DNA from: Gammaproteobacteria bacterium
GTDB lineage: Bacteria > Pseudomonadota > Gammaproteobacteria > Ga0077536
Direction: 5' to 3'
Assembly (NCBI GenBank): GCA_965216305.1
Contig: OZ244144.1
Location: 4,172,941 to 4,236,940 of the forward strand
Length of the DNA stretch: 64,000 bases
A model generated the notes under the pieces. That model was given only the letters and a program-made list of their open reading frames with translations, did no database searches and was not told the origin of the DNA. Every line of letters starts with the position of its first letter. The stretch's first letter is position 1. The position numbers and the translations under genes were made by a program. Positions 1 through 64,000 of this stretch are shown here, piece by piece.

Positions 1-1
1 C

Positions 2-1006
2 ATGTCAGGCTTTGCCCCGAACGCCTCGCGCGCCAATGCGCGCCCGCCGCGCCCTACCCCGCTGCTGCTATCAACCGCGAACGTGCACAAACGACGTCGC
101 CATGCCTGGCTGAGTGCAGCAATAGGGCGTCAGTATGCCGAGGTGGAAATCAGTGCGCCGAAACACACGGATCTGTTCAACGAGATGGCGATCTACCCCT
201 GGGGCGAGGGGCAGCTGTCCGTGATTCGTTCCAACCCGATCAGCTTGCACCGTGCCGCGTCCACGGTTGACCATTTGCGTACCGACGCCGTGTTCGTTGT
301 GATGCTGATCGATGGCGCGTACCGCCTGCGTCAGGATGGTCGTGAGGTCTGCCTGAGGGCAGGCGAGATTTCGCTGTATGACGTGCGGCGGCCACACCGG
401 ATCGATTGCCCACAACCGTTCTCCAAACTTGTTGTCCAGGTCCCCGGCGAGCTGATGCGTTCGCGCCTGCCGGCGATCGAGCGTTACACCGCGGTGAAGA
501 TTGGCTCCGACACGCCGTTCGGCACAATCGCCGCGACGTTCCTGCAACAGTCCCTGCGTAACATCTCGCGCCTCAACAACGCCGAACTCGGCAGTCTGGG
601 GCTGCTTTGTGTGGATATGCTCGCGAGCGCATTGATGCACGTCCAGCCCTCGCGCCAGGGCCGTTCGCGCGGACGCGCCGCGTCGCTTGCCGCGATCATG
701 GCGTATGTCGAATCGAACTTGCATAACCCCGGTCTGAATGCCGCGCGGATCGCCGCGGCAAGCGGATATTCGCAGCGTTACACCAATGAGTTGTTCAACG
801 CGCAAGGCACCTCTCTGATGCGCTACGTGTGGTCGCAACGCCTGGAGCACGCGCGCGACGCCTTGCGGTGCGGTCGCGCCGCTACGGGGTCGATCGCCGA
901 AGTCGCGCTACGTTGCGGTTTCAGCGATCCGGCGCATTTCAGCCGTGCGTTCAAACAAAAATTCGGCGTATCGCCACGCGCTTATCAAAGACGATACGAT
1001 TCGTAA
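2..1006 (+). CDS. AraC family transcriptional regulator (cupin-like sensor + AraC HTH); may be 5'-truncated by the window edge
   Basis: 334-aa ORF. C-terminal twin helix-turn-helix signature 'GYSQRYTNELF...IAEVALRCGFSDPAHFSRAFKQKFGVSPRAYQ' is typical of AraC/XylS regulators. The N-terminal part looks like a cupin-like effector domain. Confidence 0.75.
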   Translation: MSGFAPNASRANARPPRPTPLLLSTANVHKRRRHAWLSAAIGRQYAEVEISAPKHTDLFNEMAIYPWGEGQLSVIRSNPISLHRAASTVDHLRTDAVFVVMLIDGAYRLRQDGREVCLRAGEISLYDVRRPHRIDCPQPFSKLVVQVPGELMRSRLPAIERYTAVKIGSDTPFGTIAATFLQQSLRNISRLNNAELGSLGLLCVDMLASALMHVQPSRQGRSRGRAASLAAIMAYVESNLHNPGLNAARIAAASGYSQRYTNELFNAQGTSLMRYVWSQRLEHARDALRCGRAATGSIAEVALRCGFSDPAHFSRAFKQKFGVSPRAYQRRYDS

Positions 1007-1096
1007 GTTCCGTACAAACCACGAACGGGAAGTCAGCACCCGCATTAACGAATCGCGGCCGCGCCAGTGCGCGGCATAACCAGGGAGTTATCCGCA

Positions 1097-2755
1097 ATGC
1101 CCATTGATGTCGAGAATTTTCGTAACCGCCGTAACGACGACCGCTGGAACCGCATGTCCGTCGGCGACATCATCGAGCGCATGACCTGGAACGAGCCGGA
1201 CAAGCTCGCGATCATCATGACCCCGGACTGCACGGTTAATCCGCGCTACGCACGGGTTACCTACCGCGAAGCTAACCGGCTCATTAACAAGATCGCAAAC
1301 GCGCTCATCGCACTCGATCTGCCACCCGCTGCGCGGATCGCGCTCATGTGCGACAACTCTAACGAAGCCTGGCTGAGCAAAATCGCCATCGCGAAGGCCG
1401 GCTTCGTCGCCGCGCCGATCAACGTGATGATGGCGCCGGACGTCATCGCGGACACGCTGGCGCATGTCGGGGCGAATGTCGCCATTGTCGACCAGGTGCA
1501 ATGGACGAAGCTCGGCGGCGAACTTGGCGCCACCGGCATCCGGCCAATCATGGCGATTGGGACGGATCCGGATTACGGCATGCCCGGCTTTGACGCGTTC
1601 ATCGAAGGCCACAGCGAAAGCGAACCGGACGTGACGATTCATGCGGACGACATCTGGGAAATCCTGTTCACTTCGGGCACGACCGCGCGGCCGAAGGCCG
1701 TGATGATTTCCCATGCCTACAGTTACACCACCTGCTACAGCCACCTGCTCTCGTTCACGCGCGGCCTCGACCATGAAAGCGAGCTCAGGCACGCGACGTT
1801 CACACCGATGGTCTACCACATCGGCGATCACACCTGCATGCTCGCGCCGCTGCTCGCCGGCGGCACCGCGATCGTGGGACGCAAACCGGAAGGGCGCGAG
1901 ATGGCGGAGACAATTACGCGCGAACGGGTGAGCTGTTTGTTCGGTGGTTCGCCGCAATTCATCGAGAGTTTGCTCGGCGCCGTGCACGAAGCCCCGTTCG
2001 CGTACGATCTGAATTCGCTGACGGTGATGTATTTCGGCTGGGCGCCGCTGTCGCCCGGCACCTTGGCGGCGTTTCGCCGCCTGTGCCGCCCGCAGCTGAA
2101 AGTCTACGAGATCATCGGCCAGACCGAGGCCGTCGCCTGCCATCGCTTTTATATCGATCGCCATCCCGAGATGTATCTGCGCGAGGCACCGGCGATTAAT
2201 CACGTCGGCAAACCGAGCCCGATCATGGCCGCCACGGTCTTTGACGAGGACGACAACGACCTGCGCGGACAGCCCGGCGTGCCCGGCGAGGCCGTTTACC
2301 GCTCGCCGGCGATGTTCTCGGGCTACTATCGCGATCAGGCCGCGACGGAAGAAGCGCTCAGAGGCGGCTGGTTTCATTCCGGCGACAGCTTCGCCTACCA
2401 CGACGACGAGATCCGCCTCATGGTTGATCGTTACAAGGATATCGTGAAATCGGGCGGCGAGAATGTCTCCAGTATCCGGGTTGAAACGGTGCTGCAACAA
2501 CACCCGCAGATCGCCCGCGCCGCGGTCGTCGGCATTCCGGACGACCGCTGGGGCGAAGCCGTCACCGCGTGCGTCATCCCCGCGCAAGCCGGCGCGGTCG
2601 AAGTTGATGAGCAGGCCATCATCGCGTTCGCGCGCGAACGCCTCGCCGGCTTCGAGACGCCGAAGCGGATCGTCGTTGTCGACGAGTTTCCGACCACCGT
2701 CGGCGGCAAGATCCTGAAGTACAAATTGCGCCAGTTTCTTGCGGACAATTCATAA
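1097..2755 (+). CDS. AMP-dependent synthetase/ligase (acyl-CoA synthetase, FadD-like)
   Basis: AMP-binding P-loop 'LFTSGTTARPKAVMISH' and C-terminal 'GGKILKYKLR'. ATG at 1097 is preceded by GGGAG (1083-1087). The ORF-track start at 1067 is less likely. Confidence 0.8.
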   Translation: MPIDVENFRNRRNDDRWNRMSVGDIIERMTWNEPDKLAIIMTPDCTVNPRYARVTYREANRLINKIANALIALDLPPAARIALMCDNSNEAWLSKIAIAKAGFVAAPINVMMAPDVIADTLAHVGANVAIVDQVQWTKLGGELGATGIRPIMAIGTDPDYGMPGFDAFIEGHSESEPDVTIHADDIWEILFTSGTTARPKAVMISHAYSYTTCYSHLLSFTRGLDHESELRHATFTPMVYHIGDHTCMLAPLLAGGTAIVGRKPEGREMAETITRERVSCLFGGSPQFIESLLGAVHEAPFAYDLNSLTVMYFGWAPLSPGTLAAFRRLCRPQLKVYEIIGQTEAVACHRFYIDRHPEMYLREAPAINHVGKPSPIMAATVFDEDDNDLRGQPGVPGEAVYRSPAMFSGYYRDQAATEEALRGGWFHSGDSFAYHDDEIRLMVDRYKDIVKSGGENVSSIRVETVLQQHPQIARAAVVGIPDDRWGEAVTACVIPAQAGAVEVDEQAIIAFARERLAGFETPKRIVVVDEFPTTVGGKILKYKLRQFLADNS

Positions 2756-3080
2756 ACGCTGCTGCTGAAATCACCCACAGGCTATAGACAAAAAATAACG
2801 GCATCGGCACCACGGGCGGACCCGGCCTCAGGGTGTGGGTCGCAATATCAAAGCTGCTTGCATAAACTGCAATGGGCCGGGAGAGCGCAATGTACGGAGG
2901 AAAAAGCAATGCTGAACACGGAGATCAAGCGCGTCCGTAGAAGGCTTTCATGCAAAACAGCTTTTCGTCGCGCCGTGTTTATACCGGGCTTTTTCCATCG
3001 GGCCTCCCGCTGCTGGCGCAGGCAGGCTATGTGACGAAAAATCAGGTGGATTTGCGCCGCTCTCCTATGAGCGCAGTAGA

Positions 3081-3830
3081 TTGGCCCAAAGTCCGACAGC
3101 CTGCCAGGCCCGGACCGAACCGCACCCTCGTTCTGCTTTCGTTGGTGACGGCCCCGTGAACAGGGCACCCATCGGCGATCCCGGTAACATCCAGCAACGG
3201 CTTGAGGACGCGTGCTCCACGGCACGAACCCTGCGCCACCGCGATGGCGCCACGCTCTACCGGCAAGGCGAGGTTTCCTCGCAATCGTTCCTTGCGATCA
3301 CCGGTCGTATCAAACTCACGCGGCTCAGGCCCGATGGTCAGGCCTGCGTGGTCGCCATCGTGAATGCAGGCGATTTTTTTGGCTTGCCGCTTCACGTCAC
3401 TGAACCGGCGCCGCTGCCGGACACGGCGCTTGCCAAGGGAGCTGTGGTTGTCTGCCGGATCGATACGGCTGAACTGATGCGAGTGTCGATGGACGATCCG
3501 GTGCTGGCGACGCATCTCGTTCGCAGCGCAAGCAAGCGCCTCGCGTTTTCCGAATGGCGCATCGATTGTTTGTTGGCCCACAGTATCGAACAGCGCGTTG
3601 CGGCGATGCTGGTGCAGCTCGCAGGCGCTTACGGTGGACGCTGCAGACACGGTCACGAGATCGACATGAAACTGACACAGCAGGAACTGGCGGAATTCGT
3701 GGGCGCTACACGCCCGGTGGTGAGTTCGATTATGAACCGCCTGCGCGAACAGAATATCGTGCATTACACCCGCACTTACATTTGCATTGAGCAACTGGAA
3801 GTCCTGCAACGCATCGGGGAGTTGGCATAA
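3081..3830 (+). CDS. Crp/Fnr family transcriptional regulator (cNMP-binding-like beta-roll + C-terminal HTH)
   Basis: C-terminal HTH 'LTQQELAEFVGATRPVVSSIMNRLREQNIV'; N-terminal effector-domain motif 'LYRQGEVSSQSFLAITGRIKL'. Start is uncertain (TTG at 3081 or GTG at 3156). Confidence 0.7.
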   Translation: MAQSPTACQARTEPHPRSAFVGDGPVNRAPIGDPGNIQQRLEDACSTARTLRHRDGATLYRQGEVSSQSFLAITGRIKLTRLRPDGQACVVAIVNAGDFFGLPLHVTEPAPLPDTALAKGAVVVCRIDTAELMRVSMDDPVLATHLVRSASKRLAFSEWRIDCLLAHSIEQRVAAMLVQLAGAYGGRCRHGHEIDMKLTQQELAEFVGATRPVVSSIMNRLREQNIVHYTRTYICIEQLEVLQRIGELA

Positions 3831-3859
3831 CGTCCAACGAGCCCGGCGCGCTGGCACCC

Positions 3860-3875
3860 GCGCTTGTTTTGTCAT
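3860..3875. promoter_or_regulatory. Perfect 16-bp palindrome TGTCAT-N4-ATGACA upstream of the P460-like gene; candidate Crp/Fnr-family operator
   Basis: Sequence tgtcatctacatgaca lies about 75-90 bp upstream of the 3951 start. The 5-6-5 reading TGTCA-N6-TGACA resembles the CRP-type half-site arrangement TGTGA-N6-TCACA. Confidence 0.3.
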
Positions 3876-3950
3876 CTACATGACAGACCGCGCGTGCGTA
3901 AAGCCCTACCCTGCATCGCACTTCACCCAACATATTACGAGGAGACTGAA

Positions 3951-4505
3951 GTGCGTATGCGAATCTTGTCCGCTCTACCCATCCTGCTTGTCGCCATGAG
4001 CTTCGTCGAGGTGCATGCCTTTTCGCCGTACGTCGACGCGGACGGCAATATTTCCCGGCCCGAGATCGAGCGCGCAAACTGGGAGCATTTAGGCAGTTGG
4101 TACGTGCCGAGCGATGCCGGCGCGGCCGGTCCCGGGTTTCACGACGTTTATGCCTCACCCGGAACATCGGAAGCATTCAGACAGACTGGACGGTTTCCCG
4201 ATGGCGCAGTGCTGTTAAAAGAAGTACGCGCGGTCGAGAACAAGCCGCTGACCACAGGCAACGCCCACTGGGCCGGCGAAACGGGTGTGTGGTTCGTCAT
4301 GATCAAGGACGACAAGAACCGCTTTCCCGCTAATCCCGTGTGGGGCGAAGGTTGGGGTTGGGGCTTGTTCACCGCGGCGGCGCCCGCCGTGAATGTTACG
4401 GGGAACTGGAAGCAGGGCGACGGCCTTGGTAACTGCCACGTCTGTCACCTGCCGGCCAAAACTACCGACTGGGTTTACACGGAAGGCTATCCCTCGCTGC
4501 GATAA
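3951..4505 (+). CDS. Secreted haem-c protein, cytochrome P460 / cytochrome c'-beta-like (single CxxCH near the C-terminus)
   Basis: RBS GAGGAG at 3939-3944, then GTG 3951 / ATG 3957. Signal peptide 'MRILSALPILLVAMSFVEVHA'. Single haem-binding motif 'CHVCH' close to the C-terminus. Size about 180 aa, as in the P460 family. Confidence 0.45.
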   Translation: MRMRILSALPILLVAMSFVEVHAFSPYVDADGNISRPEIERANWEHLGSWYVPSDAGAAGPGFHDVYASPGTSEAFRQTGRFPDGAVLLKEVRAVENKPLTTGNAHWAGETGVWFVMIKDDKNRFPANPVWGEGWGWGLFTAAAPAVNVTGNWKQGDGLGNCHVCHLPAKTTDWVYTEGYPSLR

Positions 4506-4611
4506 GGGGCGTTATCGCGGTGCAGGCGCTGACGTCGCCTGTGCGCAGCCAGTTGCAGTGGAACGGCTTTTTGCTGACGCCGCCGCGTCCCTCACGTCGC
4601 GTGGTGGCGTT

Positions 4612-5334
4612 TCAGCCCCCGGACTTCTCGCCGGCGGAGAACCCGAACCGCTCCCCCGCTGCCCACGCGCGGCGGTCGTTCCCGTGATTCGGGATCCCGC
4701 CGGCGCCTTTCAGCATCAGCGCGAGGTGCATGCAGTTCCAGACCATGATCGTCGTGTTGCGTTGCGTGAAGTCGTTGTCGAATCCGGCGCGTTTACCGCC
4801 ATCAATCTCGTCACCATATGATGGCCCCGGGCCTGCTTCGCCAATCCAGCCGCAATCCGCCTGCGGCGCGAGCGTGTAGCCCAGATGATTCAGCGCGAAT
4901 CCAATCGTCATCGCAGTATGTTTGATTCCGTCTTCGTTGCCGGTGATGACACTGCCGCCGACTTTGCCGTAATAAATCGATTGCCCGTGTTCGTTAAGCT
5001 CACCGGACATCGCATAGAGCCGCTCGATCAGAACGCGGCACAGCGAACTTTCCTCCCCCAGCCACAAGGGTGTGCCGATGATAAGGATGTCGGCTGCCAA
5101 TACCCTTTCCCACATTGCCGGCCATGGATCCCGCGGCCAGCCGTGCGCCGTCATGTCCGGGTAGACCCCTGGCGGTACGTCGTGCGCGGCCAGATGCAGG
5201 TGGTCGACGCCAACACCAGCTTCACTCATGATCCCCGCGGCGGCGTTGAGCAGCAGTTGCGTGTGGCTTTCGCTGGCTTGGCGCTTTAGCGACGTGTTGA
5301 CGAAAAGCGCTTTCAGGTCGGAGAAATCGGACAT
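4612..5334 (-). CDS. Flavodoxin-like fold NAD(P)H-dependent FMN reductase family protein
   Basis: Start 'MSDFSDLKALFVNTSLKR' at 5334 with RBS AAGGTG; the 359-aa track ORF is over-extended upstream. Motif 'ADILIIGTPLWLGEES' is typical of NADPH-dependent FMN reductases. Confidence 0.7.
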   Translation of the reverse strand: MSDFSDLKALFVNTSLKRQASESHTQLLLNAAAGIMSEAGVGVDHLHLAAHDVPPGVYPDMTAHGWPRDPWPAMWERVLAADILIIGTPLWLGEESSLCRVLIERLYAMSGELNEHGQSIYYGKVGGSVITGNEDGIKHTAMTIGFALNHLGYTLAPQADCGWIGEAGPGPSYGDEIDGGKRAGFDNDFTQRNTTIMVWNCMHLALMLKGAGGIPNHGNDRRAWAAGERFGFSAGEKSGG

Positions 5335-5769
5335 GGGCACCTTTATACGGGCTTGTATGCGAGCGGCGCAACCGAATTGAACGGAACCCTTGCTGCCGGC
5401 TGAGCGCAACCCGTGCGCATTCTTTTCCGGCAAGGCGACCAAATCACGGCCGATCGGCTTTCGTGGATTCGCCAGTAATCGATCTTCTTTCAGCCAGGGG
5501 GTGGATCTCCGCACGCCGGGATCGCCATGCGCGCGCAATATCAGCAGTGCAAGCGTTGGTAACGCGATGACGTGCGTTGGCGTCTGACAAATCCGGCATA
5601 CTGATCCGGCCCGACGCGGGTTCGGTCTTTGCTTAAGGGAAAAAGGGTTCAGGCAGCTACGCAGCGCGCACCATGACCACGGCCGCCGCAAGATTACCAG
5701 GTGCTCAACGCGCCAGGCCCTGGCCGCGAAACCCTGACCATACTATTTACCATAAACGGAGCGCAGAGC

Positions 5770-6522
5770 ATGAAAAGCATCGCGATATTCGGCGCCACCG
5801 GCGGCCTGGGGGCGGACATCGCCGCGACCCTGGCGCAGCGCGCGGCGGTTTGTCTCGGTTACGGGCAGAACCAGGGCCGGGCGGATAAACTCGCGCGCGA
5901 TATCGAGGCTGCCGGTGGCAAAGCCGCCGTGCAACAGGTTGATATCCGCGACTCGGCGTCGGTCAAAAATTTCATTGCCACGGCCGCCGCGCTAGCCGAC
6001 GGCCTCGAGGCGATTGTGTTCGCCACCGGGCCGGCGTTGGCGCTGAAACCGCTCGTCGAAGTCAGCGACGAGGACTTTGATCGCATCTACCGCACTGACG
6101 TGCGTGGCGCATTCAATGTGATCAAGCACGGCGCGCTGGCGCTGAAGGATACCGGCGGCGGCAGTATCGTCATGATTCTCACCACCGCCGTGCTGCGCAC
6201 ACTCGAACACGACGGCATGTCCGGTGGGCCAAAAACCGCCGTTGCCGCGCTCATCAAACAGACGGCGCGCGAGATGGGACCGTACAACGTCCGCTGTAAC
6301 GGGCTCGCGCTCGCGGTGATCGATGCCGGCATCATCTATGCCGACAACCTCGTCAGCGACCCTTACGCCCAGGGCGTAATCAACGCAATGGTAAGCAACA
6401 CGCCGTTGGGTCGCATGGGGCGGCCGGATGAAGTTAGCGCGGTCGTGGATTTTCTCGTGTCGCCGGGCGCGGGATATATCAACGGGCAGATTATCGGGGT
6501 GGATGGCGGGTTCAGCGCCTGA
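5770..6522 (+). CDS. SDR family NAD(P)-dependent oxidoreductase
   Basis: Rossmann motif 'IAIFGATGGLGADIA'. ATG at 5770 is preceded by GGAG. Confidence 0.8.
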   Translation: MKSIAIFGATGGLGADIAATLAQRAAVCLGYGQNQGRADKLARDIEAAGGKAAVQQVDIRDSASVKNFIATAAALADGLEAIVFATGPALALKPLVEVSDEDFDRIYRTDVRGAFNVIKHGALALKDTGGGSIVMILTTAVLRTLEHDGMSGGPKTAVAALIKQTAREMGPYNVRCNGLALAVIDAGIIYADNLVSDPYAQGVINAMVSNTPLGRMGRPDEVSAVVDFLVSPGAGYINGQIIGVDGGFSA

Positions 6523-6544
6523 GTGTTGCCGGCTAAGCCGATTC

Positions 6545-9500
6545 CTAGGAGATGATCACGGTGATATCCGGATCAACGAGGAGTTGCGCGCCAATATCAC
6601 CGTGACCGTAGCTCGCGTAGCTGATCCCACCGATATCAACGGCATCGCCCTGCTGCCAGCCCTGCCCGGTGGATTCAACGGTGTCGCCACTGTCACCCTC
6701 GATGCGGAGTTGGCGTGTTGGCGCGTCGTCGAACAATGCGGCACGGTCCGGTAGTGCCAGTACATCGTGAATGTCGAATTTAACGGTATTGTTCCCGCTG
6801 CCGGTGAGGTCGATGACCTCGATGTTCTCGATATTGCGCGCATTATCGAAGTCGAGAACGAGCCCGGCGCCGGTAAATAACAAAGTATCGACGCCGCTGC
6901 CGCCATCAACTTTTGCCGTATCAGCCGGGTCGTAGATTAGCGTGTCGTCGCCGGCGCCGCCGTTCAGGGTGTCGTTACCCGCGCCGCCATCGAGCACGTC
7001 ATCCCCGCGTCCGCCAACAAGGATTTCGTCGTCTTCAGTGCCGGTCAGAGCGTCGTTCTCATCCTGCCCGAGAAAGTCCACCTTATCCGCAAAATCGCGT
7101 CCGAAAACCACGAACTCTTCGTTCGAAGTGTGTGTACCCGAGGTCCCGGAGTCGAGGTAAATATCGTCGAAACCGTCGCCATTGACGTCGCCGAGCGCAA
7201 CCACGACCTCGCCACGCGCCTGGTGACGGGCATAGCCGTCCAGGTAAACACCGTCACTCGTGCCCAGATTGTCGATGTCGACGCTGCCGGACTGATCCGG
7301 CGCGCCGAATACGATCGATACGCGGCCGGCGTTGTCGCGGCCATCGATGAGGTATTGCGGAGAACCTACCGCCAGATCGGCGTAACCGTCACCGTTAACA
7401 TCGCCGACCCCGAATACCCGGGCATCGAACGTGCTCTGGAATGTTGTGTGCGTGATCGCGAACCCGGCCTCGGGGCGTGATCCGTCGAGCAGGTATTGGA
7501 GGTCGTACAGTGCGCCGAACGCCTGTCCGCCGTAGACGACGGCGCCCGTCGTCCAGGTGTCTCCGCCGATGCTCCGGGTGTTTACCCGGACGACGAAGTC
7601 GTCGATGCCGTCGCCGTTGAAATCGCCAAGCGTATCGAACCAGCCGTCGCGCAAATCAACCGGATCTTCGTGCTCGTAGATGACGAACCCGTCCGCGCCC
7701 GGCGTAAAATCGCTGCTGTTCAGATCCGTTTGCGGATTTGCCGACGCGCCGCCAAAGACGAAGAACAATCCGCTCGCATGATGGGTGAGCGCGGAACGCG
7801 CGTCGACGACGATGTCGTCGTAGCCATCGCCATTGAAATCACCGCTGCGCAAGATTTCATAGCCCGGGCCAGGTGTCTGTCCGCTGTCGCCCGGCCGCGA
7901 TGCGGTGATGGTAAGCGCAAGCGATGGATCAAATTCCGTCGCCGCCGCATCCGTGAGTACCGCGACGCCGCCGAACCCTTCCGGTCGGCCCAGCACGATG
8001 TGTAATGTCCCGTTGTCGGAACGCAAGCCTTCGACGACGGCGAAATCCGCATAGCCATCGCCGTTGACGTCACCGACATCATGAACGAACCGCCCAAGGT
8101 CGTTGTACTCACCTGACCGAGAGGTAAACAACGTACCGCCCTGAGCCGCGTCACCCGCGGTTTCGATGTCGGCGAGGCCCGCAATTGAACCCGGGGCGCT
8201 GCCGTGCACAAGGATCACTTTGTCGTTGTAGAAGGAAGTGACGAGAAAATCGTCGTAACCATCGCCGTTGATATCGCCGAGCGCTGCTCCGGTTGTGTAG
8301 GGGTTATATCCCGATGCGAAAGCCGAGTCGTAATCGATTGCGGCGTGCAGATCGCCGGCATTCGCCACGCTGACCAGGCCGCCGCCGATGATGGCGACGT
8401 CGCGCTCGCTGTCCCCGTTTATGGCGATGAAGTCGGCGAACCCGTCACCGTCGAAATCGGACCCCGCGCTGATTTCGTGCGCGATGGTGAGGTCGAAATA
8501 ATAGCCGGCGCTGCCATCGCCGCCGTTCGCCTCCAGCAACGACGTCAGCGTCTCGTGTCCATCGAACGCGTCGAACACAATCGACCCGGTCGCCGTCGTC
8601 ACCGCCCCGCGATCGTCCGTTGCGGTGATCTGCAATGCTTTGTCGCCGAGCGCACTGCCAGGCGAGGTGTGGGTATACACAACATCACGCAAGAATCCGT
8701 ATGGTGTAACGTTGGCGATGTCCGGATCGATTTGTACGGTGAGTGTTCCGTTCTGACTATCGAAATCGGCCGTGATCCCGGCGACCTCCGGCGCAAGCAA
8801 CAAATCCAGTCCCGGTGAGTAGTCTCCGACTATCCGCATGATGACTTCCTCAATATGGCCATCAACGTCGTGGAGTCGATTCAGGGAAATACGCGCCGGT
8901 TGACCATATTCCGTGAATGCGGCTGCGATTGGACCAAGGGAGGAATAAAACTCGACGTCCGGTGCATCGTTGACGCCGACAAGCCGCAACGCCACCGTCG
9001 CCTGTGCCGTGCGACCCCAGGCATCCGTGACGAAATACGGTATGTCGAATAATTGCGTCTCGCCCTCCGCGAGCCAGTGCGCCGAGCCGTCCGCGTTGAT
9101 CTGTACGCGGATCTGGCCGCTCTCGTCGATGCTCAAAAACATCGGTGTCCGAATATACGGGTCGAGTCCAGTCGCTTGCAGTTGCAGCAGCGACGGGTCA
9201 CCGAGCAGGTGATCGTTGTCGAGGACGCTCGGCGTTATGTAGATCTCGGTGTCCTCGTCGAGATCGAACGCGGGTGTGGCACCATCGTCAAGCAATGTGA
9301 GCGGGGGTAAACCGGCGGTGACGCCGGTCTCGACAAGTAGCTCCGCGGCACCGGCGGCATAGCGAACGTAATCGACGCCTTCGAATTCGACCGCGGTGGG
9401 TGGACCAAACATTGTCTCGTCGAAAACGACGAAATCGCCGGTGTCGCCCACCACGCGCAGGCTGTGCGCGCTATCGGTCAGACGCAGCAAGGTGTCGAAA

Positions 9501-12500
9501 TCAACTACAAGCGCGTTCGCGCTACCGTCTGCGAGGTCGATAATTTCGATGTGTTCGAGTGCGAGCGTGCCGGTGCTCGCCACGATTGACGGCAAATGCA
9601 GATTGCGTCCGTGAACCACGAGCGTGTCCGTGCCGGATCCGCCATCCACCCGCTGCGTATCCGCTGCGTCATAGATAATCCGGTCGTTCCCCGCCGCGCC
9701 GATAATGACATCGTTGCCGCCGGCGCCATCGAGGTTGTCATCGCCGCGTCCACCGATGAGGATTTCGTCCGCCGCGGTGCCGACGAAAGTGTCCGCGGCG
9801 TCCGAGCCTTCGTAATCCACGGCGGGCACCGGCGTGTCGTCGATAATACTGACATCGCCGCGGCCAAAAATCACATGCATCTGTCCGCCGTAGTCCTGTT
9901 CCGACGGCAGGTAGGGCGCCGCGATGACGATATCGTCATAACCGTCGCCGTTCACATCCTCGCCGCCGACGACGTTCGCGAAATCGAGCCATAACGCAAG
10001 GTCGCTACTGTAGATTTGTATCGCTTCGTGCTCACCGAACCCGTCGATGCTGCGCGTACCGCTGATGCGGTCGCCGCCGAACACGACGTAGACCGACCCG
10101 GCATCATTCGGCGCTGCGCCGGAGCTGGTACCGGGGGCCGTTACGAGCAGGTCATCGTATCCGTCACCATTGAAATCACCGGCATGCGTTACATTCGCGC
10201 CAAAGAAATCGCCACTCGATACACCGTGGATGCGCAACCCATTGTCGCCCAGCGCATCGAGTTCCTCGGTCCAGCCGGTACGCTCGGCGCGACCGTAAAC
10301 GATCGTAATTTCACCGGTATCGTTCGAGCTTTCGCCGTGAGGGTTTGCGGTCGGCGCGGCAATCGCGATGTCGTCGAAGCCGTCACCGTCGAAGTCGCCG
10401 ATGCCGGCGACGGCGGCGCCGGTACGGTCGAGATCGTCGCGACCCTGGAAGACCGTGATATGACTGTCGACGAACTGATCGGGATTCAGCGCCCGATCCA
10501 CGCCCTGCGGCTGGCCGTAAATCAGAAACGCCGCACCCGGATCGGGGTCGAAATAGCTGATGGTGGTGCCGGCGACGCCGACGAGGAAATCGTCATAACC
10601 GTCGCCGTCGAAGTCGCCGGCCGCCGCCAGCGTGGACCCGACTTGCGCGCCCGGATAAGCGCCCGTGAGCGTAAAGCCCGGCAGGAATCCGGGGCTGAGC
10701 AACGTAGAGGGATCTTCGAGGCCACCGTAGACGACCATCGTTTGTCCGCCGTACGACCAGCCGGTGTCAAAGTTCACAAGCTGTGAGGCAACAGCGAAGT
10801 CGTCATAGCCATCACCATTGACGTCGCCGACGGCGGAAACCACGGTACTGAAATCGTACGCCGGCAGCGCCGGGCCGGTGATGCGGACCCCGTTTACGCC
10901 GTCAGTCTCGCTCGGCAAACGGAGCACATCGCCGAGATTTTCGCTGCCGCGTACGAGCACCGTATCCTGCGGAACATGGGCACCCTCCAGCGGTGCGCCG
11001 TCAACCGGATCAACCGGCTTGCCCGTCACGAGGTAATCGTCAAAGCCGTCACCATTCTCGTCACCGATCACGGTGACCGTGATGCCGACGAGCGCGTTCG
11101 CGCTTTCATGCACAAGCGTGTGCCCGGACTCGGCGAACACGTCTGCGGCGCCTAACCGAGTTCCGGGTTCGAGCGCGGCACCGGGCAACAGGTATGCAGT
11201 CTCCACGCCGTCCGCGCTGTAGCTGTGACCGTTCGACCAGACGATATCGGCGCGGCCGTCGCCGTCGAGAGCCCCGAGCGCGAGTGAGTTGAAACCGTAG
11301 AACAACTCGGGAAAATCACCGCTGACCCGGGTAATCAGTGGATCCTCGAACGCGAGGTCGATCTGGGCGGCGCCGTTGCCGAATACACCGGCAACGATCA
11401 CGGTGCCGTCTGGTGACGGCGGCGCGTTTTCGAACACGAGCCCATCGGCGATCTCGAGATACGCGCCGCCTTTGCGATACACGGTGCCACTCGACAGTTC
11501 ACTGAACGTAGCCGGCGCGTGCACCCAGCCAGTGCCCGCATCGACCCGATCGCCGACGTCACCGGTGATCGTCAGCAGGTAGTTATCCTGCGGCAACAGG
11601 AAGGCGTCTACATCCGACAGCTGCAAGCGGTTCAGCCCGCCGCCGGTGAGGTCGATCGTCTCGATACTCCACAGCGTCGCTTCGACCGCTATCGGTGCGG
11701 GCCTTATGACAATGTCGCCACCCCAATCTGCGTCAATAGTCACCAGCGGCGGCTCTTCCACGGCCACGGACGTTACTTCAACCTCGCCCCCACCCTGCCC
11801 GGTTCCGATCGTGATGCTGCCTGCGCTGCTGTCGTCCGGGAGCGCGAAGCTGAAGCTTGACGTGGCACCACCGGCTACCAGCGACGTCACTTCGACCCCA
11901 CCCGACAATTCCAGCACCCCGCCCGCACTGCTCGCCGGAGCGATGGGGGTCGGGTGCAGGGTGATTTCCGGTCCGATGTGGCCGAGCAACAGGGTGTCGA
12001 GTCCGGCGCCGCCATCGGCGAAGATGGTGGCGCCGATCCTGATAATCAGTGTGTCGTCGCCGTCGCCTCCGTACAGTTCGTCCGCGAGGCCGTCGCCGCC
12101 ATCGAGGTAATCGTTCCCACCGGCACCGTACAAGCGGTCGTCACCGTCCTGTCCGTACAGATGGTCGTCACCGTCGCCACCTTTCAGCAGATCGTTTTCA
12201 CCGCCGCCGTACAGTTCGTCGTCGCCGCGTTGCCCGGTGAGTTCGTCGTCGCCGTCGTCGCCGTACAGGCGGTCATTGCCATTGCCGCCTTTCAATACAT
12301 CGTTATCGTCACCACCGAAGATGCGGTCGTCACCGTTCTGGCCGTACAACTGATCCTTGCCGTCGCCGCCTTTCAGAAAGTCGTCGTCGGCAGCGCCGTA
12401 CAAGCGATCATTGCCATGCTGGCCATACAAGCGGTCGTTGCCATTGCCGCCTTTGAGTATGTCGTTGTGACGTTCGCCGAAAAGCTGGTCGTTGCCGTGC

Positions 12501-13006
12501 TGACCGTACAGACTGTCTTTGCCGTCGCCACCGTTCAGCAGGTCGTTATGCGCGCCGCCGTAGAGTTGATCCTTGCCGTGCTGACCATGCAGCTGATCAC
12601 TACCGTCGCCGCCTTTGAGCACGTCGTTATGGCGTCCGCCGTACAACTGGTCGTTGCCGTGCTGGCCGTGCAGATGGTCATTGCCGTCGCCGCCATTCAG
12701 AACGTCGTTGTGACGTTCGCCGAATAACCGGTCGTTACCGTGTTGGCCGTAGAGGCGATCGTTACCGTCGCCACCCATGAGAAGATCGTGATCGAGCTCA
12801 CCGTAGAGCTCGTCCGCGCTGCCTTGTCCGTAAAGCTTGTCGTTACCCGCGCCGCCGAACAAGCGATCCTTGCCCTGCCCGCCGAATGCCATGTCCCAAC
12901 CGGCGAGTCCGTACAGGCGATCGTTGCCGCCCTCGCCATGCAGGGCATCGCCCACCGCAGTTCCGATCAGCGTGTCGTCGGTATTGTTACCGCGTTTTGT
13001 CGCCAT
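6545..13006 (-). CDS. Giant (2153-aa) RTX-family secreted adhesin-like protein: N-terminal haemolysin-type Ca-binding nonapeptide repeats, central FG-GAP/VCBS (integrin-alpha-like) repeats, C-terminal type I secretion target domain
   Basis: About 35 GGxGxDxL(Y/F)G-type nonapeptides at residues 20-330. Repeated 'GDFNGDGYDDL/GDVNGDGYDDF' FG-GAP motifs. A second RTX block near the C-terminus. C-terminal 'DVLALPD...GDSGDTV...' T1SS signal-like domain. RBS AGGAG 4 nt before ATG at 13006. Confidence 0.85.
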   Translation of the reverse strand: MATKRGNNTDDTLIGTAVGDALHGEGGNDRLYGLAGWDMAFGGQGKDRLFGGAGNDKLYGQGSADELYGELDHDLLMGGDGNDRLYGQHGNDRLFGERHNDVLNGGDGNDHLHGQHGNDQLYGGRHNDVLKGGDGSDQLHGQHGKDQLYGGAHNDLLNGGDGKDSLYGQHGNDQLFGERHNDILKGGNGNDRLYGQHGNDRLYGAADDDFLKGGDGKDQLYGQNGDDRIFGGDDNDVLKGGNGNDRLYGDDGDDELTGQRGDDELYGGGENDLLKGGDGDDHLYGQDGDDRLYGAGGNDYLDGGDGLADELYGGDGDDTLIIRIGATIFADGGAGLDTLLLGHIGPEITLHPTPIAPASSAGGVLELSGGVEVTSLVAGGATSSFSFALPDDSSAGSITIGTGQGGGEVEVTSVAVEEPPLVTIDADWGGDIVIRPAPIAVEATLWSIETIDLTGGGLNRLQLSDVDAFLLPQDNYLLTITGDVGDRVDAGTGWVHAPATFSELSSGTVYRKGGAYLEIADGLVFENAPPSPDGTVIVAGVFGNGAAQIDLAFEDPLITRVSGDFPELFYGFNSLALGALDGDGRADIVWSNGHSYSADGVETAYLLPGAALEPGTRLGAADVFAESGHTLVHESANALVGITVTVIGDENGDGFDDYLVTGKPVDPVDGAPLEGAHVPQDTVLVRGSENLGDVLRLPSETDGVNGVRITGPALPAYDFSTVVSAVGDVNGDGYDDFAVASQLVNFDTGWSYGGQTMVVYGGLEDPSTLLSPGFLPGFTLTGAYPGAQVGSTLAAAGDFDGDGYDDFLVGVAGTTISYFDPDPGAAFLIYGQPQGVDRALNPDQFVDSHITVFQGRDDLDRTGAAVAGIGDFDGDGFDDIAIAAPTANPHGESSNDTGEITIVYGRAERTGWTEELDALGDNGLRIHGVSSGDFFGANVTHAGDFNGDGYDDLLVTAPGTSSGAAPNDAGSVYVVFGGDRISGTRSIDGFGEHEAIQIYSSDLALWLDFANVVGGEDVNGDGYDDIVIAAPYLPSEQDYGGQMHVIFGRGDVSIIDDTPVPAVDYEGSDAADTFVGTAADEILIGGRGDDNLDGAGGNDVIIGAAGNDRIIYDAADTQRVDGGSGTDTLVVHGRNLHLPSIVASTGTLALEHIEIIDLADGSANALVVDFDTLLRLTDSAHSLRVVGDTGDFVVFDETMFGPPTAVEFEGVDYVRYAAGAAELLVETGVTAGLPPLTLLDDGATPAFDLDEDTEIYITPSVLDNDHLLGDPSLLQLQATGLDPYIRTPMFLSIDESGQIRVQINADGSAHWLAEGETQLFDIPYFVTDAWGRTAQATVALRLVGVNDAPDVEFYSSLGPIAAAFTEYGQPARISLNRLHDVDGHIEEVIMRIVGDYSPGLDLLLAPEVAGITADFDSQNGTLTVQIDPDIANVTPYGFLRDVVYTHTSPGSALGDKALQITATDDRGAVTTATGSIVFDAFDGHETLTSLLEANGGDGSAGYYFDLTIAHEISAGSDFDGDGFADFIAINGDSERDVAIIGGGLVSVANAGDLHAAIDYDSAFASGYNPYTTGAALGDINGDGYDDFLVTSFYNDKVILVHGSAPGSIAGLADIETAGDAAQGGTLFTSRSGEYNDLGRFVHDVGDVNGDGYADFAVVEGLRSDNGTLHIVLGRPEGFGGVAVLTDAAATEFDPSLALTITASRPGDSGQTPGPGYEILRSGDFNGDGYDDIVVDARSALTHHASGLFFVFGGASANPQTDLNSSDFTPGADGFVIYEHEDPVDLRDGWFDTLGDFNGDGIDDFVVRVNTRSIGGDTWTTGAVVYGGQAFGALYDLQYLLDGSRPEAGFAITHTTFQSTFDARVFGVGDVNGDGYADLAVGSPQYLIDGRDNAGRVSIVFGAPDQSGSVDIDNLGTSDGVYLDGYARHQARGEVVVALGDVNGDGFDDIYLDSGTSGTHTSNEEFVVFGRDFADKVDFLGQDENDALTGTEDDEILVGGRGDDVLDGGAGNDTLNGGAGDDTLIYDPADTAKVDGGSGVDTLLFTGAGLVLDFDNARNIENIEVIDLTGSGNNTVKFDIHDVLALPDRAALFDDAPTRQLRIEGDSGDTVESTGQGWQQGDAVDIGGISYASYGHGDIGAQLLVDPDITVIIS
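12016..12946 (-). repeat. Tandem 27/54/81-bp periodic DNA repeats encoding the RTX nonapeptide block
   Basis: The protein shows 9-aa periodicity, with groups of 3 nonapeptides recurring. The antisense frame gives a spurious repetitive ORF (11954-12727). Confidence 0.6.
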
Positions 13007-13102
13007 TCGACTCCTGCCTGAGGTGGGTTGTCACCGGCCAGCGGCTTGCGTCTGCGGGCAGATCGCGCCGTCGACGTATAAATCCGGTCGCCAGCCGGGC
13101 AC

Positions 13103-13112
13103 GGGGGGGGGG
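13103..13112. promoter_or_regulatory. Homopolymeric G10 tract about 100 bp upstream of the RTX adhesin start; candidate slipped-strand phase-variation switch
   Basis: 'acgggggggggggtcgc' at 13101-13115, in the 600-bp divergent intergenic region between the RTX gene (minus strand, start 13006) and the coxM-like gene. Confidence 0.3.
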
Positions 13113-13611
13113 TCGCAGTAATTATGTAACGAGACCCATGGCAGCGACAAGCGCCCTGCGTCCGCAGCGGCAAACGCGTGCCGGTCTGCGACAAATCCGG
13201 GCCGGCATAACCGCGTGTTGCCGCGGCGCATGCGGCCCCGCTCGCAGCCGGCAAGGCGGATCGGTGCCTTGCACTCATCGCCTGGCCCTGATGCGAAATA
13301 AGAAAAACTAAACATATACCGTACGCCATTACGAGTAAGATACTCTCGGGCGGGGAGCCGGAGGACCGTTTATTCACGCCGAATGAACGCTGGCGTACGC
13401 CCATCGATTAAGGCACATCCAGGCGCACGCGCCGTGGACGTTCCTGTCGGGCCGCGGGCGGGCGTATCGTCGCCTCACAACAGCGCCGGATGCCCCTGCG
13501 GTCGGCGCCTGGGCGTCTGGCGAGGCCCGTGCGCGTTGAAGTCTGGCGAAGCTGTCGTTCTGATCTGCCCCGGCGCGAGTCCGGTCTATGCACAAGGGAG
13601 AAGAATTTTTC

Positions 13612-14472
13612 ATGAGATACGAAGCACCAACGACGACCAGGGCCGCGGCGTCGCTCCTGGCGAAAGCGAAAGGCAAGGCGTTTGTCCTTGCCGGCGGCAC
13701 CGATCTGCTGGTTCGCATGCGCAGCGGCATGACGGAGCCGGATTTGGTCGTGGATATCAAGCAGATCCCGGCAACTCAAGCGATAAAGAAAACCGCCAGC
13801 GGTTTTACCATCGGGGCAGCAGTATCCGCCGCCGCGCTCGGTGAGCATGCCGCGTTGAAGAAAGCCTGGCCCGGAGTAGTGGAGGCAGCGAATCTGATCG
13901 GTTCCGATCAAATTCAGAGCCGCTGCACCATGGCCGGCAATCTGTGTAATGCCTCACCCGCCGCGGACAGCGTGCCGGCGATGATCGCCGCGCGCGCCAA
14001 AGCCGTCATCGTTGGCCCCAAGGGCAAGCGCACGGTGGCGGTGGAAAAGATCGTGACGGCGCCGGGGAAAACATCGTTGAAAAAAGGCGAAATCGTCGAG
14101 GCGATCACGCTACCGGCGCGCAAACCGAAAACGGGTGATGCGTATCTGCGTTTCATTCCACGCAGCGAGATGGATATTGCGGTATGCAGCGCGGGCGTTT
14201 GTCTCGGCATCGACACAAAAGGTGTCGTCACCGAAGCGCGCGTTGCCCTGGGTGCCGTGGCGCCGACGGCGGTCCTCGTGCCGGCCGCGGCAAAAGCGAT
14301 TATCGGCACAAAACTCGACGACGATGCGCTGGCGAAACTCGCCGCGGCTTGTGAAGCCGCCTGTTCGCCAATCGACGACAAGCGCGGAACAGTCGAATAC
14401 AGAACTGAAGTGGCCGGGGTGCTCGCGCGCCGCGCGGCGAAGATCGCGTATCAGCGCGCAGGAGGAAAATAA
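13612..14472 (+). CDS. Xanthine dehydrogenase family protein, FAD-binding medium subunit (CoxM-like)
   Basis: 'AFVLAGGTDLLVRMRSG' FAD-binding molybdopterin-dehydrogenase motif. RBS AAGGGAGAAG upstream of ATG 13612. Confidence 0.8.
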   Translation: MRYEAPTTTRAAASLLAKAKGKAFVLAGGTDLLVRMRSGMTEPDLVVDIKQIPATQAIKKTASGFTIGAAVSAAALGEHAALKKAWPGVVEAANLIGSDQIQSRCTMAGNLCNASPAADSVPAMIAARAKAVIVGPKGKRTVAVEKIVTAPGKTSLKKGEIVEAITLPARKPKTGDAYLRFIPRSEMDIAVCSAGVCLGIDTKGVVTEARVALGAVAPTAVLVPAAAKAIIGTKLDDDALAKLAAACEAACSPIDDKRGTVEYRTEVAGVLARRAAKIAYQRAGGK

Positions 14473-14966
14473 TGTCCGGGATTCCAGTTTCGACCACCGT
14501 AAACGGCGATGCCGTCGAGTACATCTGTCATCCGGAAGAGACGCTGCTCGATGCGCTGCGTGATCGGGTGGGGCTGATCGGAGCAAAAGAAGGCTGCAGC
14601 ACCGGCGATTGCGGCGCCTGCAGCGTTACGCTTGATGGCCGCCTCGTTTGCGCGTGTCTCGTCCTCGGCGCGGAAGCGCAAGGCCGCGAGGTCATCACCG
14701 TGGAAGGTCTCGCGGACGGTGAAACACTGCATCCGCTGCAACGACAATTCATCGACCACGCTGCTCTGCAATGCGGTATCTGCACGCCGGGGTTTCTCGT
14801 CGCGGCGAAAGCGCTGCTCGATCGAAATCCCTCGCCGAGCGAGACGGAGATCCGTTTCGCACTGGCCGGTAACCTGTGCCGCTGCACGGGCTACGACAAG
14901 ATCGTCCGCGCGGTAGACGCCGCGGCAAAAGACATGGCGAAGACGTCGCGCAAAAAATCCCGCTAG
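14472..14966 (+). CDS. (2Fe-2S)-binding small subunit of xanthine dehydrogenase family enzyme (CoxS-like)
   Basis: Two cysteine clusters 'CSTGDCGACSV' and 'CGICTPGF...CRCTGY'. TAATG overlap with the upstream gene. Confidence 0.85.
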   Translation: MSGIPVSTTVNGDAVEYICHPEETLLDALRDRVGLIGAKEGCSTGDCGACSVTLDGRLVCACLVLGAEAQGREVITVEGLADGETLHPLQRQFIDHAALQCGICTPGFLVAAKALLDRNPSPSETEIRFALAGNLCRCTGYDKIVRAVDAAAKDMAKTSRKKSR

Positions 14967-15015
14967 TACGCACCGCAACAGCGCGACCGGCAACGAATCG
15001 ACAGGAGATAAAGAA

Positions 15016-17292
15016 GTGGCACAGGACACGAGTTTTACGAACCAGAAATTCAAGCGCGTCGGTACCCGACCCGAGCGTCCGGACGGTCTCGACAAGGTAA
15101 CCGGGCGGGCGCGCTATGGCGCTGACCAGTCCGCCCCGGGTCAGTTGATCGGCATGGTCCTGCGCTCTCCGCACGCGCACGCGAAGATCGTGAAGATCGA
15201 TACCTCCAAAGCCGAGAAGCTCAAAGGGGTAAAGGCCGTACTGACGTACAAGGACCTGCCGGATCTGACGAACGGCGACCGCGCGCTGTACGACATCCTC
15301 GAAAACTGCATGGCGCGCGGCCGTGCGCTGTACGACGGACATGCAGTGGCTGCAGTGGCTGCGATCGACGCCCCGACGGCGAAGAAAGCACTGAAACTCA
15401 TCAAGATCGATTACAAAATATTGCCGCATGTCACCGATGTCGATGAAGCGATGAAGCCGAAGGCGCCCATCGTACAGCCGCACATTCGTACAATCGGTGT
15501 TGAGCCGACGCCGAAGAAAGCGTCGAACATCGCGCAGCGTTCGGAATTCGGTCACGGCGACGTGGAAGCGGGTTTCGCCGACGCCGATGTGATCATCGAG
15601 AAGAGCTACAAGACCGAACAGACGCACCAGGGTTATATCGAACCGCATGCCTGTCTCGCGAGCGTCGGTCCGGACGGTAACGGTGAACTGTGGGTGACTA
15701 CCCAGGGGCATTTCGTGTTCCGTAACACCTGTTCGAAACTGCTCGGCATGGAAATCGCAAAGCTGAAAGTGACGTCATCGGAAATTGGCGGCGGCTTCGG
15801 TGGCAAGACCCACGTATGGATGGAACCCGTTGCGCTCGGGCTGTCGCGCAAGGCGAACCGCCCGGTCAAACTCGTCATGAGTCGTGAAGAAGTATTCCGC
15901 GCCACCGGCCCCACGTCGTCGACATCGATCGACGTGAAAATCGGTGCGAAAAAGGACGGCACGATCACGGCGGCGAGCGCGGAACTGCGCTACCAGGACG
16001 GCGCGTTTCCGTTCATCTGGGGCATGCTGGGCGCGATGACATCATTCGCCTGTTACGACCTCAAGAACGTTAAATCGGTCGGCTATGACGTGCTCGTGAA
16101 CCGGCCGAAGGTGGCGGCTTATCGCGCGCCCTCCGCGCCAATGGCGGCATTCGCGGTGGAAAGCACGCTCGACCTGGTAGCGGAAGCGATCGGGATGAAG
16201 CCGCTCGATTTACGCCTCAACAATGCAGCGAAGGAAGGCACGCTCGCATCCTACGGACCTACGTATGGTCCGATTGGTATCGGTGCGACGCTTGAGGCGG
16301 TGAAGAAACATCCGCACATGAAAGCGCCACTGGGCAAGAATCAGGGCCGCGGCATGGCGTGTGGCTTCTGGTTCAACTTTGGCGGTCAGACCTGCGCGGA
16401 CATGAACGTCAGCGTTGACGGAACCGTGAACCTGTCTATTGGCACGATCGACGTTGGCGGCGCCCGCGCGTCGATGTCGCTGATCGCGGCGGAGGAACTC
16501 GGCATCCCCTACGAACAGGTGAAGTGCACCATCGCCGATACAAGCTCACTCGGCCATAACGACATGACCGAAGGCAGCCGCGGTACGTTTTCCACCGGTA
16601 TGGCGATCATCCTGGCCGCGCGGGACATGATTCAGACACTGCGTGAGCGCGCCGCGAAAACCTGGAACATAGACGTCAAGCATGTCGAGTGGAAAGAAGG
16701 CCAGGCAGTCGCGAAGGGCGCGAAACATCGCGATCTGAAACCGCTGCCGCTGGCGAAACTCGCGGCTTCGGCGGTGAAGACGGGCGGCCCGATCGCGTGT
16801 CACAAGGAAGTTGTCGCCGATGGCGCCGGTGTCTCGTTCGCGAGTCATATCTGTGACGTCGAGGTGGATCCGGAAACGGGCGCGACAAAAGTGCTGCGCT
16901 ATACCGTGGTCCAGGATGCCGGCAAGGCGATTCACCCGGATTACGTCGAAGGCCAGTTCCAGGGCGGCGCGGCACAGGGGATCGGCTGGGCGCTCAACGA
17001 GGAGTACATCTACGGCGAGGACGGCCGGCTGCAGAATCCGGGCTTCCTCGATTACCGCGTGCCGGTGTGCTCGGATCTGCCGTTTATCGATACCCAGATT
17101 CTGGAGATCCCGAACCCCGGTCATCCTTACGGCGTTCGCGGAGTCGGCGAAACGTCGATCGTGCCGCCGCTGGCAGCCATCGGTAATGCCGTCTCGAATG
17201 CGGCCGGGGTGCGCATGACGCATGTGCCGATGTCGCCTCCACGCATCCTGAAAGCTCTGAATGCGCAGAAGCGGGAACGCTCAGCCGCTTGA
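15016..17292 (+). CDS. Xanthine dehydrogenase family molybdopterin-binding large subunit (CoxL-like; neither the form I nor the form II CODH active-site motif is present)
   Basis: 758 aa. GTG start with AGGAG 7 nt upstream. The aldehyde oxidase/XDH a/b hammerhead and MoCo-binding domains are recognisable. The loop reads 'AYRAPSAP' rather than VAYRCSFR or AYRGAGR. Confidence 0.85.
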   Translation: MAQDTSFTNQKFKRVGTRPERPDGLDKVTGRARYGADQSAPGQLIGMVLRSPHAHAKIVKIDTSKAEKLKGVKAVLTYKDLPDLTNGDRALYDILENCMARGRALYDGHAVAAVAAIDAPTAKKALKLIKIDYKILPHVTDVDEAMKPKAPIVQPHIRTIGVEPTPKKASNIAQRSEFGHGDVEAGFADADVIIEKSYKTEQTHQGYIEPHACLASVGPDGNGELWVTTQGHFVFRNTCSKLLGMEIAKLKVTSSEIGGGFGGKTHVWMEPVALGLSRKANRPVKLVMSREEVFRATGPTSSTSIDVKIGAKKDGTITAASAELRYQDGAFPFIWGMLGAMTSFACYDLKNVKSVGYDVLVNRPKVAAYRAPSAPMAAFAVESTLDLVAEAIGMKPLDLRLNNAAKEGTLASYGPTYGPIGIGATLEAVKKHPHMKAPLGKNQGRGMACGFWFNFGGQTCADMNVSVDGTVNLSIGTIDVGGARASMSLIAAEELGIPYEQVKCTIADTSSLGHNDMTEGSRGTFSTGMAIILAARDMIQTLRERAAKTWNIDVKHVEWKEGQAVAKGAKHRDLKPLPLAKLAASAVKTGGPIACHKEVVADGAGVSFASHICDVEVDPETGATKVLRYTVVQDAGKAIHPDYVEGQFQGGAAQGIGWALNEEYIYGEDGRLQNPGFLDYRVPVCSDLPFIDTQILEIPNPGHPYGVRGVGETSIVPPLAAIGNAVSNAAGVRMTHVPMSPPRILKALNAQKRERSAA

Positions 17293-17537
17293 TGGCCGAG
17301 GTAAAACTCACCGGTTCGTTGCGTGCCGCGGTTGGCGGGGCCGCCTCAGTGTCGATTGAGGCGGCCACGATCCGGGAATTGTTCCGGGAACTCGTGAAAC
17401 GCTACCCGGAACTCGAACCGAGTATCGACGCCGGGCTCGCAGTGTCGATCAACGGCGACATTTATCGCGACGACTGGGGCGAACCGATCCCCGCGGATGC
17501 GGATGTGTTTTTGCTGCCGCGCATCGAGGGTGGCTGA
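17289..17537 (+). CDS. MoaD/ThiS family ubiquitin-like sulfur-carrier protein (C-terminal Gly-Gly)
   Basis: 82 aa ending '...LLPRIEGG*'. ATGA-type overlap with the large-subunit stop. Confidence 0.55.
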   Translation: MMAEVKLTGSLRAAVGGAASVSIEAATIRELFRELVKRYPELEPSIDAGLAVSINGDIYRDDWGEPIPADADVFLLPRIEGG

Positions 17538-17571
17538 GCTGATGGCGGCGGGCGTCCATGCACCCCAAACT

Positions 17572-17600
17572 AAAAAGGGTCCCGGTGGGACCCTTTTTAT
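17572..17600. terminator. Bidirectional rho-independent terminator (7-bp GC stem GGGTCCC/GGGACCC, loop GGT, flanked by A-run and T-run)
   Basis: aaaaagggtcccggtgggaccctttttat. It terminates the moaD-like gene on plus and the tRNA-like array on minus. Near-identical copies lie at 17741-17770 and 17907-17937. Confidence 0.6.
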
Positions 17601-17603
17601 GTT

Positions 17604-17740
17604 TGGCGCGCCCGGAAGGATTGATGGCTAAAGCGAAGTATCGCTTTAACCACCCCTGCGGGGCGCGCTCCGCGCGTCCAATCTTCCTGCGGAAGATTGT
17701 CGAACCGGGAGGCTCTCTCCAACCTGGACACAACAAATTA
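17604..17740 (-). ncRNA. tRNA-Arg-derived structured element (type 1, copy 1): T-arm-like 5' part + ~75-nt four-hairpin insert + authentic tRNA 3' end (ATCCTTCCGGGCGCGCCA), followed by its own terminator
   Basis: The last 18 nt are identical to the 3' end of the intact tRNA-Arg. It contains hairpins ATCTTCC-GCA-GGAAGAT, GCGCGC-GGAG-GCGCGC, CCCC-GCA-GGGG and a ~10-bp variable hairpin. The terminator is at 17572-17600. Confidence 0.4.
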
Positions 17741-17770
17741 AAAAGTGCCCCGGTGGGACCCTTTTAATTT
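17741..17770. terminator. Second copy of the palindromic terminator (slightly degenerate stem)
   Basis: aaaagtgccccggtgggacccttttaattt, immediately after the CCA end of the type-1 copy 2 element on the minus strand. Confidence 0.4.
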
Positions 17771-17906
17771 TGGCGCGCCCGGAAGGATTGATTCGAAAAA
17801 CGAAGACTCGTTTTCCTCACCCCTGCGGGGCGCGCTCCGCGCGTCCAATCTTCCTACGGAAGATTGTCGAACCGGGAGGCCCTCTCCAACCTGGACACAA
17901 CAAATT
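17771..17906 (-). ncRNA. tRNA-Arg-derived structured element (type 1, copy 2)
   Basis: About 92% identical to copy 1. Differences concentrate in one hairpin and keep it paired (GGCTAAAGCGA...TCGCTTTAACC versus GAAAAACGA...TCGTTTTCC). Confidence 0.4.
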
Positions 17907-17937
17907 AAAAAGGGCCCCGATGGGACCCTTTTTAATT
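17907..17937. terminator. Third copy of the palindromic terminator, directly downstream of the intact tRNA-Arg
   Basis: aaaaagggccccgatgggaccctttttaattt. Confidence 0.5.
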
Positions 17938-18014
17938 TGGCGCGCCCGGAAGGATTCGAACCTCCGACCCCCTAGTTCGTAGCCAGGTACTCTATCCAGC
18001 TGAGCTACGGGCGC
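17938..18014 (-). tRNA. tRNA-Arg (anticodon ACG), 77 nt including encoded CCA
   Basis: Minus strand reads GCGCCCGTAGCTCAGCTGGATAGAGTACCTGGCTACGAACTAGGGGGTCGGAGGTTCGAATCCTTCCGGGCGCGCCA. It folds into a canonical cloverleaf: 7-bp acceptor stem, D-arm GCTC/GAGT, anticodon loop CUACGAA, T-loop TTCGAAT. Very close to E. coli tRNA-Arg(ACG). Confidence 0.9.
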
Positions 18015-18220
18015 TATGTTTTGTTTCGCAATACTACAGTAACTTCATCCTGCTCTTTCCGGACACCGGTTCCAGCCCGGAAGGATGGATTCACAAACGA
18101 AGTTTCGTTTGTTCACCCCTGCGGGGCGCGCTTTGCGCGTCCAACTCGCTGCGCGAGTTTGTCGAACCTCCGACCCCCTAGTTCGTAGCCAGGTACTCTA
18201 TCCAGCTGAGCTACGGGCGC
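18015..18220 (-). repeat. 206-bp tandem unit (type 2, copy 1): tRNA-Arg 5' portion (nt 1-59, c18162-18220) whose T-loop is interrupted by a homologous ~75-nt hairpin insert, then a degenerate 3' acceptor (CCTTCCGGGCTGG) and spacer
   Basis: Exact 206-bp periodicity (18085/18291/18497). The D-arm through T-stem is identical to the intact tRNA. The insert is homologous to the type-1 insert, but hairpin 1 is ACTCGC-GCA-GCGAGT instead of TCTTCC-GCA-GGAAGA. Confidence 0.6.
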
Positions 18221-18426
18221 TATGTTTTGTTTCGCAATCTTACAGTAACTTCATCCTGCTCTTTCCGGACACCGGTTCCAGCCCGGAAGGATGGATTCAC
18301 AAACGAAGTTTCGTTTGTTCACCCCTACGGGGCGCGCTTTGCGCGTCCAACTCGCTACGCGAGTTTGTCGAACCTCCGACCCCCTAGTTCGTAGCCAGGT
18401 ACTCTATCCAGCTGAGCTACGGGCGC
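18221..18426 (-). repeat. 206-bp tandem unit (type 2, copy 2)
   Basis: Near-identical to copy 1 (loop variant GTA instead of GCA in hairpin 1 and in the CCCC-GNA-GGGG hairpin). Confidence 0.6.
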
Positions 18427-18640
18427 AATGTTTCGTTTCGCGATCTTACAGTAACTTCATCCTGCTCTTTCCGGCCACTGGTTCCAGCCCGGAAGGATGG
18501 ATTCACAAACGAAGTTTCGTTTGTTCACCCCTGCGGGGCGCGCTTTGCGCGTCCAACTCGCTGCGCGAGTTTGTCGAACCTCCGACCCCCTGGTTCGTAG
18601 CCAGGTACTCTATCAGGCTCCGCTACGGGCGCTGTGTTTC
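18427..18640 (-). repeat. 206-bp tandem unit (type 2, copy 3; most diverged tRNA part: D-loop CGGAGCC, perfect CCTGG/CCAGG anticodon stem)
   Basis: tRNA-like 5' fragment at c18574-18632. The array ends about 18640-18660. Confidence 0.5.
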
Positions 18641-18817
18641 GTTCCGCGATTCTACACCATTCGACCGTCGCACTGATGGCAAGCGCATCGAAGAGGCGGG
18701 ATTATCGGGATCGCGGGCGACAGTGTCAAACGATGATGGTTGTTCACACGCGACTGCCCTACTCCTTTGTTGCGTCGCAAAGTAAACTAGGGCCATCAAC
18801 AAATCCGGAGAGCGACG

Positions 18818-19591
18818 ATGCTGGAAATGATGGATATCAACTGCGACATGGGTGAAAGCTTCGGCAACTGGAACATGGGTGATGACGTTGGCATGATGCC
18901 GCGGATCACCACCGCTAACGTGGCCTGCGGCTTCCATGCGAGCGACCCGGTGACGATGATCGAGACGGTCAAACTTGCGAAACAGCACAACGTCGCCGTT
19001 GGCGCACACCCGGGCCTGCCCGATCTGCTCGGCTTCGGCCGCCGCGCGATGAATATCACCCCCGAAGACGCCTATGCCTATGTCGTCTACCAGGTTGGTG
19101 CGCTTCAGGGCACCCTGGCGACGCAGGGAATGAAACTGCATCACATCAAACCGCACGGGGCGTTCTATTCCGTGCTGAAAACGAACGAGGAACTCGCCGC
19201 GGCCGTCGCCGAGGCGATTAAACAGCTGTCCGACGACCCCATCCTCTACTGGCCTGCGCCAACGACAGCCGCGATGCCGACGGCGGCGAAAAAACTCGGT
19301 ATTCGGGTTGTCGGTGAAATCTACCCCGATCTGATCTACGCGCCCGATGGGGCGCTCATCCTGCAGCGTGAAAAGCACGAAACCGATGTCGCGTTCGCCG
19401 CCGCCCAGGTACGTCGTTATGTCGAAACCGGCAAGGTGGAAGCGAACGACGGCTCGCTCATCGAGCTCGATGCGGAAAGCCTGTGTATCCATGGTGACGG
19501 CCCGAATTCCGTCGAGGTTGCCGATGCGATTCGCGCGACGCTCGAGGAAATTCGTTGCCCAATCACACCAGTGATGCTGAACGCCGCCTGA
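18818..19591 (+). CDS. pxpA: 5-oxoprolinase subunit A (LamB/YcsF family)
   Basis: 'DINCDMGESFGNW...ANVACGFHASDP...HNVAVGAHPGLPDLLGFGRR' matches the LamB/YcsF family signature. No pxpBC partners nearby. Confidence 0.75.
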   Translation: MLEMMDINCDMGESFGNWNMGDDVGMMPRITTANVACGFHASDPVTMIETVKLAKQHNVAVGAHPGLPDLLGFGRRAMNITPEDAYAYVVYQVGALQGTLATQGMKLHHIKPHGAFYSVLKTNEELAAAVAEAIKQLSDDPILYWPAPTTAAMPTAAKKLGIRVVGEIYPDLIYAPDGALILQREKHETDVAFAAAQVRRYVETGKVEANDGSLIELDAESLCIHGDGPNSVEVADAIRATLEEIRCPITPVMLNAA

Positions 19592-19608
19592 GGAAAGGAC
19601 CCGACTCG

Positions 19609-20640
19609 ATGAAATTTGGCCTAATGTTTACATTCCAGCTGCCCCCGGGCTGCGGAATCCCGTGGAACGAACCCTATCAGGATATGCTCGACTGCCTGCC
19701 GCGCGCCGAGGCGCTCGGTTTCGAGTCGATGTTCATGGCCACGCACCATGCGAAAACGGACGGATTGTGCCCCGGCCCGCTGATCGCCTGTGCCGGCGCC
19801 GCGTCGGTGACGAAAACCATGCGCATCGGCACGGGCGTATTGCTCGTACCGATGTACGCGCCGCTGAAACTTGCCGAAGATGTGGCGGTGCTCGACAACC
19901 TCTCGCAGGGTCGTTTCGTTTTCGGGGTCGCGCCCGGTTACGTCGCCGAAGAGTTCGCCGCCCACGGCATCCCGCGTGAGGAACGCATCGGCCGTTTCGA
20001 GGAAGCGCTCGATCTGATGACCATAGCCTGGACCCAGGACGAGTTTGAGTTCAACGGCAAGTATTTCCAGGTCCCGAAAACCGTCATGACGCCGAAGCCG
20101 ATTCAGCAACCGCATCCGCCGATCTGGTATGGCGTCTCGGCGACGAAATCGCTGCAACGCGCAGCGAAACGTCATGCCATACAAATCATGTCGCCACGCC
20201 ACGGCGTCGATGAGCTGATGCACCATTACGCGCCGTACGAAGCGGCAGCAGCGGAAATCGGTTGGAAAATTCCGGAACGTCCGCTCATGCGCCAGGTGTT
20301 CATCGGGAAAACCACGGCCGAGGCCGAGGCTATCGCCGCGCCCGCGGTGAACCATCTGTACCGCGAAGTTTATGGCAAGGCCTCGGCAGCGGGCGACCGC
20401 GTGCTGCGCGCAGACGACGGTAATGTGATCACGGACCATGAGCAGGTGGGATTCGAGAACTTCAAGGACCGCTACATCATCGGCGATCCGGATTTCGCCA
20501 TCGATTCGATCAAGCGCTACGAAGCCGCATGCAACCCCAGCGAAATAGTTTGCTGGATGCACATGCCCGGCATCAGCGGGGAGCAGGCCATGGGTTCGGT
20601 CGAATTATTCGCGCGCGAAGTAATGCCGCACTTCCAGTAG
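19609..20640 (+). CDS. LLM-class (luciferase-like) flavin-dependent oxidoreductase
   Basis: 'MKFGLMFTFQL...' TIM-barrel luciferase-like monooxygenase N-terminus. ATG 19609 after AAGGA. Confidence 0.75.
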   Translation: MKFGLMFTFQLPPGCGIPWNEPYQDMLDCLPRAEALGFESMFMATHHAKTDGLCPGPLIACAGAASVTKTMRIGTGVLLVPMYAPLKLAEDVAVLDNLSQGRFVFGVAPGYVAEEFAAHGIPREERIGRFEEALDLMTIAWTQDEFEFNGKYFQVPKTVMTPKPIQQPHPPIWYGVSATKSLQRAAKRHAIQIMSPRHGVDELMHHYAPYEAAAAEIGWKIPERPLMRQVFIGKTTAEAEAIAAPAVNHLYREVYGKASAAGDRVLRADDGNVITDHEQVGFENFKDRYIIGDPDFAIDSIKRYEAACNPSEIVCWMHMPGISGEQAMGSVELFAREVMPHFQ

Positions 20641-20676
20641 GCCCGGGTCAATGCCCGCGCGCGTCGCTCCGATTTA

Positions 20677-21342
20677 ATGCACAAAACCGCAGTCAGCGAA
20701 ATCCGTGACATCACGACGAGCACGCTCGCGGGGATGTCCGATCACGACCGCGACGAAATGGCGATACCGTCCTACCTGCACGGTAATCCCCTCATTCGCT
20801 GGCTCATGTGGCGTCGCTACGAAGCGATTGCGCAATACCTCGACGACGTTGACGGTAACGCGGCGCTCGAATTCGGCTGCGGTCTTGGCCTGTTTCTGCC
20901 GGAGTTGAACGCGCGTTTCGACCGCGTATTCGCGACCGATCTGTTTCCGGACTATGCCCGCACGCTGAGTGAGCGTCGCGGACTCACTACCCGCTTCGTG
21001 GCGAACGTCGGCGCCGTGCCGGATGCGTCACTCGATGTGCTGGTTGCGGCCGACGTGCTCGAGCACATCCGCGACCTGCCGGCCTATCTCGCGGAATTCG
21101 CGCTGAAACTGAAACCGGGCGGGCGTCTGATTATTTCCGGGCCAACGGAGAATTATCTGTATCGACTCGGGCGGATAATCGCGGGTTTCGGTGGCAAGGG
21201 CGACTACCACCACACGAATATCGATCGCCTGATCGCCGACATCACACAAGGCGGTTTCAAACCGCTGCGTACGCGTCGCTTGCCGTTTCGCGTCGCACCC
21301 GCCTTGTTCAAAATTGCCGAGTTCGCGAACGCAGCTGTTTGA
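20677..21342 (+). CDS. Class I SAM-dependent methyltransferase
   Basis: Motif I 'LEFGCGLGLF', motif post-I 'DVLVAADVLEH', 'LKPGGRLIISG'. Alternative start at 20734. Confidence 0.7.
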   Translation: MHKTAVSEIRDITTSTLAGMSDHDRDEMAIPSYLHGNPLIRWLMWRRYEAIAQYLDDVDGNAALEFGCGLGLFLPELNARFDRVFATDLFPDYARTLSERRGLTTRFVANVGAVPDASLDVLVAADVLEHIRDLPAYLAEFALKLKPGGRLIISGPTENYLYRLGRIIAGFGGKGDYHHTNIDRLIADITQGGFKPLRTRRLPFRVAPALFKIAEFANAAV

Positions 21343-22185
21343 TTACGGCACGTACCGGCTCGCGCAGGCGAATTCGCCTGCGGCCCGTGCAGCGGCGAAC
21401 GTGCGATAGCGGCACCCGGCGTGATCGTTGTCGATAATTCGTGTGAGTTTGCGCAGGGTGTTCGCACGGTTGAACCACAGTAGCGCGCTGGTCAGCAATG
21501 ATGTGCCTTCGATGCGATAGAACCGCTCCGCGTGGTCGAAATCGTGCGGATGGCAGTAGAGCCAGTAAACCTGCGCCGACGCGCCCCGCGCGAGACAATA
21601 TCTGATCACCGCGCGCGGCAGATAGCGCAGGTAGAAGCCACCAAGGAACGGGAACTCGAGCGGCCCGATGCGTGCAACGGGCGCAGGAATTTCGAGCAGG
21701 CCATTCTGCCACAGGAAAGGCTGCCGCGGCGCGCCGGGAAAACCGAACAGTGGACTCGCCGCCGGCAACACGCTCGACGAATAGGCAAAGCCTGCGTCGC
21801 GGATCACATCGGTCGCCCACATGCTGTCGCGGGTGAGCGAGAATGCCGGCGCGCGATAACCGAGTACCGCCTGCCCGCAGAGATCTTCGAGATAATGCTT
21901 GTTTTCCCGCAATTGTGCCGCCAGCGCCGCGGGGGATTCGCGCGTCAGGTGGCGATGCGCGAATGAATGGAAACCAATCTCATGCCCGCGTTGCGCGATC
22001 TCCGTGATCAGCTTCGGCTCCTCGCGGGCGACGCGTCCGAGAACGAACACGGTTGCCGCTATCCCGCGCGCTTCGAGGAGGTCGAGCAATTCACGCGTAA
22101 TCTCCGGATAGCGTCGCGGCCACTCGGGTAGCGGTCGATGATCTTCGAGATCGAACGTGAAATAGCGTGACGTCGTCGGGGCCAT
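21343..22185 (-). CDS. Polysaccharide deacetylase family protein (NodB homology domain)
   Basis: 'FTFDLEDH...TVFVLGRVAREEPKLITEIAQRGHEIGFHSFAH' NodB motifs. Confidence 0.8.
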   Translation of the reverse strand: MAPTTSRYFTFDLEDHRPLPEWPRRYPEITRELLDLLEARGIAATVFVLGRVAREEPKLITEIAQRGHEIGFHSFAHRHLTRESPAALAAQLRENKHYLEDLCGQAVLGYRAPAFSLTRDSMWATDVIRDAGFAYSSSVLPAASPLFGFPGAPRQPFLWQNGLLEIPAPVARIGPLEFPFLGGFYLRYLPRAVIRYCLARGASAQVYWLYCHPHDFDHAERFYRIEGTSLLTSALLWFNRANTLRKLTRIIDNDHAGCRYRTFAAARAAGEFACASRYVP

Positions 22186-22194
22186 TGCGTGTGT

Positions 22195-23340
22195 TCAGGC
22201 TTTCGAATACTTGCGTTTGAAGTAACGCTGGTAGAACGCATTCGGCAAATAACGCATCGCCGCGTCGCGGACGAAATAACGCAACGGCGTTTGCGGCACG
22301 TACCATCGCGCGGCGCGGCGCGTTGCGGGCTGGAGTTGAGTCGTAACCGGCTTCAGCGTGCGTTCGTAATGCGCAAACGCGTCCGCCCGGTCCCGCTCGC
22401 ACAGCGCGTCGGCAAGCGCGCACGCGCCCCAGAATGCGGACGATGCGCCCTGGCCCGATAACAGCGTGAGGCAGTGCGCCGCATCACCCAGCAATACCGT
22501 ATTACCGCGACTCCAGCTCCCGAGTTCTATCTGGATCAGCGGGTCCATGTAGACGCTGCCGGTAGCCGGGAATTCGTCGAGCACCTGCCGTACCAACACG
22601 GGCGCACCGTCGTACGATCGATTCAGGGCCTGCGCTCGCGCTGCGGCGGGCGGTGGCGTTCGCTCCTCGCATTGCCAGATGAAAACGCACGCGAGATCGC
22701 CGTCGCGTGTCGTGTACACGCACATATACCGATTGCGTTCCATGTGGTTTTCGAACCGCCTGGCAAGGCCCAGCGTGTTCGGCAGACGATAAGCGGAAGA
22801 ATGGAGGCCAAGATAATGCCGGGTCACGGCACTTTCCGGCCATGCGAGCGAGCGCGTATTCGAATGTAATCCGTCGGCGCCAATGACGACGTCGAACACC
22901 GCCGCCGTGCCATCGCTGAACGTAACGGCGGTTTCGTCGCCATGCTCTTCCAGCGCGGTGATCGTGGTGCCAAGACGAATGTCGGCGACCTCACGCGCGG
23001 CCTCATGCAGGATCGTTTGCAAGTCGTCACGCATGATCTGAACGACATCGATTCCGGCGAACAGATCCGCATAATCGAGCTCGAGCATCGCGCGCCCGTG
23101 ACGATCGTGATAGCTCGAGCGTGCAATACCGGAGTTTCGTGCGCGGATCTGCTCCAGCACGCCAAGTTCCCGGGCATAGTGGTAGGAAGCATGCGACAGG
23201 GAAATGATGTAACCATCGGCGCGGATGCTCGGCGCTTTTTCGATCACGAGCGGTTTAAACCCGCCACGGCCCAGCCACGCAGCACACGTGAGACCGGCAA
23301 CGCCGGCACCGGAGACAAGAATTCTGCTGTTGCGCTCCAT
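22195..23340 (-). CDS. FAD-dependent monooxygenase (UbiH/PHBH-type fold)
   Basis: N-terminal 'ILVSGAGVAGLTCAAWL' dinucleotide-binding motif and 'GADGLHSNTR' FAD-monooxygenase motif. Confidence 0.8.
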   Translation of the reverse strand: MERNSRILVSGAGVAGLTCAAWLGRGGFKPLVIEKAPSIRADGYIISLSHASYHYARELGVLEQIRARNSGIARSSYHDRHGRAMLELDYADLFAGIDVVQIMRDDLQTILHEAAREVADIRLGTTITALEEHGDETAVTFSDGTAAVFDVVIGADGLHSNTRSLAWPESAVTRHYLGLHSSAYRLPNTLGLARRFENHMERNRYMCVYTTRDGDLACVFIWQCEERTPPPAAARAQALNRSYDGAPVLVRQVLDEFPATGSVYMDPLIQIELGSWSRGNTVLLGDAAHCLTLLSGQGASSAFWGACALADALCERDRADAFAHYERTLKPVTTQLQPATRRAARWYVPQTPLRYFVRDAAMRYLPNAFYQRYFKRKYSKA

Positions 23341-23379
23341 GTCAGCTAAGGTCCCTTTCGCTCCCCGTTACCCGCGCGC

Positions 23380-24405
23380 TCAATACAGCACGCGCGATAC
23401 GAGCGGGCCCGCAAGATTCGCGAGCGACAGCGGCAGACGCCGCCAGGTCGCGGCAAGATAACGATACAGCGGTCGCCCGGGATCGAGTACGGGCGGAGCC
23501 CCGGAGCCATTCATGCAGAACTCGTAGTGCAGGGGCTGCGGCTCGAAGCCCCAGTTCTTCTTGAATGCATAAGCGCCGGTATTCCGCATGCTGCGGCCGA
23601 AATCGAACACCCGCAGTCCGTCCGTGCATGCCCGCTCCAGCAGACACCAGTACATATAATCGAATGCCGCGAGCTGTCGCGCAGCCGGTAGGCCACCAGC
23701 ATAGTACGGCAGTACCTCGTCGCGGAAATACAGGGACAGAACCGCGGTGACGGCCTGCCCTTCATGTTCGACGAGCGATATCTCGCACTGCTCGCCGAAG
23801 CATTGCGCGAGCGTGGTAAACAGTCGTCGCGGATATACCGGCGTGCCGAGGTTGCGCATCCCCGTAGCGAACAAGCGATAGAACGTTGCGACATCCTGAC
23901 CACGGCGAACGCACAACCCGGCTTTTTCGCCCTTGCGGATCATTGCCCGTTGCTTGCGTGGCACCGCGGCAAGATTCCGTGCCGGGTCCGGGTCGAGTTG
24001 CTTGCGGAACGTGGCGTACAGGTCCGTGCCCGCCCAGGCCGGATTTGTGCGTTCGCGCTGACGCATTTCGAGTACGACTACGTTCAGCTCGCGCGCGAGA
24101 TCCACCGCCGCCTCGTCGAGCGCGTTCGCGGTGGTGCTGTCGCGTGCGAGCGCACCGCCGTAAACACAAAACGGTGCCGATACGAGCGCGCCGCGTCCCA
24201 ATCCGTGACGCACATGCACGAGCGGCAGGACGCCTGTGATCGCCCCGTCCGCATCCGCCACGAGGTAATACGGCGTCCAGCCGTACACGCTTGTCGCCAC
24301 CACGGCCCAGTTCGACAGATGGCACACCGTACCGTCCGGATGCATTGTGACGAACGCATCCCAATCCGGATCCGGCATCCGCTCGAGTCGCCGGATCACC
24401 GTCAT
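23380..24405 (-). CDS. FemAB-family (GNAT-fold) acyltransferase-like protein, as found in exopolysaccharide/PEP-CTERM-type loci
   Basis: 341 aa. FemAB-like duplicated GNAT fold recognised by overall pattern ('YYLVADADGAITGVLPLVHV...'). 4-nt overlap with the downstream methyltransferase. Confidence 0.55.
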   Translation of the reverse strand: MTVIRRLERMPDPDWDAFVTMHPDGTVCHLSNWAVVATSVYGWTPYYLVADADGAITGVLPLVHVRHGLGRGALVSAPFCVYGGALARDSTTANALDEAAVDLARELNVVVLEMRQRERTNPAWAGTDLYATFRKQLDPDPARNLAAVPRKQRAMIRKGEKAGLCVRRGQDVATFYRLFATGMRNLGTPVYPRRLFTTLAQCFGEQCEISLVEHEGQAVTAVLSLYFRDEVLPYYAGGLPAARQLAAFDYMYWCLLERACTDGLRVFDFGRSMRNTGAYAFKKNWGFEPQPLHYEFCMNGSGAPPVLDPGRPLYRYLAATWRRLPLSLANLAGPLVSRVLY

Positions 24406-25112
24406 ACCGCTTTTTTCAGCACACAGATGTTGGATGCGCCAATCAGGCGTGCCGGGAGCGATGTCACCGCCGCGCTGCGCCAGCGCAACGGCGGGAACGA
24501 GACGTAGCGCGCCGCGACCACGAGTCCGGCGGCGGCGGCATAAGCATCGATGTCCGCAAAAGCATGGTTTTCATACGGGAATGCCGGCGCGCCGCGCCAG
24601 CGTTCCAGCGTGCCGAACACAAGCAAGGCCAGGCGATGCACCCAGGCGCCGCCATTGCGCCACACGATCACGATCTGTCCGTCGTCGCGCAGCACGCGCG
24701 CGCATTCGGCGATGAAACGCGCAACCGCTTCGGGACGCTGTTGATTGAAAAACTGACAGTTGACGATTTCGTCCGCCGTTGCACTCGCGAGCGGCAGTCG
24801 GAAGGCGTCACCGCGCACGACATCGAGGCCGTTGCTGCGCGCCGCCGCGCAGGCATCGCGGTTGAAATCTATGCCGAGAACTTGTCGGCGACGCGCAATC
24901 AGGGGTTGCACCATCAAGCCCGATCCGCAGGCGATATCCACGAGGACAGCAGCGTTGTCGTCGAGCAGTTCGAACAGCAGGGCCTGTTCGCCGCGAAAAT
25001 AACCCTCGTACACGTAGCCATTCGCGCGCGAATTCGCACCGCCGTAGCGCGCACGCATCTGTGCATACATTCCGTCGACCCGGCGATCGGCTGCAATCTC
25101 GTCTTTGTTCAT
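24402..25112 (-). CDS. Class I SAM-dependent methyltransferase
   Basis: 'VLVDIACGSGLMVQPL' motif I, 'LRDDGQIVIVW'. Confidence 0.75.
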   Translation of the reverse strand: MNKDEIAADRRVDGMYAQMRARYGGANSRANGYVYEGYFRGEQALLFELLDDNAAVLVDIACGSGLMVQPLIARRRQVLGIDFNRDACAAARSNGLDVVRGDAFRLPLASATADEIVNCQFFNQQRPEAVARFIAECARVLRDDGQIVIVWRNGGAWVHRLALLVFGTLERWRGAPAFPYENHAFADIDAYAAAAGLVVAARYVSFPPLRWRSAAVTSLPARLIGASNICVLKKAV

Positions 25113-26173
25113 GTTGCGCGGCTCGCCACGGGCGCCCGTGGCAGCATGGGGGTCAGGCTCAATACGAGGATCCAGAACACAATCGGCGCGCTGATCAGCG
25201 CCATCCGAATCGCGATTGCGATGGGTGCACCAACCCCGGGTTCGTAGCCCAGCAAGCGAAAACTGCCCAGCAATACGACCTCACTGATCCCGAACCCGCC
25301 GACCGTCTGCACCGGAATCACCGCGCTGAGATTGTAGACGATCCCGAGCCCGAGCGCCGTCGCTGCGCTCAGCGCCGGGACCACGGCGATAACGACCAGT
25401 GCGATGCCAAGCAGGTTCGCGGTCCATTTGCAGGCGGTCAAGACACCGAGTTTCAGCACCCGTTCGCCGCTCATGTGATGGCGCGAATAAGTCCGTGCCT
25501 GCAGCAGCACGCGCAGCACGAGCCGCGACCACTTCTTGCGCCGGCGCGGACGTAACCGTACCGCAAGCGCCGTCAGCAAGGGTTCGATGAACACGACAAC
25601 GGCGGCGAACATGAGGGCGAGCACAGCACTGACGACGAGGACGATCAAGCGTTGCTCGCCGGCGACCGCAAGCACGGTGACGATCGCGAGCAGCATGATG
25701 AGCATGAGCATATCGAACACGCGCTGGAACAGCAGGCTCGCGGCGGCAACCCCGAGCGGCTGCCGCAGGGTGCGCGCGATGATCCCGATCCCCGCGATCT
25801 CGCCAAGCCGGGCGGGCAAACCGATCAGCATGAGGACATACCAGGCAGTTGCGCGCAGCGCATCGCGCAAGCGGACGCTGCCGCGTGCAAGCAGGCGAAA
25901 CCGCAACGCGGTAACGAAACCCTCGAGCAGAAGCACGACGATACCGGCGACAAGCCAGGAGTAATCCGTAGTGCGCAAGAGTTGCCGCGCCGCGTCTGCG
26001 TCCACCTGGGCGACAACGAGCGCGAGCAAGGCGGCGCTGGAAGCGACCGCGAGGATCCACAAGGTGAGTCTGCCGCCGCTCACGGCCGCGTTTGGCCGCC
26101 ACGGCCGACCTCGTTCGTGAGACCGCGCCTCGGTACGGCCGCGTGCGAGTCGGGCGCGGAATTTGTCGTACAC
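25109..26173 (-). CDS. Flippase-like (lysylphosphatidylglycerol synthase TM-region / UPF0104-type) polytopic membrane protein; start probably downstream of the track start
   Basis: Eight predicted TM segments, Arg-rich loops ('RPRRRKKWSR'). A divergent gene starts only 10 bp away, so the 5' end is likely over-called. Confidence 0.5.
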   Translation of the reverse strand: MYDKFRARLARGRTEARSHERGRPWRPNAAVSGGRLTLWILAVASSAALLALVVAQVDADAARQLLRTTDYSWLVAGIVVLLLEGFVTALRFRLLARGSVRLRDALRATAWYVLMLIGLPARLGEIAGIGIIARTLRQPLGVAAASLLFQRVFDMLMLIMLLAIVTVLAVAGEQRLIVLVVSAVLALMFAAVVVFIEPLLTALAVRLRPRRRKKWSRLVLRVLLQARTYSRHHMSGERVLKLGVLTACKWTANLLGIALVVIAVVPALSAATALGLGIVYNLSAVIPVQTVGGFGISEVVLLGSFRLLGYEPGVGAPIAIAIRMALISAPIVFWILVLSLTPMLPRAPVASRAT

Positions 26174-26182
26174 TGCCTCGCC

Positions 26183-27556
26183 ATGCGATCAACTGAACGG
26201 CAGCGCGGCGACGTCCGCGGCGGACTAAGCTTGCTCCTGGTAGCGATACTGATCGTGGGTTACCTGCAGCACTCGCATTTCGAGATGGCGCCCCCGACAC
26301 TGGATGCGCTGCGTTACGTTGATTACGCGCTCAATATACACGACCACCACGTGTTCGGATTGTCGGGTCCACGGCGCGATGTAGCGCCGCCACCGGGCAA
26401 TGCGAACAGTCCGCTGTACCCCGCGCTGCTCGCGCTGGCGATGGCGTTCGACCCCGATCTTGCGGACAGTTTGCGTTGCGCGGTCGGCGCGCGCGGCAAC
26501 ACGGCGTCGTGCCCTCACGAGTACACGACGATCGTTGTTATTCAGTGCGCGCTCGTTGTTGGCGCGATGCTCTGTTTGTGGTTTGCCGCATTACGCTTGT
26601 TTGCCCGCCATGCGCTGGCCTGGGGTGCCTGCGCGCTCGCGCTGGCTTCGACGAAGCCGATGTTCTACGCGAATCACCTGCTCACCGAGATCCTCGTGCT
26701 GTTCCTGTTCGCGGCGCTCATGGCTGCGCTCGTCGTCGTCTGTGACCGTGGCGGCGTGCGTGCCTGGGCCGCAGTCGGCGGCATCCTCGGCGCCCTGACC
26801 CTCACCCGCCCGGAATATCTCTATCTCGGCGGCGTGCTCGCGATCGCCGGTTTCGCGGCCACGCTGTGCAAGCGGGAAGACGCACGCATCACGCGATTCT
26901 CGGCTGCGATCCTGGCATTCGCGATCGTCATCGGTCCGTGGCTTGCACGTAACGAACACCACTTCGGCGTCGCCAGTGTTACGGGCGGATACGGCGATGT
27001 GATCCTCGCTTACCGCGCTGCCTACAACCGCATGAGCCTGGCCGAAGGCGCCGCGGCATTCGTCTACTGGCTGCCCGGTCATGGCGAGACACTCGCAGCA
27101 CGTTTCCTGCCGCCGGAGTTGACCGCGAAGCTTGGTACCGACCCCCACTCCTATCTCTACCATGATGGCAAGGAAATCTTCGACGCCGGCCTCGTGGCCG
27201 TTGGCGGCGAGCGCGAAAAGCTTGCGGCCTACCTGTTACGCACGGAAATCCTCGCCCACCCCGTGCGTCATCTTGCCGCGAGTGTGCCGCTCGCCTGGCG
27301 CGGCATCCTCGCCGGCAAATACCTCGCCGTGGTCGGGGTGCCGTGTCTTGCGCTGCTCGCCGTCGTCGCGCTGCGGCGGCGGCAAACCGCCGTGCTGCTC
27401 ATGTTGTTACCGGCAGCCGTCATGATCAGCCTGTATGCGGCGGTCTCGGTAAGCGTGCCGCGCTACAACGTATATCTGATCTACTACTACGGGATTGCCG
27501 TGAGCTGGGCGCTCGTGGCGCTCTGCGACCGCCATCTGGCCACATCACCGCCGTAA
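26183..27556 (+). CDS. Polytopic membrane protein, GT-C (ArnT/PMT-like) glycosyltransferase candidate
   Basis: ATG at 26183 ('MRSTERQRG...'). The 634-aa track ORF is over-extended. Multiple TM helices with a large periplasmic-loop pattern. Confidence 0.45.
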   Translation: MRSTERQRGDVRGGLSLLLVAILIVGYLQHSHFEMAPPTLDALRYVDYALNIHDHHVFGLSGPRRDVAPPPGNANSPLYPALLALAMAFDPDLADSLRCAVGARGNTASCPHEYTTIVVIQCALVVGAMLCLWFAALRLFARHALAWGACALALASTKPMFYANHLLTEILVLFLFAALMAALVVVCDRGGVRAWAAVGGILGALTLTRPEYLYLGGVLAIAGFAATLCKREDARITRFSAAILAFAIVIGPWLARNEHHFGVASVTGGYGDVILAYRAAYNRMSLAEGAAAFVYWLPGHGETLAARFLPPELTAKLGTDPHSYLYHDGKEIFDAGLVAVGGEREKLAAYLLRTEILAHPVRHLAASVPLAWRGILAGKYLAVVGVPCLALLAVVALRRRQTAVLLMLLPAAVMISLYAAVSVSVPRYNVYLIYYYGIAVSWALVALCDRHLATSPP

Positions 27557-27564
27557 CACGGCGA

Positions 27565-28629
27565 TCAATCGATGGGAGCGGCTGCGGGATGATCGTGCAG
27601 CAGGTGTTTCGATAACAGCCGATGCAGCGGCACCGTCGGCACGCTGCGTACGTCGTAGTCTATCGCGGCAAGAATAAACTGCAGACCGATGATGATCGGC
27701 AGCGCCGCGAGCATCACCGTGCCCGCCGTCGCCGCGACCCCGGCGGTTTCCGCGAGGTGCCATGCATGCGCGCCGAACGCGACGCCAAACAGCAGCAATA
27801 GCGGCCCCAGCAGCCACTGGATCGAGGCCACACTGAAGTTCCGCAGAAAGTAGCTATAGAAGATACGCTTCGAGAAATTGCCGATATGCTTGCCAATGAA
27901 AGTCGGCAGTGAAGCGAACACATCGAGGTGACTTTGCTCACTGCCATAGCACGCGTGCATCGGCACATCGATGACCACCGCGCGCAGGGTGTTGAGCCGA
28001 AATAGCATATCGGATTCGAAAAAATAATCGTTGCTGATGCGCTCCAGCGGCAACACGCGCAGCGCCGAGGCGTGAATCGCGATAAAGCCGTTAGCGGGAT
28101 CGAAAATGTTCCAGTAGCCGGACGAAAATTTGCTCACGAACGACATGACAACGTTACCGATGATCCGGTAACGCGGCATCCGGGCGATGTTCTCGAGCGA
28201 GAAAAACCGGTTGCCTTTTGCGTAATCGGCGTGCCCGGCGACGATCGGCGCCGTCAGGCTCGCGATCAAATCCGGATCCATCTGGCCGTCGCCGTCGAGT
28301 TTCACCACGATGTCGGCCCCGGCGCGCAAGGCGGCGAGGAAACCCCGCTTCGTCGCGCCACCGACGCCTTCATTGTGCCCGCTGTAGAGCACCTGAACCC
28401 GCGGATCGGGCGCCGAGGATTCCACGAGTTCCCCGGTGCGGTCGGGGCAGCCGTCGTCGACACAGATAATGTTCGCAACCAGCGCCGGGATCCGCGCGAT
28501 CACATCAAGCACATGATCGCGTTCGCGGTAGCAGGGAATGACCACCGCGATGCGGGGCGCAACCGCACTGTCGGCGGCGGCCGCGCGACCATCGAGTTGC
28601 CGCATCAGCTGCTGCGTCTCGATGGCCAT
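27565..28629 (-). CDS. Family 2 glycosyltransferase (Dpm1/GtrB-like, C-terminal TM anchor)
   Basis: 'AVVIPCYRERDHV', 'ICVDDGCPDRTGELV', 'DGDGQMDP' DXD-type motifs. Confidence 0.8.
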   Translation of the reverse strand: MAIETQQLMRQLDGRAAAADSAVAPRIAVVIPCYRERDHVLDVIARIPALVANIICVDDGCPDRTGELVESSAPDPRVQVLYSGHNEGVGGATKRGFLAALRAGADIVVKLDGDGQMDPDLIASLTAPIVAGHADYAKGNRFFSLENIARMPRYRIIGNVVMSFVSKFSSGYWNIFDPANGFIAIHASALRVLPLERISNDYFFESDMLFRLNTLRAVVIDVPMHACYGSEQSHLDVFASLPTFIGKHIGNFSKRIFYSYFLRNFSVASIQWLLGPLLLLFGVAFGAHAWHLAETAGVAATAGTVMLAALPIIIGLQFILAAIDYDVRSVPTVPLHRLLSKHLLHDHPAAAPID

Positions 28630-28656
28630 CCGGATCCCGCGATCACACCGCCGCCG

Positions 28657-29742
28657 TCAGGCGTGGACGATGACGCCGCGCGCGTTGACGCCTTTTTCCA
28701 GGTCTTCGAACGCCGCCATCGCATCGTCGAGACTGTAAGTCTTGCTGACGAGTGAATCGAGATCGAGTTTGCCCTGGCGATAGAGCTCGAGATACATCGG
28801 GAAATCGGTTTTAAAATTGACCCCGCCGTACATCGAACCCATCAGCGTTTTGGCCGTGAACACCATGATCGGCTGACGGATGGAATACTTGTCGTCGAGG
28901 CGACCTACCCCGACCACGACGATATTGCCGCCCTTGCGCGTGGCCTTGATGCACTGCTCGACGAGTTTGCCGCTGCCGACCACTTCGAACGCGTAATCGA
29001 CGCCCATGCCGCCGGTCATTTCGAAAATCTGCTTGACCGCATCGCCGTTAGGATCAATGACATCCGTGGCGCCGAACTTGCGCGCCATTTCCATTTTTTC
29101 GGTGGACAAATCGCAGGCAATGATTTTCGAGGCGCCGGCGATACGCGCGCCCTGGATCGTATTCAGACCGACGCCGCCGCAACCGAATACGGCAACCGTG
29201 GCACCGGTGGGCACGTTCGCGGTTTTGATCACCGCGCCAACCCCGGTGGAGACCCCGCAGCCGACGAGCGCGGCGGCTTTCATATCGAGTTCCTTGTCGA
29301 TCGCAATGACGCAGGCCGACGGCACCACCGCGTACTCGGCCATGAGGCCGCAGAACGACATGACGAAGATGTCCCGATCGCCCTGGTGAACACGCGTCGT
29401 GTTATCGAACAGGTTGCCGTTTTGCGGCGCCACGCTGCACAAATACGCTTCACGGTGCAGGCAATGGAAACATTCGCCGCAGCTCGGAATAAACGAAATC
29501 GCGACATGGTCGCCGGGCTTGACGTTCGTCACGCCTTCGCCAACCTGTTCGACGATGCCAGCGCCTTCATGCCCGAGCACGACCGGCAGCGGGCTCGGAA
29601 TCGTGCCGTTCGCGATCGACAGGTCTGAATGGCAGACGCCGGTTGCTTTCATTCTGACGAGGACTTCGCCGACCTTGGGCGGGTCGAGATCGACGTCCGT
29701 TACCCCGAATTTATCTATCTCATCGACAACCACTGCCTTCAT
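28657..29742 (-). CDS. Zinc-dependent alcohol dehydrogenase (class III / formaldehyde dehydrogenase-like MDR)
   Basis: 'GVCHSDLS', 'GHEGAGIV', 'GCGGVG' Rossmann motif. Confidence 0.85.
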   Translation of the reverse strand: MKAVVVDEIDKFGVTDVDLDPPKVGEVLVRMKATGVCHSDLSIANGTIPSPLPVVLGHEGAGIVEQVGEGVTNVKPGDHVAISFIPSCGECFHCLHREAYLCSVAPQNGNLFDNTTRVHQGDRDIFVMSFCGLMAEYAVVPSACVIAIDKELDMKAAALVGCGVSTGVGAVIKTANVPTGATVAVFGCGGVGLNTIQGARIAGASKIIACDLSTEKMEMARKFGATDVIDPNGDAVKQIFEMTGGMGVDYAFEVVGSGKLVEQCIKATRKGGNIVVVGVGRLDDKYSIRQPIMVFTAKTLMGSMYGGVNFKTDFPMYLELYRQGKLDLDSLVSKTYSLDDAMAAFEDLEKGVNARGVIVHA

Positions 29743-29980
29743 GCGCTAAGCCTCCTCATCGCGTCTTCATTGAATTGAATATCCGATCCGTACCCGCGTC
29801 CGCGGCGTTGCGCACACGCTGACTTTGAACCGCCCGCCATGATAACGCTAATTCGCCGGGCACGGGCTGCCCGCTGCCACCGCGGCCGGAACAGGATCTG
29901 TCGCACGCGCGCCCGGCAGCCGAAATTGCGGCCACTTGTCACGGATCTGACGGGGGTCAATCGCGTAGGATCGCAGCGCC

Positions 29981-30748
29981 ATGGGTTTCCTGCGCGCCTC
30001 TCCCACCACCCGGCACAGCTGCCGCTGCATTGCGCTGCTGCTCGTGCAATTGCTGCTCGCGGCGCCCGTTCGTGCGCAAGCCGAGCCGCAAGTGGCAACC
30101 AGCGGCGACACGCTCGTCTATCGCGGGGATCTCACGGCTGCCGGTCTGCAGCGGTTACAGACGCATTATGCCGCCACGGCGGGTGCCACACGCTGGCTCG
30201 AAATCGATTCCGGCGGCGGCGAGGTTAACGTCGCGATGGATTTCGGCGAATGGGTGTTCGCGGCGGCACTCGCCGTTCGTGTCTCGAACCGCTGCCTTTC
30301 GGCGTGCGCGAACTACGTGTTCCCGGCCGCCGTGGTCAAAGTAATAGCACCCGGCGCGGTCGTCGCCTGGCATGGTTCGGCCATCCAGGGCGCGGCGGCG
30401 AGTCGCGCCGCAATCAACGCCGTGATCGAACGCGACGTGCTGCCGGACACCGCCCCGCGCGAACGCGAAGCAACCCGCGCGCGCCTCGTCGCCTCCACGC
30501 TCGCCTATCTCACCCGCGCCGAAGCGCGTCAGACCGATTTTTTCCATCGTCTCGGGGTTGACGAACGCATTACCCGCATTGGCCTCGAACACCCGGCCGT
30601 AACAGATTTCTGGTTCGTGTCCGTTGCCACGATGGCGCACTACGGTATCGACCGCGTTGTTGCCCCGGCGAATTATCCCGCGACGGACACGAGTCGCTTC
30701 GGTCCGGGCAAGGTCGTCTACATTGAACCTGTCGGGATCGCCCCGTAA
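29981..30748 (+). CDS. Hypothetical secreted protein (signal peptide; weak ClpP/crotonase-fold-like 'DSGGGEV' motif)
   Basis: Signal-peptide-like N-terminus 'CIALLLVQLLLAAPVRAQA'. No confident family assignment. Confidence 0.45.
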   Translation: MGFLRASPTTRHSCRCIALLLVQLLLAAPVRAQAEPQVATSGDTLVYRGDLTAAGLQRLQTHYAATAGATRWLEIDSGGGEVNVAMDFGEWVFAAALAVRVSNRCLSACANYVFPAAVVKVIAPGAVVAWHGSAIQGAAASRAAINAVIERDVLPDTAPREREATRARLVASTLAYLTRAEARQTDFFHRLGVDERITRIGLEHPAVTDFWFVSVATMAHYGIDRVVAPANYPATDTSRFGPGKVVYIEPVGIAP

Positions 30749-30973
30749 CGGAGCCGCACGGCGCGAACAGGTGTGGCCGCGCGCCGGGCTTCACGCTGGG
30801 CGTCCGCGCGGGTAGTATTGTGCGATGCAATATACGTTGCCGCCGACCGCATGAACCCGCGCCGTCCACCGCCATCAGCGCACCGCAGTAGCGTGGCGAA
30901 TGCCGCGCCGGAGGCGCCGTTCACGTTCCCGCGGCAACCGCGAATTCCGCCTCGCGCGGCCGGCATGGCCTGA

Positions 30974-31804
30974 ATGTCACACCGCTACCTCGTGTTTACC
31001 GATCTCGACGGCACCCTGCTCGATCACGAAACCTACGACCACCGTGCGGCCAGCGCCGCGCTCGCGGAACTCGCGCGCCGCCACATCCCGGTGATCCCGA
31101 ACACGAGTAAAACTATCAATGAAGTGCTGGTATGGCGCGAACGTCTGGCACTCGACGGGCCGTTCATCGTCGAGAACGGCAGCGCCGCGCTGCTCCCCCT
31201 GGGTCATCCGGACTGGCACCTCGCGGGGTCGGCGAGCGGAGCCGACGAGCACGGCTTTCGTGTCGTGATTTTCGGCGCGACCGTGGCGACGATACGGGCG
31301 CAATTGCTCACCCTCGAGGTGTCACAACGATATGACTGCGACGCTTTTTCACAGCTGAGTGTGGCCGCGATCGCGGACGCCACGGGTCTCGATATCACGA
31401 CCGCGACGCAAGCCAGGGCGCGGCGATTCAGTGAGCCGCTGCTCTGGCGCGACAACGACGCGGCACTCGAACGCCTGGCGGGCGAACTCGCCGGGGTCGG
31501 TCTGCGGGTGACCCGCGGCGGGCGCTTCGTGCATGTCATCGGCGACACGGACAAGGGCGTCGCGCTGGCACGCACCGTGGGCCTGTATGCGCCGCAGGGA
31601 GCGGACGGCATCACAACAATCGCACTCGGCGACAGTCCGAACGATGCCCAAATGCTGAATGCCGCCGACATTGCCGTGGTCGTCCACAACCCGCATGCGC
31701 GTGCATGGTCGCTCGCGCGTGAATCGAGCCTATACACTAAGGCTGTCGGCCCACGCGGCTGGCAGGAAGCGTTCGACGAGTTGTTCCGTTCGCGGATCAC
31801 ATGA
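30974..31804 (+). CDS. HAD-IIB family hydrolase, mannosyl/glucosyl-3-phosphoglycerate phosphatase-like (MPGP family)
   Basis: 'LVFTDLDGTLLDHETY' HAD motif I; 'GDSPNDAQML' motif IV. Gene context: a compatible-solute synthase follows. Confidence 0.7.
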   Translation: MSHRYLVFTDLDGTLLDHETYDHRAASAALAELARRHIPVIPNTSKTINEVLVWRERLALDGPFIVENGSAALLPLGHPDWHLAGSASGADEHGFRVVIFGATVATIRAQLLTLEVSQRYDCDAFSQLSVAAIADATGLDITTATQARARRFSEPLLWRDNDAALERLAGELAGVGLRVTRGGRFVHVIGDTDKGVALARTVGLYAPQGADGITTIALGDSPNDAQMLNAADIAVVVHNPHARAWSLARESSLYTKAVGPRGWQEAFDELFRSRIT

Positions 31805-31821
31805 ACAACAGGAGCAGGTAA

Positions 31822-33045
31822 TTGGGTGACTTCTACCAGAACGGCATAATCACGACACTGCACAACCTGTCGCGGCGACCCCTCGAGGAGCTCGAAGCTG
31901 AACTCATGCGCTTCAGTCGTCAGCGACCGATGGCGCTCGTGTTGCCGTCATTGTTTTCCGAACTCGAAGGACCGGCGCTCGGGACGATAGTCGACGAACT
32001 CACGCACGTACCGTACCTCGAGCAAATCGTCATCGGGCTCGATCGCGCCGACGTCGATCAGTTCCGGCACGCACTCGACTATTTTTCGCGCCTGCCGCAA
32101 CACCACCGCGTGTTGTGGAACGACGGACCGCGCCTTAAGGCTATCGACGCGAAACTCGCCGCCGAAGGTCTTGCACCGAAGGAACTCGGCAAGGGTCGCA
32201 ACGTGTGGTATTGCTTTGGTTACATACTTGCTTCCAACCGGGTGCAGGCGGTTGCGCTGCATGACTGCGATATTCTCACTTACCAGCGCGACCTGCTCGC
32301 ACGATTGATCTACCCGATCGCGAACCCGCGCTTTAACTACGTCTTCTGCAAGGGATTCTACGCCCGCGTCGCCGACGGCAAGATCAACGGTCGCGTCTGC
32401 CGCCTGCTCGTGACCCCGCTGTTGCGCGCAATGAAAAAGATCTGCGGCCCGCTCGATTACCTCGAGTTTCTCGACAGCTTCCGTTATCCGCTCGCCGGCG
32501 AATTTTCGATGCGCACGGATGTGATCAACGACCTGCGGATCCCGAGCGACTGGGGTCTCGAGATCGGCGTCCTCTCAGAGATGAACCGCAACTACGCGAC
32601 GAACCGGATCTGCCAGGTTGATATCGCCGATACCTACGACCACAAACACCAGTCACTGTCGCCCGATGACGTGAACGCCGGCCTGTCGAAAATGAGTACC
32701 GACATCGCAAAAGCGATTTTTCGCAAACTCGCGACGAACGGACAGATCTTCTCGATGGAAACGTTCCGCAGCGTCAAGGCGACGTACTACCGCATCGCGC
32801 TCGATTTTGTCGAAACCTACTACAACGACGCAATGATCAACGGCCTCTCGCTCGACCGCCACAACGAGGAAAACGCCGTCGAACTGTTCGCCGAGAACAT
32901 CATGCGCGCGGGGAATTATTTTCTCGACAATCCGATGGACGCGCCGTTCATTGCGAGCTGGAACCGGGTTGTCTCGGCCGTGCCGAACATTCTCGAAGAT
33001 TTACGTCAGGCGGTAGAAGACGACGCCGCCGAATTCGGCGTGTAA
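31822..33045 (+). CDS. Glucosyl-3-phosphoglycerate (or mannosyl-3-phosphoglycerate) synthase-like glycosyltransferase
   Basis: 407 aa, 'MGDFYQNGIITTLHNL...' N-terminus as in GpgS/MpgS-type enzymes. Flanked by an MPGP-family phosphatase and a GH13 glucoside phosphorylase. Confidence 0.55.
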   Translation: MGDFYQNGIITTLHNLSRRPLEELEAELMRFSRQRPMALVLPSLFSELEGPALGTIVDELTHVPYLEQIVIGLDRADVDQFRHALDYFSRLPQHHRVLWNDGPRLKAIDAKLAAEGLAPKELGKGRNVWYCFGYILASNRVQAVALHDCDILTYQRDLLARLIYPIANPRFNYVFCKGFYARVADGKINGRVCRLLVTPLLRAMKKICGPLDYLEFLDSFRYPLAGEFSMRTDVINDLRIPSDWGLEIGVLSEMNRNYATNRICQVDIADTYDHKHQSLSPDDVNAGLSKMSTDIAKAIFRKLATNGQIFSMETFRSVKATYYRIALDFVETYYNDAMINGLSLDRHNEENAVELFAENIMRAGNYFLDNPMDAPFIASWNRVVSAVPNILEDLRQAVEDDAAEFGV

Positions 33046-33058
33046 GGCGACCCGGAGT

Positions 33059-34807
33059 ATGTCAGGCAGCGAGCTGAACGCGCGGGTGTGCGAACACCTG
33101 CAGCGGGTGTACCCGCACGAAGATCTCCCCGGCCTCGCCGCGCAGCTGCTCGAGGTGATGGCGCTGCAGCACGGGCAGCCCGGCGATCCGCACTGTAACC
33201 AGTGGGATGAGCGCGACGCCGTGGTCATCACCTACGGCGACACGTTCGTCGGTGGCGACGCGCATTCGCTTGCCACGCTCAGGGAATTCCTCGCACGCGA
33301 ACTCACCGGCATCGCGACGGTGGTGCATATTCTGCCGTTCTTCCCCTACAGCTCCGACGATGGCTTCGCCGTAATCGATTACAGCAGTGTGAACGAGTCA
33401 CTTGGCGACTGGGACGATATCGGCGCGATCGCCGGCGATTTCAAAGTGATGGCGGATGTCGTCATCAACCATATGTCGAGCCGCGGCCAATGGTTCGAAA
33501 ATTACAAACAGGACAAGGACCCCGGGCGCGGTTACTTTATCGAAGCACCCCTCGATGCGGATCTGTCGGCGGTTGTGCGGCCGCGTACCTCGGCACTGCT
33601 GGCACCGGTGGAAACACGCCGCGGAACGCGTCACCTCTGGTGCACGTTCAGCCACGATCAGGTGGATATGAACTTCGCGAACCCGCGGGTGCTCGTCGAG
33701 TTCGCGCGCATTCTGCGGCAATATCTCGACGCCGGCATCCGCTGGTTTCGTCTCGACGCCGTCGCCTTCCTGTGGAAGGAAATCGGAACCCCGTGCATCC
33801 ATCTGCCACAGACCCACGAAATCGTGAAACTGCTGCGGCTACTCGTGGAAACGGCCGCGCCCGGCGCCGTGATCGTAACGGAAACGAACGTCCCGAACCG
33901 GGAGAACCTCACGTACTTCGGCAATGGCAACGAAGCGCACGTGATCTACAATTTCTCGCTGCCGCCGCTGATTATCCATACCCTGATCAGTGGCGACTGT
34001 CGTCACCTGAAAACCTGGCAGATGACCATGCCGCCGGCGATGGACGGGACCGCTTATCTGAACTTCATCGCCTCCCACGACGGCATCGGCGTACGCCCGG
34101 CCGAGGGTTTGCTCAGCAACGAGGAACTCGACGATCTAATCGCGACGATGCAGCGCTTTGGCGGCGAGGTCACCTACCGCCATCTTGACGGCGCGACGCA
34201 GAAACCCTACGAAGTCAACATCGCGCTGATCGACGCACTCGCTGGCACAGTTGCCGGTGGCGCGGACGATTTGCAGTTCGATCGCTACCTCTGCGCCCAT
34301 ACGATCATGCTCGCGCTCGAGGGTATCCCGGCGTTCTACATCCACAGTCTGCTGGCAACTCCGAACGACCACGAACGGGTGGAGAATACGGGCCGGCTGC
34401 GCTCGATAAACCGGCACCAGTGGAACATCGGGGAACTCGACGAACTGCTCGGCGACCGTACCTCACTGCACAAGCGGGTGTTCGACGAAATCCGGCGCCG
34501 TCTCGCAATCCGCCAGCAACAGCGGGCGTTCCATCCAAATGCCACGCAGTACACGCTGCATTTCGGCAAGGAAATATTCGGCTTCTGGCGGCAGAGCGCG
34601 CGGCGGCAACAAAGTATCTTCGCGCTTCACAATGTCACGGACAGCGAACAGCCCATCGCGCTCACGGAGCTGAATCTGATCAATACGGAAACCTGGGTGG
34701 AACTGATCAGCGATAAGGACGTCGATGACTTACACGGCGAACTCGTGCTACCGCCGTATGGCTGCGCGTGGCTGACGAATTTCCACGCGCGGCGCGCCAA
34801 CACATAG
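33059..34807 (+). CDS. GH13 sucrose-phosphorylase-family enzyme (glucosylglycerate phosphorylase candidate)
   Basis: 'VVHILPFFPYSSDDGFAVIDY', 'FRLDAVAFLWKEIGT' (catalytic nucleophile region), 'IASHDGIG'. Confidence 0.8.
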   Translation: MSGSELNARVCEHLQRVYPHEDLPGLAAQLLEVMALQHGQPGDPHCNQWDERDAVVITYGDTFVGGDAHSLATLREFLARELTGIATVVHILPFFPYSSDDGFAVIDYSSVNESLGDWDDIGAIAGDFKVMADVVINHMSSRGQWFENYKQDKDPGRGYFIEAPLDADLSAVVRPRTSALLAPVETRRGTRHLWCTFSHDQVDMNFANPRVLVEFARILRQYLDAGIRWFRLDAVAFLWKEIGTPCIHLPQTHEIVKLLRLLVETAAPGAVIVTETNVPNRENLTYFGNGNEAHVIYNFSLPPLIIHTLISGDCRHLKTWQMTMPPAMDGTAYLNFIASHDGIGVRPAEGLLSNEELDDLIATMQRFGGEVTYRHLDGATQKPYEVNIALIDALAGTVAGGADDLQFDRYLCAHTIMLALEGIPAFYIHSLLATPNDHERVENTGRLRSINRHQWNIGELDELLGDRTSLHKRVFDEIRRRLAIRQQQRAFHPNATQYTLHFGKEIFGFWRQSARRQQSIFALHNVTDSEQPIALTELNLINTETWVELISDKDVDDLHGELVLPPYGCAWLTNFHARRANT

Positions 34808-34837
34808 TACAAACCGGGAAAACACAGACCAAATCTG

Positions 34838-35878
34838 ATGCAACTGGACAATCTGAACGTTGAGGAAATCGCACCGCTACCGTCACCCCGTGCGGTTCGC
34901 GCGGAGATACCGGCGAGTGCAGCCGCTACCGCGACGGTAGCGCGCGGACGCAGCGACATCATTGGCATTGTCGAGCAACGTGATCCGCGCGTGCTCGTCG
35001 TTGTCGGCCCCTGCTCCATTCACGATCTCGACGCCGGCCTTGTCTATGCGGAACGCCTCGCGCGCTTGCAGGAAGAAGTCGCCACGACGTTCCGACTCGC
35101 CATGCGGGTGTATTTCGAGAAGCCGCGCACCACGGTCGGCTGGAAGGGATTTATCAACGACCCCCATCTCGATGATTCTTTCGATATCGAGCACGGCATT
35201 CGCGAAGCGCGACGCTTTCTGATCCGGATCGGCGATCTCGGCCTGCCGGCCGCGACCGAAGCACTCGACCCGATCATCCCGCAATACCTCGGCGACCTGC
35301 TCAGCTGGTACGCGATTGGCGCGCGTACGACGGAATCCCAGACCCACCGTGAAATGGCGAGCGGGCTGTCGGCGCCGTGCGGTTTCAAGAACGCGACCGA
35401 CGGCAATGTCGCGATCGCGGTAAACGCGATCAGATCGGCGAATCAGCCGCATCATTTCCTCGGCATCACCGCTGACGGCACCTCGGCCGTGATCCGCACC
35501 CGCGGTAATCCGCATGCGCACCTGATCCTGCGTGGCGGCGCGGTGCCGAACTATGCGCCCGAGCACGTTGCCGCGGCCGTCACGCAACTCGCGGCGGCGG
35601 GCGTGTCGCCGGCGGTCATGATCGATTGCAGTCACGGCAATTCAAACAAGGATCCCGACGTGCAACCGGTGGTCGCGCGCGCATGCATGCAACAACGCCG
35701 CGACGGCCGCCGGGCGCTGATCGGCATGATGATAGAAAGCCATTTGCACCACGGCAATCAGACCCTCGGGACCGATCCGCGCGCGCTGCGCTACGGCGTC
35801 TCGATTACGGATGCCTGCATAGACTGGGATACCACGGCGTCACTGCTCCGCGAGCTGCATGCGGAGTTGGCGCACTGA
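34838..35878 (+). CDS. 3-deoxy-7-phosphoheptulonate (DAHP) synthase, class I
   Basis: 'RVYFEKPRTTVGWKG', 'KNATDGN', 'IDCSHGNS' class I-alpha DAHP synthase motifs. Confidence 0.85.
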   Translation: MQLDNLNVEEIAPLPSPRAVRAEIPASAAATATVARGRSDIIGIVEQRDPRVLVVVGPCSIHDLDAGLVYAERLARLQEEVATTFRLAMRVYFEKPRTTVGWKGFINDPHLDDSFDIEHGIREARRFLIRIGDLGLPAATEALDPIIPQYLGDLLSWYAIGARTTESQTHREMASGLSAPCGFKNATDGNVAIAVNAIRSANQPHHFLGITADGTSAVIRTRGNPHAHLILRGGAVPNYAPEHVAAAVTQLAAAGVSPAVMIDCSHGNSNKDPDVQPVVARACMQQRRDGRRALIGMMIESHLHHGNQTLGTDPRALRYGVSITDACIDWDTTASLLRELHAELAH

Positions 35879-35893
35879 CGGCAGCAAGCAGGC

Positions 35894-36595
35894 TCAGCGG
35901 CGCTGGTACTGTTCGTCGCCGAACAGTTGCGTGTATGCCTCGTCCGTGGGATTGCCAACCTTTTGATCCTCGGCCATCAACGCAACCCCGCGCTGCACGG
36001 CCGGTCGTGCAGCGACCTGAGCATTCCAGCGCTTCACGTGCGGAAATTCGTCGATGTCGATGCGATGCAATGCCCATTGCTTCGGCATCGTCCACGGATA
36101 CGTCGCAACGTCGGCAAGTGAATAATCCGGGCCGGCGAGATACGCGTTGTCGGCGAGACGTTTGTTCATCACGCCGTACAGGCGCTTCGTCTCCTTGTGG
36201 TAGCGGTTTTTCGCGAGCGGTACGTCCTCGGGGCAATAGCCCTGGAAATATCCGTTCTGACCGAACATCGGGCCCACCCCGCCCATCTGGAACATGAGCC
36301 ACTGCAGCATGTCGTAGCGTTGCTTGCGCTCGGACGGCCACAGGATCCCGGTTTTTTCCGCGAGGTAGAGCAGAATCGCGCCGGATTCGAACAGCGCATA
36401 GGATGTTCCCCCGGGGCCGTCATGATCGACGACGGCCGGGACCCGATTATTCGGATTAAGCGCGAGAAACGCCGCTTCGAATTGCTCCCCGGCGAGAATA
36501 TTCACCGGCTTCGTGACGTAGTCGAGACCGACTTCCTCGAGCATGATGCTGGCCTTGTGCCCGTTCGGGGTGGGCCAGTAGTACAGGTCGATCAT
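35894..36595 (-). CDS. yfcG: Nu-class glutathione S-transferase / GSH-dependent disulfide reductase (YfcG-like)
   Basis: 'MIDLYYWPTPNGHKASIMLEEVGLDY...ESGAILLYLAEKTG' is near-collinear with E. coli YfcG. Confidence 0.8.
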   Translation of the reverse strand: MIDLYYWPTPNGHKASIMLEEVGLDYVTKPVNILAGEQFEAAFLALNPNNRVPAVVDHDGPGGTSYALFESGAILLYLAEKTGILWPSERKQRYDMLQWLMFQMGGVGPMFGQNGYFQGYCPEDVPLAKNRYHKETKRLYGVMNKRLADNAYLAGPDYSLADVATYPWTMPKQWALHRIDIDEFPHVKRWNAQVAARPAVQRGVALMAEDQKVGNPTDEAYTQLFGDEQYQRR

Positions 36596-36716
36596 CGCAG
36601 GGAACCTCTTAAAAACACCGCTTCACGCGCATGAGCACAAGGCGCGCGATCACCTTGCATCTCCCGGTTATGCGGCCGTGGCATCCGCTGGCGCAATGCG
36701 GGATTTCGAGCAGCCC

Positions 36717-37457
36717 CTACCTGAGGCCGTTTTCACGTTGCAGTTCGAGCACGGCGGCGACATGGCGCTGGCAATACGCCGCGCTTTCCTCACCACTGAA
36801 GTCGATATTGTAGTGACTCTTCACGGACGGTCGTTCGAGCGCCTCGTCCCACCATGCTTTCAACGCCGGCCGGCCATCGAAACAGTCGAAATCCGGATAC
36901 AGTGGATCCTTGGCGTCGTAGAACTTCGTCCGGAAATCCATATAGCTGATCGCATGCAGCATCGCGGCCTGGCCGATATCGAATTGCCCGAAACCGCGCG
37001 CGCAATAGCGCTCGAGTTCGTCAAGACCGCGGATAAACTTCGGCCATACCCATTCGAACAGCGCACGCCGCTGGGTCTCGGCTGGCTGCCAGCCTTCCAT
37101 CACGAGTTGTACGGTGGTCTCGAAAATCGTGTCCGACAGGGCGAGGCGGCTGATGGCTTCCCAGCGTGCCGGGCCCGCCGGTGGATACAGGGGCGTGCCG
37201 GTTCTGTTCATGCTGTCGAGGCATTCAGCCACGGCCTGCGAACCGTAGACAACCTGACCGGAATCAAGCGCGAGCGTCGGTACCTTGTCGAGCGGGTTCA
37301 GGGCCGCGATCGAATACGCATCTCCCTGATCCTCGCCGGCGCGGTTCTTGAACGGGTAGGTGGCGATGAACGTGATCTCGTCCCACAACCCGGCCTCATG
37401 CGCGGTGACGAGTACTTTATGGATGAACGTGTGAAACGGTGAGTAAAACAGTCGCAT
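36717..37457 (-). CDS. Glutathione S-transferase family protein
   Basis: Start 'MRLFYSPFHTFIHKVL' (ATG 37457, RBS GAGGTG). Thioredoxin-like N-domain with 'VPTLALDSGQVVYGSQAVAECL'. Confidence 0.6.
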   Translation of the reverse strand: MRLFYSPFHTFIHKVLVTAHEAGLWDEITFIATYPFKNRAGEDQGDAYSIAALNPLDKVPTLALDSGQVVYGSQAVAECLDSMNRTGTPLYPPAGPARWEAISRLALSDTIFETTVQLVMEGWQPAETQRRALFEWVWPKFIRGLDELERYCARGFGQFDIGQAAMLHAISYMDFRTKFYDAKDPLYPDFDCFDGRPALKAWWDEALERPSVKSHYNIDFSGEESAAYCQRHVAAVLELQRENGLR

Positions 37458-37554
37458 CGGGCACCTCGGTTCGCATTGCTCGGGCACGGCTCACGAGCGT
37501 ACCCGAAATCCGCAACCGCGGCAGCTTGCACCCGGGTTCACCCCGCGGCCATAT

Positions 37555-38295
37555 TCAGTTCGCACCGGGGGTGCGTGCGCGTGCGTAAATCAGCGACCAG
37601 TCGACGGTTACCGCACCGTCGCTGCGATCGACGTTGAAATAGCGCTCGATACCGCGCGCGATCGTCTGCTCGTCGCATTGCAAGCCGAACAGGCCAGCGA
37701 AGAAGCGCAGCAGATCGGCATCGGCCGGAAATCGCCACGGCACCGACGCGACGGACGTGTGTATGTCAACGTAGCCGGTCTCGCGGAGCAGCGACTCGAT
37801 GCGCTCGCGGGCGACGAAACGCCCGTCATGTCCGTTCGGGTTGTACTCGTTGACGAATTCGTTCAGCCACCGCGCAACGGGCGACGCGGGGGCAACATCA
37901 CACAATCCGAACTGGCCACCCGGAACGAGCACGCGGAAAACTTCGGCCAGCGTGCGTTCGACGGAACGACTGTGATGCAGGCCGGCGAGACCGAGCGCGA
38001 CGTCGATCGATGCGTCCGCGACGCTCACGAGGTCGTGGATTTCATCGGCATACACGGTGTGTTGTGGTGCCAGTCGTGCGCGCAATGCCGCCGACGGTTC
38101 AACGCAGATGCAGTGGATGCGGCCGCCGCTGCGGGCGAGGATCGCATCGGCAACAAATCCGCCGGCCGCCTGCAGATCCAGCAAGGTGCCGGTTTCCGGC
38201 AAGTCCACCTGCGCGCACAGATGGTCGAGTTCCGCCTGGCGGGCGTCACCATACTCGGCCATGGCCCACGGGGCCGAGGTTGTTGGCAAACTCAT
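37555..38295 (-). CDS. Class I SAM-dependent methyltransferase
   Basis: Start 'MSLPTTSAPW' at 38295; the track ORF is over-extended. 'LLDLQAAGGFVADAI', 'LVPGGQFGLCD'. Confidence 0.6.
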   Translation of the reverse strand: MSLPTTSAPWAMAEYGDARQAELDHLCAQVDLPETGTLLDLQAAGGFVADAILARSGGRIHCICVEPSAALRARLAPQHTVYADEIHDLVSVADASIDVALGLAGLHHSRSVERTLAEVFRVLVPGGQFGLCDVAPASPVARWLNEFVNEYNPNGHDGRFVARERIESLLRETGYVDIHTSVASVPWRFPADADLLRFFAGLFGLQCDEQTIARGIERYFNVDRSDGAVTVDWSLIYARARTPGAN

Positions 38296-38466
38296 GGCGC
38301 CCTCATCGGGCCGCCGGGGTCGCTGAGTGCGAACGCGGGCGTATTCATGTTTGTGCTCGTATGCATCACAGGTAGCGCAAGCGTAGTTGGTTCGCTGGTA
38401 ACAATCCGGGAAAGCGGCGCAATGTTGCAATCCTTAACCCGGGCGCCGTGGTCGGATGGAGCCCCC

Positions 38467-39579
38467 TCAGGTGAGTTGTCCCGGCGGCAGCTCGAGTACC
38501 GGCAGACCGCGGCCACAGGCACACGGCGCACCCCAGCGTGCCGACCAGCCGGTGTCGAAACGGGGCGCGGGCTGACGCAGATTGTGCAGATCGGTTACCA
38601 GCAAGCGCCCGCTTGCACCCGGCGCCACCACGGTATCGTGCTCATCGACGAGTTCCACATACACGTGTTCCGCCTGCACGTGCAGCGCGCCGTGTTCGGC
38701 GCACTCGAACGCGATCGTGCCAGTCAGCGCATGCGCGAGGTGGAAGCGCACGCTTGCACCGAACGTGCTCGCGGCCGCGGCCCGCAGCGCGTCGTCTGGC
38801 GTCTCACCGTGTATCCGTATCAGTCGCAACGGCGGCAGATCCGACCCTGGCGCGTGGGCGAGGAGCGCCGTGAGCGTCGCGCTCGAGCATTCGAGCACGT
38901 CCGCGCCGTTGCGTCGGAGCGCAGCGAGTATTGCCGCTGGGGACTCGGTCGGTGCCAGCACCACCCGGTTTGCCGTCGCCGCGACACAGCCGAGCGCGGT
39001 GTCCCAGCCATCGCGGCCGGCAACGGAACCTGCTGCACCGGGATGCGTGGCGTCAACCCGAACCACGGCGCCACCCGGATCGCGATCGTGCCACTGCAAT
39101 TCGCGCAGGCGCAGCGCCGCGTCGAAGAACGCCGTGATCGCTGAGCGCCGCAACGCTGGCTCCCGCCCACCGTCGCGCCAGATTATCGGCGCATCAGCGC
39201 CGTGTGATGGCGGCACCGCGAGTGGACCTTGATCCGCGAGCGCGGCCAAATCGCCACGACTCAGCGGCGCGAGCTGTCGCCAGGGGTCCGCGGTGAGCAC
39301 TTCACCGGCGGCGATGCCCGCCGCCTCGAACCGTGTCCGGTACCATTGTTTGCCCGCGGCGCAGGCGATGATCTCGCGCAATTGACGTAACGTGGCGTGT
39401 TCGAGTTCAGCGCGCGGCCACCACTGGCTCAGTTGCAGTTGGTACAGGAATGCGAACACCACGTTCGTATTCGGCGAGCCGGAACCCGGCCACAGCACAT
39501 GGCTCAACGCGGAGCGCACGCCGGGCGATTGCGCGGGAACGCGGGTGCGCGGCGCTCGGCGGCGGGATTTCTTCGCCAT
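38467..39579 (-). CDS. PaaK/F390-synthetase-like (CapK-like) adenylate-forming enzyme paralogue lacking the canonical SGTTG P-loop (possibly non-catalytic); start uncertain
   Basis: Shares the N-terminal 'LYQLQLSQWWP' motif and overall collinearity with the upstream paralogue, but no 'S/TSG(S/T)TG' motif was found. Confidence 0.5.
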   Translation of the reverse strand: MAKKSRRRAPRTRVPAQSPGVRSALSHVLWPGSGSPNTNVVFAFLYQLQLSQWWPRAELEHATLRQLREIIACAAGKQWYRTRFEAAGIAAGEVLTADPWRQLAPLSRGDLAALADQGPLAVPPSHGADAPIIWRDGGREPALRRSAITAFFDAALRLRELQWHDRDPGGAVVRVDATHPGAAGSVAGRDGWDTALGCVAATANRVVLAPTESPAAILAALRRNGADVLECSSATLTALLAHAPGSDLPPLRLIRIHGETPDDALRAAAASTFGASVRFHLAHALTGTIAFECAEHGALHVQAEHVYVELVDEHDTVVAPGASGRLLVTDLHNLRQPAPRFDTGWSARWGAPCACGRGLPVLELPPGQLT

Positions 39580-39596
39580 ACCAGATGCGCGCCGGC

Positions 39597-40967
39597 CTAG
39601 GACGCCGTTGCCGCCGGCTCACCGACGCGACAGATGAATTCTTCGTACTTCTGCCCGTGGCCACGTTCGATCGCATCGACATAGGTAAAGCTGATCGTAT
39701 ACGGGTAGGCGAGCCGATCCTGCAGAAACGCAACGAGTTCCGCTTCCTGTGCCGCGGTGACGGGTTCGGCGACGACCGCACGCACCTCGATCGCCGTCTC
39801 CGTATGCTGAATCAACTGCAATTGCTGCAGCGGTGCGATGCGGTTGATCGATGGTCCGCCATAGGCGGGCCAGAAACGTTCGCCGCCGGGACGCACGGCC
39901 ATGTTACGGGTGCGCCCGATGATCCGTTGCAACACGCCGAGGCCGCGGCCGTCGGCGAGCGGTGCCCCCACTTCGGCGTAATCTCCATTCACATACCGGA
40001 TCAGCGGCGAGGCAAAGTTGTGCAACGGTGTCACCACGACACGTCCGATTGCGCCCGGCTCACACGGGTCCCCGTTGTCGTCGAGCACTTCGATAATGTG
40101 CGTCTCGTCAGCGCTGTAGAACGCCTGCGACCCCGGCGCCTGTAACGCGAGGACGCCAAGTTCATTCGCGCTGTAGGTGTCGATGAGCGGCAGGCCGAGC
40201 ACGTTGCGGCATGCGGCGCGCAGTTCGTCGTCGACGATTTCGCCATAGGTATGCACTTGTTCAAGGAAATCGAGCTGCTTGTCCGACGCCGCGAGGCGTT
40301 TGAGGCACGCCTTCAGATTCGATGGCAGGGTCATCAGATAGGCCGGGCGATGCTGCTCCAGCCAGCGGATTTGCTCGTCGATCGTCGTGCGCACATCCAT
40401 GGCATAGGCCGGACCCGTACGCACGCCGTCCACCCAGGCTGCTTCCGTTTCCTGCCGTGCCTCCCCGTGCAGCACGCGGATCGAGGCGACCGCGGCGGAC
40501 AGATTCATCCGCTGCCAGACAAAGCCCCGCAGGTGCATGGCCGCGAACAGTGCGCGCATAAAGCCGGTTTCGAGGACCGCAATGGGTGAACCGGTTGATC
40601 CGGACGTCCGTGCCACCTTGACCTGGCCGTGATCGTCCGGCATCTGCCGGCTATGCAAGGCGGCGAATTCGGCCTGAATGTCGCCGCGGGTGAGTAACGG
40701 CAGGCGCCGAAATCGCGCCCAGTCGAGCGGGCGACGCGGATCATAGCGGCGCTGTAAGCGCGCGGCGTAGAACGGTACCGTCGAGAACGCGTGTTGCAGC
40801 AACTTGTCTGCCTGCGCCAGCTGCAGTGCAGCGATTTTTTCCGCCGGCCACCATTGCGAAATCTCGAGCTGTGCGCACAGGGCGAATATCGCGGCCTGGG
40901 CCGGCTGCGGGATCGCAGGCCAGGCAATGCCGGGTACGGCGGTGGAGAATTCAGCCGCCGGCAGCAT
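39597..40967 (-). CDS. PaaK/F390-synthetase-like (CapK-like) adenylate-forming enzyme
   Basis: 'ARTSGSTGSPIAV' P-loop; 'LCAQLEISQWWP...LQLAQADKLLQHAFSTVPFYAARLQ' PaaK-type N-domain. Likely start is M54 (ATG 40967) rather than the track start 41126. Confidence 0.6.
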   Translation of the reverse strand: MLPAAEFSTAVPGIAWPAIPQPAQAAIFALCAQLEISQWWPAEKIAALQLAQADKLLQHAFSTVPFYAARLQRRYDPRRPLDWARFRRLPLLTRGDIQAEFAALHSRQMPDDHGQVKVARTSGSTGSPIAVLETGFMRALFAAMHLRGFVWQRMNLSAAVASIRVLHGEARQETEAAWVDGVRTGPAYAMDVRTTIDEQIRWLEQHRPAYLMTLPSNLKACLKRLAASDKQLDFLEQVHTYGEIVDDELRAACRNVLGLPLIDTYSANELGVLALQAPGSQAFYSADETHIIEVLDDNGDPCEPGAIGRVVVTPLHNFASPLIRYVNGDYAEVGAPLADGRGLGVLQRIIGRTRNMAVRPGGERFWPAYGGPSINRIAPLQQLQLIQHTETAIEVRAVVAEPVTAAQEAELVAFLQDRLAYPYTISFTYVDAIERGHGQKYEEFICRVGEPAATAS

Positions 40968-41133
40968 GGCGGCGCGAACGCATGATGGCACACGCCGCGC
41001 CGTGCACGGTGCACAACGTGGCCCCCGCGGCAGGCAGATCGCAGCGCAGGTCGGGGCACAACGGGAGTGGCCAAATCGGGGACCTGGCGGGTGCGACCCC
41101 GGGATACGCACCACGCATAAACTCATTCGACAT
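40951..41133 (-). CDS. Hypothetical 60-aa Cys/Pro-rich small ORF ending in Gly-Gly, start/stop-chained to the PaaK-like gene
   Basis: ATG 41133 preceded by GAGGTGGAG at 7-nt spacing. Its stop overlaps the PaaK-like ATG. GC3 about 77%. No homology recognised; could be spurious. Confidence 0.2.
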   Translation of the reverse strand: MSNEFMRGAYPGVAPARSPIWPLPLCPDLRCDLPAAGATLCTVHGAACAIMRSRRHAAGG

Positions 41134-41395
41134 TATTCGTTCTCCACCTCGTAAACAGTTGCCTGATTACCCGGGGTTGATCCCTGCGCACTAAAGTTTG
41201 CCCCGATCGCGCCGCCAGCAAAAATGGTCGTCCGCACCGCGACCGGACAATAACCCTTAGCGACACCTCCGTTCTCCCTGGATACAGGGCACGGACCGCA
41301 CCGTAAGCACAGGACTTTTTTTACCATGAGCGCACGTCTGATTTCAGCGCTGTGTCACCCAACCGTCGCGCCAGTGCCTCACGAGAACGTCTGAC

Positions 41396-41836
41396 GTGTC
41401 CGTCCGTCACCTCATTTTGCTCGTCGACGACAGTGCCGAAGATCAGTACCTGACTACGGAAGCACTGGAGGCTGCCGGCGGCAAAAACAAAATGTGCACC
41501 CTCGACAGTGGCGAGGAATTGCTAGCCTACCTCCGTCGCGAAGGCCCGTACGCCGCCGAGGGCAGCGCGCCGCGGCCGCATCTTGTCCTGCTCGATTTGA
41601 ACATGCCGCGCATGAATGGTCACGAGACGCTGGCGGAGCTGCGAAAAATCGACGAATACCGCAATCTGCCGGTGATCGTCTATTCCACCTCCGCGGTTGA
41701 AGATGACGTGAAGCTCGCGTACAGCGGCGGCGCGAATGCTTATATCGCGAAGCCGGATTCGTTCGAAGCGCTGTGCCGCGCGATGAGTACGCTGCAGGAA
41801 TTCTGGTTCGAAACAGCCGTCTGCCCGCGCGGCTGA
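41396..41836 (+). CDS. Single-domain response regulator (CheY-like receiver)
   Basis: 'ILLVDDSAEDQ', 'LVLLDLNMPRMNGHE', 'PVIVYSTS...AYIAKP' receiver motifs with the phospho-acceptor Asp. Confidence 0.85.
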   Translation: MSVRHLILLVDDSAEDQYLTTEALEAAGGKNKMCTLDSGEELLAYLRREGPYAAEGSAPRPHLVLLDLNMPRMNGHETLAELRKIDEYRNLPVIVYSTSAVEDDVKLAYSGGANAYIAKPDSFEALCRAMSTLQEFWFETAVCPRG

Positions 41837-41960
41837 ACCCGCCTTCCGGTGCTGCGGCGGCCCGTTTCCCGCTATCATCACAGCGGCGGCCGGCTCTTCA
41901 GCCGGGCCGATCCGGCTCCCGTTCCGCCGCGCCCGGCAGTACATCGTTGCGGGCACGGGT

Positions 41961-42590
41961 TCACACCACCTCGTGCTGCGGCGCAACTGGAGGTCGGGTG
42001 GTGTCCGCGTCCGCGCTGATCCAGCCGGTCAAGGTTTCGCGCAACGCCGTTTCCACCGGCATATCGATACGACTGACCCAGGCGCGCGGCACGAACACAG
42101 TGAAACCACCGATCTGGTAACTCATCGGCAGATACACCGCAACCCGATCAGCCGCCGCATCGACGAAACCGACGTCGCCAACGTCGTCGCGCATCAGCAG
42201 ACCGATCATGGCGACGTCGTGGTCCGGATGCACAACGCTGACAACCACCCCGGCCCGCTGGCCGCGTTGTGGTGAGGCGAACGAGGTGAGCTGTTTGAAA
42301 GCACCGTAAAGCTCGCGCACCATCGGCGCGCGCTGCAGCGGTATTTCGACGAGTTTGTAGATCCAGCGGGTGAGCCGCGAACTGACCAGCATGCCGAGCA
42401 TGAAAACAGCGACGATGCCAAACGCGATCCCGAGGCCCGGGATCGCCACCACGTCCGGCCATACCGCCGTCAAGGCGACGGTTGTGATCCGGTTCAGCCA
42501 CGCGCCGAAAAAATAAACCGCATAAAGTGTGAGGAAAATTGGCAGGAACGCGAGCAGTCCGCGCAGAAAGGTTTTTGCCAGTGTATTCAT
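41961..42590 (-). CDS. DUF502 family membrane protein
   Basis: Start 'MNTLAKTFLRGLLAFLPIFLTLY' at 42590 (RBS GGAGA). Two N-terminal TM helices then a conserved soluble domain. Confidence 0.65.
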   Translation of the reverse strand: MNTLAKTFLRGLLAFLPIFLTLYAVYFFGAWLNRITTVALTAVWPDVVAIPGLGIAFGIVAVFMLGMLVSSRLTRWIYKLVEIPLQRAPMVRELYGAFKQLTSFASPQRGQRAGVVVSVVHPDHDVAMIGLLMRDDVGDVGFVDAAADRVAVYLPMSYQIGGFTVFVPRAWVSRIDMPVETALRETLTGWISADADTTRPPVAPQHEVV

Positions 42591-42829
42591 CCATGTCTCC
42601 CCAATGCCGTTGGCGCCAGGGGGAATCATAGGCGAATGCGGCCCGCGGCCGCTTAACCCGAGTGCGCGCTCGACGCGCGCCGCGCGTGGCCGCAACCGTG
42701 TCGAGCGACCCGCACAATTACGCCGGTCGCCCACTTGGCAGCACTACCATTGCCACGTAATATGCCAACACGCAGTTCACGCAGAGTACCGGGAGATGGT
42801 GATGCCGATCCGGCCGCAAGAGGTGTGAT

Positions 42830-44638
42830 TTGAAACGCACCGATACAAGCAACCCCGATTACTTCCACAAGGTCGTTGACTGCCAGTGGGCCTGCCCGGC
42901 CCACACCCCGGTCCCCGAATACATCAGACTCATCGCCGCCGGCCGCCACAGTGATGCCTACATGGTGAACTGGCGCTCGAACGTGTTCCCCGGGATCCTC
43001 GGTCGCACCTGCGACCGCCCCTGCGAACCGGCCTGCCGGCGCGGCCGGGTTGAGGAAGAACCGGTCGCAATCTGCCGTCTCAAACGGGTCGCCGCGGATT
43101 TCAAGGGCGACATCCGCAAACGTCTGCCAAAACCCGCACGCAAGAAGAACGGCAAGCGGATTGCCTGCATCGGCGCTGGCCCGGCGTCACTCACGGTCGC
43201 CCGCGATCTCGCGCCGCTCGGCTACGACATCGTCGTCTTCGACGGCGAGGAGCGCGCTGGAGGCATGATCCGCAGCCAGATCCCGAAGTTCCGCCTGCCG
43301 GAGCGCGTGATCGACGAAGAAGTCGGCTACATCCTCGATCTCGGCGTCGATTTCCGTCCGAATACCTGGATCGAGTCGCTCAAAACCATCCTCGACGAGG
43401 ATTACGATGCGATATTCGTCGGTACCGGCGCACCGCGCGGACGCGACCTGAAATTGCCCGGTCGCGAGGAAGCGAAGGCGAATATCCATATCGGTATCGA
43501 CTGGCTGTCGTCCGTCTCGTTCGGGCATATCGAGAAAATCGGCGAACGCGTGATCGTCCTCGGCGGCGGTAACACGGCCATGGACTGCTGCCGCTCGTCG
43601 CGCCGACTCGGCGGCAAGGACGTGAAAGTGGTCGTGCGCTCCGGCTTCGAGGAAATGAAAGCCTCGCCGTGGGAAAAAGAAGACGCGATGCACGAAGATA
43701 TCCCGATCATGAACTATCTCGTGCCGAAATCGTTCAACCACGAAAACGGCAAACTCACGGGGATGACGTTCGAGAAAGTCGAAGCCGTTTACGACGACAA
43801 CGGCAAACGCTCGCTCGTGCCCACCGGCGAGCCCGACGAGACGTTCGAATGCGACGACGTGCTCGTTGCCGTCGGCCAGGAAAACTCGTTCCCGTGGATC
43901 GAACGCGATATCGGCATGACGTTCAATGAATGGGACATGCCGGTCGTCGACGAACTTACATTCCAGTCCTCCGTGCCGAAAGTATTTTTCGGCGGCGATT
44001 CCGCGTTCGGCCCGGAAAATATCATCTGGGCCGTCGCCCACGGGCACGCCGCGGCGGTGTCTATCGACAAGTTCTGCCACGGCGAAGACGTGTCGAAACG
44101 TCCACCGCCACAAGTGAACCTGACGTCGCAGAAAATGGGCATCCACGAGTGGAGTTACGACAACGACATCTCGAACGACCTGCGCTACAAGGTGCCGCTG
44201 AAAGACCTCCGCAATGCGCTCGCGAACATCAAGGTCGAGGTGGAACTCGGTTACGACCAGAATCTCGCCGTGGCGGAGGCCGAACGCTGCCTGAACTGCG
44301 ACATCCAGACCGTTTTCGATCACAACCTGTGCATCGAATGCGATGCCTGCGAGGACATCTGCCCGACCGACTGCATCAATTTCACCGCGAACGGCGACGA
44401 AGCCGATTTGCGGCCGCGGCTGAACGTGCCCGCGATCAACGAATCGCAGGATCTTTACGTCTCGGCGGAACTGAAAACGCAGCGCGTCATGGTCAAAGAC
44501 GAAGACATGTGTCTGCACTGCGGCCTGTGCGCTGAACGCTGCCCGACCGGTGCCTGGGACATGCAGAAATTCCTGCTCGACGTCGAACATGCCGGTCCGA
44601 AGTGCCGCGAACGCAAGAGGCGCGCCAAAGCAGCCTGA
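42830..44638 (+). CDS. GltD-like NAD(P)H-dependent FAD oxidoreductase fused to a C-terminal 2x[4Fe-4S] ferredoxin domain
   Basis: N-terminal Cys cluster (CQWACPAH...CDRPCEPAC), 'IACIGAGPASL' and 'VIVLGGGNTAMDC' dinucleotide folds, C-terminal 'CLNCDIQ...CIECDACEDICP' and 'CLHCGLCAERCP'. Confidence 0.75.
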   Translation: MKRTDTSNPDYFHKVVDCQWACPAHTPVPEYIRLIAAGRHSDAYMVNWRSNVFPGILGRTCDRPCEPACRRGRVEEEPVAICRLKRVAADFKGDIRKRLPKPARKKNGKRIACIGAGPASLTVARDLAPLGYDIVVFDGEERAGGMIRSQIPKFRLPERVIDEEVGYILDLGVDFRPNTWIESLKTILDEDYDAIFVGTGAPRGRDLKLPGREEAKANIHIGIDWLSSVSFGHIEKIGERVIVLGGGNTAMDCCRSSRRLGGKDVKVVVRSGFEEMKASPWEKEDAMHEDIPIMNYLVPKSFNHENGKLTGMTFEKVEAVYDDNGKRSLVPTGEPDETFECDDVLVAVGQENSFPWIERDIGMTFNEWDMPVVDELTFQSSVPKVFFGGDSAFGPENIIWAVAHGHAAAVSIDKFCHGEDVSKRPPPQVNLTSQKMGIHEWSYDNDISNDLRYKVPLKDLRNALANIKVEVELGYDQNLAVAEAERCLNCDIQTVFDHNLCIECDACEDICPTDCINFTANGDEADLRPRLNVPAINESQDLYVSAELKTQRVMVKDEDMCLHCGLCAERCPTGAWDMQKFLLDVEHAGPKCRERKRRAKAA

Positions 44639-44778
44639 TGCGTGCGCAACCCGGCACCGCACGATTTTCGCGAGCCGCAACTCCTTACCCGGCGTGCGGC
44701 AATTGAATGTCTCACTGACCACCCTGCCCGCGCATCCGTCGGCGTAGCGCGGCTTGGCAAACGCGGATAACGACTCGC

Positions 44779-46620
44779 ATGAAGAATATCGAAGCGGTAA
44801 ACGACTTCGTCGTCAAATTCGCTAACGTTAACGGCTCGGGCTCGGCTTCAGCGAACGCATTGTTCGCCCGCGCGGTGTTGCGCATGGGGGTTGCCGCGAG
44901 TCCGCGGAACATCTTTCCGTCGAACATCCAGGGCCTGCCCACGTGGTACGAAGTGCGAATCTGCGAACAGGGCTGGCAGGGTCGGCGTGGCGGGGTTGAC
45001 CTGATGGTCGCGATGAACCCGCAAACCTGGGATGAGGATGTTGCCGAGATCGAACCTGGCGGCTACCTGCTCTACGATTCCACGAAAGACCTGCTCGCGA
45101 CGAAGTTCCGCGATGACGTTCGCTCGATCGGCATCCCGCTGACGAAAATCTGCAACGAGGCGTACACCGACGCGCGTCAGCGGCAGTTGTTCAAGAACAT
45201 TATTTACGTCGGCGCGCTCGGCGCCCTGCTCGATATCGATCCGCAGGTTATCGCCTCGCTCATCAGCGAACAGTTCAAGGGCAAGGAAGCGTTGATGCAG
45301 TCGAATATCAAGGCGCTCGCGATGGGTCGCGATTACGCCCTGTCTCACTTCGACTGCCCGATCGGATTGCAGGTACAAAAAGCCGACAGTGTCGGCGACA
45401 AGATTTTTCTTGAAGGTAACAGCGCCGCCGCGCTCGGTGCCGTTTATGGCGGCGCGACGGTCTGCGCCTGGTATCCAATTACGCCGTCGTCATCGCTCGC
45501 CGAAGCGTTCGAACGTCATTGTCGCAAGTATCGCCACGACAAGGGCAGCGGGCGCGCGCGTTACGCGATTCTGCAGGCCGAGGACGAACTGTCCTCGATC
45601 GGCATGGTGATCGGCGCGGCCTGGAATGGTTCGCGCGCGTTTACCGCCACCTCGGGACCGGGCATTTCGCTGATGCAGGAATTCATCGGCTTTGCCTACT
45701 TCGCGGAAATTCCTTCCGTTATCTTCGACGTGCAGCGCGGCGGACCGTCCACCGGCATGCCTACCCGCACGCAGCAGTCCGATGTCACGCTATGCGCGTA
45801 TGCCTCGCACGGCGACACGAAACACGTACTGCTGTTCCCGGAAGATCCGAAAGAAGCGTTCGAAATGGCCGCCACCGCGTTCGACCTCGCGGACCGCCTG
45901 CAGACCCCCGTGTTCGTGATGCTCGAACTCGACATCGGCATGAACGAGCGTCTGTGTGAGCCGCTCGAATGGGATGACGGCCGCCGCTACGATCGCGGCA
46001 AGGTCATGACCCACGAAATGCTCGAACGCGGCGACGAATTCGGCCGTTACCTCGATGTTGACGTCGACGGTATTCCGTACCGCACGTATCCCGGCACGCA
46101 CCCCCAGCATGGTTCGTACTTCACCCGCGGCACAACGAAAGACCGTTACGCGAAGTACAGCGAAGCCGGTCCGGACTACGTCGACAACATGCAACGCCTG
46201 CTGCGCAAGTTCGAAACCGCGAAGAATCTCGTGCCGCAACCCGAAGTGTACGAAGACACACACACGGCTCAGTTCGGGGTGATTTTCTACGGCTCCACGG
46301 CACCGGCAATGTACGAAGCGCTCGATACGCTCGAACGCCGAGGGATCGACGTCGACGGACTCCGGATCCGCGCATTTCCGTTCGCCGATGCGGTCTCGGA
46401 GTTCATCGCCGAGCACGATCAGGTGTTCATCGTCGAACAGAATCGCGATGCGCAGTTGCGCATGCTGCTGATCAACGAATGCGGGGTCGACCCGTCCAAG
46501 CTCGTGGCGACGCTGCATTATGACGGCACGCCGATTACCGCGCGTTTTATCGTGCACGAAGTGAGCGAAGGCATTGCCGCGCTGAACGAAACGCCGGTGC
46601 GTTCCACCGGCACAAAGTAA
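44779..46620 (+). CDS. korA: 2-oxoacid:ferredoxin oxidoreductase alpha subunit (2-oxoglutarate/pyruvate type, KorA-like)
   Basis: 'FANVNGSGSASANALFARAV' gamma-domain start and overall KorA collinearity (613 aa). Confidence 0.8.
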   Translation: MKNIEAVNDFVVKFANVNGSGSASANALFARAVLRMGVAASPRNIFPSNIQGLPTWYEVRICEQGWQGRRGGVDLMVAMNPQTWDEDVAEIEPGGYLLYDSTKDLLATKFRDDVRSIGIPLTKICNEAYTDARQRQLFKNIIYVGALGALLDIDPQVIASLISEQFKGKEALMQSNIKALAMGRDYALSHFDCPIGLQVQKADSVGDKIFLEGNSAAALGAVYGGATVCAWYPITPSSSLAEAFERHCRKYRHDKGSGRARYAILQAEDELSSIGMVIGAAWNGSRAFTATSGPGISLMQEFIGFAYFAEIPSVIFDVQRGGPSTGMPTRTQQSDVTLCAYASHGDTKHVLLFPEDPKEAFEMAATAFDLADRLQTPVFVMLELDIGMNERLCEPLEWDDGRRYDRGKVMTHEMLERGDEFGRYLDVDVDGIPYRTYPGTHPQHGSYFTRGTTKDRYAKYSEAGPDYVDNMQRLLRKFETAKNLVPQPEVYEDTHTAQFGVIFYGSTAPAMYEALDTLERRGIDVDGLRIRAFPFADAVSEFIAEHDQVFIVEQNRDAQLRMLLINECGVDPSKLVATLHYDGTPITARFIVHEVSEGIAALNETPVRSTGTK

Positions 46621-46636
46621 CGTCGGGATCCTCGCC

Positions 46637-47692
46637 ATGACTTTCATCCCCAAACCCAAACTTGCCCATCCCGCCGTCGCGAAAAACGAGCTCGGTTATA
46701 CGCGCCGTTACTACGAAGGCTCGGTGTCCACCCTGTGCGCGGGCTGCGGCCACGATTCGATCAGCGCAGGCATCGTCCAGGCGTTTTTCGAGCTGAACAT
46801 CGAACCGCATCGGGTCGCGAAACTGTCCGGGATTGGCTGTTCGTCGAAAACACCCACGTACTTTCTCGGCAGCTCACATGGCCTGAACAGCGTGCACGGA
46901 CGCATGCCGTCGGTGCTTACCGGCGCGAATCTCGCGAATCGGGAATTGCTGTATCTCGGCGTCTCGGGCGACGGTGATTCGGCCTCAATCGGGCTTGGCC
47001 AGTTCGCCCACTGTCTGCGACGCGGCGTAAACATGGTGTATGTCGTCGAGAACAATGGTGTCTATGGACTCACGAAGGGCCAGTTTTCGGCCACCGCCGA
47101 CAAAGGCTCGAAATCGAAACGCGGGGTCGTCAACCCGGACAGCAATATCGATATGGTCGGACTTGCGCTGCAACTCGGGGCAACGTTCGTTGCGCGCAGT
47201 TTCTCCGGCGACAAAGATCAGCTCGTACCGCTGCTGAAAGCCGCGATCGAACACAAGGGCGCGGCGTTCATCGATGTGATCAGTCCGTGTGTCGCGTTCA
47301 ACAATCACGCAGGTTCGACGAAAAGCTACGACTACGTGCGCGAGCATAACGAGGTGCTCAATCGCCTCGACTTCATCCCGCGGCGCGACCCTATCACGGC
47401 CGAGTACGACGAAGGTAATGTGGAGGATATCGTTCAGCACGATGGTTCGGTTATTCGCCTGCGAAAAATATCGAAAGATTACGACCCCCACGATCACATT
47501 GCGGCGACGAATTTCCTGCAGGCGCGCGCGGCGGAAGGCGAAATTGTCACTGGCCTCATTTACCTCGATCCGGACGCGGAAGACCTTCACAGCAATCTGA
47601 ACACGGTTGAACTGCCCTTGAATTCGCTCGACGAGGAAGAACTGTGTCCGGGCGCAACGGCACTGAAAGCACTCAACGCAACGTTGCGGTGA
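46637..47692 (+). CDS. korB: 2-oxoacid:ferredoxin oxidoreductase beta subunit (TPP-binding, KorB-like)
   Basis: 'CAGCGHDSI', 'GIGCSS', 'GDGDSASIG' TPP-binding motif. Confidence 0.8.
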   Translation: MTFIPKPKLAHPAVAKNELGYTRRYYEGSVSTLCAGCGHDSISAGIVQAFFELNIEPHRVAKLSGIGCSSKTPTYFLGSSHGLNSVHGRMPSVLTGANLANRELLYLGVSGDGDSASIGLGQFAHCLRRGVNMVYVVENNGVYGLTKGQFSATADKGSKSKRGVVNPDSNIDMVGLALQLGATFVARSFSGDKDQLVPLLKAAIEHKGAAFIDVISPCVAFNNHAGSTKSYDYVREHNEVLNRLDFIPRRDPITAEYDEGNVEDIVQHDGSVIRLRKISKDYDPHDHIAATNFLQARAAEGEIVTGLIYLDPDAEDLHSNLNTVELPLNSLDEEELCPGATALKALNATLR

Positions 47693-47769
47693 TCGGCCCC
47701 GTGATTGCTGCGCGCCGCTGTGACGGCGCTTGTCGCACACCGTTGTGCGGCAAGCACCGGGAGCACCCG

Positions 47770-48549
47770 ATGAAGAACCGCCAGCCCGCCATCAGCGCTC
47801 GCTTGCGCAGGGCCGCGGGCACGCTCGTCCTCATGCTGCTCGCATTGGTGCCAATGGCGGCGGCGTTCGCGGTGGATTTCCCCGACAAGCCGCCGGACAC
47901 GGACTTTTTCGTCGATCGCGCGGAGCTGCTCGACCCGGCGGCACGCACGGCCGTCAACGAAACGGCCGCCGCCCTGCTCCGCGACGAACGAATCCCGCTG
48001 TTCGTCGTCACCCTTCCGTCGCTGTCCGCCTACCAGGCCAGCGGTATGAGCATCGAGCGTTACGCCGGGCGCTTGTTCGATCACTGGGGCATCGGCTCGC
48101 AGGAGCGTAATTACGGTATGTTGTTGCTCGTTTCCGTTGGCGACCGCAAGGCGCGGATTGAACTCGGTGCCGGGTTCGGCCATGAATACGATGTCCACAG
48201 TGCGGACATCATGCAGTCGCTGATCGTGCCCGCTTTCAAGCGTGGCGATTTCGCGCTCGGCATAACCGACGGCACGCGCGGGCTCGACGCCATGGCGCGG
48301 GGCCTGCAGCTACCGCAAGCAACCCGACCGTGGTGGGTGCTGCCGGCGATGATCCTCGGCGCGGTCTTCATCGGCTTCGCGATTTACAACCTGTTTCGCA
48401 GCGGTCGCAGCGGCTGGGCCTGGGCCTTGATCGCGGCACTCGCGGTCGCGCTGTTTTTTCTCCTGCGCGCGTCAGCCACAGCGGGCGGATCGGGTGGCGG
48501 CTTCGGCGGCGGCTCCTCCGGTGGCGGCGGCGCGACAGGCTCCTGGTAA
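47770..48549 (+). CDS. TPM-domain (YgcG-like) membrane protein with a Gly-rich C-terminal tail
   Basis: Signal peptide; 'FVDRAELLDPAARTAVNETAAALLRDERIPLFVVTLPSL' TPM phosphatase-fold motif; TM helix; 'GGSGGGFGGGSSGGGGATGSW' tail. Confidence 0.7.
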   Translation: MKNRQPAISARLRRAAGTLVLMLLALVPMAAAFAVDFPDKPPDTDFFVDRAELLDPAARTAVNETAAALLRDERIPLFVVTLPSLSAYQASGMSIERYAGRLFDHWGIGSQERNYGMLLLVSVGDRKARIELGAGFGHEYDVHSADIMQSLIVPAFKRGDFALGITDGTRGLDAMARGLQLPQATRPWWVLPAMILGAVFIGFAIYNLFRSGRSGWAWALIAALAVALFFLLRASATAGGSGGGFGGGSSGGGGATGSW

Positions 48550-48555
48550 GCGGAT

Positions 48556-49218
48556 ATGCGCGCATCAAACCTCTTCAGCCGCGACGATATTGCTGCGATC
48601 GAAACTACGATCGAAACCGCCGAACGGGCAACCGCGGCGGAAATTGTACCGGTCGTGACCAGCGCCTCCGGCCGTTACGATCGTGCCGAGGACCTGTTCG
48701 GCCTGTGCCTCGCACTGCTCGCACTTGCGCTCGCCTGGGTCGTGTTCGACAACAACAGCGCCGTGACAGCGAGTTGGGCGTCGTCCGGGCTCGGCCTTGG
48801 CGCAGCACTGATCATCGTGCTCGGCGGTTTTATCGCCGGCGCCACGCTCGCCACGCGCGTAACCGCCTTGCGATTGCCGTTCATTTCAAGTGCGGAAATG
48901 CTCGCGGAGGTGGAACGCGGGGCGCGCGAGGCGTTTCAGCGTGAACGTATTCGCGCGACGACGAATGGCGCCGGCGTACTGATTTACGTTTCCCTGCACG
49001 AGCGACTCGTCAGGGTGCTCGCCGACGACCGTGCGGCGGAACAGCTGTCGAGCGCAATGCTCGAAGAAATCTGTACGCTCGTAACGGATGGTCTGCAACG
49101 CGGCGCGGCCGCGGACGGTCTCTGCGCGGCGATCACGCGCACGGGTGAATTGCTCGCGAATGCACTGCCCGCGAATGGCGCGAGCGATCTGCCCAACCAC
49201 CTCGTTTTGATCGATTGA
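48556..49218 (+). CDS. TPM-domain-containing protein (second TPM paralogue)
   Basis: 'DDIAAIETTIETAERATAAEIVPVV' then a TM segment. Confidence 0.5.
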   Translation: MRASNLFSRDDIAAIETTIETAERATAAEIVPVVTSASGRYDRAEDLFGLCLALLALALAWVVFDNNSAVTASWASSGLGLGAALIIVLGGFIAGATLATRVTALRLPFISSAEMLAEVERGAREAFQRERIRATTNGAGVLIYVSLHERLVRVLADDRAAEQLSSAMLEEICTLVTDGLQRGAAADGLCAAITRTGELLANALPANGASDLPNHLVLID

Positions 49219-50009
49219 CCGGCCCCAAGAGCGTCCTCGTCACCGGTTCGAGCGACGGCATCGGTCGCGCAACCGCGGCCGAACTCGCGGTGCGCGGCTG
49301 GCACGTGCTCGTTCACGGACGTCACGCCAGGAAGGCCGCGGCTGCCGCGGCTGCCCTCGGCGGCACCCCGGTCAGTGGCGATTTCACATGTCTCGATGAG
49401 GTGGTTACGCTCGCGGCGCAGGTTCGCGAGGCAGCGCCCGTACTCCATGCTCTCGTGAACAATGCTGGAATCTACCCACGCCGTCGCGAGCTCACGGATG
49501 ACGGTTTCGAAACCACGATCGCGGTCAATCATTTCGCGCCGTTCGTACTCACGCATCATCTGCTCCCGGCACTCAAAGCCGCACCGGCCGGACGCATTGT
49601 CAATGTCAGTTCGATGACCCACAGTGGCGCGAAACTCGATCCCCGGGCGCTCAATATCGAACATGGCTGGGACCCTTACCAGGCCTATGCGGCGTCGAAA
49701 CTCGCGAACATCGTGTTTACGCGGCAGCTGGCGAAAAACCTGCGTCGCACGGCACTTACCGCGAATTCACTGCACCCCGGCGTGGTCGGCACGAAACTGT
49801 TGCGCGCCGGCTTCTCGATTGCCGGTGACAGTCCGGCGAATGGCGCGCGCACCTCGGTCTATCTCGTTGATGACCCCGCGGTGGCGGGAGTTTCCGGCCG
49901 CTACTTCGTCGATTGTCGTGCCACCCAGCCGGCGCGCGCGGCTCTCGACGACAAGTTTACGCAAGCCGTGTGGGATGCGAGCGCGAGCGCGGTGGCCGCG
50001 TATTTATGA
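49215..50009 (+). CDS. SDR family oxidoreductase (TTG start)
   Basis: 'VLVTGSSDGIGRATAAEL', 'NNAGI', 'YAASKLAN' catalytic YxxxK. Confidence 0.75.
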   Translation: MTGPKSVLVTGSSDGIGRATAAELAVRGWHVLVHGRHARKAAAAAAALGGTPVSGDFTCLDEVVTLAAQVREAAPVLHALVNNAGIYPRRRELTDDGFETTIAVNHFAPFVLTHHLLPALKAAPAGRIVNVSSMTHSGAKLDPRALNIEHGWDPYQAYAASKLANIVFTRQLAKNLRRTALTANSLHPGVVGTKLLRAGFSIAGDSPANGARTSVYLVDDPAVAGVSGRYFVDCRATQPARAALDDKFTQAVWDASASAVAAYL

Positions 50010-50855
50010 TCGGGGGTGACCCCGGGTTGAACAGTGCTGCAGATACTCGACGAATAGCCGGGCGACGTCGTCGGGGCGATCGAGCATGAACCAGTGACTG
50101 CCACCCTCGAGGCGATGATACGACCATTCGGCGTCGACGTAGGCGCCGGAGGACACCATCTGCACTTCCGTCAGATACGCATCGCCCGTGCTCCAGATCC
50201 CGAGCGTCGGGCATTGTACGTGCGGTAATACCCAACCTTCCGGCGTCCAGGAATCGAGATCGACGTTCGCGCGATACCAGTTCAGCGCCGCGGTGAGCGC
50301 TCCGGGCCGCGATAAGTCGGCGAGCCAGGTTTCCATCTCACTGTGGTGCGCGAACAGATCGCGGAACCATTGCCAGTCGTCACGCCTGAGGATCTCTTCG
50401 GCAAGACCTTCGCGCATGAACATCAGCATGTACCAGGCGAGGCGCCGCTGTGCGATACCGGCATGCCAAAGCGCACTCAAATGGCCGACGGAACACGCGA
50501 TATGACGCTCCACGCGCTCCGGGCAGAACGCCGCGAGCGCCCAGCCCACGGCCGCGCCCCAGTCGTGACTGATAACGGCGACGCGTTCGAGCCCGAGTGC
50601 GTCGAGCAGGCGCACGGCGTCGCCCATCGTCTCACCGATCGTATAGGCTGATTTTTCGGCCGGTTTAGCGCTTTGACCAAAACCGCGCTGGTCCGGCGCG
50701 ATCACACGAAACCCGGCATCGACGAGGCGCGGGATCTGATGTCGCCACAAGCGCGCGGAATCGGGAAAGCCGTGCAGCATGAGCACGGGATCGCCCGTTC
50801 CTTCGTCCGTTACGGCAAATTCAAGCTCGCCGAGTTGCATCGTCGTCGCTGGCAT
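50004..50855 (-). CDS. Alpha/beta hydrolase (epoxide hydrolase-like)
   Basis: 'VLMLHGFPDSARLWRHQ', nucleophile elbow 'ISHDWGAAV'. Confidence 0.8.
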   Translation of the reverse strand: MPATTMQLGELEFAVTDEGTGDPVLMLHGFPDSARLWRHQIPRLVDAGFRVIAPDQRGFGQSAKPAEKSAYTIGETMGDAVRLLDALGLERVAVISHDWGAAVGWALAAFCPERVERHIACSVGHLSALWHAGIAQRRLAWYMLMFMREGLAEEILRRDDWQWFRDLFAHHSEMETWLADLSRPGALTAALNWYRANVDLDSWTPEGWVLPHVQCPTLGIWSTGDAYLTEVQMVSSGAYVDAEWSYHRLEGGSHWFMLDRPDDVARLFVEYLQHCSTRGHPRS

Positions 50856-50894
50856 CGTCGAACTCTCCGGTCAGCGCGTGCGGCGCGGGTGAAT

Positions 50895-51455
50895 CTATCC
50901 CGCCGAAGCCTCGACAAGATTGCCCTCGTCATCGAGCGTGAGCCCGGCCGCCGCGGCCATCTCTTTCATCGATTCGGGCCAGCCGACCCGGCCCGGATCC
51001 TTGCCACCGACGACGGCCAGCATCATCGCGGTTTCATCGCCGATGTTGCGAAAGCCGCGCATCACGTGCGTGGGCAGGGAGATCACGTCGTACTGTCCGA
51101 GGATAACTTCGCGTTCGCCTTCGGGCCCCCAGAATATCGACCAGCGCCCATTCAGCGGCATGAACACTTCCTGCGTCAGGTGCGAATGCAGCGCCGCGCC
51201 CTTGCCGGGTTCGGAGCGAATCATCGCGAGATGAAAGTCCTGCGCTTCGATCGGCGGATTCATTGCCGGATCTTCCATCACCCCACCGCCGATGATGCTG
51301 AATATTTCGCGTTCGTGCCCGGGGATCCGGGTGTCGATGAACGCTTTGTCGGAACTTTTCTGATCCTTGAAACGCGCAACGTGGCGTTCCATTTCTTCAA
51401 CCGAGAAATCGATTGTGCTTACTTCTGCAACCTCGACCATCTTCGCCTCCAACAC
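50895..51455 (-). CDS. Cupin domain protein
   Basis: 'GAALHSHLTQEVFMPLNGRW' cupin motif pair. Confidence 0.6.
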   Translation of the reverse strand: MLEAKMVEVAEVSTIDFSVEEMERHVARFKDQKSSDKAFIDTRIPGHEREIFSIIGGGVMEDPAMNPPIEAQDFHLAMIRSEPGKGAALHSHLTQEVFMPLNGRWSIFWGPEGEREVILGQYDVISLPTHVMRGFRNIGDETAMMLAVVGGKDPGRVGWPESMKEMAAAAGLTLDDEGNLVEASAG

Positions 51456-51717
51456 CCTGAGTGAGTCCGGGTGAGACTAATTAAGCGTGCGTAAACTTGC
51501 AACACTGCAACGCCGGGGTTTCGGCGCACAGCTGCACCCCCTGCCTGTCCCTTCCTCTCGATTTGAGGGCAAGGGCACCAACGTCCCTGGCGCTCGTGTT
51601 GGATTTATTCGCGCACCCATTCTGCGCGACCAGCCGTGAGCATCCCCTGCGAATGGTCGAGCGCGAGCGCAAGATACGCTATGGTTGCGCCGCCAGCCAA
51701 GATCCCGGAATGAATTT

Positions 51718-53511
51718 ATGCGTGTCGCCCTCCAGTCCCTGATAATCCGCTGTCTCGCCGTTGTCCTGCTGGGCATTCCGCTCGCCCTCGCCGAGGAAAC
51801 GGCGAACGAGCCCGCACCATCGGACGAGCCGAAACCGATCCCGGAATCTCTGCGCTCGCCACGCGCGACGATGGAAACGTTCCTCGATGCGATGGATGCA
51901 ACGCGGGCAGGTGAGACGGCGGCGATCGAGCAGGCCATCGCCACCCTCGACCTGTCGGCGCTCAGCCCGCTCATCCGGGAGGAAAAAGGTCGCGACGCGG
52001 CGTGGATACTGCAGGAAGTGATCGACCGAACCCGGATCCCGAACACGAAACGCGTGTCCACGCGAACCAGCGGCAAACCGTATGTTTTCAATACTTACGA
52101 AAACGGCGCCATAGAAATTGCGTTCGTGGACGACGTTGGCTGGCAATTCAGCAGCGCAACGATCGCGGCGCTGCCGGCACTGCTCGATGAGGTCTCGACC
52201 CAGGACAAGGTGGAAGGCGCCCACGACAGCGCGGCGCAACTGCCAATCCACCTGCGCTTGCGTGCGATGATCCCGCCGCGATTCAAAGAGACGCGGTTCA
52301 TCCTCGAACAATGGCAGTGGCTTGGTATCGCCGTGGTCATCCTGGCCGGACTCATCGTCGACAAGCTGCTCGCAACGCTGCTCGCTCTGGGCGTACGCAT
52401 CTGGCGCGCGCGCCGGGCACGCGGAGCCTACCGCCAGGTGTCGGACAAGATCCTGCGACCGTTCGGCCTCATGGCGATGGCGTTCCTTTGGTGGGCCGGG
52501 GTGAACATGCTCGGACTACCGGCCTCGGCGCTGCTCATACTGCTCGTGTCGGTGAAATTTCTCGCCTGCCTCGCCACGGTCTGGGCCGCTTACCGGCTCG
52601 TCGATTTGATTGCCGCGTTTCTGAACCAGACGGCGTCACGCACCCACAGCAAACTCGATGATGCGCTCGTACCACTGGTGACGAAGACGATGAAGGTGTT
52701 CGTCACCGTGATGGGGATCGTGTTCATCGCCGATAACCTCGATGTCGATGTCACGAGCCTGCTGGCCGGGCTCGGGCTCGGCGGCCTCGCGTTCGCGCTC
52801 GCCGCGAAAGACGTCGCCGGCAATCTGTTCGGTTCGATCACGGTGCTGCTCGACCAGACGTTCCATGTCGGCGATTGGGTCATCATTGGTGACGTCGAAG
52901 GTTCGGTTGAACACATCGGATTCCGCAGCACCCGGATCCGCACGTTCTACAACTCGCTCGTTTCGGTGCCGAACTCGACGCTGATTACCTCGGCGGTCGA
53001 CAACATGGGCGAGCGCACGTACCGTCGTTTGAGCTGCAAACTGTCAATCGCCTACGATACGCCGCCGGAGCGTATCGAGGCGTTCTGTGAGGGGATACGC
53101 GAGATCGTGCGTCAGCATCCCTATACGCGCAAAGACAGCTATCACGTGTATCTGAACGAATTCAGCGCGTCCGCGCTCGAAATCCTGATCTATATTTTCT
53201 GGCGTACGCCGGAATGGGGCACGGAATTACGCGAACGGCATCGCTTTCTGGTTGACTGCCTGCGACTGGCGAAACGCCTCGGCGTCGAGTTCGCCTACCC
53301 CACGCAGACGGTGCACCTGAAACAAGCGGAGAACGGTTTGCTCACCCCGGAATCAGACCCGTTTTCGCCCGCACGCAGCGAGAGCGACGCGCACGAGTAC
53401 GGCATCGAGGAAGCGCGGGCGATCGTCGCGGCAACCACGGGGCTCGGCGTCGTGCCGCCGCCGGTGATCCTCACCGGCAGCGGCCGTGGCGCGGGCGACA
53501 GCGGCGAATAG
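51718..53511 (+). CDS. Mechanosensitive ion channel family protein (MscS-like with periplasmic N-domain)
   Basis: Signal peptide, about 5 TM helices, MscS beta-domain 'GSITVLLDQTFHVGDWVIIGDVEGSVEHIGFRSTRIRT'. Confidence 0.8.
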   Translation: MRVALQSLIIRCLAVVLLGIPLALAEETANEPAPSDEPKPIPESLRSPRATMETFLDAMDATRAGETAAIEQAIATLDLSALSPLIREEKGRDAAWILQEVIDRTRIPNTKRVSTRTSGKPYVFNTYENGAIEIAFVDDVGWQFSSATIAALPALLDEVSTQDKVEGAHDSAAQLPIHLRLRAMIPPRFKETRFILEQWQWLGIAVVILAGLIVDKLLATLLALGVRIWRARRARGAYRQVSDKILRPFGLMAMAFLWWAGVNMLGLPASALLILLVSVKFLACLATVWAAYRLVDLIAAFLNQTASRTHSKLDDALVPLVTKTMKVFVTVMGIVFIADNLDVDVTSLLAGLGLGGLAFALAAKDVAGNLFGSITVLLDQTFHVGDWVIIGDVEGSVEHIGFRSTRIRTFYNSLVSVPNSTLITSAVDNMGERTYRRLSCKLSIAYDTPPERIEAFCEGIREIVRQHPYTRKDSYHVYLNEFSASALEILIYIFWRTPEWGTELRERHRFLVDCLRLAKRLGVEFAYPTQTVHLKQAENGLLTPESDPFSPARSESDAHEYGIEEARAIVAATTGLGVVPPPVILTGSGRGAGDSGE

Positions 53512-53565
53512 CGCGCGGCTTCTGCCGCCGCTGACGGCCATGCCCTGTGGGCGCCGCGGGCGGGC

Positions 53566-54447
53566 TCAGGCCCCGGGCGCGAGCGCTTCCAGTACCGCCC
53601 AGTCCGGGCCCGACTGGTCATCCGTGCGCAGGGCCTGGATCACGACCTGGTCGGCACCGGCTTCGAAATACCGATCGAGCTTTGCCTGGATCTCGGCCGC
53701 GTCGCCCCAGTAGACCATCGCATCCATGAGCCGATCGCTGCCGCCGTTTTCAAGATCCGCTTCGTTGAAACCAAGGCGGAACCAGTTCTTGTAGTAGTTC
53801 GGCAGCGGCAAATACGGCGCCAGCGCCGCCCGCGCGACCGCGCGCGCCTGCACGGGATCCGTGCACAAACACACTTTTTGCTCACAAATTACCGCGGCGT
53901 CCGGCCCCATCAGATCGCGGGAAATCGTCGCCTGCTCCGGGGTAATGTTGTACGGGAATGCGCCGAGCGTACGTTCGCCGGACAGCTTCGACATGTTCGG
54001 CCCGAGCGCCGCGAGCACGACCTGCTTTTCCGCCGGCGCACCACCGAGCGCTTCGAAAGCCTGATCCATGCCATCGAGGTAGGCACGCATCGTCGCCAGC
54101 GGCTTCTTGTATTCATGGCCGCGTACGTCCGACACGAGCGGTGCGTGCGAGACGCCGAGGCCGAGCACGAAGCGGCCATCGTACAGCGCGTTGAGCGAAT
54201 TGTGGCCCATCACGGCCGCGGCCGGGTCACGCGCATAGATATTCGCGATACCGCTCGCGACGATGAGTTTCTCGCTGCAGCTCAGGAGGTAACCGCCAAT
54301 CGCGAACGCCTCGTAGTTAAATGCCTCCGGATACCACAGCGCCGAATAGCCGAGCGCTTCGATTCGTTTCGTCATGTCAGCGAGCGCCGCCGCATCCATC
54401 ACATCGGTAAAGGCAAACACCCCGTATTTTCCAAACTTCATCGCCAC
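53566..54447 (-). CDS. LLM-class F420/flavin-dependent oxidoreductase
   Basis: 'MKFGKYGVFAF...' luciferase-like TIM barrel. Confidence 0.7.
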   Translation of the reverse strand: MAMKFGKYGVFAFTDVMDAAALADMTKRIEALGYSALWYPEAFNYEAFAIGGYLLSCSEKLIVASGIANIYARDPAAAVMGHNSLNALYDGRFVLGLGVSHAPLVSDVRGHEYKKPLATMRAYLDGMDQAFEALGGAPAEKQVVLAALGPNMSKLSGERTLGAFPYNITPEQATISRDLMGPDAAVICEQKVCLCTDPVQARAVARAALAPYLPLPNYYKNWFRLGFNEADLENGGSDRLMDAMVYWGDAAEIQAKLDRYFEAGADQVVIQALRTDDQSGPDWAVLEALAPGA

Positions 54448-54535
54448 CCTTCCTGTTTTGTTGCGCGAGACAAGAACCGCCGAACTTATCCCCGCCGGTT
54501 CGCGAGCGGCGGGGTCGACCGTTACGTAACGCCGC

Positions 54536-55159
54536 CTAGGTCAGCGGTGACGGCGGCGCAGCCAGCAGGATTTTGCTTTGCTGCGACTTTAACGCCAGAC
54601 GCCGCCCCTTCGGCGGCCAGAGTCCTTTTGCAATTGCCTCGGCACGCACGGTTGCGCGTTGGTCGAGACTTTCATAGGCCCAGATGTGCACGAACTTGTT
54701 CAAGCCGCCAAGCTCCGAGTGCATCGCCACGACGAGCGGCGACATTTCGAGACGCTGCGGCAAGTATTTCGCCCAGTTCTCGTACATTTCCGGGAGCATG
54801 CCGGGCAAAATTTCGTATTCGCGCCATTCGAAAATCGGACCGAGGGAGCCACTCGCCATTCGTGGCGAGAATGGTGCGGGAATGAAGATTTCCGCGCGCA
54901 TGTCCCGAACAAGGTGCCCGATCGGCGGCGGCCAGCCGGTAATCTCGCCGGAGCTGAATTGCGCGCGTTTATGTTCGCGATCAGCAAGGCTTTCGTACGG
55001 CCAGATATGCACGACCTCGTTCAGCGGTCCGATATCGGTGTAGAACAAGCCACTCATTTTCGAAACTTTCTCGCGCACCGGATAGGCTTGCGCAAATAAT
55101 TCGAAGAATTCCGGCAGCGCGCGCGGCTTCAGCTGGTAGGTGCGGGCTTCATAGATCAT
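54536..55159 (-). CDS. NIPSNAP family protein (tandem dimeric alpha/beta barrel domains)
   Basis: Two repeats of 'VHIWxYESL' ('VVHIWPYESLADRE', 'FVHIWAYESLDQR'). Confidence 0.7.
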   Translation of the reverse strand: MIYEARTYQLKPRALPEFFELFAQAYPVREKVSKMSGLFYTDIGPLNEVVHIWPYESLADREHKRAQFSSGEITGWPPPIGHLVRDMRAEIFIPAPFSPRMASGSLGPIFEWREYEILPGMLPEMYENWAKYLPQRLEMSPLVVAMHSELGGLNKFVHIWAYESLDQRATVRAEAIAKGLWPPKGRRLALKSQQSKILLAAPPSPLT

Positions 55160-55243
55160 GCTGCTTCTCTGGTCGGACCGACGACGTTCGCCTGGACCGC
55201 ATCATAGCGAATCGATCACAAGGCTCCAACGCGCCGCACCAGC

Positions 55244-55996
55244 TTGCGCGACCGGGAGGAAACTGTTTCGATAGGCGGCTACCCAAACGGCTGTCCCAGT
55301 GTGAGCAACGGCGAGACAATAATCGGCGCGAATATAACGCGGCGCGCGCGGCGGCAACGCTACCTCGGCGACACGCTGTTCATCGTGCAATTGCTGTGTG
55401 CGATTGGCTTCGGCGTCTTTCAGGGTGTGCGCATGCTGGAAACAACGCAGGGCGTGAGTCTCACCTGGCTCGTGTTCTGGGGGATATTCCTCCTCATTAA
55501 CCTGTCCCTGTCGATTCGCGCGCACGAAACGCAGCCCAGCCGGATTACGCGCCAGACCGTAATCGTCTATGCCGCCTGGGCGACGATGATGGCGGGCGAC
55601 ACGGCGATCTACCTGTGGCGTGACGCCGTGATCTGGACCACCGTGGACACCTGGACCACGCTGATCGCGCTGGCCGGCATTGCGCTCACCGTGCTGATCG
55701 GCCGCCGCCATGGGCTCGGCATCGCCGATCCGCTCGTGCGCGGCTACCTCGCGGTATTCTTCAAGGGCGTGCCGCAACTGACCCTGGCGGTGAATATCGC
55801 CTTCGTCGGTGGCGCCGGCGTGTCGATGTTCGCCATCCTCACCGGGCATTTCACTATCGGTACCCGGCTCGGTCAGATTTTCATGTCGCTGCGTGAAGCC
55901 GGCTTCGATCGCAACCGCAAAGGTTCGCTGATTAGCGAAATAGCGAACGAACTCAGCTGGATCGTGGTCACAGTAGTGTGGGTCATCGTGCGCTGA
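55244..55996 (+). CDS. Hypothetical polytopic membrane protein
   Basis: Six hydrophobic segments; no family recognised. Start uncertain. Confidence 0.4.
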   Translation: MRDREETVSIGGYPNGCPSVSNGETIIGANITRRARRQRYLGDTLFIVQLLCAIGFGVFQGVRMLETTQGVSLTWLVFWGIFLLINLSLSIRAHETQPSRITRQTVIVYAAWATMMAGDTAIYLWRDAVIWTTVDTWTTLIALAGIALTVLIGRRHGLGIADPLVRGYLAVFFKGVPQLTLAVNIAFVGGAGVSMFAILTGHFTIGTRLGQIFMSLREAGFDRNRKGSLISEIANELSWIVVTVVWVIVR

Positions 55997-56094
55997 GCCG
56001 CGCCGGCACCGATTCAGGAGGGGTTCAGCCGCGAGGGCGCAGGATCGAGCCATCGTCCGCAAACCCGAATCCGCGGGTGTCGAGGAGCCGTAGC

Positions 56095-57540
56095 ATGTCG
56101 AAAACCCGAGCAAATCAGCGCGCGCAGTCGGCACCGGCAGCCTGGCTGCTGCTGCTTGCGCTGGTTGCGACGGCGGCCGCCGAGTTCGCCGCTGCCGCGA
56201 CGACGTACCCCGACACGGCTACCACAACCAGCGCTGAAATCCCGCTGCTCGACGCTAATGCGCTCGAAGCGCTCGCGGCGCCGATCGCGCTGTATCCTGA
56301 CGAATTGCTCGCAATCGTGTTGCCGGCGGCGACGTTTCCGCTGCAGATCGTGCAGGCCGCCCGCTTTCTCGAAGCGCGACAAGGCGATCCCGGGCTCGAG
56401 CCGGATGAGAACTGGGACGACAGCGTCGTGGCGCTGCTGAACTATCCTGAAGTACTTGCAGTGCTCGACTCCGACCTCGCCTGGACCGCGCGCCTCGGCG
56501 ATGCCGTCATCGCCCAGGAAGCGCCCCTGATGAGCGCCATCAGCCGCTTTCGTGAACGCGCCTACGCGGCAGGTAATTTGCGCAGCGACGAGCGCCAGCA
56601 CGTCAGTCGTAACGCGGACGCCATCGCCATCAATACCGCGAGTACCGACAGCGTTTATGTACCCTACTACAACCCGAGCGCGGTGATCGTGCCGCAAACA
56701 ACTCGGGTGTATCACTACTACAGCAATCCGTATCCGCTGTATTACTACCCCTACACGGCACGGCATCCTTACCTGTCGCGACCGTTCTGGGGCTTGACCA
56801 CGGCCTACGTACTCGGCTGGGCAACCCACGGGATCCGGATTTACCGGCACGACCATCACGCCCATCCCTACTTCCGCCACCGCTACTTTGCGCCGCGTTA
56901 TCGCGACCGCCGCTCGGGGTGGTCCCGCCATGCCCCGCGCGCCCACCACAATAATCGACGCCACGATGGCGGCGACAAGTGGCGTAACGGACGGCGCGAC
57001 ACGCGCCACGCCGGGCGCGGGCGCCATGCCAGCGATCGCATCCGCAATTCGCGCGAGGCGCGCCGGATCGGCGCGGGCAATAGCTTCCGGGCGAATAACG
57101 GACTGCTCGGCAACGGCGCACTCGCGCAACCGCGCGAGCGTAAGCAGACGAGGGAACTGACCCGCGCGGACCGCGGGGTGGCGGCACGCGGTGCGGGTCC
57201 GGATTCACGCCGCAACATCAAGGCGCTAAAACCGCGCGCCGCGCCGCGCCAGCAAAACATCACGAAACGCGTCGCGCCGCTGCAACAACGCGCGCAGGCG
57301 TACAGCAAGCAGCGCAGCAAAGCGCCGTCGCCCCAGGCCCGCCCAACGCGCAGGCAAGCATCGACGGCAAGCCGTACGCGCAGCCCGCAACGGGAAATCC
57401 GGCGCGCAGCCCCGGCACGCAGCAGCGCGGCGCGCGCGCAGAGGCGCACGAACCCGGGTGGATTCGGGCAAGCGTTTCGCGACAGTCGTGCCGGCGGCGC
57501 GTTTCTCGGTAACGGTTCCGGCAAGCGCCAGCGTCGTTAG
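56095..57540 (+). CDS. DUF3300 domain secreted protein with a long Arg/Ala-rich low-complexity C-terminus
   Basis: RBS GAGGAG then ATG 56095; signal peptide; 'APIALYPDELLAIVLPAATFPLQIVQAARFL...LLNYPEVLAVL' DUF3300 signature. Confidence 0.6.
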   Translation: MSKTRANQRAQSAPAAWLLLLALVATAAAEFAAAATTYPDTATTTSAEIPLLDANALEALAAPIALYPDELLAIVLPAATFPLQIVQAARFLEARQGDPGLEPDENWDDSVVALLNYPEVLAVLDSDLAWTARLGDAVIAQEAPLMSAISRFRERAYAAGNLRSDERQHVSRNADAIAINTASTDSVYVPYYNPSAVIVPQTTRVYHYYSNPYPLYYYPYTARHPYLSRPFWGLTTAYVLGWATHGIRIYRHDHHAHPYFRHRYFAPRYRDRRSGWSRHAPRAHHNNRRHDGGDKWRNGRRDTRHAGRGRHASDRIRNSREARRIGAGNSFRANNGLLGNGALAQPRERKQTRELTRADRGVAARGAGPDSRRNIKALKPRAAPRQQNITKRVAPLQQRAQAYSKQRSKAPSPQARPTRRQASTASRTRSPQREIRRAAPARSSAARAQRRTNPGGFGQAFRDSRAGGAFLGNGSGKRQRR

Positions 57541-57755
57541 TTTGCGGGCTCGCCGCGGGGTGTTTGATCAAACTGCCTCACAAGTGAGGCGCGCACCCGG
57601 TGACGATTGGCCTGCGGGCATCGTGCGGCCATAATAGCGGTCACAATGCATGAGTCGCGCGATCGTCCCCACACAGCGCATCGTCCCGCTGTCGCGCAAT
57701 TCCCATCCGCCCGGACGCAGTCGGAAAAGACTATGAACACAGCAGTGCGATCCGC

Positions 57756-59087
57756 ATGAATTCCTCGCGGCAAATGCACCTCGGGGCGTTTATGCGCCCT
57801 GTCAGTATCCACACCGCCGCATGGCGCTACCCGGGCGCCTATGCCGACGCGAACTTTAATTTCGCGCATTACCAGCAATTTATCGCAACGCTCGAGCGCG
57901 GCTGCTTCGACGCGTTCTTCATGGCCGATCACCTCGCGGTGATGAACATGCCCGAGGCCGCGTTGAAACGCAGCGCGACGGTCACCTCGTTCGATCCGAT
58001 GACCCTGTTGCCGGCACTCGCGGTGACGACGAAACACATCGGCCTGATCGCAACGGCCTCGACAACGTATAACGATCCGTACCATATCGCGCGCAAGTTC
58101 GCCTCGCTCGACCACATCAGCAACGGCCGCGCGGGCTGGAATGTCGTTACTTCGGCAAACCCCCAGGAAGCGAAGAATTTCGGTTTCGACGAGCATATGG
58201 AACATGGTGATCGCTATCAGCGCGCGCGGGAGTTCTACGATATCGTCACCGGACTGTGGGATAGCTGGGACGACGACGCCTTCATTCGCGACCAGGCCAG
58301 CGGCATCTATTTCGATCCCGCGAAACTCCACGTACTCGATCATCACGGCGAATATCTCAACGTGCGCGGCCCGCTGAACGTCGGGCGGCCACCGCAGGGT
58401 TGGCCGGTCATCGTCCAGGCCGGGGCCTCCGAGGCCGGCCGGTCGCTCGCCGCCGCCACCGCGGAACTCGTCTTCGGCGGCGCGAACAACCTCGACGACG
58501 CACGGGCGTACTACGCTGACATCAAAGCGCGCATGGCCGCGCTCGATCGGGGGCCGGAGTCGCTGAAAATTCTGCCGGGCGCATTCGTCGTCGTCGGCGA
58601 TTCACGCGAGCATGCCGTGGAGATGAAAGCGGAGCTCGACAGCCTCGTCCACCCCGACAGCGGTATCGCGACGCTTTCCGTGCTGCTCGGCACCGATGCC
58701 TCGGATTTCGATCTCGATGCCCCGCTGCCGCCGCTGGCGGCGAGCAATGCGAGCCAGAGCGGCCAACAGAAGCTGATCGCGATGGCCGCGCGCGACAATC
58801 TCACCGTCGGGCAACTCGCGCAGTACGTCGGCGGCAGCTTCAGCAGCCTCGAACTCGTCGGCACGGCGACGGACATCGCTGATCAGATGCAGAACTGGTT
58901 CGAAAGCGCCGGCTGCGACGGATTTAATGTCATGTTTCCGTTTCTGCCGGCCGGTCTCGACCGTTTCGTCGACCTCGTCATCCCCGAACTGCAGCGTCGC
59001 GGCCTGTTTCGCACCCGCTATAGCGGCGCTACCCTGCGGGAAAACCTCGGCCTCGCGCGCCCTGCGAACCGCTTCACCGGCACCTGA
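57756..59087 (+). CDS. NtaA/SnaA/DszA family flavin-dependent monooxygenase (LLM class)
   Basis: 'MHLGAFMRPVSIHTAAWRYPGAY...FDAFFMADHLAV' is characteristic of nitrilotriacetate monooxygenase component A-type enzymes. Confidence 0.85.
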   Translation: MNSSRQMHLGAFMRPVSIHTAAWRYPGAYADANFNFAHYQQFIATLERGCFDAFFMADHLAVMNMPEAALKRSATVTSFDPMTLLPALAVTTKHIGLIATASTTYNDPYHIARKFASLDHISNGRAGWNVVTSANPQEAKNFGFDEHMEHGDRYQRAREFYDIVTGLWDSWDDDAFIRDQASGIYFDPAKLHVLDHHGEYLNVRGPLNVGRPPQGWPVIVQAGASEAGRSLAAATAELVFGGANNLDDARAYYADIKARMAALDRGPESLKILPGAFVVVGDSREHAVEMKAELDSLVHPDSGIATLSVLLGTDASDFDLDAPLPPLAASNASQSGQQKLIAMAARDNLTVGQLAQYVGGSFSSLELVGTATDIADQMQNWFESAGCDGFNVMFPFLPAGLDRFVDLVIPELQRRGLFRTRYSGATLRENLGLARPANRFTGT

Positions 59088-59211
59088 ACCGCCGATGCCC
59101 GCGGCGACCGGGCCGTTCGGGACCGGGATCACAAAATAACCCGCCCGGACTCAAGATCTGGCCTCGCCGATACGCTATCCCCAGGGAGATCAACGCTGAG
59201 AGCACCCAAGC

Positions 59212-60009
59212 ATGGCGACCCCCGGGGCGGACGCCCATTCCACTGAAATTCCGGATCAGCAACCGGCTGCTGAACCCGTCTGGGTGTTCGAATCCCAGCG
59301 CGACACGGACCTTAAGCGTGGCGCCCCGGCGCTCGCGCGCGCCTGTCGCGGCGCCGTTGAGGGCGAACACGACGGCATGACCGGCGCGAACTACGCCTTG
59401 CTCACCCGCGATGCGGACGCAAGTCTGCTGCCGTGGTCCGAGCTCACCGACACCGTCGCGCGGCTGTTCGAGACGATGCGCGCACAACCGAATCGCAAGT
59501 TCTGCATGGTGCCGAGCGCGCGCGGCAAGAGCGAGGACGAACATGCCCGCTATGCCGAGTTGTTCCATAACGCACCGGCAAACTGCCAGCTGATGGGTCG
59601 CACGCTCGAACACCTCGGTCGACTGCGTAGTGTGCGGGTGATTCTGCTCGATGCGAACATCACGATTATCGAAGACGAACGCGCGCGCATTCTCGATCAG
59701 TATTTTGCCGCGAACGAAGGGTTGTGGAACGCGGAGTTCATCGAAATCGTCAGTATCGGCGCAGCACAGTCGCTCGTTGCGAACGCGAAATACGCCACGG
59801 AACGCCGTTACCGCCACCGGATCATCAGCGTCGACACGGCCCGCTATGGTGAACACGCCGCGCAGGTTCGTGAGCTGCTGTCGGTTGGCTATGCGACAAA
59901 ACTCGTCTGTCTGAACGACCCGACCGGCACCAGCACGGGGACGCTCGTCGGCGCGTTGAATCTCGCATCGACGAGCGGACTGCAAATCGACGACATGCTC
60001 ATCCAGTAA
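59212..60009 (+). CDS. Hypothetical protein (no recognisable domain), immediately upstream of the FHA-cyclase gene
   Basis: 265-aa ORF with typical codon bias; no motif assigned. Confidence 0.45.
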   Translation: MATPGADAHSTEIPDQQPAAEPVWVFESQRDTDLKRGAPALARACRGAVEGEHDGMTGANYALLTRDADASLLPWSELTDTVARLFETMRAQPNRKFCMVPSARGKSEDEHARYAELFHNAPANCQLMGRTLEHLGRLRSVRVILLDANITIIEDERARILDQYFAANEGLWNAEFIEIVSIGAAQSLVANAKYATERRYRHRIISVDTARYGEHAAQVRELLSVGYATKLVCLNDPTGTSTGTLVGALNLASTSGLQIDDMLIQ

Positions 60010-60187
60010 GCAAATCCGCGGCGCGACCCGACGTGCCGACGGTCAAACCGGGCTCTGCGCCGTGAGGCCTCGAGCGACAAACCTCCTTCGAGTCCATGAG
60101 GCGTACCGCGAGTTGCGATGACAGCTACTGCTCAACCGGCGGGATCCGGTATCATCGGTGATCTTCGGGAGGGAGTGTCGTTCGAGC

Positions 60188-61162
60188 ATGCGCTGGAACC
60201 TACGGGTCAGGGATCACAATACCGGTTCTGTTTCTGATGAGACGGTCGAAACGCCGACCGTGCATGTCGGCCGCGATCCGAACAGCGATATTCTGTTGCG
60301 CCACGACCGCGTATCGCGCCGCCATCTTGAACTGCGCGCGAACGACGACGGCACGGTCACGGTACAGGACTGGAGCAGTAACGGGTCGTTCTATCGCCGC
60401 GATGACGATTGGGTCAGAATCGCGGGCGCGCAGGATCTCTCGCCACCGTTCGTGCTGCGCATTGCGCACTGGACGCTAAAAATCAACCCGCCGCAACCGA
60501 TCGAAGAACAGGAAGAGGAACAACCCTGGGATCAATCGGTCATGATTCCGGCCGCCAGCCTTGGTCACCGCATCGAGGCAATTCTTGTGCTCGATTTATG
60601 CGGCTCGTCGATGATCGCGAGCGAAAACGACCACATGGCGTACCATCTGAAACAGCGCCTCACGCAAATCGCCGAACCTATTCTCAACGAGTTCGGTTGT
60701 CGTTTTTTCAAAAGCACGGGCGACGGCTTCCTCGCCACATTCGAGAACGCGGAGCAAGCGCAGAAAGCCGCACTCAAACTCGAGGATCACGTGCAATATC
60801 GCAACAAGCGCACGACGAACTTGCCGATTCACTATCGCATCGCGCTGCATTACGGCGAGGTATGGGCGATCTCGGCCGGCGGCGACGACGTCCACGGCAA
60901 CGATGTCAACATCACATTCAGGATCGAAGGGGTGCAGCCGTCCGCATTCGGGGAAATGAGCGAATTGTTCCCGAAAGAAAACCGCATTTTATGCTCCGCC
61001 GATTTTCAGCGTCGCGTCGGCGCGAATCCCGAACCCGGCACGAGCTACGTGCGTTGCGGCACCGCCGACTTGAAAGGCATCAATGAGCCGGTGGAAATTT
61101 ACTGGCTGAAAACCGCCTATTCGCTCGAAGATCTGAACACGACGCTCGCGCACGGCCACTAG
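60188..61162 (+). CDS. FHA domain protein fused to a class III nucleotidyl cyclase (adenylate/guanylate cyclase catalytic domain)
   Basis: ATG 60188 after GGGAGGGAG. FHA: 'VHVGRDPNSDILLRHDRVSRRHLEL...SSNGSF'. Cyclase: metal-binding Asp pair 'VLDLCGSS' and 'KSTGDGFLATF'; 'YGEV'; Asn/Arg in 'GNDVNITFRIEG'. Confidence 0.7.
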   Translation: MRWNLRVRDHNTGSVSDETVETPTVHVGRDPNSDILLRHDRVSRRHLELRANDDGTVTVQDWSSNGSFYRRDDDWVRIAGAQDLSPPFVLRIAHWTLKINPPQPIEEQEEEQPWDQSVMIPAASLGHRIEAILVLDLCGSSMIASENDHMAYHLKQRLTQIAEPILNEFGCRFFKSTGDGFLATFENAEQAQKAALKLEDHVQYRNKRTTNLPIHYRIALHYGEVWAISAGGDDVHGNDVNITFRIEGVQPSAFGEMSELFPKENRILCSADFQRRVGANPEPGTSYVRCGTADLKGINEPVEIYWLKTAYSLEDLNTTLAHGH

Positions 61163-61188
61163 CAAGCGGAGGATAGGGCGCGAGCGAT

Positions 61189-62124
61189 TTAACCCTCCGC
61201 CCGGATCCACCCCTGCAGGATGGCACGCACGGTGCTGACGAACGCGAGCGGTTGATCAAGCATCAGGTGATGCCGCGCCTGCGGGATTTCGATCACCGGT
61301 GACGCCGGCCCCATCAGTTCCGACATGTAGGATGCGCGCTCAGCATCGACTAGCGCGCTCAGTTCGCCGTGGATCAACGCGGAGCGACAGCGCATATTCT
61401 GTATGTGTTCGTGGAATGGTTCCTCCCAGCGTTTCGCCCCCATCGCCTGCGGATCGAACTTCCACACCCAGCCCTGTTCGTTGCGTTTCAGTGAGTGGCG
61501 GGCGATGAATTCGACGATGAACGCGTGTTCACACGTTTGCGCCGGTAACAGCCGGAATCGCGCGACCGCCTCCTCGAACGTCGGGTAGGTTCGCGTATGA
61601 TTGAAGACCCGCTTGTCGCGCCCCGGCGGTGGGTCGCCGGGACGCCTGACCGGCGTGTCGGCGATGATGGCGCCGCCGATGTCGGCGCCGTAGTCGACCC
61701 CGAATCGCAGGGTCATATACCCGCCAAACGAGTGCCCGACCACGAATGGGCGCTCGCCAAGGCCGGCGTCACGGATGACCGCATGCATTTCGCGCGCGCG
61801 CAGCGCCGCGGAATACTCCGGCCGCGTACCGCTATCCCCCATGCCGCTGAGATCGAGCGCCACAACGCGGAATTGCGCGGCGAAGAACGGTGCGATAAAG
61901 CGCCACCAGTTGGCATGCGCACCACCGCCGTGTACGAACACGATCCCGCGCTGCGGAGCAAGGTCCGCCGGTGATTGCCAGTCGAGATAGTGGATCTTGC
62001 AGCCATCAACATCCACGAAGCGCGAACGGCACGGATGCGCGAGCGCTTGCGTGAACCAGTCGGGAGATGAGGCTTCAAGGTCGCAATGCGCATCCGGAAG
62101 TGGTGCGGAATTCAGCTTGTTCAT
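61189..62124 (-). CDS. Alpha/beta hydrolase
   Basis: Start 'MNKLNSAPLPD' at 62124; 'IVFVHGGGAHANWW', nucleophile 'GHSFGG'. Confidence 0.75.
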   Translation of the reverse strand: MNKLNSAPLPDAHCDLEASSPDWFTQALAHPCRSRFVDVDGCKIHYLDWQSPADLAPQRGIVFVHGGGAHANWWRFIAPFFAAQFRVVALDLSGMGDSGTRPEYSAALRAREMHAVIRDAGLGERPFVVGHSFGGYMTLRFGVDYGADIGGAIIADTPVRRPGDPPPGRDKRVFNHTRTYPTFEEAVARFRLLPAQTCEHAFIVEFIARHSLKRNEQGWVWKFDPQAMGAKRWEEPFHEHIQNMRCRSALIHGELSALVDAERASYMSELMGPASPVIEIPQARHHLMLDQPLAFVSTVRAILQGWIRAEG

Positions 62125-62134
62125 CGCGTGTATA

Positions 62135-63559
62135 TTAGCTTGCGGTTGTTCGCTGATGGAATTGCGGCGGTGCCCCGCCGGGCTCGGCGCCGGGTATGCG
62201 CGGTTGCAACCAGCATGCACGCAGCGAACATGTCATGCCGAAGATGATGTACAGCAGCGTGAGATCATGGCGGCTGTTGAGCACGCTGACAGCGATAAAG
62301 GCACACAGGCTCGCGAAAACACCGCGCGCCGCACCGCGTAGCCACTCTTTCGCGCGCGTACTGGCCGTCACCTGGTAGGAATAACCCAGTGCCAGAAGCA
62401 ACATCCAGCAAAACAGCAGCAAACCGGGTGCGCCGGTCTCGGCCAGCACCTCGACGAAACTGTTATGCGCGTCGAGCCGCGAGCTGTATTTGATGCGATC
62501 GGTATATAACGGCGCCGCACTACAATACTGACCCGGTCCTACTCCGAACACGGGATATTCGCGGAACATCGCAACGCCCGCATGCCACAATGCGATCCGT
62601 CCGGCCCCGGGTGACACGTTGTCGCGCAGGCCGCTGATGCGTTCCCACACGGCCGTCTGCGGTAAGCCGATCACGACCAGCGCGATCACCACCATACTCA
62701 GAACCGTAGCGCGGATCCGGCTTCGCGAAATGAGTACAAACACCAGCGTAGCAATAATGACGGCGCCCACGGCCGCACGGGTTTGGATGTGCACGATAAG
62801 GCCGATCGTCGCAACCGCCGCGAGGATACTCACGACGCGCGCCGCGGGTTTGTCGAACATCAAACCCACCCCGAGCAGCAGCGGGCAGGTGATGGCAAGG
62901 TAGCTCGCGATATAGCTTTCGTTATAGATCGCGTCCGGCGATGTCAGCCAGCGAAACGCAAGCACGGTGGCAATGACGGTGATTGCGATGGCGAGCGTTT
63001 CGCGGCTTCGCACACTTATCAGCGCCAGCCAGAACACGGCGAGGCAATGCAGGAAATTCACCGGCTCGCGGTTCCAGCGCGCAGGCGCGTCCCGCCCCGC
63101 AAGCTGTGCGACGAGATAACACACGCCCACCCACGCAAGAAACGCCAGCACGGCCAGCGCGAGCGGGTCGCGCGGGATACGCAGCGAAAGATTACGCCGC
63201 ACCTGCCACAACACGCCGCCGCTGACGGCCAGCAACGCAATCCAGTGCAGGCCGCCTTCGAGATACAGCATACGGTAGGTTGGTTCCGTACCCTGGACCG
63301 AATACGCAAACACGATGTAGCCCGCCAGCGCGCCCAACGGATGCAGCACCGCGAAGCCGAGCAACGTGAACCCCAGCCCCCACGCCGCGATAACGAGCGC
63401 GGGAATCCCTTCAGGCGTCGTCCAGTTCAGGCCCGTCCAGCGCGGCATTAGCGGGTGTCCGCACGCCGCGGCGAGAGCGAACGTCGCGACGATCAGCACC
63501 GCGCCGAGATAAACGGCCTCGCGCCTGTAGCGTTGCAATGAACCTCGGATCAACGACAT
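62135..63559 (-). CDS. O-antigen ligase / polymerase family (Wzy_C domain) membrane protein
   Basis: About 11 TM helices and a periplasmic-loop motif 'HNSFVEVLAETGAPGLLLF' characteristic of the WaaL/Wzy_C family. Confidence 0.7.
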   Translation of the reverse strand: MSLIRGSLQRYRREAVYLGAVLIVATFALAAACGHPLMPRWTGLNWTTPEGIPALVIAAWGLGFTLLGFAVLHPLGALAGYIVFAYSVQGTEPTYRMLYLEGGLHWIALLAVSGGVLWQVRRNLSLRIPRDPLALAVLAFLAWVGVCYLVAQLAGRDAPARWNREPVNFLHCLAVFWLALISVRSRETLAIAITVIATVLAFRWLTSPDAIYNESYIASYLAITCPLLLGVGLMFDKPAARVVSILAAVATIGLIVHIQTRAAVGAVIIATLVFVLISRSRIRATVLSMVVIALVVIGLPQTAVWERISGLRDNVSPGAGRIALWHAGVAMFREYPVFGVGPGQYCSAAPLYTDRIKYSSRLDAHNSFVEVLAETGAPGLLLFCWMLLLALGYSYQVTASTRAKEWLRGAARGVFASLCAFIAVSVLNSRHDLTLLYIIFGMTCSLRACWLQPRIPGAEPGGAPPQFHQRTTAS

Positions 63560-63707
63560 CGGGCACGTGCGGGTTCCCGGCGGATGCGAATCAATGCGGC
63601 GCACGGCCGCATGCGTTTCGCCGCTAGTCGGGTAGCCGTGACGCAGATCCGTTCAGTTGCATCGCGCGGGGCCATGCCGCGACGCAGTCGCGCTCGCGCC
63701 GTTGGCA

Positions 63708-64000
63708 CTAGCGGATTTCGCAGCCTTCCAGGGTTCCGCTACTGCGCCATTCATCGAGAATTTCAAAAAAGCGCAGCGGCCCGGCGCCGTAGGCGAACGA
63801 AAAAAAGCCGTGCGGATTTCCGCTCTTGCCTTCATTGTTGTAGTAGCCGGGTGTGCACTCGGCACGGAATTCTTCGCCCATTTTCGCCTTGCTTCGCATC
63901 TCCTGCACCCAGGCTTCCTCACCCTCGCGGGTGGCTTCCACCGTGCTGGCGCCGCGGTCGCGGACCGCATCCAGGATGTAGGTGACGTGTCGCGCCTGCT
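63708..64000 (-). CDS. C-terminal fragment of a flavin-containing (Baeyer-Villiger-type) monooxygenase; gene continues past the window end
   Basis: 'CTPGYYNNEGKSGNPHGFFSFAYGAGPLRFFEILDEWRSSG' resembles BVMO C-termini. Confidence 0.35.
   Translation of the reverse strand, partial: QARHVTYILDAVRDRGASTVEATREGEEAWVQEMRSKAKMGEEFRAECTPGYYNNEGKSGNPHGFFSFAYGAGPLRFFEILDEWRSSGTLEGCEIR

Follow-up and report, generated by a model that had tools for sequence, protein, structure and literature searches.

The array around the tRNA-Arg(ACG) gene described here is most probably a tRNA-Arg(ACG) operon carrying five divergent copies of the tRNA-linked repeats (TLRs) of E. coli, whose units would be read through and processed; we put the probability of this reading at roughly 80%. 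TLRs were first described by Egan and Landy in 1978 and catalogued by Rudd in 1999 (both as cited in PMC8144298), and in the E. coli literature that has accumulated since 1978 no function had been assigned to them as of the 2021 paper (PMC8144298). [quoted passage not shown] An earlier note on this DNA had held that the units were not a described class, a claim that is not supported: the two downstream units fit the published TLR definition (PMC8144298) and share the motif order and blocks of sequence with RtT and rrB, and judged by their sequences the units appear to be distant relatives of the E. coli TLRs RtT and RrB. Together with about 110 relatives, the locus in our window (the whole 64-kb stretch of DNA that was analyzed) extends TLRs beyond enterobacteria to other Gammaproteobacteria. 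What is new is the deep conservation of the TLR core, a four-hairpin core model backed by covariation, and the presence of cores within the D and anticodon loops of pseudo-tRNAs.

Layout of the tRNA-Arg(ACG) array

The array lies on the minus strand and comprises one intact tRNA-Arg(ACG) (17938-18014), three 206-bp units upstream of it and two units downstream, as the earlier note had proposed; the downstream units measure 167 bp. The intact gene is the sole tRNA called by ARAGORN in the window and scores 62.2 bits with the Rfam tRNA model; the tRNA scan gave the single tRNA-Arg that had been expected, and two of the interrupted copies reach 20 and 22.4 bits with the Rfam model, below threshold. 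Tandem Repeats Finder recovered both periods (206 bp, 3.4 copies, 96% matches, 17956-18647; 167 bp, 2.3 copies, 90% matches, 17566-17956), and no DNA is interposed between the repeats. A 29-nt piece of the core, GGACGCGCNNNGCGCGCCCCGNAGGGGTG, is present in five copies in the window, all on the minus strand and all in the array, where shuffled sequences give an expectation of zero, and ATCCTTCCGGGC occurs six times versus 0.35 expected. The flanking genes in the window are of housekeeping type (xanthine-dehydrogenase-like, ThiS-like, LamB/YcsF and luciferase-like). Independent short-read contigs from close relatives of the window organism end inside the array.

A strong predicted sigma-70-type promoter of the tRNA-Arg/TLR operon (TTGACA-17-GATAAT, 11 of 12 matches) lies on the minus strand at 18701-18729, ahead of the first unit, and a promoter of the same type precedes the orthologous tRNA-Arg(ACG) in one relative (L015). 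Each upstream unit has, in this order, a tRNA-Arg 5' part that runs to TTCGA, a core, and a 12-nt truncated tRNA 3' segment (R arm), which a loop of 6 nt separates from its inverted, partial copy (the L arm, with a GGAT end). In copy 1 these three parts span 18574-18632, where the D arm is degenerate (GTAGCGGAGCCTGATAGAG), 18499-18573 (hairpin 1 of the ACTCGC type; 90.1 bits with CM R1, a covariance model built from the new family alone) and 18459-18498. The corresponding parts are 18368-18426 (Rfam tRNA 20 bits, threshold 29), 18293-18367 (CM R1 89 bits) and 18253-18292 in copy 2, and 18162-18220 (Rfam tRNA 22.4 bits, sub-threshold), 18087-18161 (CM R1 90.1 bits) and 18047-18086 in copy 3.

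[quoted passage not shown] Downstream TLR 1 then consists of an L arm (imperfectly complementary to the tRNA 3' end), a small hairpin and GGTTCGA (17867-17903), a core with hairpin 1 of the TCTTCC type (17789-17866; CM R1 91 bits, RF02902 25.7 bits, sub-threshold), an R arm identical to tRNA positions 59-76 including CCA (17771-17788) and a terminator (17735-17770). TLR 2 repeats this order with an L arm, small hairpin and GGTTCGA at 17700-17736, a core at 17622-17699 (CM R1 78.4 bits), an R arm at 17604-17621 whose 18 nt repeat the tRNA 3' end exactly, CCA included, and a terminator at 17567-17603, after which a solo L-arm remnant, GGGGTGCATGGA (17555-17566), closes the last palindrome. A separate terminator had been assigned to each downstream unit, and a hairpin with a T run is indeed seen after each of the three CCA ends (17902-17937, 17735-17770, 17567-17603), of which a strict terminator scan flagged one.

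As first read from the letters, all five inserts interrupt the T loop at exactly one point, with TTCGA before them and ATCC behind; this point falls after A58. They measure 75 nt in the upstream units (18499-18573, 18293-18367, 18087-18161) and 78 nt in the downstream ones (17789-17866, 17622-17699). The 18-nt tRNA 3' end, ATCCTTCCGGGCGCGCCA, is complete in the tRNA itself (17938-17955) and, again in agreement with the initial description, CCA included, in both downstream units (17771-17788, 17604-17621; 18 of 18 nt), whereas the upstream units retain just its first 12 nt. Two units follow tRNA-Arg(ACG), the other three stand between it and the shared promoter, and the five cores at the locus fall within the one to five repeats of the TLR definition.

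On sequence grounds, the two downstream copies are canonical TLRs, and the three upstream copies are pseudo-tRNA fusions in which the 5' 58 nt of duplicated tRNA-Arg genes are joined directly to a core. In the downstream copies the L arm, as an imperfect complement, pairs with the 18-nt R arm and closes the core with a helix that mimics the acceptor/T stem. By analogy with the E. coli homologs, the array would be transcribed together with the tRNA from the promoter at 18729-18701, reading through weak internal terminators, and because the units end in the same sequence as the tRNA, enzymes that trim tRNA ends may excise them, giving predicted structured RNAs of about 130-170 nt. A terminator hairpin stands before each unit and may keep transcript levels low. 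Pairing of the L arm extends to the CCA end in many relatives, which makes these units unlike the substrate expected in tRNA-end processing. A protein would most likely bind hairpins 2 and 3, which are invariant, and the conserved linkers.

Structure and covariation of the core

The core is bounded by GGUUCGA on one side and by the last 18 nt of the neighboring tRNA on the other, and it reads C-AA, hairpin 1, UUGGAC, hairpin 2, hairpin 3 (CCCC-GNA-GGGG), UGA, hairpin 4 and GAAUCM. The four consecutive hairpins reported earlier were recovered, with a correction to hairpin 2, whose loop is GGA in the downstream copies only and AAA in the upstream copies. The assignment of hairpin 1 to a TCTTCC type in two copies and an ACTCGC type in three was correct, as were the three variants of hairpin 4.

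The conclusion that hairpins 1 and 4 are maintained by compensatory change is supported. In a set of 106 distinct copies, drawn from about 60 genomes, the share of paired cells was 97.6%, compared to 75.9% in shuffles, and 526 cells had changed on both sides, compared to 143, which bears out the compensatory change that had been claimed from the window copies. Hairpin 1 occurs in 64 distinct sequences and hairpin 4 in 68, with about 97% Watson-Crick pairing, and in the covariance-model alignment covarying pairs were found at eight of the nine positions of hairpin 1, all eight of hairpin 4 and two of five in hairpin 2. Hairpins 2 and 3 and the linkers are kept in sequence across distant lineages, and the two hairpins are nearly fixed within the new family; in the wider family that includes E. 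coli, the motif order and hairpin 3 persist and the sequence of hairpin 2 differs. Folding of single sequences gave z-scores of -3.2 and -2.6, with folds that do not exactly reproduce the consensus helices.

A strand test of the core helices counted 21 G-T versus 13 A-C mismatches, a modest excess that is suggestive at most, so the structure could work as single-stranded DNA and not as RNA; for the helix of the L and R arms the counts were 30 G-U and 20 A-C, from an ungapped and noisy alignment. A GNA triloop with a C-G closing pair is a typical mark of highly stable hairpins in DNA. The invariant hairpins, and the occurrence of the core on different tRNA scaffolds, offer concrete handles for functional tests.

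TLRs of E. coli and other known systems

Like the downstream units of the window, RtT/rttR of tyrT-tyrV (RF00391), an annotated ncRNA in E. coli, lies directly downstream of a tRNA in the same operon and is built of tandem units (178-bp period, four RtT matches). RtT and the downstream units of the window both end in the last 18-19 nt of the tRNA including CCA, have the same T-loop start, and share an order that runs from an L arm with a GGAU end through GAGAA, a small hairpin and GGUUCGAC to four hairpins, CCC-GAA-GGG among them, and then GA.UAAUCC. The TLRs of E. coli tyrT read GGAUGAGAA, GGUUCGAC, a hairpin, CGUUGCC-GCA-GGCAACG, CCC-GAA-GGG, CGA, a hairpin, GAGUAAUCC and the 19-nt 3' end of tRNA-Tyr. 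One stretch is near-identical between E. coli and a Woeseiaceae unit (GGGTGAGGAGCGAAGCGACGAATAATCC versus GGGGTGAGGAGCGCAGCGACGAATCAATCC), and TLRs also follow argV, argZ and argQ, which encode tRNA-Arg(ACG) in E. coli.

Several features set the window units apart from RtT. Their sequence similarity is too low for a report by the Rfam RtT model (threshold 45 bits), which gave no match in the window at E up to 10; two relatives, L058 and L011, reached 30-39 bits, still under the threshold. Hairpin 2 is GCGC-NNN-GCGC in the window family but CGUUGCC-GCA-GGCAACG in E. coli RtT. Moreover, E. coli RtT has no terminators between units and an L arm of about 10 nt, whereas in the window every unit comes with a separate terminator that makes up a long palindrome together with the arms, and the fusion of a full tRNA 5' part to a core, as in the upstream units of the window, was not seen in the E. 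coli loci examined.

The TLRs RrA, RrB and RrF, located between T1 and T2 of rrnA, rrnB and rrnD, have the same four-hairpin core and finish with 18 nt that exactly match the 3' end of the stable RNA before them, as in the window, although they are linked to 5S rRNA and the window units to a tRNA. In both settings the units lie between two terminators and would be reached by read-through. At one of the new loci (L041), a D loop holds a core almost identical to that of the rrB type, which has the linker GAAC and hairpin 4 GGCGGGCAGGACGCCCGCC-AUAA. E. coli rrB scored 35.5 bits with CM R1 (E about 1e-9), its four hairpins all aligning in register, and the four RtT units were the top four matches in their locus; the window units themselves score 78-91 bits. 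Since the window units fall under all Rfam thresholds, their TLR membership rests on this transitive chain together with our own model. Transcription and processing evidence has been reported for RrA, RrB and RrF, which bind CsrA and Hfq in vitro and have hairpin loops with GGA motifs, and for the tRNA-linked TLRs the predictor used by the same authors returned a low probability of CsrA binding (PMC8144298). The window cores have GGA nowhere but in the UUGGAC linker and, in the two downstream copies, the hairpin 2 loop.

Of the Rfam families, RF02902 (AaHKsRNA22) alone aligns to the window cores; it is an Aggregatibacter sRNA detected by RNA-seq (PMC5909427), and the main text of that paper does not mention sRNA 22. 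Its four hairpins and GA-rich linkers are in register with the window cores, and its hairpin 2 resembles that of the E. coli TLRs. The Rfam scan proposed for the insert found an aligning family, at 24.9-26.7 bits, but one that misses the gathering threshold of 39.8.

Short structured inserts in the D, anticodon and T loops of tRNA genes also include archaeal non-canonical tRNA introns and organellar GC-cluster/hairpin elements. The archaeal introns lie within functional genes, from whose transcripts they are excised at bulge-helix-bulge motifs, whereas the interrupted copies in the window are pseudogenes in which no splicing signal was identified. Analogies to a primer-binding site of retroelements (18 nt from the 3' end), a folded attP like that of CTX phage, a TnpB omega-RNA-like guide and rolling-circle multimers were considered and found unsupported.

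Relatives in other genomes and the origin of the core

A search with the core pattern returned 82 genome loci, about 70 of them genuine and gammaproteobacterial; 13 of the 82 matches are an unrelated Firmicute repeat, GGACGCGCaATGCGCGCCCCTACGGGGTG, as is the one match among viral contigs, where the core was not found. At nearly all of the genuine loci, the core lies 100-200 nt downstream of a gene for tRNA-Ser, Arg, Glu, Val, Met or tmRNA, always in the orientation of that gene and ending in the gene's own 3' end. The tRNA 5' half is absent from the commonest form of the element. The family reaches into Woeseiaceae, Alcanivoracaceae and further Gammaproteobacteria of marine and groundwater origin. 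Among plasmids, a distant-mode BLAST with the array as query matched tRNA-Arg alone.

It is possible, though unlikely, that the core is a small non-autonomous mobile or selfish element that inserts site-specifically into stable-RNA genes. It would enter single-stranded loops (the T, D and anticodon loops of tRNAs and the loop A region of 5S rRNA) after (U/G)CGA or GGA and before A, survive only in redundant or partial gene copies and spread among the tRNA loci of a genome, the tRNA-like arms being target DNA outside the element. Pseudo-copies of tRNA-Ser(CGA) at L041 argue for this, with cores in the D loop (GGTCGA/.../ATGGG) and in the anticodon loop (CTCGA/.../AATCAGG) that are flanked on both sides by unbroken tRNA sequence, always in sense orientation and with no target duplication. 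The rrB core lies in a 5S-derived context (GTAGGA/.../ACTGCC), and cores also occur in tandem with the junction GAATCA/CAA. Across all of these contexts the junctions are TTCGA/C, GGTCGA/C, CTCGA/C and TAGGA/C, with no duplication, and copies are confined to stable-RNA contexts. Furthermore, cores that sit at different tRNA types in a single genome resemble one another more closely (mean identity 0.75) than do those at the same tRNA type across genomes (0.69), and L015 shares the neighbor pxpA and the promoter type with the window but has no counterpart of the three upstream copies.

Against such an element, no autonomous partner was found, and none of the 82 loci has an open reading frame inside the core. 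An IS200-type TnpA query had no match in the window or at 86 loci, and hairpins 1 and 4 are unrelated in sequence, so the similar hairpins at both ends that belong to the IS200/IS605 type are likewise missing. A transposase-like gene at L015 was rejected as a partner, having a weak match to REP-associated tyrosine transposases (42 bits, cut-off 80) and its own flanking repeats (GGGACACCCAC), which are unlike the core. Copies are few per genome and each adjoins a stable-RNA gene, within-genome similarity could stem from gene conversion, and a deletion running from the GGTTCGA of a tRNA to that of the TLR behind it can produce the upstream fusions seen in the window. Insertion of this kind is compatible with the TLR identity of the units and would account for the origin of TLRs; if it holds, it explains the origin of all of them and makes the core a bacterial counterpart of mobile archaeal tRNA introns.

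That the units are purely DNA-level palindromes with no RNA role, such as REP-like sequences or tandem-inversion duplications at terminator and T-arm hairpins, is improbable. In the window and at L031, L036, L054 and L073, the tRNA 3' end, terminator and L arm do form one long palindrome, and the core contains GNA triloops. However, hairpins 2 and 3 and the linkers are conserved in sequence across distant lineages, the core is always oriented as the tRNA, and the E. coli homologs are transcribed and processed (PMC8144298), rttR being annotated as an ncRNA.

The alternative offered by the earlier note, a pile-up of attL/attR scars from tyrosine-recombinase elements targeting the tRNA 3' end, with the insert as attP-arm DNA, is very improbable and was not borne out. 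The direct repetition of the 18-nt tRNA 3' end speaks for it. So does the choice of neighbors, tRNA-Ser, tRNA-Arg and tmRNA genes being classic island targets. Apart from upstream synteny of orthologous tRNAs, the gene-neighbor survey, which covered integrases, reverse transcriptases and transposases, found only an integrase 266 nt beyond the last unit at L017 and an integrase fragment at L034, that is, two of about 70 loci; at about 68 of the 70 only housekeeping genes follow, as in the window, where nothing separates the repeats. The island at L017 displaced a tRNA 3' half that already bore two units, so the units are older than the island. The core is in no viral contig, att scars cannot account for the copies in D loops or those linked to 5S rRNA, and stems that vary but stay paired suit a single-stranded structure and not duplex arm sites for protein binding.

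Least probable of all is a short structured T-loop intron of tRNA-Arg genes, removed to yield a functional tRNA: although the insert lies exactly between tRNA positions 58 and 59, has a conserved structure and in three copies follows a full tRNA 5' part, its removal gives no tRNA, the acceptor 3' strand being replaced (CGGGCTG-G-AAC instead of CGGGCGC-G-CCA, with five of seven acceptor pairs left), the D arm of copy 1 is degenerate, an intact tRNA-Arg gene adjoins the interrupted copies, none of which is called as a tRNA by ARAGORN or Rfam, the commonest form elsewhere has no tRNA 5' half, and Rfam finds no group I core, intron or ribozyme family in the window at E up to 10. For annotation, such arrays are better labeled as TLRs and pseudo-tRNAs than as novel introns or att sites. 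One TLR, rrB, lies within the rrnB T1-T2 region. That region has been copied onto many cloning vectors.

A tRNA-Arg(ACG) gene flanked by repeated units

All features of the array lie on the minus strand, around a tRNA-Arg(ACG) gene (17938-18014; Rfam tRNA score 62 bits) that ARAGORN returned as the sole tRNA in the 64 kb. Tandem Repeats Finder resolved a 206-bp repeat (3.4 copies, 96% matches) that takes in the tRNA and the sequence upstream of it, and a 167-bp repeat (2.3 copies, 90% matches) on its downstream side. The 29-nt core GGACGCGCNNNGCGCGCCCCGNAGGGGTG is present five times and at no other site in the window, the shuffle expectation being zero. Each of the three upstream units consists of tRNA-Arg nucleotides 1-58 (to TTCGA), a 75-nt insert and ATCCTTCCGGGC, after which come a loop of 6 nt, a partial copy in inverted orientation with GGAT at its end, and a leader of 32 nt. 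The two downstream units begin with TTGTTGTGTCCAGG-TTGGAGAGnGCCTCC-CGGTTCGA and a 78-nt insert, and close with the complete 18-nt tRNA 3' end ATCCTTCCGGGCGCGCCA, a hairpin and a T run. A sigma-70-type promoter (TTGACA-17-GATAAT; 18729-18701, minus strand) is located upstream of the first unit. Long, near-perfect palindromes, each centred on a terminator loop, join the tRNA or unit 3' end, the terminator and the L arm that comes next (17555-17621, 17735-17788 and 17902-17955), and the series ends with a solo L arm, the last in the array (17555-17566, minus strand). The array is thus real, and its careful description in the earlier note agreed in every material detail with ARAGORN, Rfam and the mapping of repeats and coordinates. 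A 2153-aa open reading frame (6545-13006, minus strand) lies 4.5 kb from the array.

A scan for the core pattern, with one genome per species, returned 82 loci, 13 of which were an unrelated Firmicute or actinobacterial repeat. The remaining loci were mostly from MAGs labelled Woeseiaceae or unclassified Gammaproteobacteria, other labels including Alcanivoracaceae, Wenzhouxiangellaceae and Chromatiaceae. Their common layout is GGTTCGAC, hairpin 1, T-GGAC, hairpin 2, hairpin 3 and TGA, then hairpin 4, GAATC(A/C), and ATCC with a tRNA-type 3' end closing with CCA. At nearly every locus ARAGORN placed an intact, co-oriented tRNA-Ser, Arg, Glu, Val, Met or tmRNA gene 100-200 nt upstream, and each unit has the same 3' end as its own upstream tRNA. 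In most units an L arm stands 5' of GGTTCGA; it is the reverse complement, with imperfections, of the tRNA 3' end, and GAGAAC and the short hairpin GAACC-NNNN-GGTTC come after it. Long palindromes of tRNA 3' end, terminator and L arm, centred on the terminator loop, were also found at four comparison loci (L031, L036, L054, L073); the arrays are therefore tRNA 3' fragments in alternating orientation, a pattern consistent with tandem-inversion duplication via template switching at terminator and T-arm hairpins.

Chance matches to the pattern consisted of a short repeat, GGACGCGCnATGCGCGCCCCTACGGGGTG, unrelated to the core (loci L005, L013, L020, L021, L024, L037, L044, L048, L051, L053, L062, L063, L067 and L083), carried by genomes labelled Oscillospiraceae (Avoscillospira), Betaproteobacteria and Nocardioides and by one viral contig.

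Covariation in the core hairpins

In our own parse, hairpin 1 occurred as 64 and hairpin 4 as 68 distinct sequences, with about 97% of their stem positions Watson-Crick paired. A covariance model (R1), built from 15 seed sequences with no enterobacterial sequence among them, found 111 copies at E < 1e-9 in 70 sources, exactly five of them contributed by the window. In the R1 alignment, which is fitted to the model and so biased toward it, but with which the independent parse agrees, pairing was present in 97.6% of cells compared to 75.9% in column shuffles, and both-side changes in 526 cells compared to 143; when the 3' partners were slid by 1-3 columns, pairing fell to 27-62%. Both-side changes affected eight of nine pairs in hairpin 1, all eight in hairpin 4 and two of five in hairpin 2, while hairpin 3 and the linkers were almost invariant. 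Selection on hairpin structure, as first proposed for the window alone, is borne out by these figures. Mismatches were G-T in 21 cases and A-C in 13, hinting that the structured strand is the sense strand, an excess that fits RNA and single-stranded DNA alike.

There are further types of core, as units following a tRNA-Ser(UGA) at L001 (1900-2460, minus strand) show: they retain the L and R arms as well as GAGAACC and GTTCGAC, but between these have longer, different hairpins in place of the standard core, for which R1 gives a score of only about 27 bits. At L071 (4300-4640, minus strand) the sequence after a tRNA-Gln consists of an inverted copy resembling an L arm and of GGATTTGAACC-CGAAAGAA-GGTTCGAAC, the four-hairpin core being absent, an arrangement that may represent an 'empty' unit.

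Relationship to the tRNA-linked repeats of E. coli

The inserted segment had been taken for an undescribed class, a claim that did not hold: the array belongs to a known but neglected class, the tRNA-linked repeats (TLRs). E. coli has 22 TLRs, first described in 1978, which are spread over ten operons of tRNA or rRNA with between one and five at a locus (PMC8144298). The tyrT-tyrV-rttR region of E. coli K-12 contains four RtT units at 178-bp spacing, each with GGGGAAGGAUGAGAAGC-UUCGACCAA-GGUUCGAC, a hairpin, CGUUGCC-GCA-GGCAACG and CCC-GAA-GGG, followed by CGA, AGCGC-GCA-GCGCU, GAGUAAUCC and UUCCCCCACCACCA. This block order is the same as in the window-type family, one stretch is almost identical in a Woeseiaceae unit (L058), and the top four R1 matches in the locus are the four RtT units. 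The rrB element of the rrnB T1-T2 region comprises GAC, AAAUCCGCC-GGGA-GCGGAUUU, GAAC and GUUGC-GAA-GCAAC, then G-CCC-GGA-GGG, UG, GCGGGC-AGGA-CGCCCGC, C-AUAA and the 5S 3' end, and R1 matches it at 35.5 bits (E about 1e-9), each of the four hairpins aligning in register. The Rfam RtT family (RF00391, threshold 45) scored 35-39 bits on the L058 units and 30-37 bits on those of L011. For the window units the sole Rfam match, RF02902 (AaHKsRNA22), aligned all hairpins but reached only 25-27 bits (threshold 39.8). Because formal Rfam thresholds are missed, we limit the claim to the class and conclude that the window elements are divergent TLRs rather than members of RF00391. A shorter TLR lies after each of the E. 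coli tRNA-Arg(ACG) genes argV, argZ and argQ, and the pairing of this tRNA with a TLR is therefore not unique to the window. The array as such would be no surprise to a TLR specialist; deep conservation, a structure model and cores embedded in loops make the 45-year-old TLR question more testable.

The E. coli rrnB T1-T2 region (L085, 300-425) holds the full four-hairpin core of rrB. Copies of the region are widespread on expression vectors, and rrB would therefore be on many plasmids. Rfam sX4 (RF02223), a proteobacterial sRNA, gave repeated matches of 28-39 bits (threshold 70) spanning tRNA-Ser and the TLR start at L025, L036, L011, L041 and L075, and may be another catalogued sRNA overlapping TLR-type loci.

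Alongside the anatomy, conservation, covariation, operon context and homology established here, the homologues suggest how the units may work. They would be transcribed from the tRNA promoter through terminator read-through, released at ends set by the copied tRNA 3' sequence, and would persist as structured RNAs; the L/R helix may mimic the stacked acceptor and T stems, and a putative binding surface would be provided by hairpins 2 and 3, which are invariant, together with their linkers. In E. coli, the rttR annotation begins just past tyrV and stops at the first repeat's CCA. The rrn-linked TLRs are transcribed by read-through of the rrn terminator T1, have ends that RNase E processing could have produced, and are bound by Hfq and CsrA in vitro, a link shown for rrn-linked members only (PMC8144298). 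The csrA gene lies directly upstream of a TLR-array-bearing tRNA-Ser(GCU) gene at L025, L027, L046, L050, L064 and L075, and in E. coli (L086, 3462-3647) it precedes the serV-argV operon, with a TLR following argV. Given the CsrA binding in vitro, this proximity may be a lead, but conserved synteny alone may account for it.

Upstream fusions and alternative explanations

The three upstream units are pseudo-tRNAs: just 12 nt of the tRNA 3' end are left after the core, the acceptor 3' strand and CCA being replaced, the D arm of copy 1 is degenerate, and two of the 5' parts score 20-22 bits, below threshold, with the Rfam tRNA model. Locus L015 resembles the window in having pxpA (LamB/YcsF family) as a neighbour, a promoter of the same type and an identical tRNA-Arg(ACG); two and a half TLRs lie downstream of this tRNA, but upstream copies are absent, and the fusions are therefore lineage-specific. 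Comparable fusions occur at L016, L065, L009 and L070. They could have arisen by deletion from the GGTTCGA of a duplicated tRNA to that of the following TLR, or by direct insertion of the core. Three independent short-read assemblies encoding an identical PxpA (L087, 1-420; L088; L089) have contigs that break inside the array; in L087 the first interrupted copy is joined straight to the spacer preceding the intact tRNA, reflecting either collapse during assembly or a variant with a single copy.

That the core is a mobile or selfish element, which would be compatible with the TLR reading, is possible but rather improbable. At L041, in a Gammaproteobacteria MAG (6660-7700, minus strand), seven cores surround a single intact tRNA-Ser(CGA); upstream, two pseudo-copies of it have cores in the D loop (GGTCGA-core-ATGGG, an rrB-like core type) and the anticodon loop (CTCGA-core-AATCAGG), with contiguous tRNA sequence on both sides and no duplication, and three canonical units lie downstream. 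Cores were also more similar between different tRNA types within a genome (0.75) than within one tRNA type between genomes (0.69), a likeness that gene conversion could also explain, and related loci yielded neither a transposase or integrase for the core nor an autonomous version of it. A 344-aa gene at L015 (1927-3200), 1 kb from the TLR array, weakly matches REP-associated tyrosine transposases (42 bits, cut-off 80); it was rejected as a partner of the core, being flanked by its own inverted repeats (GGGACACCCAC/GTGGGTGTCC), which are unrelated to the core.

Palindromes acting only as DNA are unlikely, as orientation is fixed, unpaired linkers are conserved and the E. coli homologues are transcribed. 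An intron in the T loop is rejected, since no tRNA could form from the exons. The reading of the array as piled-up att scars of integrative elements, offered in the earlier note as an alternative to structured RNA, fails likewise: no element lies between the repeats, the flanking genes are housekeeping genes, and an island at L017 displaced a tRNA half already bearing its units. At this locus (1500-2200) a tRNA-Arg(ACG) 3' half that starts in the anticodon loop precedes two TLRs and then an opposite-strand tyrosine integrase gene; the arrangement resembles an island's distal end, the island having integrated in the anticodon loop and displaced the tRNA half with its TLRs. An integrase fragment occupies the matching position at L034.
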